DNA of 64,000 nt. It comes from Eledone cirrhosa (Eukaryota). Positions 1 through 64,000 of this stretch are shown here, one piece after another. The notes under the pieces are model-generated. The model did not search any database, had not been told where the DNA came from, and was given only the letters and a program-made list of their open reading frames with translations. The stretch lies in assembly GCA_964016885.1 (NCBI GenBank), contig OZ024740.1:427428001-427492000 (forward strand), given 5' to 3'. A program made the translations under genes and the position numbers. Each line of letters begins with the position of its first letter. Position 1 is the stretch's first letter.

Positions 1-1325
1 GAACGCCAAACACATCGACGCGATCGGCACTACACTAAGAGAATACGAAGCGGTGACAGAAGCAATGATCAACCAGGAAAAGTCAGTGGGCTTGCAGCTC
101 GGCACCTGGAGAGGCAGGTCCATGCCGTCCAACAGCGTCGTCGGACGCTGGACGGACGGACCGGTTAAATTGCTAGGGGTCTGGTTCGGTCCGGACCTCC
201 ATGCGGACAAAAGCTGGGACGAGGTGACGAGCAGGTTGGCTTCTCTCACCCAGAAATGGGCGGAGAGGAAGCTATCCCTGAAAGGTCGAGCGGAGGTAGC
301 TAACGCGTACATCGCGTTTGTCATCTGCTACCGCCTGACCGTCGTACCTTGTCCTAAGCCTCGCCTGACTGCGCTGGAGCGTTTGCTCTTTCGCTTTTTG
401 TGGAATGGACGCTCTCCAATGCTCAGGCGGTCCATCTGTTGTCAACACCCGCTACGTGGAGGGCTGGGCGTGCTGTGGCTGATGATGCGCAGGCACGCGC
501 TCAGGCTACGACATCTCCACCTCTTCCTCGACGGTGATCAGGTGTGGTCGCCGTTTGCTAGACACGTATTTCCCCAGCTCGTTTCCTTGACGGAGCTGCA
601 GTCCTGGGTCAAGCGAAGACCGAGAGGGAGCGCCTGGAGACTGGAATGTCTTCAGGCGCTCACAGCCCTCGACCAATCGGGCAATGTGATCGGTGGAAAC
701 TCTACCTCGGCGTTCTATAGAGGATTAGTGGAGGGGAAGAGCGACGACGTACTTGGGGAAACTCTAGGCGTCGACGAAAATCAACTAGCCAATCTCTTCG
801 GAAGAACTTTCGGGCCGGGGCCTATGGACAACTTCCAGAAATCTCTGGCCTGGCAGTGCTACCGAGGAGCCTTGCCAGTTCGGGATAAACTCTACAGGCA
901 TGGAGGTGCCGTCAGCCGGGCATGTCCGAGATGCGCGCAGGGCGACGAAACCGTCCTGCACGCACTTGTCCAGTGTCCGAAAATTGCTGACTTGTGGGTT
1001 TATGTCGAACACCTGCTGTCGCGTTTAGGACGGATCTGGCTATCATCTGAGTCCATTGTGAGGATTGCCCCGCCCTCCTCCTTTAGCCGGGAAGGGCAGG
1101 CAGTTTTTATCTGTCTGGTGGCCATAGCGAAAGAGATAGTATGGTGGACACGTTTGAAAGGGCTGAAGACGAGCACTTACCTCTTCGGTGATGCTCTGAT
1201 TGACTTTTTGTTACATCCTCTGTTTTTGTTTTTTACACGCAGAAATGCCAATTTGTACCGTCCTGTATTGTCCTGCACTGTCCTTAATGTCTACTTTATG
1301 TAAACCCTTGTGGTCAATAAAGAAA

Positions 1326-1358
<33 letters not shown>

Positions 1359-1365
1359 TATTATT
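1..1365 (+). mobile_element. Tx1/L1-clade non-LTR retrotransposon, 3' part (ORF2 C-terminus, zf-RVT, 3' tail)
   Basis: ORF 53-1303 has post-RT motifs (KLLGVWF, GGLG) and a zinc knuckle CPRC...ETVLHALVQC. It ends in AATAAAGAAATC(ATT)n and is highly similar to the minus-strand copy at 52561-55671. Confidence 0.9.
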
Positions 1366-1689
1366 GGCTGTCGGACAGTGAAGACGTGTTTTTGGAGATC
1401 CGCAAAAGTAATACATTTTCTGCTTATTTTCATTTAAAATAACTGTTGCACTCTATGAAAAGAGTCGTAAGACTTCCGTCTTTGCCCCGTGAAGGGTGAC
1501 TATAATAATTTGGCCTTTTGGCCCAAATATTTCAACTTTTTGTATTTTTAAAAAAATTCTCGAAAAAAAATACATAGCTGAGCCATGTTCGAACTTCGGG
1601 TCTGCTATTGTGTGACAGCGACCTAAACGTTGAGAGAAGGGAAGCGGCAAACTCATTGATTTATACTATAAATACATTTAGTAGCACCA

Positions 1690-2334
1690 CCACAAACAGC
1701 ATGAACAGCTGCAGCAGAAACACCAAAGGGAGAACAATAACCTTAAAAAAAAACAACTACAATACCACCAGCAATTTCCAAAAGATTGACAACATAAATA
1801 ATGACAACAAAAACAACGAAATTAACACCACTAACAAGAACATAAACAGTGACAGCATCAACAGCAACAATACCAACTGCACCGAGAACAACAACGGCGG
1901 CACCAAAGATTTAACCAACTGCAACAGTGATAACAGCGACAACACCAACAAGAACAACGACAACACCAACAACAGGAACAATTTCGCTACAGCGCTATGC
2001 TTCAGCATGGACTTCTCGAATAAAAATGAAATGTTGGCCCGAGGCCTGGAAGCTCATTAAGCAAAAGCAAACCTGGGCCAACTTAACTGTCTCGGTAGAA
2101 GCTATTGAAGCAGTGGAGCGCAGAACAGTGCATTACAGATGCATCTCAGCAGTAACAAAGAGGGCGGCTTTAATTACGCAGGCAGATATCGAAGCTGCGC
2201 TGAAGGACAACAGAGATGACACCGAATACATAGCGAGGGGAAGACAATACGGCACCATTTCGATGCTGTTTAAGTCAGAATCCCTCACTAATAAACATGC
2301 AACCTTCGTGTTTCACATTGAAGAAATGGTGTAA
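1690..2334 (+). pseudogene. Possible LINE ORF1 (gag-like) N-terminal remnant
   Basis: AAC-rich low-complexity leader followed by a non-repetitive peptide (AIEAVERRTVHYRC...EYIARGRQYGTISMLF), lying between two Tx1 pieces. No diagnostic motif. Confidence 0.35.
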
Positions 2335-2554
2335 TGCCATTCTCGCCGCTAGCACGTCAGTAGCAATGCCACTACAAATAGCCTCGTCTAATTTATGTAC
2401 CAGCTCCTGCTCCTTTCTATTTTTTTCTAACGCTACTTCTTTGCAAAACACCTATCGAAATTACTCTAATCTCTCTTTTGCGAGCCCCCTCCCCCTCCCC
2501 ACCATCTGTTATTGACCACCCCATCCCTGTCAGACCCCATCTGTGAGTCACCCC

Positions 2555-3175
2555 CTGCCCGAGATTCGTTCAGAACGATGAAACTGTTCTGCACGCACTC
2601 GTCCAGTGTCCGTGCATTACTGACTTTTGGAGTTATGTCGAATAGCTGTTGTTGCGTGTAGAACGGATCCGGCTATCGGCCGAGTCCTTAGTGAAGATCG
2701 AATTTTGGCCAGGAAGGGCAGGCAATGTTCCTCTGTCTGGTGGCAGTAGCGAAAGAGGTTGTATAGTTCAGGTTGAAAGGACTGAAGACAGACACTCTTC
2801 TCTTTGGCCAATCCCTCATCAACTTTTTCAAATTTCATTTGGAAAGGAAGGTGAGGGTGGAGCGAGAAGTGTTGCTCCCCAGTACATTTGCTGAAAGGTG
2901 CGTGAATGTGGCCAGAATGGCCCATGTGAGTGGTCCTACTCTGATCATGCACCTGTAGGCTGGTGAATTTGAGAGGGAAAGGGGTGTCCTTCCTGGGTGC
3001 CCCCGAAGCGCAAGGGTAGTTCAGGATTGGTGGGGTACCTGAATCACCCGTCGGTGTTTATTGTTATTGTTTTCCAATTTTTTTTACTCAACTTTTATGC
3101 AAACCACCACCGTCCTCGTCTATTGTATTGTCTCCTATATGCCGACCCTTGTGGCCTATAAATGAAACCATTATT
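2555..3175 (+). mobile_element. Tx1-like LINE 3' fragment (second subfamily)
   Basis: Decayed DETVLHALVQCP and KGLKTDTLLFGQSLINFFKFHLERKVRVER. The 3'UTR matches 58430-58920 and ends CCCTTGTGGCCTATAAATGAAACCATTA. Confidence 0.85.
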
Positions 3176-3556
3176 TTTCACGCTTTTAAATCACTATTTT
3201 GTTGTAAAGGTGATCAATGTTTTTTCTCTCAAGAAAGGAAACTCAATAATATTTAGGCCTTTGGCGCAAATATTAGAATGTTGCAATTCATTTGATGCCC
3301 ATAAAACCTTTGAGAATAGAGGTTAAACCCCCTCCATATCCAACCAGAGCGTCAAAGATGGGTGGATTTCAACCGGGTTTTTTTCCGTCCATTCAAATTG
3401 CCAAACGTAGAGTTAATTATTATTATAATTAATATTATTTGAGTTATTATCTGTCATGTTTTTTAAATTATGAGATATGTGGAGCACGTCATCTCTGTAA
3501 AATCTTACGTGAGTTGATTTTCTGTTGTTTCGCGTGTAATAAATACATTAAAAGCT

Positions 3557-4235
3557 ACAGTAATGTGGAAGACATACATATACATAATATGAAAGAGTAC
3601 AGGTTGAATTTTCCAGTAAAAAACCCAATAAAATGTAGGCATAACTGACCAGATATAATGATATGGGACGGAGAAGAAAGCATGCACAATAGTGGAAATT
3701 ACCGGCCCAGCAGATGCCAATATAATATCAAAGATTAGTGAAAAGGAGAATAGCTATGCAGAATTAATGAGAAATCTGCAGATACTCTACCCTGACTATA
3801 CCTTCAGATTTATACCTGTGATTATTGGGGCACTTGGATATGTTAGTAACTGCCTCAATACAGATCTTGATAGGCTAGGCTTCACGGAAACAGAAAGAAC
3901 ACAATTAGTTAGGAAATTACAAGTACAATCAATTAATGGAACAGTAAAAATATGTAAAATATTCCAAAAATTCTGCATCTAATAACTGCATATACACATG
4001 TACAGATACAAAGCATATGCACATGCACACATATAGCTCAAAACATACACATCAACACATACAATAACATCCATACCTACACATGCATGCATACAGACAT
4101 GCAGACATATCTACCTAGTTAAAGTTGTGTAAATTTCAATGAGAGAGTCTTGTAACTATGTTAGAAACCGACTCTCTCTCTCAATTGGTAAACATTTATA
4201 AAACTATAAAACCAGAATAACATACATACATACAT
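3557..4235 (+). mobile_element. R4/Dong-like RLE LINE 3' fragment
   Basis: KCRHN*PDIMIWD...EITGPADANI..K..EK...Y...IPVIIGALG restriction-like endonuclease motif, followed by a 3'UTR and (TACA)n tail. Confidence 0.75.
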
Positions 4236-4236
4236 C

Positions 4237-4315
<79 letters not shown>

Positions 4316-4392
4316 ACGAAGGAATTGTGGTAAGCAACCAGATGGACTATAACGCACCAAAGTACTCAATACTTAGTGTAGTAGAGTGGGTA

Positions 4393-4505
4393 ATAGGAAC
4401 AAGTATGACCCCGACGGCAGAGCTCAAGCCGTTTCGACGGCTATTTCTGGGAAATAGCCGTCGAAACGGCTTGAGCTCTGCCGTCGGGGTCATACTTGTT
4501 CCTAT
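4393..4505. repeat. Perfect 55-bp inverted repeat (3-nt loop) in an insert between (TA)n tracts
   Basis: 4393-4447 is the exact reverse complement of 4451-4505. Confidence 0.95.
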
Positions 4506-4528
4506 ATGTACACATATATATATGTATG

Positions 4529-4595
<67 letters not shown>

Positions 4596-7149
4596 ATATA
4601 TTCATATGTATATATATTTATTTATATATATTTATATATATATGTATATATGTATATATACAAATGCCTCTGTGTATATATGTATGTTCCTTACAATTTG
4701 ATTTGGTAGTTTAAGTTAAAGAAATACTTATTATCTCTTCATTATTTCCACAATTTCTGCTTGATGTCCAGGCAAAATAATCAACAACAAAATATCTTTT
4801 AATTTGTGATATTCATTGGCTTACGATTATCTCTGTCATTATTTCATAATCCGCTCACCGTTAATGAATGTATTATCAGCGTTTTATACAATGTTATTAT
4901 ATGAAAGATTCAAGGAATAAATATGAACAGTCTCATAAAGTAACGACTCTGGACATTAATCTGTTTTATTTTTGTTTAATATTGTTTTTTATTTTATTTT
5001 TCTGCATGTATTGTCTTAATCTTGGTATAATTGGGCGGGAGCACCCAGCAGATCACCGCCCTGTGCCACAAGTAAAGTCACCGTCCTATTTTATATAAGA
5101 TTGTCTATTGCAGGCCGTCATCTTGTTAAGTTGCATTCCTTCGACAAATAATTCATCGTTTCTGTCTCAATGTAAGCTCATTATTTATTTTACGTTCCTC
5201 GAGTTATGGAAATAGCTTTAGATGTAATTGGTGACAAGTCTGATTCTCTATCAGTAAGAGTTGCTTGCTAAAATACGTACCAGTAATAAATTGCAAAGAG
5301 AAACTCGGCTATAGTTTGTTCTCAAGAGAGAACTCATTATGTTATGTTACAGCCGCATACATGTCCCCATGTCCCCATGTTGGCATACTAAATTAACTAT
5401 CATCAACGTAGCTGATATTTTATGCTTGTTTATTAGTATCATTGTAATTGATGTCGGCTATATTTCTAGAATTATGACTACATTCAATATGTCGTACAAT
5501 AAATACTATGTTGATGTTAATAAAGTTACAAAACAATAGCAAGATTTCCGTAATCAATTTAACATAAGCTGTATCACGTAAGGACTTCATTCTTCAGCAA
5601 TGTATCTATTTAACAAAATTAATAAATAAGCTGGACAAATCCGGTTTTTGAACAAGTTAAACCCGGTGTAGCATTCGAATAGAGCAGAAAAATCTGCTGG
5701 AACGTTTAATGAACCAGCGGGGGAAAAAAACCCCTACGTTTTCATTCGGCTTACAATAAATATTAATCAAGTCTTTCACGTTACATCCTACCGTTAAAAT
5801 GGTGGGATATGCGAGACATTTACAATGCCTTTTCATCATAGATCTGCTGATTCAAGGCTGACCTGGGTCTAAATTATAAATACAGAATGTGAAACATGCC
5901 TCAATTATAGAGTGTACTGTAACACTGACATATGCCATTTTATAATAACTATTTACAGCCAGGTTGACAAACTAAGTTATTATCTTGATCAATGACACAT
6001 CATAAATCATCGCAAAAAGAATACGAATTGTGCAATTCTCCGATTGAAAAGTGTGTAAAGTACTGGCTCGGCTTTTTCATGTCTCTCGAAAGAAAAGAAA
6101 GGGTTAAGAGGAGAGAGAGGGAGGGAATAAGAACGAGAGAGAAACTGAGAGAGTAAAAACAAGAGAGATTGGGATTTCATGGGATAAGTAACAATAAAAA
6201 CGATATCATCGATGACACTGTTGTTAAGTAGACACCAATATACATAGTAACTCATCTGTATGTGTGGATTTATATAATTTATATACGCAACGATCATGAA
6301 TGCAAATTTCTATTGAATAAGATTTTATTAAATGGAGTGTGCGACAATATATGGAAAATACATATCATTGATTCTTTATAAACAGTTTCATTTCCATTAA
6401 ATTTTTTAATGTAATTTTTTTCCTTACAAGTCATATATAAATCAATTTTATAAAAGAAATAATATATTTCTTAGGGCTATATTCAAGTTTACTTACAATT
6501 TTTCATACATTTCCCCGTTAACGACAAGTTCGTCATCGCTTTTTTTTCTTTCTCCTTTCATTGATTTATTTTGTTATTCAAAAATATTTCTACGTCGCCA
6601 TCTTGAGCAACTACACCATGTCTCAAACACATTTTTCCTCCTCTCGTGTGGAGCTGAGCTTTCTCATCAAAAATCAATAATGTATTTGTCGATTCTTCTT
6701 CAAATGCATTCACTACATCTGAACAATTAATTCACATTCCTTCCTCCACCAAACCCATTACCTCACTCTACTGTCATTAACTCGAGTGTGTTTTATTCCT
6801 CTTTAGATTGTCAAAATCTTAAATTCATTTACCGTTATTAATGGTCAAACCTTTTCTTTTATGAGATATCGTTCGCGTCAGTTTACTGTTGTCGCTAGCG
6901 ATGCTAATGACACTACTACAACTCCAACAACTCTGGTTAATACTATTTCTCTAGCTTAACATTTCTGCTGCCTCTGCTGTTGCTACTACTCATATTAAAT
7001 CGATGATATTGCTGTTGCTAATTCCATTATTACTGAAGCAAGAAAATTAGAGTTCATTTTAGCGCTCAGGGTTTAACGTCAAAATTATCTGTTCTGAATA
7101 AAACGCATTTTTCCATAACCTGAAAGTTCGTTACCACCACTATTGGCTT

Positions 7150-7302
7150 CATGATGATGATGATGATGACGATGATGATGATGATGATCATCATCATCAT
7201 CATCATCAATTTCATAATCATCATCATCGTCATCCTCATTAACATCATCATCGTCATCTTCAACATTATCAACATATTTCTACTGAAACAGGAGCAGCAG
7301 CG

Positions 7303-7347
<45 letters not shown>

Positions 7348-7348
7348 T

Positions 7349-7395
<47 letters not shown>

Positions 7396-7396
7396 T

Positions 7397-7428
<32 letters not shown>

Positions 7429-7526
7429 TTACTACTACTAATATTACTACCACTACCACCACCACTACTACTATTACTACTACCACCACCACCACCACCA
7501 CTACTACTACCACTACTACTACTAGT

Positions 7527-7603
<77 letters not shown>
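7150..7603. repeat. Compound trinucleotide microsatellite (ATG/ATC, TAC, ATT, TAG)
   Basis: Directly visible. Confidence 0.95.
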
Positions 7604-7604
<1 letters not shown>

Positions 7605-8160
7605 TCAGAGTTTCGTAGTGTTTTATGAATTACCTGGGAGTGATGCCTGTATGCATTCAGGATTATATCTTGACTCTCCAGTTTGGTGGCGAGGCCTGTA
7701 TACAGTATTAAATCATCCATCCAAAACTGATTTATAAGTTATCTGTTGCCTTGTTCATATCATTGGTCGATTCATTCCTAAAATGAGTAAATGGAATCCG
7801 AGACAGACAGATTAGTGTAAAATTCATATTATCATTGGAGAGGGCTGGAACCTTTTTCATCGTTTATATTAAAGCATTATTGCAATTATTCATTGTAATA
7901 TAGTATGGTTGATAAATTATATTGATGTTGGAGTTGGTCTGTTTATCTAGAGTGTATTCAATGCCCATAAGTCTCGGAAGCTGTCAAAAGCTTTACAGTA
8001 ATGACACACTTAGGTTTGTCTTTTAAATTTTGCTGGCTTCAATAACTTCTTGATTTACCAATAGCTGTTCTTTACATCCATACACATCTTACAGACGCTG
8101 TTTTGGGTCTGTATACTGTTACTATTTTCCAGATGAACAACCAGCCCGTATGTAAGTATA
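7605..8160 (-). mobile_element. Decayed R4/Dong-like LINE RT fragment
   Basis: Minus-strand peptides GCKEQLLVNQEVIEASK..NLS, KAFDS and INQFWMDDLILY match RT domains 2-5 of RLE LINEs. Confidence 0.65.
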
Positions 8161-8825
8161 GATGCCAACAATAAGTTTCTGATGTTTTTCAGATCAGATA
8201 TTGTCCCGTCTCTAGCAACCATCTGCTTGTTGATTCACATCTTTGCTGTTGTTCATTGTATCTCCATGTTCCCAGCAGTTGTGATCGTTCTTATTTTCTT
8301 TTTAAACTAAATCACATATAAATATAAAATTAACACGACCCCTACTGTAAAGATATACTGGCAGTAAATCATACAACGAAAGTAGCGCTGGCAAACATAA
8401 CATCAGCAATGGCGTTGTTAATGGACGGCAGTAAGGGAGTCTTTGTTAGGAGGCACAACCTGCTAGAAAAGAAACAAAAGTCGGTTATCCATCGAATTAA
8501 CCGATACTGTCTTTAAAATTAAGGCACTTTGCAGATTTTAATCCTGGAAATATACAACGGAACCATGTACACAGTTGAATGGTCTTTGCTCAAAGGTCGG
8601 CTTCATCAGAGATGACACGGGGATAAAAAACAGTCAACAAGGATATAAACATCAACAGAACCAAAATTTAAAGTGTAGTAGAAATATTCAGGGGAGCTGG
8701 ACAGAAGGGCTTCGGAGAAGAAAACCCATCAAACGAGCGTCTCGATCGTTAACTTCTTTCACTCTAAGGGGGCCGAACCACATCCAGGCCATGACACGTA
8801 TATGTATATATATATATATAAGGAA

Positions 8826-9050
8826 AAAATATGAAATCGAAAATGCAACTGGAGTCTTTTTTTTTTTAAATATATATTTATTTGGATCCTTTACCGGTTT
8901 CGCAGTTCTTCTGCTTTTCAAAAGTAGAATTGAGAAAAACTACAAACCCTCCATCTCAATTCTACTTTTGAAAGGCATAAGTACTGTGAAACTAGTAAAG
9001 GAAATAAATATTCTTAAAAAGACTCCAGTTGCATTTTCGATTTCTTATAC
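8826..9050. repeat. Imperfect inverted repeat with a U3-A8 variant hammerhead motif in each arm
   Basis: Arms GAAATCGAAAATGCAACTGGAGTC / GACTCCAGTTGCATTTTCGATTTC. Minus strand 8888-8924 reads CUU UUGAAAA GCAG-AAGAA-CUGC GAAA CCGG UA AAG. Confidence 0.7.
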
Positions 9051-9171
9051 TTTTACCTGTGTAGAACATCTCGATGTTTGTTTGTTTTTTCATTTTTGTT
9101 TTTTTTATAAAAGAAACCTCACTTTCTTATATCTATCTATCTATATTTACCTATCTGTATCTGTCTCTCTC

Positions 9172-9252
<81 letters not shown>

Positions 9253-9711
9253 TAAAAGGAAAAGAAAATGCTGACAAATATTTCCCAGTGAAAAATAGTT
9301 TAATTAGGAATAAGAAAAAATTAGTAATAAGTATTGGTTAGTATTCAGTTTTAGTTTTAAGTTTTTACCGGTTGCGCATTTCTAATGCTTTTCAAAAATA
9401 ATTTTGAGATAGAGCGCCTGTGATGTTTGCTCTAATCTGATCAGTTTTGGAAATTCTACCTGTTTTATGTGAAAAAAGTGGCTCTAGAGCTATTAAGATT
9501 TGGTTGGTTGTTGAATGTCACGTGAATAAGTACTATAAATTTCGCGCCAATTCGTGTTACAAAAATTATTGTAGTCAAAACAATTTTGATTGGTCGATAG
9601 AGGTCACGTGAATGTTAAAAATTGATTTTGCGCCAAATATAGGTTTGTCGAAGAGTGTCCTTTTTCGCCTGATTGAGAAGTCACTGAAAAATAAGTCTTT
9701 TAAAACAAATA

Positions 9712-9808
<97 letters not shown>

Positions 9809-10368
9809 GTGTGTGTGTGTGTTTGTATGTTAGTGTACGCGTGTGTATGTGTGTGTATATGTGTGTGTATATGTGTGTATATATTATATATGTGTGTGTG
9901 TGTGTGTGTGGATGGACCAGTATTTTTGTGATACTGGTAAAATTGGTGTACATTATTCGATATTTTCAGTAATTTGCAAAAACGATTCTCTCAAAAGAAC
10001 ATCAAAAACATTAATAATAAAAGGGGTGAAATGATGTATAGTATTGTCATAACACCAAGGTGTGTGTGAGTGTCCAGATTGTACGTACTGCAAGGGGAAT
10101 CCATTAGGCCTTGCCGTATTGGAATACTTTTGTACAAATATGTATGTGCCCATCAGTGTGCAATGCATGTGTGCGTATATGTATGTGTGTGTGTCGGCAC
10201 GTTTGTATCTATAGAAATCAAAAGGTATGCGTATTTGTGTATATTTGTGTTGCACCATAGAACATGTGTGTTTACGTATGTCATTGTGTTTATATGTGGA
10301 TAGAAATGTATGTAGGATGTATGCTGATGTAGGTATGTATGTTGACGTGTGCATGTTGTGGGTTCGTC

Positions 10369-10911
10369 TTAGGGAGAAGTGTTTAGACGGGGTCCGTATT
10401 TGTTAATAAAGTGAGATTCCTTGCTGATGCGCTGGGTGTGGGTGGCATTATCTTTACATTTGTAGAAGGGAAAGATTCTAAAGTTGGGATGATTTTGGGC
10501 GGCACAGGTATCAATGTGTTCACTCAGTGGTATTTTCCTGTATTCCCGTATTTTAATTTGGGATCTATGGACAGTCATGCGTTGGCGGAGGCTGTGTTTG
10601 GTCTGGCCTATGTATTGTTCTCGACAACCTGAGCAAGTTAATACATATATTAGGTTTTCTGATACGCATGTGAAATTTTGTTTTACTATAAAACGTTGTC
10701 CTTCTTTGAAATAGAATTCCGAACCCTCTATTAGGTTAATGCATATGCCACAGTTGGGTCTATCGCATGTTTTTACTGTGGGTTTCATTGTTGTAGTTGG
10801 CAGTACTTTGGCATGTGTTAGGATGTTTTTCATTGACTTAGATTGTCTTTTGCTCTTTATGATGTCGTGTGTTCGAAGGATTTGGTTCATTCTATGGTCC
10901 TTTTTTAACAC
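10369..10911 (-). pseudogene. Penelope GIY-YIG endonuclease domain
   Basis: CDRPNCGIC...TCVSENLIYVLTCSGCREQYIGQTKHSLRQRMTVHR...ESHFINKYGPRLN. Confidence 0.9.
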
Positions 10912-11165
10912 AGGGATGTTCTGGAGGATGGTGTCAATGGCCTCATCGTTGAGGGGGTTGTGTGTGGAGATGCATGGAAGAGCTTTTAGTTTCGGTTGAT
11001 TTACTTTAGGGTGTCTAAGGTCCTGGGTACTGAGTTTTAGGGCATGTTGGATTCCATTGTCAATTAGTGATGCAGGGTAGTGCCTGCCTATGAGTATGTC
11101 CTTTAGTTCTTGTAGCCGTAAGTAACAGGTGTTTTTATTGGAGACTATAGTACAGATTCTCTTGG

Positions 11166-12404
11166 CTAAGTTGTAGGGAATATTAATTTTAACGTGTCTA
11201 GGGTGGCAAGAGTTGAAAGGAAGATATTGCTTGGAGTCTGTGGGCTTGAGTATATGTCTGTTTCGATTTTTTTGTTATGAATCTTAATGAGGATGTCGAG
11301 GAAGGGGAGTTGTTGATGGCTGTATTCTATCGTAAAGTTAATATTCATGTTGAGCCCATTTATAAGGGTGTGAAATACTTTAAGTTTCTCGATGTTTTCT
11401 TGCCAAAGGATGAAGCAGTCATCTAGATATCGCTTCCAGTTCTTTTCTATGTGTAAGTGGAGAGTGTTTCAAAATTTGTTTAGTACATTAGTATAGAGGA
11501 TGATTTCCAGGTATCCCATGACTAGGTTGGCATAAGTGCGGGCTGTTTTTTTTTCCCATAGCGGTCCCAGATTTTTGCCTGTAGGATTTGTTATTGAAAA
11601 CGAAGTAATTGTTCTCCAAGCTAAATTTGAGTCCCTCTATCACGAATTCTTTTTTGATGCGTTGTGGGAGTTCATTGTGGAAATTATCCAGCCAGAATTG
11701 GATAGCTTCTATTCCTAGGTTGTGGAGGATGTTGGAGTATAGGTTGACTACATCGAAGTCACTAGTAGGGTTTGTTCAGAAAGGGGCATATTAGGGAGGT
11801 GATTGAGCATTTCTAGGTCGTCCCTTATATAGCTTTTGATGTGTTTGAGAAAAGGCTTGAGAAGGGTATCAATGAAGTTGCTAAGGCGGTGGGTTTCGCA
11901 AGCGGGGCCTGCTATTATAGGTCTTAATTTGAGATCATTGGGTGAGGGGACATTGATGACTATGTCTGTGGCTTCCTTGCATGCCTTACTTATTGATTCG
12001 CTTTTATGTACTTTAGGGATACCGTAGAAAAGGCTGGATTTACTTGTGAAGTCTGTGATGAAGCTGAATTCCTTGTTAGTGAGTTCTTCTTTGTATTGGT
12101 TGATCAGAGTTTTTAGGTTTCTCATAATTTTCTGTTGATTGTAGTGTTCAGCCTTTTCGTAGTATGTTTCGTTTTTCAAAGTGGAGAGCCCTAAGTTGAT
12201 ATAGAATTCTGTCTCCATTAGGACTACTGTACTCCCTTTATCAGCCTCTTTAATTGTAATAGTTCTGTCGGTTTTTAATCTATTTAATTCTTCCCATTCT
12301 TTCTTGTTGAGGTTTGGCTTGTGTTTTTGTCTGTGCAAGTTTTGGTAAGGGAAGTTTGTGATGTGTTCACAGAATTCGTCCAGGATTTTATTTATACCTT
12401 TCAC
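11166..12404 (-). pseudogene. Penelope reverse transcriptase (frameshifted)
   Basis: ORFs 11748-12404 and 11166-11348, with RT motifs in other frames between them. Confidence 0.85.
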
Positions 12405-12885
12405 TGAGTCGTAACTTTCTACAGAAGTCTGTGATGTCTTCCTTCATTTCATAGTAGTTAGGACGTAGTGGGGTCGGTGTGAATTTAAGACCTTTGGAGA
12501 GTAAGTTGATAAGGTTGGTGTTGGTTCTGCACTAGTTAGATTGATAATTCTTATTACTCTCGGTTTCTCCTCCCTCTATTGTGTTATTTTGTTTGCCTGT
12601 ATCTGTGTGCTGTGTCTAAAAAATGGTTGGGGTAGAGGGGTTGTCTGGTGATGTTAAGTGGTCTCCTGTGTTTGTTATATTCCTTGTTGTTGTAAAATGG
12701 GGTTCGGGTTCGTGTTTGTGGCTTGAATGGGGTGTTCCTGTATTGCAAGTATGGATGAGTGTTTCTATGTGCCATGTTGGATTGTGGTGTTATAGGTGGC
12801 CTACGTTGTTGGTTGTATCATGTGGTGTGGGTTTGTTGTGTATTGTGGAAGCGAGAGTTGAGAAAATGGAAATTACCCTGCTGTC

Positions 12886-12968
<83 letters not shown>

Positions 12969-12972
<4 letters not shown>

Positions 12973-13890
12973 AGTATGTACACGTACATACATATATGTA
13001 TACAGACGTACAGTAGTATGTATATATATATACATACATGCCCACATATATATATATATGTACGTATGGATTCACCGAACATTTATTATAATGCTCGGTG
13101 TGTTAGTAAAAAACATCCGTATTAAGCCGTAGTGTCTAGCAACCATCGTTGCTCGTTTGTTCAACACTGACAAAGGAATGCTGTACTAGTTTCAAGCTTA
13201 TTAGCTATCGTCAGCAACGTATACCTTCCTGCCAGATTGTTGAACGTATGAAAGTATATACTTTCCTTATGCATATTAACGACTGAGTATCCCAATTTGC
13301 ATATCGAGTGAATTAGTCGGCCGGGTGCACCGAAAACGATAAACAGAAAAAATGAAACTAAATTTCATTTCCCACTCTTAGTACGGCTGTTACTTAAATA
13401 TAAGTATTTACACGTACATACATATATGTATGCAGACGTACAGTAGTATGTATATATATATACATGCACACATATATATATATATGTACGTATGGATTCA
13501 CCAAACATTTATTATTATGCTCGGTGTGTTTGTAAACAAACATCCCGTATTAAGCCGTAGTGTCTAGCAACCATCGTTGCTCGTTTGTTCAACACTGACA
13601 AAGGAACGCTGTACTAGTTTCAAGCTTATTTGTCAGTGTTGAATAAACGAGCAACGATGGTTGCTAGACACTACGGCTTAATACGGGATGTTTGTTTACA
13701 AACACACCGAGCATTATAATAAATGTTCGGTGAATCCATACGTACATATATATATATATGTGTGCATGTATGTATATATATATACATACTACTGTACGTC
13801 TGTATACATATATGTATGTACGTCTACATACTTATATTTAAGTAACAGCCGTACTAAGAGTGGGAAATGAAATTTCGTTTCATTTTTTCC

Positions 13891-13895
<5 letters not shown>
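12969..13895. mobile_element. ~430-bp HHR-containing tandem plus inverted repeat (retrozyme / Penelope pLTR-like)
   Basis: 12971-13400 is repeated from 13401 to 13630, followed by an inverted copy at 13631-13895. Flanked by (TA)n on both sides. Confidence 0.85.
13178..13220 (-). ncRNA. Minimal type I hammerhead ribozyme
   Basis: GUUG CUGACGA UAGCU-AAU-AAGCUU GAAA CUAG UA CAGC, with palindromic stem III and an extended stem I. Confidence 0.85.
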
Positions 13896-14392
<497 letters not shown>

Positions 14393-14449
14393 TTTCGTTT
14401 CTGAATTTGTTTAGCAAGATTCGTTATCTGAAAACGTGTCTTGAAGCCG

Positions 14450-14713
14450 ATATTGTTATGCTTTGGGAGGGTCATGTTGCCAATAAGAAACACACGCACC
14501 AGTTGCTTTTACTTCAATTTGAAGAGGTCACAGAATGTGTGACGAAAGAACTTTGATAATATATGAACAACCGTCCGGTTATGGAACCAACCAACCAACC
14601 GGAAATTTATAAATTCTTAAATTTATAAATTTAATTTATAATAAATTGGAGTGAAAACAACTGGTGCGTGTGTTTCTTATTGGCAACATGACCCTCCCAA
14701 AGCATAACAATAT
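14450..14713. repeat. ~70-bp inverted repeat between (TA)n tracts, with a decayed HHR-like motif
   Basis: 14450-14520 vs 14643-14713. TTGAAGA G GTCACA..TGTGAC GAAA lies at about 14519-14549. Confidence 0.75.
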
Positions 14714-15879
14714 ATATATATAGATAGATATATAGATATAGATATATGTATATAAATTATAAAAAAACAACTTTGTTCTTTAAAGAAACACAGCCTCTGC
14801 TATCTTCACTACCACCCGTCTATTAACAAGAACTCATTCTCCAGCCAAATGTTGAGAAAGAAAGATGGAAGAAAACTTACTCCAACATTTGATTTTAATT
14901 TTAAATCTTTAACTTTCAGTTTTTAACTCCTATTAATTATTTTTAATTTTTATTTCGGTACTAAACATTTGATAAGATGAATTTTAATAGTACATCGAAA
15001 CCGGTAATACTTTATGTACTTTATATACTTTATATACATTATAAAACGTTTTTTAAAAAAGAATTGTCCCTCTCATTTTTTCAATAATGTTATCTTTTCG
15101 ATAATTGTTTCTTTGTTATCTTTTCAATAATGTCACTTTCACGAATCAAAGGAAGGATAAAAAAAGAAAAACAGTCCCTTAAATAATATATTTTCCGTGC
15201 TATTTCAAACTTCACCTTTTCTTTATATCCACTGTTTTGTATAGAACCTTACATCCCTTTGCTAATATATATATATATATTTATATTTTTTCCTTAGCTG
15301 CGATTGTCTGTTTCTTTCATACTACTTCCCCTCTCTCTGTATCTCTCACCTTCTTTTTACCCCCTCTGCCAGTCACACTCTCTCTCAGCTGGCCTCTTCC
15401 TCACACTTCAACTCAATCACTCTCTACTTCTCCCCTCTCTCACTTCCTCCCGTTTGATCTGTGTGAAATCCTTTTCTCGCTCACATCTCACCCATGTCGG
15501 ATGGTCTGTATCTCTCGTCCATGAATTCACCAAGCTTAAGCTTATAGATATCATGTATTTGTCTCTTCCTATCTTTCCGTTGCCATACCATCGTTGTTTG
15601 TTTACATGTCTCGCTCGCTTCACGCTATTTTAGTTGTCCCAATAACTTTATTTATTTATTGCTCGCACCAGCCATAGGTATATGATTTTTAAAGCGATGA
15701 AATACCAATGAAGGTTGGAAGATCACTGATGAAGGACTAATTTTATTCATACATATATATATAAATATATAACCATACATAGGGACATACACTCAGATAT
15801 CTCAGAACACCGTTTCCTCCCTCTCTTCCACACAGTTTCAGCACCACCACTGCCATTCACTATCGTTTCACACGTCTTA

Positions 15880-16432
15880 ACATGTATGTGTCTGTTGATT
15901 GTATGTGTCCGTTTCTTTACACGTATCTGTGCGTTTACATATCTGTGTGTATATGTGTGTATGTGTATGATGACTATCTATGTGTATGTATATATGTGTA
16001 TGTCTGTGTACGTATGATGTATTTGTATGTGTGTGTATATATGTGTATGTCTGTGTGTATATATATGTGTATGTCTATGTATATATGTGTATGATGTCTA
16101 TGTGTGTGTATATATGTCTATATATGTGGATATATGTGTATGTATATATGTGTATATATGTGTATGTATATATGTGTATGTATATATGTGTATGTATATA
16201 TATGTATGTCTGTGTTTGTATATATGTGTATGTATATATGTGTATGATGTCTATGTGTGTGTATGTATATATGTCTATATATCTGTATGTATATACATCT
16301 CTGTATGTGTATGTATATATGTGTATGTATGTGTATGTATGTGTATGTATATATGTGTATGTCTGTGTGTATGATGTCTATATATGTGTATGTATGTATG
16401 TGTATGTATATATGTGTATGTATATGTGTGTA
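15880..16432. repeat. Degenerate (TATG/TGTA)n microsatellite
   Basis: Directly visible. Confidence 0.9.
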
Positions 16433-17380
16433 AAGTTAAAAGAGTTATAACCGGAGATGTGTATACACCTAGAAACACACATTACATATTGCTATAGCTG
16501 ATTACTATTGTTATTAATTCAACATCATCATCGTTATTGTTATCGTTATTATCAATGTTATCATCATCATCATCGTCATCATCATCATTAACAACATCAT
16601 TATCATCATTATCATCATCATCGTCATCATTATCATCACCATCGCCATCATCATTGAAAGAAATCGTTAAAAATAAATGAATTACATTGTTTTCAAACGC
16701 TTTTTTAGTTATGTTGATGTTAGTTAGACTAAAGGAAAAAAAATTATCAATTATCGATTTCCTGATGTACTCCAGGGAGAAGTGGAAATGTATTTGTCTG
16801 TCTGTACAACCCAACACAAAAACGATATATATATATATATATATATTTTTTTTTTTTGTATATTCTATAACAGAATGTTTAATTAGCGATATATCGACAC
16901 CTAAATCAATGTGTGAACCATAGTAAGACGGTTAATTGCCAACACATGGCCGGTTGGCGAAAATCAATAATCTGTCCCTTTAAGAACTATCGTTTGCTTT
17001 GCTTATATAGATTCTACCAATTGTCTTTCTCGTTTTCCAGAGTTTTCTCTTGTTGCTAAAAAAAATATCTTTTGTCTTATTGTCTTGGTAGGATATATTA
17101 ATCAACTCATACAAAACCAATCGGCTTCGAATAATGTCATCGATATATAACCAGTTCAGAATTCGATAATATATCATGTTTTACAGATAAAGGAACATGG
17201 CTTGTAGAAATATTCTGTGAGGACATTGAAATGTTACATCCATTAATCGGCCATCGGTTTAATCAATGACTATTCTTATTGATCTCTGTCCATAAACTTG
17301 AATGGCAACTCTGCTGGACCAATAGGATTTCACCAATCTTAATAACAAACCAACCAGCGACCAGCTTACATATGACATTA

Positions 17381-18370
17381 TGATGGTGGTGGGGGGTGGG
17401 GGGTGGGGGTTGTAGTGGTGGTAGTGTTGTTGGTAGTGGTGGTGGTAGTGGTGGTGGTGGTAGTGGTGGTGGTGGTACTGGTGGTACTGGTGGTGTTGTT
17501 GTTGTTGGTGGTGGTGGTGGTGGTGGTGGTGGTGGTAGTGGTGGTGGTGGTGGTGGTGCTGGTGCTGGTGGTGGTGGTGGTGGTGGTGGTGATGGTGTTG
17601 GTGGTGTTGGTGGTGGTAGTGGTGGTGGTGGTGGTGATGGTGGTGGTGGTGGTGGTACTGGTGGTGGTGGTGGTGGTGGTGGTGGTGGTGGTGGTGGTGG
17701 TAGTGGTGGTGGTGGTGGTGGTGGTGGTGGTGGTGGTGGTGGTGGTGGTGGTGGTGGTGGTGATGGTGGTGGTGGTGGTGGTAGTGTTGGTGGTAGAGGT
17801 GGTGGTGGTGGTGGTGGTGGTTGTGGTGGTGGTGGTAGTGGTGGTGTTGGTGGTAGTGGTGGTGGTGGTGGTGGCGGTGGTGGTGGTGGTGGTGGTGGTA
17901 GTGGTGGTGGTGGTGGTGGTGTTGGTGGTAGTGGTGGTGATGGTGTTGGTTGTGGTGGTGGTGGTGGTGGTGGTGGTGGTTGTGGTGGTGGTGGTGGTTG
18001 TGGTGGTGGTGGTAGTGGTGGTGGTGGTGGTGGTGGTAGTGGTGGTGGTGGTGGTGGTGGTGGTGTTGGTGGTAGTGGTGGTGGTGGTGGTGGTGGTGGC
18101 GGTGGTGGTGATGATGGTGGTGGTGGTGGTGGTGGTCGGTGGTAGTGGTGGTGTTGGTGGTAGTGGTGGTGGTGGTAGTGGTGGTGGTGGTGGTGGTGGT
18201 GGTCGGTGGTAGTGGTGGTGTTGGTGGTAGTGGTGGTGGTGGTGGTGGTGGTGGTGGTGGTGGTGGTGTTGGTGGTAGTGGTGGTGGTAGTGTTGGTACT
18301 GGTGGTAGTGGTGGTGGTGGTGGTGGTAGTGTTGGTACTGGTGGTAGTGGTGGTGGTGGTGGTGGTGATG
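17381..18370. repeat. (GGT)n microsatellite, ~1 kb
   Basis: Imperfect GGT run that produces the poly-Gly and poly-Val ORFs. Confidence 0.95.
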
Positions 18371-18597
18371 ATGAGGAGGAGTATGAAATTGATGAAAAGG
18401 AGGCAGAAGAAGAGGAGGAAGAAGGTGAGGAGAAAGAGGAATAGGAGGAGGAACGTGAAGTGGATGAGGAAGTGGAAGGGGAGAGGGGAAGAGAAGGAGG
18501 AATAGGAGGAGTAAGAGGAAGGGGAAGGTGTTGTCTACGACGATGATGGGAGTCGTAGTGAGGATTATGATGATAAGGGTGATGATACGTTGATGAT

Positions 18598-18795
18598 AAT
18601 TGTTTCTACTTTAGGCACAAGGCCAGCAATTACTCAGTGTATTACTGGTACTTTGTTTTATCGACCCCGGAAGGATGAAAGGCAAAGTTAACCTCGACGG
18701 GATTTGAACTCAGATCGTAAAGGGACGTAACTATGCTTGTAACTATGGAAAGCATGGTATCCGACCCTCTACCGATACTGCCAATTCACCGACCT
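18598..18795 (-). mobile_element. tRNA-derived SINE, family A
   Basis: Reverse copy of GAGTTCAAATCCCG..GAGGTTAACTTTGCCTTTCATCCTT..GGGGTCGATAAAA..GTACCAG..GGCCTTGTGCC. Confidence 0.85.
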
Positions 18796-19321
18796 GATAC
18801 GTTGATGATAATGCTGTTGATGTGTTGCTGCTGCTGATGTGCTGCTGCTGAAGCGTGGTGCTGCTGATGTGCTGCTGTTGATGTGTTGCAGCTGATAATG
18901 ATGATGATGATGTTGATGTTGAGGAAGATATGATGTTTGTGAAGCCTCTGATGATAATGTAACTAATCTATATCACCATGGCCTCCACCAACTCTATCAG
19001 CCCTCATTTAAATTGAATACCCTTGAAACTATCCAAATATATATGAAACTGTTCGTATCTGTGCAAATACACATCTAAACTCGCATATTTGGCGAGATGT
19101 CGAAAACTGGACGAGCCCTAAGCTAATCGATATCGAAACAATTGTAATATACAAATAAAGTCTCTACATATGCTACAACACTTACCTCGATTCCTTAAAT
19201 CTATTTAGTCTCTGTACACTACAGCCGTAACTCTGGAATATAACCCAAAAGAAACAGACCTTTTAACGGTATTGAGTACTTCGAACGGCACGCCGCCTGT
19301 AACTGTTGTTACACACATAAC

Positions 19322-19356
<35 letters not shown>

Positions 19357-19371
19357 AACATCTAGAGCTAT

Positions 19372-19490
19372 ATATGAAAAGATTCAGGACTCCGACAGCT
19401 GAGCTCTGGTCGTTTCGACAGCTAAATCTGAATTGAGTTTGAACTCAGCCATTGGGGTCCTGAATCTTTTCATATTGCCCACTCTACTAC
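19372..19490. repeat. Imperfect inverted repeat, same family as the 4316-4505 insert
   Basis: ATATGAAAAGATTCAGGAC../..GTCCTGAATCTTTTCATAT. Shares GTAGTAGAGTGGG.AATA.GAA and GACCCC..GGC.GAG.TC with 4378-4430. Confidence 0.7.
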
Positions 19491-20544
19491 TCCAATTTGG
19501 TTACACCTTCATTACGTAATGAAGGAGTAACCACCCGTCCTTATATACATATATATATATATTTGTGTGTGTGTGTTTGTGTGTGTTTGTGTGTGAGTGT
19601 GTGTGTGAGTGTGTGTGTGTGTGCGTCTCTCTCTCTCTCTCTGTGCTTATGTGTATGCTAATATTTGTGTACGCGCATCTGTATATGCAAACTTGTTGAA
19701 ACCCAAATTAAATGTCAACACGGCAGAATGTGTAGACATAGAAAGCACTAAAGCTACAGAAAAGTTGCTAGGTCAAATCTAATGCGAATTTCGCATTCGT
19801 TCATTTAATTTTCCGAGCGATGGAGAATATGATTTACTAAGGATATAGCTATGTATACTATAAAGTAACTAATACTATTTAGAGTAGCAGCTGTGTTGAC
19901 TGGAGAGAGTTAAGTCGTTAAGCTACGGGAAACGTACGGTGATAGTGCTTAGAGGTAGCTGTGGTCTGGGAAGGATTAAAGGTAGCTCTTCCATTTATTC
20001 ATTTATTCATTTATATATATCAAAACTCTGCAAATCTTGAGTGGTTGTTTAGTGTATGTATTGTATGTTCTTTCAGACGAATAATCCGAAGAAACTAATA
20101 TGACATAAGTAAAATATAGAGATAGTAAATTACACACACACAGACACACACATACACACATACACACAGACACACAGATGCACACAGACACTCTGTTGAA
20201 ACAGACGCTCCACGCACACACAAACACATTCACATACCAGAAACACAAACCAATGTACTCATATATATATATATATATATATACATACATATATATATAT
20301 ATATATATATGTATGTGTATATATATATATGCGTGCGTGTGTGCGTGTGCGTGTGTGCATAAATAAATTCCCAGATCTGATCGGGGAATTCTGAGAATAT
20401 TACACCAAACATTATAGTAACTTACTCGTGAAATTAGCCAAAAATAACTGGATGTATGGATTACTTACCCTTCTATTGGAATAAGAGAAGTGATCTTTCT
20501 CACTCTATTCCTCTTTATCAACGATGGATTTATTCAGAAGAAGC

Positions 20545-21179
20545 AGTGTGAACTCTCATGGCCTGGGTGTTATGTAGAAAGCAGAACCACGTTCTCAACG
20601 TATTCAGCTCAATAGATATAAATGTAGTAGCCATCAGCGGAACCAGAATATTTCAAGGCACTAGTTGTACACATCTCCAAGTCATGCGAGATTAGTAGGT
20701 GGTATCCCTTGGGCTAATTTGGAAAGGGTTGTATCTCGCGAAACGAGCCATATATTGAATTAGCTAACGCTAAGTGAACGTTGACAGAGGCAAAACAACA
20801 AATGGTGGTTCAATCTGATAAATTTGATTATAGTATAATCGATAAAGTTTATTAAGAGTATAGTGATAGAGTAAACTAGATTAGAGGGACAGCTAGTTAT
20901 TTTAGGAAAGGACACTGAGACGTTTGTGAAGATATATTCCTTCTACCTGTTCTTCGATTACTAGTACGATGACTGTGTTGTCAAAGTCAAGGCATGCGTT
21001 CTAAGACACGAAAGGATCAAAAGCCGTTCTAAAGAAGTTAGTTGCAGAGGCGCAGCGAGGCAACAGAGGCACAATTACATCTTTGGCAGACCATTAAGGA
21101 CGTGTACGTATGGAGCAAACCGTATAGTTTAAATAGCCTGATCTGCGTGCCTAACTCTTATAAGCCAAGCTTGTTCAGA

Positions 21180-21180
<1 letters not shown>
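20545..21180 (+). mobile_element. Old, highly decayed Tx1 ORF2 5' remnant
   Basis: SVNSHGLG..KQNHVLN...INVVAISGTRI and CVVKVKACVLRHE..VAEAQRGNRGTI align with the APE and linker regions of the 52561-55671 copy. Confidence 0.6.
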
Positions 21181-21244
<64 letters not shown>

Positions 21245-21401
21245 TGGAATAAATGCTCTGAAATAGCGATATATATGTGAATATAGACATAGAATATTCG
21301 AAAATATTCTGTATGTTTATAATAAACATTTTGAAGACCTAATCGCTATAGAATAGAATACGTCACGTATTACAATTAGATTCTCGATAAAAGCAAGGGA
21401 A

Positions 21402-21444
21402 GTAATCTACGCGTTTCATTCTTGTTAGAAATCATCAGGACTAC
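21402..21444 (-). ncRNA. Type I hammerhead ribozyme (array copy L1)
   Basis: GUAGUC CUGAUGA UUUCU-AACA-AGAAU GAAA CGCG UA GAUUAC. Confidence 0.9.
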
Positions 21445-21711
21445 ATATCCAGTGCTTTTATCGAGAATGACACAGCTAGAGACTTATAGAATACTTAGCT
21501 GTGTACGGGAACTGGTTTGAAAGAGCGGTTGCCGGTCCGGCAGAAATTAGAAATTGGAATAAATGCTCTGAAATAGCGATATATATGTGAATATAGACAT
21601 AGAATATTCGAAAATATTCTGTATGTTTATAATAAACATTTTGAAGACCTAATCGCTATAGAATAGAATACGTCACGTATTACAATTAGATTCTCGATAA
21701 AAGCAAGGGAA

Positions 21712-21754
21712 GTAATCTACGCGTTTCATTCTTGTTAGAAATCATCAGGACTAC
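21712..21754 (-). ncRNA. Type I hammerhead ribozyme (array copy L2)
   Basis: Identical to L1. Confidence 0.9.
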
Positions 21755-22021
21755 ATATCCAGTGCTTTTATCGAGAATGACACAGCTAGAGACTTATAGA
21801 ATACTTAGCTGTGTACGGGAACTGGTTTGAAAGAGCAGTTGCCGGTCCGGCAGAAATTAGAAATTGGAATAAATGCTCTGAAATAGCGATATATATGTGA
21901 ATATAGACATAGAATATTCGAAAATATTCTGTATGTTTATAATAAACATTTTGAAGACCTAATCGCTATAGAATAGAATACGTCACGTATTACAATTAGA
22001 TTCTCGATAAAAGCAAGGGAA

Positions 22022-22064
22022 GTAATCTACGCGTTTCATTCTTGTTAGAAATCATCAGGACTAC
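22022..22064 (-). ncRNA. Type I hammerhead ribozyme (array copy L3)
   Basis: Identical to L1. Confidence 0.9.
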
Positions 22065-22331
22065 ATATCCAGTGCTTTTATCGAGAATGACACAGCTAGA
22101 GACTTATAGAATACTTAGCTGTGTACGGGAACTGGTTTGAAAGAGCGGTTGCCGGTCCGGCAGAAATTAGAAATTGGAATAAATGCTCTGAAATAGCGAT
22201 ATATATGTGAATATAGACATAGAATATTCGAAAATATTCTGTATGTTTATAATAAACATTTTGAAGACCTAATCGCTATAGAATAGAATACGTCACGTAT
22301 TACAATTAGATTCTCGATAAAAGCAAGGGAA

Positions 22332-22374
22332 GTAATCTACGCGTTTCATTCTTGTTAGAAATCATCAGGACTAC
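22332..22374 (-). ncRNA. Type I hammerhead ribozyme (array copy L4)
   Basis: Identical to L1. Confidence 0.9.
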
Positions 22375-22641
22375 ATATCCAGTGCTTTTATCGAGAATGA
22401 CACAGCTAGAGACTTATAGAATACTTAGCTGTGTACGGGAACTGGTTTGAAAGAGCGGTTGCCGGTCCGGCAGAAATTAGAAATTGGAATAAATGCTCTG
22501 AAATAGCGATATATATGTGAATATAGACATAGAATATTCGAAAATATTCTGTATGTTTATAATAAACATTTTGAAGACCTAATCGCTATAGAATAGAATA
22601 CGTCACGTATTACAATTAGATTCTCGATAAAAGCAAGGGAA

Positions 22642-22684
22642 GTAATCTACGCGTTTCATTCTTGTTAGAAATCATCAGGACTAC
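22642..22684 (-). ncRNA. Type I hammerhead ribozyme (array copy L5)
   Basis: Identical to L1. Confidence 0.9.
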
Positions 22685-22951
22685 ATATCCAGTGTTTTTA
22701 TCGAGAATGACACAGCTAGAGACTTATAGAATACTTAGCTGTGTACGGGAACTGGTTTGAAAGAGCGGTTGCCGGTCCGGCAGAAATTAGAAATTGGAAT
22801 AAATGCTCTGAAATAGCGATATATATGTGAATATAGACATAGAATATTCAAAAATATTCTGTATGTTTATAATAAACATTTTGAAGACCTAATCGCTATA
22901 GAATAGAATACGTCACGTATTACAATTAGATTCTCGATAAAAGCAAGGGAA

Positions 22952-22994
22952 GTAATCTACGCGTTTCATTCTTGTTAGAAATCATCAGGACTAC
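22952..22994 (-). ncRNA. Type I hammerhead ribozyme (array copy L6)
   Basis: Identical to L1. Confidence 0.9.
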
Positions 22995-23461
22995 ATATCC
23001 AGTGCTTTTATCGAGAATGACACAGCTAGAGACTTATAGAATACTTAGCTGTGTACGGGAACTGGTTTGAAAGAGCGGTTGCCGGTCCGGCAGAAATTAG
23101 AAATTGGAATAAATGCTCTGAAATAGCGATATATATGTGAATATAGACATAGAATATTCGAAAATATTGAACAAGAATGAAACGCGTAGATTACTTCCCT
23201 TGCTTTTATCGAGAATCTAATTGTAATACGTGACGTATTCTATTCTATAGCGATTAGGTCTTCAAAATGTTTATTATAAACATACAGAATATTTTCGAAT
23301 ATTCTATGTCTATATTCACATATATATCGCTATTTCAGAGCATTTATTCCAATTTCTAATTTCTGCCGGACCGGCAACCGCTCTTTCAAACCAGTTCCCG
23401 TACACAGCTAAGTATTCTATAAGTCTCTAGCTGTGTCATTCTCGATAAAAGCACTGGATAT

Positions 23462-23504
23462 GTAGTCCTGATGATTTCTAACAAGAATGAAACGCGTAGA
23501 TTAC
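23462..23504 (+). ncRNA. Type I hammerhead ribozyme (array copy R1)
   Basis: GTAGTC CTGATGA TTTCTAACAAGAAT GAAA CGCG TA GATTAC; predicted cleavage after 23498. Confidence 0.9.
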
Positions 23505-23771
23505 TTCCCTTGCTTTTATCGAGAATCTAATTGTAATACGTGACGTATTCTATTCTATAGCGATTAGGTCTTCAAAATGTTTATTATAAACATACAGAAT
23601 ATTTTCGAATATTCTATGTCTATATTCACATATATATCGCTATTTCAGAGCATTTATTCCAATTTCTAATTTCTGCCGGACCGGCAACCGCTCTTTCAAA
23701 CCAGTTCCCGTACACAGCTAAGTATTCTATAAGTCTCTAGCTGTGTCATTCTCGATAAAAGCACTGGATAT

Positions 23772-23814
23772 GTAGTCCTGATGATTTCTAACAAGAATGA
23801 AACGCGTCGATTAC
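23772..23814 (+). ncRNA. Type I hammerhead ribozyme (array copy R2, GUC site)
   Basis: As R1, but C at 23808 gives a GUC triplet. Confidence 0.9.
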
Positions 23815-24081
23815 TTCCCTTGCTTTTATCGAGAATCTAATTGTAATACGTGACGTATTCTATTCTATAGCGATTAGGTCTTCAAAATGTTTATTATAAA
23901 CATACAGAATATTTTCGAATATTCTATGTCTATATTCACATATATATCGCTATTTCAGAGCATTTATTCCAATTTCTAATTTCTGCCGGACCGGCAACCG
24001 CTCTTTCAAACCAGTTCCCGTACACAGCTAAGTATTCTATAAGTCTCTAGCTGTGTCATTCTCGATAAAAGCACTGGATAT

Positions 24082-24124
24082 GTAGTCCTGATGATTTCTA
24101 ACAAGAATGAAACGCGTAGATTAC
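24082..24124 (+). ncRNA. Type I hammerhead ribozyme (array copy R3)
   Basis: Identical to R1. Confidence 0.9.
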
Positions 24125-24391
24125 TTCCCTTGCTTTTATCGAGAATCTAATTGTAATACGTGACGTATTCTATTCTATAGCGATTAGGTCTTCAAAATGT
24201 TTATTATAAACATACAGAATATTTTCGAATATTCTATGTCTATATTCACATATATATCGCTATTTCAGAGCATTTATTCCAATTTCTAATTTCTGCCGGA
24301 CCGGCAACCGCTCTTTCAAACCAGTTCCCGTACACAGCTAAGTATTCTATAAGTCTCTAGCTGTGTCATTCTCGATAAAAGCACTGGATAT

Positions 24392-24434
24392 GTAGTCCTG
24401 ATGATTTCTAACAAGAATGAAACGCGTAGATTAC
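24392..24434 (+). ncRNA. Type I hammerhead ribozyme (array copy R4)
   Basis: Identical to R1. Confidence 0.9.
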
Positions 24435-24836
24435 TTCCCTTGCTTTTATCGAGAATCTAATTGTAATACGTGACGTATTCTATTCTATAGCGATTAGGTC
24501 TTCAAAATGTTTATTATAAACATACAGAATATTTTCGAATATTCTATGTCTATATTCACATATATATATATATACGCACACACATATATATATACTGTTT
24601 ATTAATTTACTTTTTATTAATCGATGACAAGCGGATTCCATACGGAATTCGAAATTATGAGTACCTTAATTTGTTCATATGTTAATCTATCGCTACAATA
24701 ATTACACTGTCTCCATAGCTTAGGCTTCTGGCTGAGAAGGTTGTATTACAATTAATCCAGTGCGTGTGCTCCAAATCACCTTGACCAAATTGTAAACATC
24801 GAGATCGAATCGCAATCACCGCATATGACTCTAAAC

Positions 24837-24993
<157 letters not shown>

Positions 24994-26211
24994 GACAGGC
25001 ACAACCCTATATGTACAGATATATATAGATCACTCTCTCTCTCTCGCACGTGCTCCAAAGAGAGATTTGGCGTATAAACGGAGAGAAAAATACAGAAAAT
25101 AATAAATATAAGAGAAAGTTCTCTAAGATGAGAAAGTCATGAAACAGTTGACTTTTCTATTTTTATAGATTTCCTCTGAGCACTTATACCCTTTAACAAG
25201 AGGTAGAACATTTATCGTTCGTCTCACTTGCCATGTGTCTTCTATGTAATCCGGAATCTCGATTTCGTACGACACGCAACATATGATAATTTGATAGGAG
25301 CTATATGTGAACATGATCTACGGGTTTCTTCAATGATATAGATGTGTGTGCGTGTGTGTGTTTGTGTGTACACTTGTGCTTTCTTGTGTGGATGTGTATG
25401 TACTTGTGATTGAAGCGTATTAAGCACTCTCTTGGGAATGAAAAAGACAGGCTGGTTTAAAGCTACAACTACACCCACCAATGATACATTCATATGTGAT
25501 GTCCGCAGTGATGTCATCACTGATTATGAGGTACTAAGTTTTAAAGACCCTCAAATAAAGGAGAAGATTGACGTCATTAGATTGTATGCACAACCAGAAG
25601 GGGACATGGCCACTCACTGGTGCAAGCCCCACAAGGTGGAATGGCTGCTTCACCGTGTCTCCATTGCCGTCCTCCGGGTCAATGTATTTCTTCAGAACAT
25701 ATCAGTCGGGTCCAAGAGGCGGGGGTAAGTTAGTTGGACGTGGAGTATACTAGTTCGGCCGTCACTCTTTCTCGTCTATGTTTGGTAGAGAGATTATATA
25801 CATAACTTGACAAGAAAAGGTACCAAAAGCTTGTTTTGGGTATTTGCTGAAAGTAGTTTTATATAAACACGAATGATTATGTGTGTGATTTCTTTTTGTC
25901 TCAGGTTCAGTATGCCTGTTGTTGTTGTTGTTGTTGTTGTTGAGCCATACGTCAGCTGTGATTTAAAACACAAATAACAAATGGCGGTCAAGTCATGACC
26001 ATTCTATACTATTTTTAGGTCCAATTTATCCAGTATTACATTATAGCGGACACGCATGTCGCGTTCCCTTTTAGCAAGAATGCAGTATATTTTTAGAAGA
26101 AAATGTTTGATATTTCTATGCTGGTCAAACGACAGCATAGAAATGATATATCTTTGTGGGTGTTTGGATTAGCTTTTGTTGTTGCTGTTGTTGTTGTTGT
26201 TGTTGTTGTCA

Positions 26212-26243
<32 letters not shown>

Positions 26244-27072
26244 ACTGATCCTGTGCTGTTGTCTGTGCGTGTATGCTTTCTTAAGTAGTACAGTTTCTCA
26301 ATAAGATATTGGTAGTTATTTACACTGTCGATTATGTTTTTATGTTGTCAGAAATTTTCATATCTAAACATTGTACATTAATGTTCTTCAAATTTGCTAG
26401 GTTACACTTGAGCCTCACCTATTACATTGAGCAACATCTCTATGTTCATGTTGAGCTACCATACATTTCTGTTAAAGCCATGTTTACATACTTTCAGGAA
26501 TCTAGTTGTCCAAAGAAGAAATAAAATATAGAAATATTTGAGTAAATAAATAAATATAAGAACCGAATGACATAAAATAAATGTCGAACATTATTATGGA
26601 AAGAGCAATTACACTTTCTAACTCTTAATCCTTGTCGATTCGTGTATCATACCTCACCAAAAGTTTAGACTAAGTTATAAAAGCTGGCTTCATTATTTTC
26701 AAAATTATGAAAACGGTTATCACTCATAACATGCTCCCACTCGTTGTTGTCGATGTTGTGGTCATTATCATCAACATCATCATCAACACTTCCATCGTTG
26801 CCACTATCACCTCCACCATTAATATAAACATTGCCAAAGTAACCCATCTTATTAGCAGTATTAAAACATTTACAAAGAATTCAGATCAAGAACAACCACC
26901 AACAGCACCAACAACAACATCACCAACAACAACAGCAACATCAGCATGAAGATATGCAACACTAACGATTGACCTACAGAAAAAGTAGGCAAGTCTTCCC
27001 TCAAATCTCATGTGATATTTATTGCTGGAACGCCAATCGAGGCTACCACAAATGACACCAGAACACCACGTG

Positions 27073-27292
27073 TTGGCGAATGGATTGCCAGTATCGGTAG
27101 AGGGTCGACACCATGCTTTGCAGCATATAGTTACGGCCCTTTATGATCTGAGTTCAAATCCCGCCGAGGTTAACTTTGCCATTCATCCTTAAGGGATCGA
27201 TAAAATAAAGTACCAGTCACGCACTATGGTCGATTTAATCGACTTTCCCCTCCCCCGAACTTACTGGCCTTGTGCCTATATAAGAAACCAAT
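27073..27292 (+). mobile_element. tRNA-derived SINE, family A
   Basis: TGGATTG.CAGTATCGGTAGAGGGTCG head, B-box GAGTTCAAATCC, conserved core and GGCCTTGTGCC tail. A partial copy follows at 27428-27525. Confidence 0.85.
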
Positions 27293-27616
27293 ATTTGATA
27301 GTATGTCTCTAGTTTATCCCGTTCAACTATAAATGCAATGACTCCAACTCAACCGCAACATAAAGACATCAGAATTGAGATTTTCGGTATGGCATAAACG
27401 TTAACATTAAAGGGAAGAGGTGGGGAGACTGCCTTTCATCCTCGAAAAATAAAGTACCAGTAATGCACAGCGGTTGAATTAATCGACTTACTCTCTCCCA
27501 CCAAAATTGTTAGTTTTGTGTCTAATTTATTGTTGTTAACCTGATTGTTCAGTCATTTTATTGAGTTCTCTCTTAATCGTTTAGCACAAAAAATATTTAT
27601 TCGTATGACCATTATT

Positions 27617-27714
<98 letters not shown>

Positions 27715-28355
27715 GAATCATAGAAAAAGAAGCCGTATATATGTTGTGTGTTTATGTATTTGAATATATGTATCTCTCTCTCTCACTCTGTTTGTGTGTC
27801 TGTATGTCTGTTTGTGTGTCTATGCGTGTGTATGTGTGTGTCTGTGTATGTCTATGTTTATAAGTAGCTATGTTAAATTTACGATTTAATTCTATGTTCT
27901 ATTTCATACATTTTTTGAAAATTATATGTCTCACATTTCCGAATGAATTTATATGTAATTAGACTAGAGTGTTTTCATTAATATATATTTAATAGAAGAA
28001 AAGTTTGTAAAGTTTATTCATCAATTTAATGTTTAACTGGTTTATAATATCTAGTTACATCGTTGAAGAGATATGACAGTCATTTAAATCACACATATGC
28101 ACTGTTATATTCTCAGCTTTTGTTCTAGTTTCTGATGGTATTGCAAACAATTTTCGTCGTACATCAACATGCTGGAGATAGTATTATAGATAAATTTCCT
28201 CGACATCTATCTGATCGTGGTATTATAAACAAATCTCATCGTACATCAACTATCTGGCCCTGGTGTTATAGACAAAGTAAATATTCTGAAAACCCAGCTA
28301 CGAATATTGTAAGGATTACGACCAGTGCCGCCTAGCGGATTCCAGTAGAAACAGC

Positions 28356-28413
28356 GGGGAAGTACTCTCTATGCATTTTGAGCTATTGGCATTCATCAGG
28401 ACAGTACTTCCCC
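28356..28413 (-). ncRNA. Decayed hammerhead motif with long stem I
   Basis: GGGGAAGUACUGUC CUGAUGA ... aAAA UGCA UA GAGAGUACUUCCCC. The departures from GAAACGCGUA are CpG-type transitions. Confidence 0.55.
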
Positions 28414-29257
28414 TTGATCCCTGATGAAACTTGAAACAGGCGTAAATACAGTTTTTTCGCCTATGTAGGTGGGCTGATTAACCTCGTTTGCATATGAAGC
28501 TGTATACATTAGCTGAACCCCCCACCCCCACACATACACATATATATATATATATATATATACCAAATATAAAAATATATATAAGAATTGATAACGTTAG
28601 CTTGGGTTTCATGCTTTGACTTGGATTGTATGATCACATTCGGTAAAGAGCCAGCCTCTCCCCGGGTGTCTATTTTAAAATGACTGAAGGACATTTAGAG
28701 ATTTAAGAACCAGAATTAATCAGTAAAGTTATATTTTTTTATGACATTCCAAGGAAGACAATTCATAAAAGTTATAGATTCGTCTAGTGTAAAAGCAAAG
28801 AATGAGAATGGATGTAATTTGATGAGCGTTAGTGACATGTGTGTGTGTGTGAATCCAACTGTTCATGAGTATGTAAGGTCATTTATATAAATAAATTGAC
28901 GTAGCTCCGGGACTACCACCCATTTCAAGCCGAAAACTCCTCTGAACTATCAGTCCAAGGGAATTTGGGGCCATCTGTTAAGGTCATCCATTGGTTGGAT
29001 CTGGTCAGGCGGTGTATTTGATAAATAATCGATAGCACGCTGGAGTTTGTGTTTCAGCGGCACCATAAATTTAAGAAAAATCCAGTGACATTTTGTCAAT
29101 GATATTCCTGATGTGTCTGATCTTTATTCTATTCTGTTTGTGTATATATTCAGTTTGTGTGGTTTTGGTATCTCCGTGGTGTATGCGGTGGATCAAAAGG
29201 TTGCCTCACACCTATACGATATTCGGGTGGAAATAAGGTGTTTTATGAGTATATGCG

Positions 29258-29550
29258 GACTATGTCACTTACTTCTTTTTTCAGCAAAGGAAGGGAGATA
29301 AGCTGACAGATCTACTGGATTTCTATAAGAATCCAGCCTCTATAATTTTAGGCAGAGGTCGGCGAGTACTAGGCTCTGATGAACACCACAGTGTCAAACA
29401 GATCTGTCAGCCTATCTCCTTTCCTTTGCTGAAAAAAGAAGTAAGTGACATAGTCACTACTTTAAAATAATAGCGCAAGGTATTCAAAATGTTTTTAATT
29501 AAACATACAGTATATCACCAAATATACTATACATACATTCATATATATAT
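29258..29550. mobile_element. Inverted-repeat HHR element related to the 310-bp array
   Basis: 56-bp arms at 29258-29313 and 29400-29455. The HHR at 29370-29414 reads TAGGCT CTGATGA ACAC-CACA-GTGT cAAA CAGATCTG TC AGCCTA. The 3' end resembles the 310-bp unit. Confidence 0.75.
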
Positions 29551-30704
29551 ATATATATACACACACAGACACACAGCAGTATGGCAAGCATTTTTGTATG
29601 GGTATTTGTCGGTCTGTCTGTCATCCGTCTGGTTTTATATTTTATATTCCTAAAATTGGCAGTTCGCTAAAATTGAGATCGCTAAAATATATACCAGATA
29701 TGTAAAATAAGTAGAGAAAGCAATATGATTTACTAAATCTTTTCAACACCACGCCTCAACATGGCCGCAGTCTAACGGCTGAAACCATTAAAAAATAGGA
29801 GAATATATAATTATAAAATAAGTTTTTTATCTGAATAACTAGAAAGAAGATTGTCTGGATAAAGACGTCAATATGTGTATTGAGTCTAATAGTAGTGACT
29901 TCCCTGGTCGTCAGTTGTTAAGCTTGTTAACTAATACATTACCAGTTGAACCTTGCCAGTCAATAACATCACACACGTGTAGTGAGTGTTTATATGGTCT
30001 AACAACTGTTGTATATTATAATTGTAGCCGTTAATGGGCCGCTTAACGAGGATTAGACGAATAGAGATCGATAAAATATGTGCCAGTCTGATTATAAGTA
30101 CAGGGGTCGATATGATCGATTTAAACTCTTGAAAGTTGTGCCCACAGCATATTTGTAGCTCAATAATAGAAACCAGTAAACACCAAGTGTAAATCTATTC
30201 GAAGCTCCTTAAACAATAAAAATATAAACTAAAATAACTTAGCCACTAAATTAATGAGTGAAATTAAATACATAACTATTTGCCAACGATTCTTCTGTAG
30301 TTGATGACTATGGAATTTTCATACTAATTAGCACTCGAGATTGTGGATTTAAAGTAAAGAAAATGCATAATAAACATAATAAGTAGAAATAATAGGGAGA
30401 GAAGAAATAAAAAAAATATATTATATATTGAAGATTGTCTTATGAGATTGGCGCCAAATTATTTTGGTCGAGTCGATTCTGAGTAGGAAGGCGCCGATTT
30501 CTGTACATTCGGCGACCACAGCAATAGAAGTTAGAATGATGTGGTGGAGGGGATGTAAGAAGGGCACAGCAAACAAAGTGTGGTGGTGATAGGTGGTGTA
30601 GAGAATTATTAGAAGTTTGATGTTTGGTGCCAGAAGCAAAGTTCTGTAATAGCTACTTTTCTTCTAACATAATTGTTGGCTATTTTCTACGTACCAGCCG
30701 TCTA

Positions 30705-30737
<33 letters not shown>

Positions 30738-30775
30738 TACACACACATACACACACATACACATACACACACACG

Positions 30776-30856
<81 letters not shown>

Positions 30857-30973
30857 ACACACACAATATTATATATTTAAATGTGCAAACGTACATGCAT
30901 ATATGTATACATACATACGTAGACATACAGGCACCCAGCTATATATATATATATGTGTGTGTGTGTGTATGTA

Positions 30974-31025
<52 letters not shown>

Positions 31026-31797
31026 TAGATAGATATGGATATTTATATATATATGTGTATATATATATAAATATGCACCCGTATATAACAATAAATCTTT
31101 GTGATTTATGTTTCTTTGTGCACATACAGACGTATATGAATGTATGTATATATGTGTGTATGTATGTGTGTGTGTGTGTGTATCTGTATATGCATGTATA
31201 TAATTGTCATACGCAAGTACGATCGTTATTTTATACAAACCTAACTGTCACCCTGGTGAGGATATGTATATGCGAGTATATATATATATATATATATATG
31301 TATAAAATATATACATATATATGAAATATATATATATATAAACTTAGAGAAAGAGAGAGATGTGTGTGTGTGTGTATGTGTGTGTGTCTGTGTTTCTGTG
31401 TGTGTGTGTGTGAGTATGTGTGTGTGTGTGCTTAACAAAAATATATAAAATAGTAACAATATCATTGAAAACAAATTGGAAGCGTCGTTATCTCCCCCTA
31501 CCACCAGAACCAGAAGCATCCCACCACCTTCACCATCATCATAACCACAAGTGAACCCTCCAAATATGGCTTAATTAGACAGAAAAATGGTGTTACTTTC
31601 AACAAACCAATCAGTTCGACTGTAGACATACAGAATCTGCTCATGGGGTTTCGTGGCGCCAGAACGAGAGCAAACCATCGTCTAAGAAGTAACGGAGACA
31701 CACCAACTCTTATGTTGGACTCCAATATTTTATAACGGAGATAGTTCTCACATACACATATGTACATAGATATACACACACACACACATGTATGTGC

Positions 31798-31848
<51 letters not shown>

Positions 31849-31919
31849 TATATATACATATATATATATATATTATATATTTTATGTATATACACATACA
31901 TATATATATGTATTTATAA

Positions 31920-31950
<31 letters not shown>

Positions 31951-32867
31951 CATACACAGACATATATACATGTATGTGTGTGTGTGTATGTGTAACTACA
32001 ACTACAGCCGTCACTCACAATTGTGTTTGACTTAGTAGTATGCATCATACTTTGGCTAAGGAATTTATGAGCTTTTGCATCAACGAAATGTCACAGACAC
32101 ACTCTCAACGGTCTCTTTTTTTACCCTACTCTAGTATCCAGGTTGTCATAATGGAAGAAGAGGAGGCTCTGCTAGAAGTGTGACAGTACTGTCAGTATAT
32201 AACCCGAAACTATTAAATGCAAAGTGGATCTTCGCGGGAAGGAGAATAGTTGATTTGTCAATAAACACGATGAAACTGTTAGTTCCTAGTCTGTTTAGTT
32301 AATATCACGAATTGACATTTTAAAATTACTTCGATCTTTATATCTAATACGTATCGTTCCCACAAAGTGTCATTACGCTAATTTAGGGTTCATGTTCTGA
32401 CAACATAACATAAAAGCATTCGATATTTGTTATTCATACAGCAGTATACAAAATTTCTTGAAAATGTTTGTCAAAATCTCTCAAGAAAAGAGTGAAGGAA
32501 CGGAAAATGTATACTTTGCAAAAGGGGAGGTAACCCCGTGTATTTAAATTATTTGCTCAATTCGAAAAATGTGTAAATACTTATATTTCAGATTTACATA
32601 GTGGGTGGAAAATGAGGAAGTGAGAAAATAAATTAGAGGAGTTTATGTGTGTGGTGTGTTCATCGAGATAGAATATCTGTGTCAAACTGTTCTTAATTAT
32701 GGAAAGGTAATTATGAAGCGTGAATTGTTGACAGCAAAGTGGGGTGCAGCATTTTATTGGTTTGTAAGTAACTGTGAGCATGTAGGTTTTGCAAGGTTGA
32801 GCTATTCATTAGAAGATATTAAGGCCTGAAGTAATATGTTTGTATCGCTCGTATAAACGCCATAGAC

Positions 32868-32959
<92 letters not shown>

Positions 32960-33030
32960 CTGTGGAGTTTATACCAGCGATAAAAAAACACATTACTTCC
33001 TTAACATCTAATATATATATATATTATATA

Positions 33031-33926
33031 CTAGCATTAAAGCTCGGCGTTGCTCGGGGTCATTAAGTTACCAAAGTTAGGTTGCATCACCCATTTTATG
33101 GCAGCACTTTTTTGTCTGCCAGGCACTGGGTGAATGAATTACAGACCTGGAAGCATGAGCTGCGCCAGCAGTGACAATTGAAGTTTCGCCTATGGATATT
33201 ATCTCTGTGCAAAAAAGTGTTGAAATTTATTGTTTCACAGTACTTGCGCAACACACGCGTAGTCGATGCCAGCCGAACAACAGAGCTGCGATGGAGTTGT
33301 TCTGCATGGTTGTCTGTGTGTTTTCTAAATTTAAGACAGTAGGGAGGGTTGTGATATGAGGGAGAGTTAGCTGTTGTTTCTAGCAGATTTAGTGACCTCG
33401 TAGAGGATATGTGTTTTCTAAATTTAAGATAGTAGGGAGTGGTGTGATATGGGGGAGAGTTAGCTGCTGTTTCTAGCAGGTTTAGTGACCTCATAGAAGA
33501 TATGTTTTCTAAATTTAAGACAGTAGGGAGGGGTTTGATATGGGGGAGAGTTAGCTGCTGTTTCTAGCAGGTTTAGTAACCTCATAGAGGATATGTGTTT
33601 TCTAAATTTAAGACAGTAGGGCGTGGTGTGAACGGACAGTATCACCATCAAGCTTGGAAAGAGAAAGTAGCAGAAAGTATGAAGTTGTATAGATTTTGAA
33701 TGGTAGTAGTAAGTGTTCAGCAGTTTAAATGAGAGAGAAAAATCGAAAAATATTGAGTTTTATCTATATTTTGCGTAATTGTGGGTGAAATTGAAAAAAT
33801 TATCTGCGACAAGACGCAATCGAAGCTATTTCTAATACTGAATGTAAATTTCAATTGAAGAAATTCTATATCGTAGATTTCTATAACGAAGGAGCATGAC
33901 CACACACTGAGCTTTATAAATTATGA
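33031..33926 (-). mobile_element. Non-autonomous Helitron
   Basis: Minus strand begins A|TCATAATTTATAAAG and ends with the subterminal CCGAGCAACGCCGAG motif and CTAG|T. No TSD. Contains an internal ~92-bp tandem. Confidence 0.7.
33318..33630. repeat. ~92-bp tandem repeat, ~3.4 copies, inside the Helitron
   Basis: TGTTTTCTAAATTTAAGA recurs at about 33319, 33412, 33503 and 33596. Confidence 0.9.
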
Positions 33927-34224
33927 TACTGTAGTAAAGGTTTGGTAGAAACTCCCAATTGTGAAAGCATTCAATCAATAGGACGAGTTTAGTATAAATA
34001 ATTACAACAGTGACATAAACAGGTAAACATAAAAATAAAAATAAAAATAAAAATAAAAATAAAAATAAAAATAAAAATAAAAATAAAAATAAAAATAAAA
34101 ATGAAAATAAAAATAAAATTGTTCTTTTTCTTATGACAGGCTGAATGAGTTCTTTGACATTGTCTCACACAGGGTTACATTCTCTCTCGCTGTTGTTCCT
34201 GTTAGAAGCCGATTTCGAATCCCA

Positions 34225-35046
34225 TGGAGAGGCCAATCGAGGCTGAGGAACCTGGCATTCGCCAACGACATTGCTTAGATCGCTGAAGACAGTGCAGATC
34301 TGCAAGTCCTAACAACTTTCCTGCAAGAGAGTGCGGAAAAGATCGGCCTGAGAATCAATACCAAAAAAAAACGAAGGTGATGAGAACAACCAACAACACT
34401 GATCCAGCGGTCAGAGTCAACCAACAAGACCTAGAAGAAGTGGATCACTTCACCTATGTGGGCAGCATCCTGGCAAGCAATGGCGACGCAGAGCTCGACA
34501 TAAACTGCCGGATCGGCAAAGCAGCCGCAGTTTTCCAGCGGTTGCGCCCAGTCTGGTCGTCTTCATGAATCAGCATCAGGACCAAGCTGCGCCTGTACAA
34601 GAGCATCGTGCTGCCGACAGAGATTTACGCGAGCGAAACCTGGGAGAGCGCGGCCAAGATAGAGGGGCGGCTGAACACTTTCCACTAGCAGTGCCCCCGA
34701 ATGATCCTTCGTGTGTCCCGGTGCTTGTGGGTGCAAAACGAGGAAATCCTGTGTAGAGCCGAGACGTGGGGTCTACACAGGATTGTCGGGGAGGCCGGTG
34801 CCGCCTGGCTGGCCATATTTTGCGCCTGTCCGACGAACGACACTCGAAAACAGCGATGAACTGAACTCCATCTGTCGGAAAACGGAGGCGGGGTTGCTCC
34901 AGGATCACCTGGCGACGAACGTTCTGAAAAGACCTGATGGCAGCCAACAACACTTGGCACGGACGCGAAGAAAAAGCCGCTGCTGATCGTGACCGTTGGC
35001 GAGTACTTACTGTTCGATGTGCCGAGCGGCGCGGAAGGACCAAAGA

Positions 35047-35050
<4 letters not shown>
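34225..35050 (+). mobile_element. RTE-clade LINE, 5'-truncated and decayed
   Basis: LAFANDIA, GLRINTKKTKVM, LEEVDHFTYVGS, INCRIGKAAAVF, TKLRLYKSIVLP..YASETW, GHILRL and DRDRWR. Confidence 0.9.
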
Positions 35051-35130
<80 letters not shown>

Positions 35131-35894
35131 TATATGTACTATGTTAATTACTCTGAGGTGACACAACCTTATCGAGTACGTTGTTGCACATTCCTAATTG
35201 TATCTCGTTACCTTGGCCACAACCAAAACTTCGATTTTACTAAACTTCCATTTCTATATACTATATATATGTATGTATGTATGTATATACATGTGTGAGT
35301 ATGTTTGTAAGCCTGTGTGTGTGATATTATATCATGAGTTCCAATCTCGTCTAGAGTCGCTTTGCTTGACTGTTTGAGTAGTCACTGCATCTCTGTGACG
35401 TAATCAACTTTAACAGGCACGCCTGCTAAACGTGTACCATCATACAATTCAATTGAATTATATCAAGATAGTATTTTATAAGCTAATCATATTTTATCAT
35501 TTCATTCTAAGTTGACGAGCTGTGTTAACACGAATTTATTGATAGCAGTACAAAAATATATGATGTCTATATAATTGCTTAGGGATGTATTGATTCTTGG
35601 AAATTGATACTTTTAAATTGTCTTCATATTTTTGTTTGGGTAGTCAATGGTTTAAGCATAGGGGCCTAGTGGTTTTTAGGACTAGTATATTGGGGCAGCA
35701 CCTTAGGGCATTTATAATTGGTCGTTGAAAAGAGAGGCTTATCCTCAACTGGTCTAGCTTCTTTCATCAAAGTAAATTCTATTAAATACAGGCCTTTGCC
35801 TGGAGTGTGTGTTCATCAGGGTACAATGGAGATGGTGTTAATCAGGGTACAATTTGGTATGCTAGAGTGGGGTAAATATAATTCGTTGTATTAT

Positions 35895-36084
35895 TGGTGG
35901 ATTGCCAGTATCGGTAGAGAGTCGGACACCATGTTTTGGAGCATAGAGTTACGTCCCTTTATGATCTGAGTTCAAATCCCGCCGAGGTTAACTTTGCCTT
36001 TCATCCTTACGGGGTCGATAAAATAAAGTACCAGTAATACACTGGATAATTGCTGGCCTTGTGCCAAAAGTAGAAACAATTATT
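35895..36084 (+). mobile_element. tRNA-derived SINE, family A
   Basis: Same head, core and tail as 37255. Confidence 0.85.
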
Positions 36085-37254
36085 AAAGAGCCTCCCTCTA
36101 CCAAATATCACAACCCGTGGCTATTGTAAAGGACATTTGATCCAAATGGTGTAGAGTAGTATAATTTAAATCTTAGCAAGACTGTTTGGTATCAATATTA
36201 ATAAAATTGTCGCTAATATACGTGATGTAGAAACCTCCCAAATTTATGTAAATTTAATTCATCCCCCAAGCGCTTAAATCAATTAATTATTTAAATAACT
36301 AAATCTGGAGAAACAAAATTGGTAGTTTAATCAATATTAAAATGTTAATTAACTAAAATGGATTAGATATATGGAATGAAATGTCGAGGGAGTGTGATCA
36401 TTAGAAGTATGTAAACACTCGGGAGATGGTTCGATCTTATAAGATTTCATCAGCGAAGCATAATGTGACTCCAATTTTAGAATGACTTGTGGTTTAATAT
36501 TTACAGATTTTCTATTTTCATTCACCCGACGTCCTTGCTTATTTACCCCAATCTTTCTTGTTTAAACAAGAAAAAATAAAACTGTATTTCTCTTAGTCAA
36601 TCTAATAGTGTTCGATTTAACTGATGAGGTCAAATACGTACGAAACACGTCCAGAATTATCGTTTTAATTCCTAATTCAGGTCTTTAATTAATTCTAATT
36701 CGGAGTTTGCTTACATTCCGTATATTTTTAACCAGAATTATTAATTTAGATAATGATTTGCTCATTTGAATAACACTGATATTTATGTTAATTAAAATAT
36801 TTTCGCTTACTACAAATTTGTTAACACTCCTTTTATGTTAGCATGCTGAAGGCGTCCCTAGGTATTTTTTCCAGTTATTCTTTATCAATATTTTGACTTG
36901 GCGTTTAAATATCTTTTATTGAATTTATGCAGCGTTAAATAATTACCCTGAACTACAACTCTCATTTGATAATTCAATAACTAGTGTTTCAGTCAAGTGA
37001 AATAAAATACTAAATACGTTTGTAATTTCATTAGAATATTCACCCTGTCAAATTATGAGCAGCAAGAGGAATTTAAAATTGAAAAACTAAATAAATATAA
37101 CAGAAAAACAGTTTCCCTCCCTAAACACTGCATTATATGTAGGACACACAATTATTCATTCTGCGGACTATCACAAAAATGGAGCATTTCTCCCTTCAAC
37201 CACACCGCCACCAATTACTATTTCTCATTTCTATTATTATTCTACACGCAATAG

Positions 37255-37482
37255 GGCGGTGGATTGGCAGTATCGGTAGAGGGTCGGACGCCATGCTTTG
37301 CCGCATAGAGTTACGCCCTCTTATGGTCTGAGTTCAAATCCCGCTGAGGTTAACTTTGCCTTTCATCCTTACGGGGTCGATAAAATAAAGTACCAGTCAC
37401 GCACTGGGGTCGATTTCATCGACTTTTCCCTCCCCCCCCCAAAATTGCTGGCCTTGTGCCTACATAAGAAACCATTATTATT
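37255..37482 (+). mobile_element. tRNA-derived SINE, family A (full length)
   Basis: GGCGGTGGATTGGCAGTATCGGTAGAGGGTCGG...GAGTTCAAATCCCG...GAAACCATTATTATT. Confidence 0.9.
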
Positions 37483-37529
37483 CTACACGCACACACGTAC
37501 AGACACGTACACACACACACACACACACA

Positions 37530-37564
<35 letters not shown>

Positions 37565-37616
37565 TTCTGTCAGTCTCTCTCTGTATGTATATATATAGGG
37601 GGTCCTGACTCTTTTC

Positions 37617-37698
<82 letters not shown>

Positions 37699-37762
37699 TG
37701 TTTCCGTGGAAAAGGTCAAGGAAAGAAGAGTGCTCTATGTATAGTACAGAGCTATTTGATTA

Positions 37763-37968
37763 TGTAATAAACAACACAATATAATTATTCCATTACCCAA
37801 GGTTTCACGAAGTCAGACGATTCAAACAGGCATCTGAATCCGTTCATCAGCTAGAAATATTTAGGTTTCTAAAACAAAGATTCCTACCTCATGAACGGAT
37901 TCAGACGCCCGTTAGAATCATCTGACTTCGTGAAACCTTGGGTATTGGAATAATTATATTGTGTTGTT

Positions 37969-37975
<7 letters not shown>
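37763..37975. repeat. ~85-bp inverted repeat with HHR-like motifs between (TG)n and (CA)n tracts
   Basis: 37763-37847 vs 37891-37975. The minus arm reads CUGAUGA-long hairpin-GAAA CCUUGGG UA, and the plus arm has CTCATGA. Confidence 0.8.
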
Positions 37976-38034
<59 letters not shown>

Positions 38035-38206
38035 ACATATATTTATATATATATGGCTGTGTGTGTTAAGGCGTTCCATTGGCAATCACGTTGATTCAGG
38101 TTCAGTTTTCAAGAGATTGCCCTATTAGATAAAAGTGAAATTTGATAGAAAGATATGTCTGGACACCCGTCGTATACACATGCACACGCGCACGCACACC
38201 CGCACG

Positions 38207-38248
<42 letters not shown>

Positions 38249-38289
38249 TAGATATAGATCTCTAGATATATATCTTTGATAGGTTACGG

Positions 38290-39400
38290 AGAGTACTGGC
38301 CCACGTCAAAATTAATAGCACCACACTTGTCGAAGTTTATCAAACCTCAGTCAGTCTTTGGACACCATGGCAACTCCGGTGGAGTATTTTCTTTTTTTTT
38401 TTTCTTTTTTTTTTTTTTGCTACCTATGGGTTTGAGGGCACTTTTCGGAATTTCCTCGGCGATTTTTTCAAAGGAACCTTTTGAATTGTATGGGATTTGC
38501 TATGTGTTTATTTAGTTTAGTATGATATTACAGAGCAGAGAAACAGTTGAGATGAAATATTGATATGGGATGTGGTGTCCATGTTTATTGCTGGATGGAT
38601 AACACGGGGAAAAAATCCACAGTGGATTTAAAGTTGATTCTTGGGCAACATTTCAACAAAGTTTTTGTAATACTTTCCACATCGTACAAATTACGAAGCG
38701 TCCATGGCTGCAGTGGAAAACTAGAGGTTGAGTTTCTAGTTGACACATCAGTTAAGTTCTGTCAAGTGTCTATAGGTTTTTTGAAATTGACACTAGGTTT
38801 GTGTGGTGAGACCTTATTTAAGGTGAGAAAGGGCAAATGTAGAGAAGAGAAGGATAATGGTATGAATATATTTGGATCGGGATGTTCTAGGAATCCAGAA
38901 ACACATTATGCGGGCCATATAAACTTTGTTGTTTATGTGAGTACTCCAATTTAATTCGTATCCGAAATTCACTAGGTATCTAGAGTTGTTGGATACCACG
39001 AGGATTTTGCCTGAGGGAAGAATATATGGTAACTGAGGCGTATCTTCTTTTCTAATGTGGATTAGCTCAACTTTATCCATGATTAGTAGCCCGTTGAAAA
39101 CCAGCAAACAGATCCGATTGAATGCATGTCCGGTTTCCCAATGTGATGATGCCCTTCTAGGGTTTGGAATCATTTGTGAAGATTTTTATTTTGCCGTGGA
39201 TAATAACTTCTATCTTTCCATTGATGGCAATAATAAAGAGAAGTGGGCCCAACACAGTTACTTGTGTGACACCACAAATGAAGTTTGTTGCGCTAGATCA
39301 TATTCCTTCAATCACAATATGGTAGCTTCTCTTCAGCAGGAAAGGCAAAATCCACTGCAGAGGTTTCGACAGACTCAAATATTAAATAGTTTCATCAACA
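38290..39400 (-). mobile_element. Highly decayed Penelope-like RT/thumb remnant
   Basis: Scattered PLE-like peptides (IPYNSKGSFEKIAEEIPK, SQLFLCS) broken by many stops. Confidence 0.4.
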
Positions 39401-39504
39401 GGATGCTATAATCAAGCATGTGAAAGGCATTGCGGAAAACAGAGTATATAACATCTCTCTCCCTCTCTCCGCCATTTCTCTCTCTCTCTCTCGCTCTGTA
39501 TATA

Positions 39505-39558
<54 letters not shown>

Positions 39559-39563
39559 GAGAG

Positions 39564-39643
<80 letters not shown>

Positions 39644-40469
39644 TGAGAAACCCAATGCAAGGCTAGGTGCCAAAACAGTAAAATGCCGTCAATGACGGTT
39701 TTGAGTAAAATCTTACCTCAAAGGACAGGAATAAATGGCTAGAAGTGTAAAGAGAAGTTGTCCAGTGAAGTTGTAAAGTGGAGCAAAAGAGGAAAATGGA
39801 AAAATGAAAATGAACGGGATAAAAACACACAAACATCATGTTACGTCATCAGCCCTCTTAGAGGAAAGCAGTTTCACACGATTTAAATTAGAGGGGATGC
39901 ATGTAATTAAAGGTTCGTGCAACAGAAATTAAGTGTTCCGCTCGCATGATATATGCTTAACGAAATGAATAAATAGATAGACAGACAGATAGATCGGAGC
40001 GAGAGAAATTGAATATGTCTGTTCCGTACCAAATCAAAGCTAGAAAAGTCAATATGACCTAGGGCAGCGGAAGTCACCAAAAAGAGCAACGGGTAGAAGG
40101 GGAAGGGGAAAATAAAAGCAACAAAAATAAATGGAGAAAAAGAAAGGATGAAAGTAGTTTCAGGTCAAAGCCCGGTCATTCGCTTTTGTGACTTCTGCTT
40201 GCTCGTTGATACATCGATTCTAACGATTAATCGGCCCTCTGAAACGATCGTAAAACAATGAACTAACTAACTTCCTACGTCTGACTTCTGTCTTCATTTT
40301 ATTGTTCTATGCACACACCCACAAACACATATACACACACAGATACACAGACCCACAGGCACACATACATTTATATATACATTATGTATGTATCATGTAT
40401 GTACGTCTGTTTCTATGTATATATGTATATATGTATATATGTATATATATGTATATATATATATATATG

Positions 40470-40570
<101 letters not shown>

Positions 40571-41112
40571 TAATTTCGAGTATTTCGTTGCTTTCCTCTC
40601 TCAGAGATAGTCGTCAGTATGTAGCTATGTCTTTCACTACGATATTAAAGCTATGTCGAGTATCTCGATATAATCTTTTGAAATAATGGTCAACTCAGAT
40701 TTCAATGTTGAAAGATTCATCAACAACTGAGGAGGGGAGTTGTTGTTGTTGTTATAGATATGTTTACATGTTGGTATTGTTGTTGTTATAGATACGTTTA
40801 CTTGTTGCTGTTGTTTTTGTTGTTATCATAGCGCTTAGGTGTTGTTGTTGTTATAGATGCGTTTTCTTGTTGGTATTGTTGTTATCGGGGCGCGTAGGTG
40901 TTGTTGTTGTTATAGATGCGTTTTCTTGCTGGTATTGTTGTTGTTGTTATTGGGGCGCTTATGTGTTGTTGTTATAGATGCGTTTTCTTGTTGGTATTGT
41001 TGTTGATGTTGTTGTTATACATAAGTTTACTTGTTGGTGTTGTTGTTGTTATAGATGTGTTAACATGTTGTTGTTGCTGTTATAGAGGTGTTTACATGTT
41101 GTTGTTGTTTTG

Positions 41113-41925
41113 TTGTTGTAGAACCGTTTACGTGTTATTGTATTTTGTTGTTGTAGAACCGTTTACGTGCTATTGTATTTTGTCGTTGTAGAACCGTTTA
41201 CGTGTTATTGTATTTTGTTGTTGTAGAACCGTTTACGTGTTATTGTATTTTGTTGTTGTAGAACCGTTTACGTGTTATTGTATTTTGTTGTTGTAGAACC
41301 GTTTACGTGTTATTGTATTTTGTTGTTGTAGAACCGTTTACGTGCTATTGTATTTTGTCGTTGTAGAACCGTTTACGTGTTATTGTATTTTGTCGTTGTA
41401 GAACCGTTTACGTGTTATTGTATTTTGTTGTTGTAGAACCGTTTACGTGTTATTGTATTTTGTCGTTGTAGAACCGTTTACGTGTTATTGTATTTTGTCG
41501 TTGTAGAACCGTTTACGTGTTATTGTATTTTGTCGTTGTAGAACCGTTTACGTGTTATTGTATTTTGTTGTTGTAGAGCCGTTTACGTGTTATTGTATTT
41601 TGTTGTTGTAGAACCGTTTACGTGTTATTGTATTTTGTCGTTGTAGAACCGTTTACGTGTTATTGTATTTTGTTGTTGTAGAACCGTTTACGTGTTATTG
41701 TATTTTGTTGTTGTAGAACCGTTTACGTGTTATTGTATTTTGTTGTTGTAGAACCGTTTACGTGTTATTGTATTTTGTTGTTGTAGAACCGTTTACGTGT
41801 TATTGTATTTTGTTGTTGTAGAACCGTTTACGTGTTATTGTATTTTGTTGTTGTAGAACCGTTTACGTGTTATTGTATTTTGTTGTTGTAGAACCGTTTA
41901 CGTGCTATTGTATTTTGTTGTTGTT
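41113..41925. repeat. 35-bp minisatellite, ~23 copies
   Basis: GTAGAACCGTTTACGTGTTATTGTATTTTGTTGTT repeated head to tail with no spacers. Confidence 0.95.
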
Positions 41926-42358
41926 GAGGCGTTTAAGTGTATTTTTTTGTTTTTATTAACGCGTTTAATTTTTGTTGTTTTTGTTGTTTTTATAGAGCCG
42001 TTTAGATGTTGTTTTTGTTGTTGTTGTAGAGGTGTTTACTTGTGTTTGTTGTTGTTGTAGAGGTGTTTACTTGTTGTTGTTGTTGTTATTATAGAGACGT
42101 TTCCATGTTGTTGTTGTTGTTATTATAGAGACGGTTACATGTTGTTGTTGTTCTTGTTGATTTACTGTTTTGTTCTTTTACCAAAATGAGTCAATAATCT
42201 TTTTTTTATTTATTTCTTTATCTCAAGACATGTGTTTCAAAAGAATTTTCTTTTCGAAACACATGTCTTCTCTCTATTTCACCGAATGTGTTTTGGGGGA
42301 GGTTAATAAATGAATACGTAAAGAAAGAAAGAAACAAAACAAACAAAGAGATAGATAG

Positions 42359-42425
<67 letters not shown>

Positions 42426-42609
42426 AGGAAAACAAGAGATAAATAAATTAATTAATAAAAGATAAGTGGGGGTAAGAGATATAAGAAAGAAATCTAGAAA
42501 AGAAGCAGACGACATCTGCTGAGAATGGGAAGGCAGAAGGAAATGTGGAAGGAAGAATAAAAAGGTGAATATTTCATAAGACATGTGAAGAAATAGAATG
42601 GAGGTGACT

Positions 42610-45600
42610 AACATAGCACTATAGAGAGAGATATAACATGACACTATAGAGATATATAACATAACACTATAGAGAGATATAACATAACACTATAGAGATA
42701 TATAACATAACACTATAGAGAGAGATATAACAACACTATAGAGAGATAACACATAATACTATAGAGAGATATATCATAACACTATAGAGAGATATAACAT
42801 AACACTATAGAGATATATACCATAACACTATAGAGATATATAACATAACACTATAGAGATATATAACATAACACTATAGAGATATATAACAACACTACAG
42901 AGAGAGATATAACATATCACTATAGAGATATATAACATAACACTATAGAGAGAGATATAACATAACACTATAGAGATATATAACATAACTCTAGAGAGAG
43001 AGATATAACATAACACTATAGAGAGATATAACAACACTATAGAGAGAGATATAACAGCACTATAGAGAGATATAACAACACTATAGAGAGAGATATGACA
43101 TAACACTATAGAGAGAGGTATAACAACACTATAGAGAGATATAACATAACACTATAGAGATAGATATAACAAAATTATAGAGAGATATAATATAAAATTA
43201 TAGAGAGATATAACATAACACTATAGTGAGATATAACATAACATTATAGAGAGAGATATAACAACAATATAGAGAGATATAACATAAAACTATAGAGTGA
43301 TATAACATAACACTATAGAGAGATATAACAACAATGTAGAGAGATATAACATGACACTACAGAGAGATATAACAACACTATAGAGAGATATAACACAGCA
43401 CTATAGAGAGAGATATAACATAACACTATAGAGAGATATAACATAACACTATAGAGAAATATAACAACACTATCGAGAGATATATAAGATAACACTATAG
43501 AGAGATATATAACAACACTGTAGAGAGTTATAACATAACACCCTAGAGGGATATAACAGAACACTTTAGAGAGAGATATAACAACACTATAGAGAGAGAT
43601 GTAACAACACTATAGAGAGCTATAAAAACACTATAGAGAGAGATATAACATTATACTATAGAGAGAGATATAACATAACGTTATAAAGAGATATAAATAA
43701 ACACTGTAGAGAGAGATATAACACTATAGAGAGATATAAAATAACACTATAGAGTGAGATATAACAGCATTATAGAGAGAGATATAACATAACATTATCA
43801 TGAGATATATCATACCTCTGTACAGAGAGATATAACAAGACTATAGAGAGGTATAACATAACACTAAAGAGAGATATAACAACACTATAGAGAGAGATAT
43901 AACATAACACTATATAGAGAGAGATATAACATAACACTATAGAGAGAGATATAACAACACTATAGAGAGATATAACATAAGAGTATAGAGAAAGATATAA
44001 CAACACTAGAGATAGAGATATATAAAATAACATTATAGAGAGAGATATAACATTACACTGTAGAGAGATATGACATAACACTACAGACAGGGGGAGATGT
44101 AACAAATCTATAGAGAGTTATAACCACACTTTAGAGAGATATAACATTGCACCACAAAGAGATATAGCAACACTAAATATAGAGAGATATAACAACACTA
44201 TAGACAGATATAACAGCATTATTTAGAGAGATATAACATAACACTATAGAGAGATATAACATAACACTATAGAGAGATATAGCAACTCTATCGAGAGAGA
44301 TATATCGTGACGCTACAGAAAAATATAGCATAACACTATAGAGAGAGATATAACATAACACTATAGATAGATATATAAACAATATAGAGAGAGATATAAC
44401 ATAACACAATAGAGAGAGATATAACATAACACTATACAGAGATATAACATAACATAATAGAGAGATATAGCAACACTATCGAGAGGAATATAACATAACA
44501 CTATAGAGAAATATAACTTAACACTATAGATTGAGAGCGATATAACATAACACTATAGTAAGATATAACAACATTATAGAGATATATAACATAACACTAT
44601 AGAGAGATATAGCAACTCTATCGAGAGAGAGATATCGTGACGCTACAGAGAAATATAGCATAACACTATAGAGAGAGATATAACATAACACTATAGATAG
44701 ATATATAAACAATATAGAGAGAGATATAACATAACACAGTAGAGAGAGATATAACATAACACTATACAGAGATATAACATAACATTATAGAGAGATATAG
44801 CAACACTATCGAGAGAAATATAACATAACACTATAGAGAAATATAACATAACACTATAGATTGAGATATAACAACACAATAGAGATATATAACGCAACAC
44901 TATAGAGAGATATAACACAACACTATAGAGAGATATAACACAAGACTGTAGAGAGAGATATAACATAACACTATAGAGAGATATAACATAACACAATAGA
45001 GGGATATAACAACATAATAGAGAGAGATATAACATGTCACTATAGAGAGAGATTTAACAACATTATAGCGAGAGATAGAACATAACACTATAGAGAGATA
45101 TAACAACATTATAGAGAGATATAAGATAACACTAAAGAGAGAAATATAACATAACACATTAGAGAGATATAACAACACTATAGAAAGATATTACCTAACA
45201 CTATAGAGAGAGAGATAACATAACACTATACAGAGAGATATAACATAACACTATAGAGAGATATAACATAACCCTATAGAGAGAGATATAACATAACACT
45301 ATAGAGAGATATCACAACATTATAGGGAGATATAACATAACACTATAGAGAGATTTAACAACCCTATAGAGAGATATAACCTAACACTATAGAGAGATAT
45401 AACCTAACACTATAGAGAGAGATATAACATAACACTATAGAGAGGTATAACAACACTATAGGGAGATATATAACATAACACTATAGAGAGAGATATAACA
45501 TAACACTGTAGAGAAATATAACATAGCACTATAGAGATATATAAAATAGCAATATAGAGAGATATAACAACACTATACAGAGAGATATAACATGACACTA

Positions 45601-48600
45601 TATAGAGAGAGATATAACAACACTAGAGAGAGATATAACACAACACTATATAGAGAGATATAACAATACTATAGAGAGATATAACAATAGTATAGATAGA
45701 AATAAAATAACACTATAGAGAGATATAACATAACCATATAGAGAGATATAACAACACTAGAGTGAGAGATATAACATAACACTATATAGAGATATAACGA
45801 CGCTATAGAGAGAGATATCACATAACACTATAGGGAGATATAACATAACACGATAGAGAGATTTAACATAACACTATAGAGAGATATAACATAACACTAT
45901 AGAGAGAGATATAACCTAACACTTTAGAGTGATATAACATAGAGAGATATAACAACACTATAGACTGTGATAGAACATAACACTATAGAGAGATATGACA
46001 TAACACTATAGAGAGACATATAACATAACACTTTAGAGAGATATAACATACAGAGATATAACAAGACTATAGACAGTGATAGAACATAACACTATAGAGA
46101 GATATAACAACACTATAGAGAGAGATATGACATAACACTATAGAGAGAGATATAACATAACAATATAGAGAGATATAACATAACACTATAGAGAGAGATA
46201 TAACAACATTATAAGGAGATATAAGATAACACTATACAGAGATATAACATAACACTGTAGAGAGAGATATAACAACATAATAGAGAGCCATGACATAACA
46301 CTATAGAGAGATATAACATGACACTGTAGAGAGATATAACAACACTATAGAGAGAGATATAACATAACACTATATAGAGAGAGGTATAACATAACACTAT
46401 AGAGAGAGATATAACAACACTATAGAGAGATATAACAACACTAGAGAGAGATATATAACATAACATTAAAGAGAGAAATATATCATAACACTGTAGACAG
46501 ATATGACAACACTACAGAGGGAGATATAATAACACTATAAAGAGATATAATCTAACACTGTAGAGAGAGAGATGTAACAACACTATAGAGAGATATAACT
46601 TAACACCGTAGAGACATATAACATCACTATAGTGAGAGATATAAGATAACACTAAATATAGAGAGATATATCAACACTATAGAGAGATATAACATAACAC
46701 TATAGCAAGATATAATAACAATATAGAGAGATATAACACAACAATATAGAGAGAGATATAACATGACAGTATACAGAGAGATATAAAATAAAACTGTAGA
46801 GAGATATAACGTAACACTGTAGACATATATGACCTAACACTACAGAAGGAGATATAACAACACTATAGAGAGAGATATAACATAACACTATAGAGAGAGA
46901 TATAACAACACTATAGAAAGATATAACCTAACACTATAGAGAGAGATATAACATAACACTATAGAGAGAGATATAACATAACACTATAGAGAGAGATATA
47001 ACATAACACTATAGAGAGATATAACATAACCCTATAGAGAGATATAACATAACACTATAGAGAGATATCACAACATTATAGGGAGATATAAGCTAACACT
47101 ATAGAGAGAGATATAACATAACACTAAAGAGAGAGATATAACATAACACATTAGAGAGATATAACAACCCTATAGAGAGATATAACATAACACTATAGAG
47201 AGAGATATAACATAACACTATAGAGAGATATAACATAACCCTATAGAGAGAGATATAACATAACACTATAGAGAGATATAACAACCCTATAGAGAGATAT
47301 AACCTAACACTATAGAGAGAGATATAACATAAAACTATAGAGAGATATAATAATACTATAGGGAGAGATATAACATAACACTATATACAGAGAGATATAA
47401 CAACACTAGAGAGAGATATAACACAACACTATATAGAGAGATATAACAATACTATAGAGAGATATAACAATAGTATAGAGAGAAATAAAATAACACTATA
47501 GAGTGAGATATAACAATAGTATAGAGAGATATAACAATAGTATAGATAGAAATAAAATAACACTATAGAGAGATATAACATAACCATATAGAGAGATATA
47601 ACAACACTAGAGTGAGATATATAACATTACACTATATAGAGATATAACGACACTATAGAGAGAGATATCACATAACACTATAGGGAGATATAACATAACA
47701 CGATAGAGAGATTTAACATAACACTATAGAGAGATATAACATAACACTATAGAGAGAGATATAACATAACACTTTAGAGTGATATCACCTAGAGAGATAT
47801 AACAACACTATAGACAGTGATAGAACATAACACTATAGAGAGATATAACATAACACTATAGAGAGAGATATAACATAACACTTTAGGGTGATATAACCTA
47901 GAGAGATATAACAAGACTATAGACAGTGATAGAACATGACACTATAGTGAGATAAAACAACACTATAATGAGAGATATAACAAGACTATAGAGAGATATA
48001 ACAACACTATAGAGAGAGATATGAGATAACACTATAGAGAGAGATATAACATAACAATATAGAGAGATATAACATAACATTATAGAGAGAGATATAACAA
48101 CACTATAGAGAGATATAACAACATTATAAGGAGATATAAGATAACACTATAGAGAGATATAACATAACACTGTAGAGAGATATAACAACACTATAGAGAG
48201 AGATATAACATAACACTATATAGAGAGAGGTATAACATAACACTATAGAGAGAGATATAACAACACTATAGAGAGATATAACAACACTAGAGAGAGATAT
48301 ATAACAACATTAAAGAGAGAAATATATCATAACACTGTAGACAGATATGACAACACTACAGAGGGAGATATAATAACACTATAAAGAGATATAACAACAC
48401 TGTAGAGAGATATAACATGACACTACAGAGAGATATAACAACACTATATATACAGAGAGATAACAACACTATAGAGAGATATAACAACACTATCGACAGT
48501 GATATGACATAACACTATAGAGAGAGTTATAACAGAACACTGTAGAGAGATATAGCATAACACTATAGTAAGATATAACAACACTATAGAGATATATAAC

Positions 48601-51600
48601 ATAACACTATAGAGAGATATTGCATTGCAATATAGACAGATATAACATAACACTGTAGAGAGAGATATAACAACACTATAGTGAGATATAACAACACTAT
48701 AGAGAGATATAATATAACACTATATGAGAGATATAACAACACTATAGAGAGAGATGTAACAACACTATAGAGAGATATAAAATTAACACTGTAGAGAGAT
48801 ATAACAACACTATAGAGAGAGATATAAGATAACACTATAGAGAGATATAAGATAACACTGTAGAGAGAGATATAACATCACTATAGAGATATATAACATA
48901 ACATTATAGAGAGAGATATAACAACACTATAGAGAGATATTACAACACTAGAGAGAGATATATAACATAACATTATAGAGTGAGATATAACAACACTATA
49001 GAGAGAGATATATCATAACACTGTAGAGATATATGACATAACACTACAGAGAGAGAGATATCATAACACTGTAGAGATATATGACATAACACTACAGAGG
49101 GAGATATAAAATAAAACTATAGAGACATATAACAACACTGTAGAGAGAGATAACATGACACTAGAGAGAAATATAACAACACTATATAGAGAGAGATATG
49201 ACAACAATATAGAGAGATATAACATAACACTATAGAGTGATATAACACTATAGAGAGATATAACAACACTATCGAGAAAGATATAACATAACACTATAGA
49301 GTGAGATATATCATTACACTATAGATATAGATATAACAACACTATAGAGAGATATAACATAACACTATAGAGAGATATAATCTAACACTGTAGAGAGAGA
49401 GATGTAACAACACTATAGAGAGATATAACTTAACACCGTAGAGACATATAACATCACTATAGTGAGAGATATAAGATAACACTAAATATATAGAGATATA
49501 TCAACACTATAGAGAGATATAACATAACACTATAGCAAGATATAATAACAATATAGAGAGATATAACACAACAATATAGAGAGAGATATAACATGACAGT
49601 ATAGAGAGAGATATAACAACACTATACAGAGAGATATAACATAAAACTGTAGAGAGATATAACGTAACACTGTAGACATATATGCCCTAACACTACAGAA
49701 GGAGATATAACAACACTATAGAGAGAGATATAACATAACACTATAGAGAGAGATATAACAGAACACATTAGAGAGAGATATAACAACACTATTGAGAGAT
49801 ATAACATAACACTATAGAGAGAGATATAACAGAACACTATAAAGAGATATAACAACACAATAGAGAGAGATATAACAACACTATACAGAGATATAACATA
49901 ACACTATAGAGAGATATAACATAACACTATAGAGAGAGATATAACAACACTATTGAGAGATATACCATAACTCTATAGAGAGATATAACATAACACTGTA
50001 GAGAGATATGACATAATAATGTAGTGAGAGATATAACAACACTATAGAAAGGTATAACATAACACTATAGAGAGATATAACATAACACTATAGAAAGAGA
50101 TGACATAACAATACAGAGGGAGATATAACAACTCTATAGAGAGATATAACATAATACTATAGAGTGATATAACAACACAGTAGAGAGAGATAACAACACT
50201 ATAGACAGAGATATAACATAACACTAAAGAAAGATATAACAACACTATAGACAGAGATATAACATAACACTATAGAGAGATATAACAACACTATAGAGAG
50301 TTATAACATAACACTATAGAGAGGTATAACATAACACTATAGAGAGATATAACAACACTATAAAGAGAGATATAACATAATACTATATAGAGAGAGGTAT
50401 AACATAACACTATAGAGAGAGATATAACAACACTATAGAGATATATAACATAACACTATAGAGAGAGATATAACAACACTATAGAGAGATATAACAACAT
50501 TAGAGAGAGATATATAACATAACATCATAGAGTGAGATATAACAACACTATAGAGAGAGATATATCATAACACTGTAGAGATATATGACATAACACTACA
50601 GAGAGAGATATATCATAACACTGTAGAGATATATGACATAACACTACAGAGGGAGATATAATAACACTATAGAGACATATAACAACACTGTAGAGAGATA
50701 TAACATGACACTAGAGAGAGATATAACAACACTATAGAGAGAGAGATATGACAACACTATAGAGAGAGATATTATATAACACTAAATATAGAGAGATATA
50801 TCAACACTATAGAGAGATATAACATAACACTATAGCAAGATATAATAACAATATAGAGAGATATAACACAACAATATAGAGAGAGATATAACATAACACT
50901 ATAGAGAGAGATATAACAACACTATAGAGAGATATAACAACACCTTAGAGAGAGATATAACATACCACTGTAGAGAGATATAACGTAACACTGTAGACAG
51001 ATATAACATAACACTATAGAGAGATATAACATAACACTATAGAGAGAGATATAACATAACACTATAGAGAGATAAAAGATAACACTATAGAGAGATATAA
51101 CATAACACTATATAGAGAGATATAACATAACACTATAGAGAGATATAACATGACACTATAGAGGGATATAAGAACACTATAGTGAGAGAGATATAACACA
51201 ACACTACAATCACATAAAAAAGAAGAGTAGTTTCCTAACATAATGTTTTTCTTTTTTTTGCTTCAAATTTTTATATTCAACTTTCTATCTTTTCTAATTA
51301 TGATTTTACTTCACAAATAAAAAGACGTGGCAAAATTATTTCTCCATAAAAAAATGATATCAATAATTTTATATAAAATAACACTATATAGAGATATAAC
51401 ATAACACTATAGTGAGAGATATAACATAACACTATAGAGAGAGATATAACATAACACTATAGAGAGATATAACATAACACTATAGACAGATATAACAACA
51501 CTATACAGAGAGATATCACATAACACTATAAAGAGATATAACATAACACTATAGAGAGATATAACAACACTATAAGAGAGATATACCAACACTATAGGCA

Positions 51601-52340
51601 GATATAACATAACACTATAGAGAGATATGACATAACATTATAGAGAGATATAACAACATTGTAGAGAGATATAACAACACTATAGAGAGATATAACTTAA
51701 CACTATAGAGAGATATAACAACACTAGAGAGAGAGATATATAATATAACACTATAGAGAGAGATATAACATAACACTATAGAGAGAGATAAAACAACACT
51801 ATAGGGAGATATAACATAACATTATAGAGAGATATATAACAACACTATAGAGAGAGATATAACATAACACTATAGAGGGGGATATAACAACACTAGAGAG
51901 AGAGATATAACATAACACTATATAGAGATATCAAATATCACTATAGAGAGAGATAAAACAACACTATAGGGAGATATAACATAAAACTATAGAGAGAGAT
52001 ATAACAACACTATAGAGATATATAACGCAACACTATAGAGAGATATAACACAACACTATAGAGAGATATAACACAAGACTGGAGAGAGAGATATAACATA
52101 ACACTATAGAGAGATATAACAACACTATCGCGAGAGATATAACAACACTATAGAGAGATATAACATACCACTATAGAAAGAGATATAAAATAACACTATA
52201 GAGAGATATAACAACACTATAGAGTGATATAACAACAGTATAGAGAGATATAACAACACTATAGAGAGGGATATAACATAACACTATAGAGAGAGATATA
52301 ACATAACACTATAGAGAGATATAACATAACACTATAGAGA
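42610..52340. repeat. ~9.7-kb satellite of ~20-25-bp units (CTATAGAGAGATATAACATAACA)
   Basis: Directly visible. Unit length varies via (GA)n and ACATAAC/ACAAC. Interrupted at about 51206-51378. Confidence 0.97.
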
Positions 52341-52437
52341 GGAAGTATTGAACATGGATTACTAGAGTTGATATAATTTCTACCACCATTACTACTACTA
52401 CTACTACTACTACTACTATTAATACTACTACTACTCT

Positions 52438-52502
<65 letters not shown>

Positions 52503-52560
52503 TTCTTGAGGAACAGCAGTGAATTTATTATTTTTCGGGGGCAGTCTATGTTAGAATATG

Positions 52561-55500
52561 CTTTCTTTATTAACCACAAGAGTTTACTCAAAATCAGACA
52601 TTAAGGACAATACAGGACAATACAGGACAATACAGGACGGTACAGGACGGTACAGGACAATACAGGACAATACAGGACAATACAGGACGGTACAGGACGG
52701 TACAGGACGGTACAAGACGGTACAAATGGACATTTCTGCGTGTAAAAAAAAACAGAGGTTGTAACAAAAAAAAAAAGAAACAATGAAAAATTCTCCAATA
52801 GGGGTGAAACTTCCGAGGGACATTCGTGGAGAAACCCCATTGAAAAATCCACGTTGACCCAGACCACCAGGGCAAGTGCCCTCTCCCAGTTTTCCACCTT
52901 TAATTTACAGACACATACTCAGAGTAGGCCCATTCACTCGGGCCATTCTTGCTTCCCTCACCCATCTTTCAACAAAATGCTGCGAAAAGAGCACTCCCCT
53001 CTCTACCCTGATTTTCCTTTTCAAATGAAATTTGAAAAAGTCAATCAGGGCATCACCGAAGAGGTAAGTGCTCGTCTTCAGCCCTTTCAAACGTGTACAC
53101 CATACTATCTCTTTCACCATGGCCACCAGACAGATAAAAACTCCCTGGGAAGAGGGCGGGGCAATCCTCACGATGGACTCAGCTGATAGCCGGATCCGTC
53201 CTACACGCGACAGCAGGTGTTCGACATAAATCCACAAGTCAGCAATGCTCGGACACTGGATGAGTCCGTGCAGGACGTTTTCGTCGCCCTGCGTGCATCT
53301 CGGACATGCCCGGCTGACGGCACCTCCATGACTTTAGAGTTTATCCCGAACTGGCAAAGCTCCTCGGTAGCACTGCCAGGCCAGGGATTTCTGGAAGTTG
53401 TCCATAGGCCCCGGTTCGAAAGTTATTCCGAAGAGATTGGCTAGTTGATTTTCATCGACGCCTAGAGTTTCCCTAAGTATGTCGTCGCTCTTCCCCTTCA
53501 CTAGTCCTCTATAGAACGCAAGGTTGAGTTTCCACCGATCACATTGCCCGATTGGTCGAGGGCTATGAGCGCCTGAAGACATTCCTGTCTCCAAGCGCTA
53601 CCTCTCGGTCTTCGCTTGACTCAGGACTGCAGCTCCCTCAAGGATACGATCTGGGGAAAGACGCGACTAGCAAATGGCGATCACACCTGATCACCACCGA
53701 GGAAGAGGTGGAGAGGTCGTAGCCTAAGCGCGTGTCTGTCCATCATCAGCTCCTGCATACCCAGCCCTCCACGTAGCGGGTGTCGACCGTTCATTCTCAC
53801 CACAGAGCAGATGTCGCTGTGCATGGCAGCGATCCAGCCTCTGAAGACGGGCCCAAAGCCATCCGCCCTCAGGACTGCCGCCAGATAACGATAGTCGACC
53901 CTATCGAAAGCTTTCGACTGATCTAAATTGATCAAGGATTCACCCGTGCCAGGTTCCCTAGCTACCCTCTCCACGATGTATCGCATGAGGTGGAGGTTGT
54001 CGTGGATGGATCTGTTGGGAATGGCGCATGTCTGCGCCTCTCCCACCAGACCACCAACGACAAGCGCCAACCTCTTTGCTAGCACCTTGGCCAAAATCTT
54101 GAACTTTGTGTTTAGCAGAGTTATGGGCCTGAAATTATCTACGTTATCCCCCTTGTTCGGATCCTTTCTCAGCAGCGCCACCGCTCCTCGGCTCACAGAG
54201 CTGGGAATTCTCCCGTTCTGTAGCCAGTTGCAGTAGACGTCCGCCAAGAGGCCTCCGAACAAGTCTGGCATCTGTACGTAAAGTTCATAGGGCAGACCAT
54301 CCAAACCACGCGATTTACCCCTTGTACAGCCAGTCATTGCCTTCCGTACTTCAGCGGCTGTTATCGGCTTCTTACAACACTCCGTCTCAGTGGGCGAGAG
54401 CCGCGGCAGTCCGTCGAAGTAGGCACTAAAGTCCATCCTTCGATCCGGCGCGCCGCTGCCCGCGAACAGCTGAGCGAAGTGTCGCTGAAAAGCTACCCAT
54501 TTTCCCGGGATCGAGTAGAATGCGCCCATCGTGGTTCACCAAAGACCGGATCGTGGCTTTGTTGCCACGACGCGCCTCCGCCACTCGGGCCCATTGAATA
54601 GCTTTCGTCCCCTCGTGTCTGAGAGCACGCACCCTAGATCTGACAACGCAGCCTTCGTGCTTTGCATTGAAGAATTGGTCAAGAGCCAATTTCGCCGTAG
54701 CGATGCCTTCGCACCGAAGTCTAATTTTCTAACTAGTTCTCCCTCTGCTCTATTTTTATTTATTGCTAAAGCCTTACTAAACCTAATGGACTCTATTCTA
54801 ATCGCTCTTTTCAGAGCAAACCACCACTTGTTGTTGACGATGGCTCCCGTCAACGCCCGCTTAACTAGTTCACTAATCCTGGCTCTGTAGGCCTTGCGCG
54901 CTGTTAATGACGCGTTTAGCTTCCAGTAGCCGGGTCCCTGTCTATGAAGCCTATCTAAGTCAACCTCACAGATCACGAATTTGTGGTCTGTGTAGTCGAC
55001 TATTTTGAAATGTGGACAGCCTATGCTAGACCTACCTATTTCCCTACAAAATACCCTATCTAGATATGATCTGGATGACCCGATACGATTTGTCCATGTC
55101 CACATTGGTACATGCGGGAAATCCAGACGGTACCTGCCAGACAGTTGAAACCGTCTGAGCAGATTTGCGAGGCTTTTACACCCTCCTCCCTATCTGCTAA
55201 TCCCACACAGTCCCATCGTGCATCTAAGATCCCGTTCCAGTCGCCCTCTAACACTAAAGAGCGGGACGTTCCAAGAAAGGTCTCCAGACGCCGGAAGAAA
55301 TCAGACCGCCCTGCTCCTGTCGGGGCGTAGACGGCCACTAGCTTGAAAGCTGCCCGTCTCCACTGGTCACGTCCAGCACCACCAACTTACCTTCTGGGTC
55401 CAGGAAGATGGTCCGTATGGCGAGATCCAAGCCTCTCTGAAAAAGCACAGCCACTCCTCCCCCGATCCAGGACGGCTGGGAGATGTGTACACATCATAGC

Positions 55501-55671
55501 CGCCGAAGATCGGTGCGAAGGCCCGTGCTTCGGAGATTCTGGTCTCGCTGATGGCCCCCACATCTATGTTTAGTGACCTGAGGTTGATGAGCAGGTGGCC
55601 CTGCTTCCATGACGACCCCAGGCCACGCGCATTTATGCTGCCTATTCTGAGTGAAGTCATGTTGAAAAGGA
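52561..55671 (-). mobile_element. Tx1/L1-clade LINE (APE-RT-zf ORF2), 5'-truncated and internally deleted, with 18-bp TSD
   Basis: MTSLRIGSINARGL, GDWN, YLDR and TDHK (APE); GYWKLN; GLDGLPYELY, FRPITLLN and DQSKAFDRV (RT). TSD AGTCTATGTTAGAATATG at 52543-52560 and 55672-55689. Confidence 0.95.
53681..54529 (-). pseudogene. LINE reverse transcriptase N-terminal half fused to post-RT region
   Basis: RT domains 0-3 are followed directly by HPLRGGLG; no QG or YADD motif. Confidence 0.85.
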
Positions 55672-56184
55672 AGTCTATGTTAGAATATGAAAAACTTCTG
55701 GGTAACGCCTTCCAGAATTTAGTTACTTCCCTTTATGATCTGGTTTCAAATACTTATAAGATCTGCATTGCTTTCCATTCCTCGTGGGTCATTAAAACAA
55801 GCATCATAGATCTATTATGTCAATTAACTTCCCCCAAAAATAGTTTTATGGCCTCATTAACTATTCTTCTTTATGCCTTATTAACTATTCACAATTTGTC
55901 TGACATTAATAGTTATAATTCTTAAATCAAACATAACTAGGAACATCTTCCCATGTCCAGCATCTTCTCTGATTACTTATTACATCAAAGTAAGCCAATA
56001 AAGTTAATTCCTTGGTAGCCCAGTGTAAGTTTGTTCCAGTGCACTTTACGATGCGTCTATCATGTTATTTGTTTGTATTGTTTCACAAATTCTTTACCCC
56101 CCAGCCTTTCGTTTAGAACAACCTTCTCTCGGTATTTACATACATCTTGTGTCAGGTGTTTAATATAAGGCGTAAATAAGGTTC

Positions 56185-56540
56185 TACTGCACGGCGGGGG
56201 GCTGAGGAGGCCAAACTCTCCAAATACCGGTCGCTCTCCGACAGGTTTGCGGTTGTACCCTTGGCAATGGAGACTTCTGGTGTCCTCGGCCCTAGGGCTA
56301 CCTCCCTACTCATCACCATAGTTGCTGAGCTGGCAAACCGCAGATGTGAGTCTCGCGAGCTGGAATGGCATTTCCAACGCGTCTCCCTTGCCGTCCACTG
56401 GGGAAACACCTCCTCCATTCTGTCCGCGGGGACTGTTGGAGGCGACCAATATGATTGATTGACTTCTCATTTTATCAGTTAGATCTTTTTAGACATTACC
56501 CAGAAATCTTCAGGATTTTAATATAAAACTACTACTACTG
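56185..56540 (+). mobile_element. CRE-clade RLE LINE 3' end
   Basis: AEEAKLSKYRSLSDRFAVVPLAMETSGVLGPRA...ESRELEWHFQRVSLAVHWGNTSSIL. A shorter relative (EWLLHRVSIAVLRVN) lies near 25640-25700. Confidence 0.75.
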
Positions 56541-57077
56541 TTTTATTTTGTTTTCATGTACATATATATTAAACAATCACAAACACCTAGGGGTAAATTG
56601 TTTGATAGGGTTTCACTTTTATTTTACACTGAAATGTCCGGACACTGCCCGGCTCTTTCGATGTTTTATGCCAGACATTATGCCCTGCAGTGATCTTTCT
56701 ACTTCGTTGCGTGTCGCTGTTTTTGGTCGACTCGTGTTTGTAGACAGCCATTTGTAAATTAATGGGTATTTTTCATACGTTGCCAAAACCTCGGGTTACG
56801 GTGTGGGGTATGCTATGTTGGCTCATACTTTTTGTAGTTTGATTAGTTTGGCCGCTTTTGTCCAGCATGTGTCATTTTCTGAAATATTCATATTGAAAAG
56901 TTGTGTTGCATTTACAACGGTTGCTGCAAATGTATTATTGTTGTTGTCATTGCTGTTGTTGTTATTGTTGTTGTTATGTTGGTCTGTGTTGTCGTTGTTG
57001 CCATTTATATTGTTGTTGTTATCCGTGTTACTGATATGTCCTTATTTTTTTCTGTTATATTTTTGTTGTTGTTACGT

Positions 57078-57345
57078 AACCTAGTGGTAAGGATGTTGGA
57101 CTTACGATCATAATGTCGTGGGTTCGATTTCTGGGCTGGGTTGTGTGTTGGGTTCTTGAACAAAACACTTCATTTCATATAACTACAGTATACTCAGCTG
57201 GAAATGAGAACCAGCAATATATGGGGGTTTAAACCTGCGATGGACTGGTGTCCTGTCCAGGGGTAAACTTGTACTTTCAGTTGCTTCACGCTACGGAACC
57301 GGGTTAAACACGGGCTTGATGAACATCCTGGCTTGAGACAGACTT
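57078..57345 (+). mobile_element. tRNA-derived SINE, family B
   Basis: A-box TAGTGGTAAG, B-box GGTTCGATT, then CTTGAACAAAACACTT..TTTCA..TACTCAGCTG. Confidence 0.7.
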
Positions 57346-57349
57346 TAGT

Positions 57350-58362
57350 ATCACTGGGATTTGAACTCATAACGTAAAGGGCCATAACTATATGCCGCAA
57401 AGCATGTTGTCCGACACTCTACTGATACGGCCAATCCTTCTAATAATAATAATAATTGTTTCTACTTTTGGCACAAGGCCAGCAATTACCTAGTACATTA
57501 CTGGTACTTTATTTTATCGACCCCGTATGGATGAAAGGCCAAGTTAACCTCGGCGGAATTTGAACTCAGAATGGCAAGGGGAGTAACTCTATGCGTCAAA
57601 GCATGGCGTCCGACCCTCTACCCTAATAAAAATAATAATACTAAATTCTAAAATTTGCACAAGGGAACATTATTTGAAATATGGGTTCAAATCCCGCCGA
57701 GTTTAACTTTGCATTTCATCCTTACGGGGTCGATAAAATAAAGTACCAGTAATGTACTGGATAATTGCTGGCCTTGTGCCTAAAGTAGAAACAATTATTT
57801 GAAATATGGGTATTGCACATTCAATTGGAATCCATAGAAGCCTGGTGCTTATTTTAGCAGCCTGCAATGATGAAAAACATAATGATGATTTGACTTCAGT
57901 AGACAAGTCAAGGTATGTATTCGGCCAATTTATCATATTTGCTACTCAAATGCCTTTAACGTATCTTGGTGTTAATTGGGTGAAAAGGACTATAGATGTA
58001 ACGTGACAGTTTGGTCTGTCTTACCATCGTTATACAGTGGCAGTATCGGTAGAGAGTTGGACGCCATGCTTTGTAGCATAGAGTTACGCCGCCGAGGTTG
58101 ACTTTGCCTTTCATCCTTACGGAGTCGATAAAATAAAGTACCAGTAATGCACTGGGTAATTGCTGGCCTTGTGCCTAATGTAGAAACAATTATTAGTGGG
58201 GTTGGAGGCCTTGCTTTTACGCATAGAGTTACGGCCCTTGCCATTCTGAGTTCAAATCCCGCCGAGGTTAACTTTGCCTTTCATCCTTACGGGGGTCGAT
58301 AAAATAAAGTACCAGTAATGTAGTGGGTAATTGCTGGCCTTGTGCCAATAGTAGAAACAATT
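57350..58362. mobile_element. Cluster of family A SINE copies in both orientations
   Basis: Minus: ~57350-57438 and 57455-57622. Plus: ~57684-57800, 58038-58195 and 58210-58362. Confidence 0.85.
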
Positions 58363-58364
58363 TA

Positions 58365-58922
58365 ATGAGGGATTGGCCGAAGAGAAAAGTGTCTGTCTTC
58401 AGTCCTTTCAATCTGGCCCAGAGGTTATATGGTGGACCAGATTGAAAGGATTGAAGACAGACACTTTTCTCTTCGGCCAATCCCTCATCAACCTCTTCAA
58501 GTTTCACCTGGAAAGGAAGGTGAGGGTGGAGAGAGAAATGCCCCCCCCCCCCAAAAAAAAAAACATTTGCTAAAAGGTGGATGAATGTGGCGAGAATCAC
58601 CCGCGTGAATGGGCCTACTCTGACCATGCGCCTATAGAGCAGATAATCTGATGAGGAGAGGGGTGGTCTACCCGGGTGCCCTAAAAGAGTAGGGTGGTTC
58701 AGGATTGGTGGGTTACCTGAGTCACCTCTGAGTCATCCATTCCCCTATAATTTATTTTGTTATATTTATGCATATTTTATTTTATGTTATATCTTCATTG
58801 TTAAATTAGTCTTGCCATTGTGCACTTGAACTCGACCTTATTGTAAACTCCCACTGTCCCTGTCTTTGTATTGTCCCCTACATGTTGGCCCTTGTGGCCA
58901 ATAAATGAAATCATTATTATTA
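58365..58922 (+). mobile_element. Tx1-like LINE 3' fragment with 5' inverted duplication
   Basis: WWTRLKGLKTDTFLFGQSLINLFKFHLERKVRVER followed by a 3'UTR and (ATT)n. 58365-58420 is the reverse complement of 58433-58488. Confidence 0.85.
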
Positions 58923-58944
58923 TTGTTATTTCATATTGTTGTTA

Positions 58945-59172
58945 GGGGCGGTGGATTGGCAGCATCGGTAGAGGGTCGGACGCCATGCTTTGCCGCCCGC
59001 ATAGAGTTACAGCCCTTTATGATCTGAGTGTTAATCCCGCCGAGGTTAACTTTGCCTTTCATCCTTACGGGGTCGTTAAAATAAAGTACCAGTCACGCAC
59101 TGGGGTCGATTCAAATGGACTTTCCCCTCCCCAAATTACTGGCCTTGTGCCTATAGTAGAAATCATTATTAT
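58945..59172 (+). mobile_element. tRNA-derived SINE, family A (full length)
   Basis: Same as 37255. Confidence 0.9.
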
Positions 59173-59604
59173 AGTTGTTTCATCAGATTTGATTTGTTTT
59201 CGACATATCGATTTCCTCTCTGAAATTGACGTCGGCCAGGAACGGTAGGGTGTGACATAGAATGGAACAAGGTCCTAATGAGAAATAGATTGCCTGCGAA
59301 ACGGTGGCCAGTGTTAAATATAAACATAGTTACTGACTCGTGTATCTTGTAATGAAATACACACTCAGGTATAATGCAACTTATTTAATGCCACAATGTA
59401 GCTGTGCAATACCTGTAATTGCATGCTACTCTCTCTTTCTCTCTCTCTCTCTCCATCTATCTATCTATCTATCTCACTCACTGTATCTATCAATCTCTCT
59501 GTATATACATAAATAAATAAATAAATATAAATATATATATATATCATATATATATCATATATATATATATATATATATCATATATCATATATATATATAT
59601 ATAT

Positions 59605-59635
<31 letters not shown>

Positions 59636-59681
59636 CATATATCATATATATATATATATATCATATATATATATATATATA

Positions 59682-59853
<172 letters not shown>

Positions 59854-60514
59854 ATTATATATATATATATGCATATCTATATAATGCATACACATATTCA
59901 TACACATATGCATATTTACTAACATACATACATAATAGACCCAAAAATACATACATAAGTATATACTTACACACATACATAGAGTCATATGTACACATAT
60001 TTCTATGCATGTTAACATATATACATACAAAAACATACGCACATATATATATATTCCTTCTTTTATGCATGCGTACATACACGAACAATTGCCCAAATGC
60101 ACACATATAAACATGTATATGTGTGTGTATCTGTCTTTGTTTCTGTTCGGGTGTGTGTGTTTGTGTACGCACACTCATACATATTTCATATTATTCACAT
60201 GCGCACATTTCTGTAGGAATTTAATAATATTTTGACCAACAGCAAGGGAAGAAATATTACCCTATCTCGTTACACTGGCGAGAATAAATAAATGGCCGGA
60301 CTGTGAGTTTATTTGCAAAGCTATATCTCTCATCTTAGCTTCTGTGAACCTGACATGAGAATGGTAATAAAAAATTGACCAAAAGATATGAAATATGTTA
60401 TCAATTTCTAATCCAGTCATGTAAATAAATAAATAGACAGAGAGACATTGAAGAGCGGTAGGGAGATGTAGCTTTAATATATACATATATACATACACAC
60501 ACATACACACACAG

Positions 60515-60563
<49 letters not shown>

Positions 60564-60659
60564 AGAAAGTATCTGTGAGTGAAGGTTCGCGTGTGTGTTA
60601 TGACAAATGTGAATAGCGTAAGCACACATACGTAAACATTTTCATGCATACGTGCATAT

Positions 60660-60749
<90 letters not shown>

Positions 60750-61850
60750 CTACACACATATACGTATGTGCGTCTCTCTCCATCCACTTTCTCTCTCCCT
60801 CTCTCTGTTATTGAACCTTTATATATATATATATATATTATGAATGAAACTAGAACACCTACTGACAGGTACATGAAGATTACATTTTTAAATTCTTACA
60901 GACCAAATGCTACTCATATCTTTGGTATGAAACCATATTAAGGACACGTGGAATGAAGCTTTGTCTTCTTCTTCTTCTTCTTCTTCTTCTTCTTCTTCTT
61001 CTTCTTCTTCTTCTTCTTCATGTACCCCCCACCAATGAAACGTCAAGCCCTAAATTAGGAACAAATATCATTTTTTGTCTTTAAAAATAACTTCTTAAAA
61101 CAATATTGACATGTTAGGAATAGGAATCGGTCGACAATAACCCAACCTTATTCGCTTCCCGAGTGAGGAGCAGTTCACCAGATTGGACCAAGGAGACCAT
61201 GTTTCCATTAGACTTTCCATTGTTGATACTATCTACTGTTCGTAAGACTTCACAGAAGGAGCAACGTGAAATAAAGTGTCTTGCTTAAGGACATAACGCA
61301 TAATCCGGTAGGGAGTCGAACTCGCAATACCACGATTGCTAACCTAATTCTCTAACGGATAATCCACGGTGTTTCATCATAAGTAAAACTCTTATCGACA
61401 GCAAGAATTACACTGACACTTTCTGCCAAACGAAACCATTTCGACAACATCGCAAGTAAGTAGCGTGTTTATTAGAGTAGTAAATGATATCGAATATTTA
61501 GATATCAATGTTTCCCTGTATTCATCTGTCACACGAATAGATACAGAAACAGACAGAAATATTTGACTATTTCTCCTTAAAAATAGAAATTGGAGGGTTT
61601 TTAATAACTTTGCAAGAGAGAAATTGATAGCAGCATTGACTGGAGTGTGGGGTTAAACCCACTTTGCATGAATTCGGAAAATGAAAACAGCCGAATAACT
61701 GGCAGAAATTACAAGGCACGCAGCAGCAGTATATTTATGTTCCAATACTCTGAGCAGAGAAATAAGTTGGTGGTAGGGGTTTCAGCGACGATTTCTTTTT
61801 TCTTATCTTTGCGTTAAAATATAACAGGTGTGCAGGTTTGATAAAGGGCC

Positions 61851-61869
<19 letters not shown>

Positions 61870-61883
<14 letters not shown>

Positions 61884-62117
61884 ACAGCTAACACCTATGC
61901 AGGTTTAGCTGGCCTCCTCCAAGGTATATCTCGTTGGAGGTGTCTTGGGTGATTTAACGATAGGTAACCCCAGTCCTATCATTTCTACAGCTGAGTAAAC
62001 TGGAGCAACGTGAAATAAAGTGCCTTGCTCAGGGAAACAACACATCACCCGGTTCGAGAATTGAACTCACAACCTTTCGATTGCAAGCCCAATGCTCTAA
62101 CCACTAAACCATGCACC
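61870..62117 (-). mobile_element. tRNA-derived SINE, family B
   Basis: Reverse complement of 62357-62602, with a (CA)n tail. Confidence 0.85.
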
Positions 62118-62356
62118 TTTATATATGGTCAAGGATGGTAAGAATGTACCTATAATTTATAATGAGTTCTGGGATTTTATAATGAGTACCATAGGCTTCA
62201 TTGGAAATGCACCACGATGAAGCTGCGCAAAAAACCTAGTTGATGCACCCGAAGATGCAGTGGTCATTTATTGGTGCCTTGACTCTAATTTTTATGACTC
62301 TGATAAAAAACAGCAGACTCCCGTAGTTTCATGCGAGAGTTACTACAACATCTTTT

Positions 62357-62602
62357 GGTGCATGGCTTAGTGGTTAGAGCATTGGGCTTGCAATCGAAAG
62401 GTTGTGAGTTCAATTCTCGGACCGGGTGATGTGTTGTTTCCTTGAGCAAGACACTTTATTTCACGTTGCTCCAGTTTACTCAGCTGTAGAAATGAGATGA
62501 TAGGACTGGGGTACCTATCATTAAATCACCCAAGACACCTCCAACGAGATATACCTTGGAGGGGCCAGTTAAACCTGCATAGGTGTGAGCTGTCACACAC
62601 AC
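62357..62602 (+). mobile_element. tRNA-derived SINE, family B
   Basis: TGGCTTAGTGGTTAGAGCATTGGGCTTGCAATCGAAAGGTTGTGAGTTCAATTCT tRNA-like head, followed by body and (CA)n. Confidence 0.85.
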
Positions 62603-62884
62603 ATACTTGATGCACATCCGTTCTTTTTATTTTTGTGAAGGTTGAGGATGTATAAACTTCTTCAGATAAGATACTGCACCATCCTTGTTTTTGTTGTGGG
62701 GTTTAGTTTGTTGCGCTAATTTAGTGTTACTTTTGCTGTGTATGACCTATGTAATGTGAGTTGTGTTATTTGATAATAATATTCAAGAGTATATTTTCTC
62801 TGTGTTGTGTGGCTTTATGAGGTACTTATTGTATATCGTGTGTGCTGTGTGTGAAGATTTTGTTTTTCCTTTGACCTGCGATCA

Positions 62885-63790
62885 TTTAATCGATATCATG
62901 CGCAGGATCCGGGCTGTTCCTAGCAGATTGGATTGATATTTTTATATCTTGTGAAACCTAGTATGTCTTCTATGATTTTTTTTTTACATATTTCTTTTTC
63001 AACACACCCAGTGCTGCGATTATTATTGGTAGTGATTTAATATTTGTGTCCCCCATCTTGTGTATTTCAAATCCAACATCCTTTTATTTTGACAGTTTTC
63101 CATTTCTTTTCTAACAATATTTTTGTCAGAAGGGATTGCTATGGATATCAAATTGCAATTTTGTTTTTATTTCATATTACGTCTGACTGGTCTGCCTTGA
63201 TTTCTTCAGTAGTTTTGACTGTCATATCCCAGTAAATTGTAGCTATGTACCGTGTTGGGTATATCTTTATACCAGTTCTTGTCCAGCTTCACGTCGAACA
63301 TATGACATATTGCATAGGACAGGGGTGGGCAAACCTTTTGGATCGGGGGCCACATTTACTGGGCCATGAAAAGCAGAGGGCCGCACCATTTATTATTGGA
63401 TATAGTACAGTATAGTATAGTACTAGATAGTATTGCATATAGTACAGTATAGTATAGTATAGTATAGTACTAGATAATATTCGATATAGTGTGTCAGTGA
63501 TCTTACTTTTCTTCAGTTAGAATTAAGAAAATATAAAATATAAACTGCATCATTAGAATACATAAATTAATTAAATGATTAAGTACAAAAATCTTAAAAC
63601 AAAGTTTTCTTTTAGTTTGTACATCACAAAACATTAAGTTTTATATACGAAAATTTGTTGAATTTTTTTTTTTTTTATTAGTTCACCGAATTCTTCCACG
63701 GGTCACACAAAACTCTTTGGCGGGCCGCATATGGCCTGTGGGTCGTAGTTTGCCCACCCCTGGCATAGGAGATAGAGCTGAATATTTTTT
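62885..63790 (-). mobile_element. Decayed R4/Dong-like RLE LINE 3' fragment interrupted by a hAT MITE
   Basis: ICHMFDVKLDKNWYKDIP, IYWDMTVKTTEEIKADQSDVI, LPIIIAALG and LLGTARILR. Confidence 0.7.
63320..63762. mobile_element. hAT (Charlie-type) MITE, 443 bp
   Basis: 15-bp TIRs CAGGGGTGGGCAAAC / GTTTGCCCACCCCTG, and an 8-bp TSD GCATAGGA at 63312-63319 and 63763-63770. Confidence 0.95.
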
Positions 63791-64000
63791 ACCTTTTCAA
63801 ATTACATATTAATTATCATATCTTTGCTGTTGATTTGGGTAGTGTTTTAGGAGGTTTTCTAATTTGCTTTTATTTCCTGTAACGTTTTTAATGTCCCTAT
63901 ACAGGAGCTGATTTTATTCATCAAGTTTGTTAGTAGAGTCAAAGCAAGTCAAACAAAGAAGGGGGTCAAAATTCCTATTTTTAGCGCGTATAGACTGGAT

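Follow-up and report, generated by a model that had tools for sequence, protein, structure and literature searches.

A 428-bp hammerhead repeat of Eledone cirrhosa, which carries no ORF, is probably a retrozyme whose RNA is copied by a Penelope-like (PLE) reverse transcriptase-endonuclease into (TA)n DNA, on both sides of a cut, a reading to which we give a probability of about 0.72. A PLE-type enzyme is the likely mover; the insertions bear the PLE-type signature of two internal 3' ends, a tail at one end only and an inverted 5' copy. The locus under study lies in a 64,000-nucleotide stretch of the genome (the window), whose positions are used in Table 1. It consists of 428-430-bp units arranged as 1.55 direct copies and a 268-bp inverted arm, all between (TA)n tracts. 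The left arm is 663 bp long, with a unit spacing of 428-430 bp and overlapping parts that are 94.5% identical, and the inverted arm is 95.5-97% identical to it; because the hammerhead lies on the minus strand, the two arms are read as RNA outwards from the junction, in opposite directions. The arm coordinates and the 2-nt overlap at the junction confirm the tandem and head-to-head architecture that the original prediction had read from the letters, and both arm starts lie where it had placed them, the left in loop II of the second hammerhead and the right 9 nt beyond the predicted cleavage site. The window copy, with one complete and one cut hammerhead, is itself old and ordinary. Sequence related to window positions 13062-13440 occurs in contigs of three other organisms, and is whole in one of these contigs.

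Table 1. Features at and around the 428-bp retrozyme locus (window positions)
Feature	Position	Strand
Neptune-like PLE (RT pieces, Cys linker, GIY-YIG), 5'-truncated and frameshifted; separate insertion	9250..12888	-
(TA)n target tract, from retrozyme short end to truncated 5' end of neighbouring PLE	12889..12964	.
Left arm, 1.55 units, minus-strand RNA sense; 3' end is short site A	12968..13630	-
18-bp interrupted stem I extension enclosing the hammerhead	13159..13245	-
Type I hammerhead: 6-bp stem I, core, U.U plus 4-bp stem II, minimal palindromic stem III	13178..13220	-
One full monomer, 428 nt, cleavage site to cleavage site	13184..13611	-
Second hammerhead, 3' half, loop II cut by junction	13606..13630	-
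Head-to-head junction, 2-nt overlap	13629..13630	.
Right (inverted) arm, unit positions 10-273; 3' end is long site B	13629..13896	+
56-nt tail between A and B, ending at hairpin base; long end only	13841..13896	+
(TA)n target tract, long end	13894..13956	.
Third hammerhead element: truncated head-to-head copy of the pLTR of an ORF-bearing PLE, TA-flanked	14394-14713	
310-bp array, one long and one short end	21241-24567	

The hammerhead that had been proposed at 13178-13220 is borne out; it lies in minus-strand orientation (13220-13178), cleavage being predicted between 13184 and 13183, and is not a chance motif, as its core has 10,643 exact matches in the genome and the reversed control has none. 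The type I core (CUGANGA, GAAA and UH) is present with stems I-III in type I order. The enclosing extension of stem I folds as claimed (z -3.1, with 2 of 200 shuffles as good) and is paired in 96.7% of cells among 37 hand-picked copies. Covariation within these 37 closely similar copies is slight, with one stem I pair changed on both sides. A stem I pair varies among 156 copies as U.G (109), A-U (24) and G.U (12), and the C.A mismatch in stem I of the window copy (13219/13179) is common to 20 of the 156. In the hammerhead consensus a purine-pyrimidine pair closes stem II. That pair is absent from 152 of the 156 copies, in which a U.U at the base of stem II is the family norm, as it also is in the 310-bp family described below. 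The 428-nt monomer RNA is strongly self-paired (z -5.7, with none of 100 shuffles as good). Among the 150 matches listed of 168 in an Rfam scan there is no hammerhead family, and the matches are to hairpin microRNA only, below cut-off. Cleavage may be weak with U.U at the base of stem II and a stem III of 1-2 bp; the layout of the three stems, with a minimal palindromic stem III, agrees with that of the metazoan type I hammerheads which PMC4209133 describes as working as dimers, and only one of nine retrozyme dimers tested from Xenopus cleaved (bioRxiv 10.64898/2026.07.22.740005).

Other genomic copies of the unit are numerous. When the genome was searched at the DNA level, 2,505 candidates spread over many contigs emerged, of which 40 were scored, at 94-96% identity, and tandem arrays range from 2 to at least 35 units. 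We analysed 118 loci, namely 79 that cover the first 100 listed pattern matches on contig C1 and 39 top DNA hits. Twenty-eight apparent tail-to-tail contacts with overlaps of 41-47 nt were excluded as products of the internal palindrome of the unit, and one false pair (L099) was dropped.

These copies have ends comparable to those of the window copy: 160 of 189 outer arm ends lie at site A (76) or site B (84), within windows that were set after inspection of the data and cover 8% of the unit. Site A lies about 217 nt and site B about 273 nt after the cleavage site, 56 nt apart, and (TA)n follows 133 of the 160 canonical ends. Head-to-head pairs number 62, at 59 of the 118 loci, against two true tail-to-tail contacts. 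Where both ends of a pair are canonical, 42 of 44 combine A with B, two are B+B and none is A+A; in the position-ordered sample the count is 24 of 24. One or both ends are at a non-canonical position in 18 of the 62 pairs. Six more A+B loci and no A+A came from another twelve stretches, which were picked because they showed opposite-strand or multi-unit patterns.

The pairs might simply be two independent insertions, or products of DNA recombination, that came to lie back to back in one TA tract, and nested insertions do accumulate in such tracts. This explanation is scarcely credible and is largely refuted by the 42 of 44 pairings of A with B together with the common lineage of the two arms, which diverge by 3.9% within a locus compared with 7.8% between loci (34 pairs). 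The arms are, moreover, nearly always head to head, and their junctions are mostly direct, with overlap or blunt contact in 42 of 62. Overlaps of 2-9 nt account for 30 of the 62 junctions, overlaps of 1 nt for three and overlaps of 10 nt or more for four; five junctions are blunt and 20 have inserted bases. The original prediction had also tied the junction to the cleavage site, through the cut at loop II and the start 9 nt beyond the site, and this tie is due to chance: junction ends fall within 15 nt of the cleavage site in 9 of 124 cases, with 8.7 expected.

An inverted arm could also arise by fold-back self-priming, in which a single cDNA is copied back on itself, as is proposed for rotifer PLEs (PMC3846280). 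The close relationship of the arms of one locus agrees with this, as do a few palindromic junctions at which both arms start at nearly the same place (6 of 63, and also a young locus, L229), although those six are close to the 4.6 expected by chance. The model is contradicted for about half of the pairs: 20 of the 42 A+B pairs have arms of which neither lies wholly within the other, so that neither could be a partial copy of its partner, and 20.5 such pairs are expected from shuffled pairs if the arms are independent. Arm lengths in the 42 A+B pairs are uncorrelated (rho -0.03), and the longer arm may be either one (23 against 19). We consider fold-back distinctly improbable as the source of the inverted arm. 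Because arm lengths are independent, the arms share a lineage and junction microhomology is frequent, the sequence comparisons favour two cDNAs primed from both sides of one break in a single event over either fold-back or separate insertions.

The RNA that would serve as template for these two cDNAs is unlikely to be, as a rule, a cleaved linear monomer, because in 36 of 63 pairs each of the two arms extends across the cleavage site, a share that is inflated by the choice of all loci for a hammerhead or for a long match across it. A circular RNA template is plausible from the arrangement of the units. Two young loci each hold seven full units: those of L226, distributed over both arms that end at A and B, have 0-1 differences, and those of L229 have 0-3. 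At L225 (G000:C1:49583300-49589800), 420- and 422-bp units that are 13 differences apart alternate, and the alternation extends into both arms; units of these two lengths also alternate, with a dimer period, at L099. As proof of a dimer circle this alternation is weakened, since L099 and the identical centre of L225 fit a recent block duplication, and identical units could in part reflect later DNA-level expansion or assembly polishing, as in the central block of L225.

Alternatively, the same enzyme could use uncleaved multimeric transcripts of tandem arrays instead of circles, the hammerhead then being dispensable for insertion. Work in vitro on the anole PLE showed that mutation of the hammerhead leaves insertion normal and that the enzyme mainly uses unprocessed RNA (PMC11167929), and long arrays able to give multimers exist, as at L227-L228 (G000:C1:51772000-51788500), an old heterogeneous array of at least 35 units in which a retrozyme has turned satellite. 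Its units are mostly 10-28 differences apart, however, in contrast with the near-identical units in both arms of L226 and L229, and the alternation of two units in both arms of L225 is what a dimer circle is expected to give. A multimeric template is quite possible, although we lean against it.

The element is best read, from its sequence organization, as a non-autonomous non-LTR retrozyme. It has one type I hammerhead per 428-bp unit, which fits the 150-450-bp unit size of non-LTR retrozymes, and it is filed as such because long arms run on into further units and no ORF attachment was found. The original prediction had left it to be checked whether the unit is the pLTR of an ORF-bearing PLE or an ORF-less retrozyme; the unit proved to be ORF-less, with no ORF attached in the sampled loci. 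Neither 70 GIY-YIG loci (from 10,595 genome candidates, of which 150 were scored) nor 71 stretches downstream of endonucleases in a second endonuclease screen yielded a pLTR with homology to the unit, nor was the unit found directly flanking an RT plus GIY-YIG ORF in the sampled loci. It could nonetheless be such a pLTR, with all copies being truncated PLEs: an ORF-bearing hammerhead PLE of the same genome agrees with it in ends and architecture, and the roughly 130 loci examined are a sample of thousands. This is very improbable, however, since 57 of 126 paired arms are longer than one unit and continue into another, 65 single arms have no upstream sequence in common in the sense orientation, and the ORF-bearing hammerhead PLE, sampled likewise as a control, shows its ORF in many of 30 loci. 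The repeat is a new, well-defined family of a known kind of element. In bioRxiv 10.64898/2026.07.22.740005 an 'active' retrozyme is defined by at least two consecutive complete hammerheads per locus, which are absent at the window locus and present at other loci of the family.

The PLE copy adjacent to the window locus (Table 1) had been put forward as a supplier of RT and endonuclease, which is not borne out for this copy: its coding sequence is broken into four frames, about 1,030 bp are missing from the 5' end, and an internal stretch of about 66 bp is also lost. Its GIY-YIG domain scores above the Pfam cut-off and an upstream CX2-5CxxC linker is visible in the translation; the name Neptune-like rests on this C-terminal domain and linker rather than on an RT phylogeny. 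Other copies of this PLE continue upstream without TA. It has no homology to the 428-bp unit, its DNA occurs within 1.5 kb of none of 29 other top unit loci, and of 19 other copies of this PLE only one is close to a unit, which lies at the opposite end. At 20 of the 118 unit loci, the window locus included, there are neighbouring protein fragments from PLEs of several types, and the adjacency is accordingly attributed to the shared (TA)n target.

The Neptune-like family, as distinct from its broken copy, could still be the specific supplier of RT and endonuclease. It is abundant (4,101 candidates), it uses the same (TA)n target and has two ends, and it shares a short pyrimidine motif with the unit at one end (3 of 300 shuffles). 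Its tail of about 40 nt differs from the 56 nt of the unit, however, and it has no canonical hammerhead and no homology to the unit. The motif lies at its short end but at the long end of the unit; in eight comparisons, two Neptune-like families have a short end that is weakly similar to the long end of the unit (0 and 3 of 300 crude shuffles), so that the end registers do not match. The same target serves at least five Neptune-like families as well as PLEs of other types, and a 57-nt tail was found instead in one hammerhead PLE. It is therefore unlikely that this family is the specific supplier, and it is one of several unranked candidates. Among its own loci, the three with both ends visible comprise two short plus long and one long plus long. 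The at least five Neptune-like families at L155-L224 are TA-flanked, most with two 3' ends, and their scanned 3' regions contain no canonical hammerhead.

The one-short-one-long arrangement extends to other hammerhead elements. The 310-bp and 428-bp units are unrelated in sequence, with a best match of 11 nt, as had been predicted; the 310-bp family has 9,246 core matches, and in the window array and nine further loci all six pairs with both ends canonical are A+B, with one further pair having a non-canonical end. The ORF-bearing hammerhead PLE has 6,119 core matches and a 57-nt tail, and eight of its eight directly joined pairs are A+B (the window copy and seven among 30 loci, some overlapping); the window copy has its long end on the left and its short end on the right. 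These counts support the suggestion that independent families share one insertion mechanism. A search with the terminal-hairpin pattern as a route to a partner ORF led instead to a sister retrozyme with a 466-bp unit, which has 8,935 matches and is 68% identical over the region with A and B; its hammerhead has different but paired stems, with G-C at the base of stem II. This 466-469-bp sister family forms long tandem and head-to-head arrays at L306 (G000:C1:5738400-5741425). Elsewhere in the window there are the 3' end of a different PLE family, close to half of a hammerhead-like motif (8542-8890), a further hammerhead-like match on the plus strand (36621), a 23-bp minisatellite of about 420 copies (42609-52341) and broken fragments of an L1/Tx1-like LINE, recognized by eye from endonuclease and RT pieces (53684-55189).

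L1 elements provide a precedent for two-sided priming. In L1 twin priming, two target ends prime two cDNAs that are joined head to head by microhomology; on one linear RNA, priming takes place once at the poly(A) and once at an internal site that varies, which gives non-overlapping arms. In contrast, the two starts of the 428-bp unit are fixed and its arms overlap over several units.

A closer comparison is the anole Poseidon element (PAc), which in vitro cuts and extends both strands and has two internal RT start sites that bound the tail (PMC11167929). The ends of the unit resemble these, being two internal sites that bound a tail away from the hammerhead cut, and an AT-rich target is common to both; PAc is also predicted to act as a dimer. 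PAc is an autonomous element, unlike the 428-bp unit. Pooled reads showed no difference between strands in the start site used by PAc (Frangieh 2024, PMC11167929), and the main text of that paper does not address how start sites are paired within one event.

Craig 2021 (PMC8557442) reports head-to-head PLE copies, a tail that is frequently confined to one end and insertion into (TA)n targets. In EN+ PLE insertions (PMC3846280, PMC8557442, PMC4209133) the tail is 30-40 bp long, compared with 56 nt in the unit, and the 428-bp unit, unlike those insertions, has no ORF; for the unit, the one-end tail rule has been counted and set against the self-priming model. Retrozymes have been proposed to be non-autonomous PLE derivatives in PMC7229834 and bioRxiv 10.64898/2026.07.22.740005. 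Neither the accessible account of metazoan non-LTR retrozymes (Cervera and de la Pena 2020, PMC7229834) nor that of Li et al. 2026 (bioRxiv 10.64898/2026.07.22.740005) describes insertion ends, head-to-head arms or A/B pairing; the latter links retrozymes to pLTR sequences, whereas no homologous pLTR was found for the 428-bp unit. A literature search of titles and the beginnings of abstracts, outside subscription journals, found neither PLE-type paired ends on retrozymes nor twin priming by PLEs. Published work already covers this class of element, its head-to-head shape and the one-sided tail; the useful part is the rule of end pairing.

In the mechanism that we propose, the retrozyme RNA would self-cleave, probably as a dimer, and then circularise; a PLE protein dimer would cut both strands of the self-complementary (TA)n; the two 3'-OH ends would prime reverse transcription, one of them at A and one at B; the resulting cDNAs would each read through the hammerhead sites of a circular or uncleaved multimeric RNA; and the 3' ends of the cDNAs would anneal by a few bases, each then templating the second strand of the other. 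The wider proposal that PLE enzymes integrate by concerted double priming, in which a dimer on a palindromic (TA)n uses two fixed sites of the RNA and rolls round a circle made by the hammerhead, is tentative and falls only somewhat short of an even bet.

In the literature compared here, the integration of animal retrozymes and the origin of tandem and inverted PLE insertions with a tail at one end are both open questions. The presence of PLE-type ends on a ribozyme repeat that encodes no protein links retrozymes with PLEs through their mechanism, beyond co-occurrence or sequence, and the rule of one short and one long end, together with independent arm lengths, is a sharp prediction for the existing in vitro PLE system. 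If the proposal is correct, these insertions would be a direct genomic record of animal retrozyme circles mobilised by PLEs, and concerted double priming would explain the one-sided tail and head-to-head repeats of PLEs generally.
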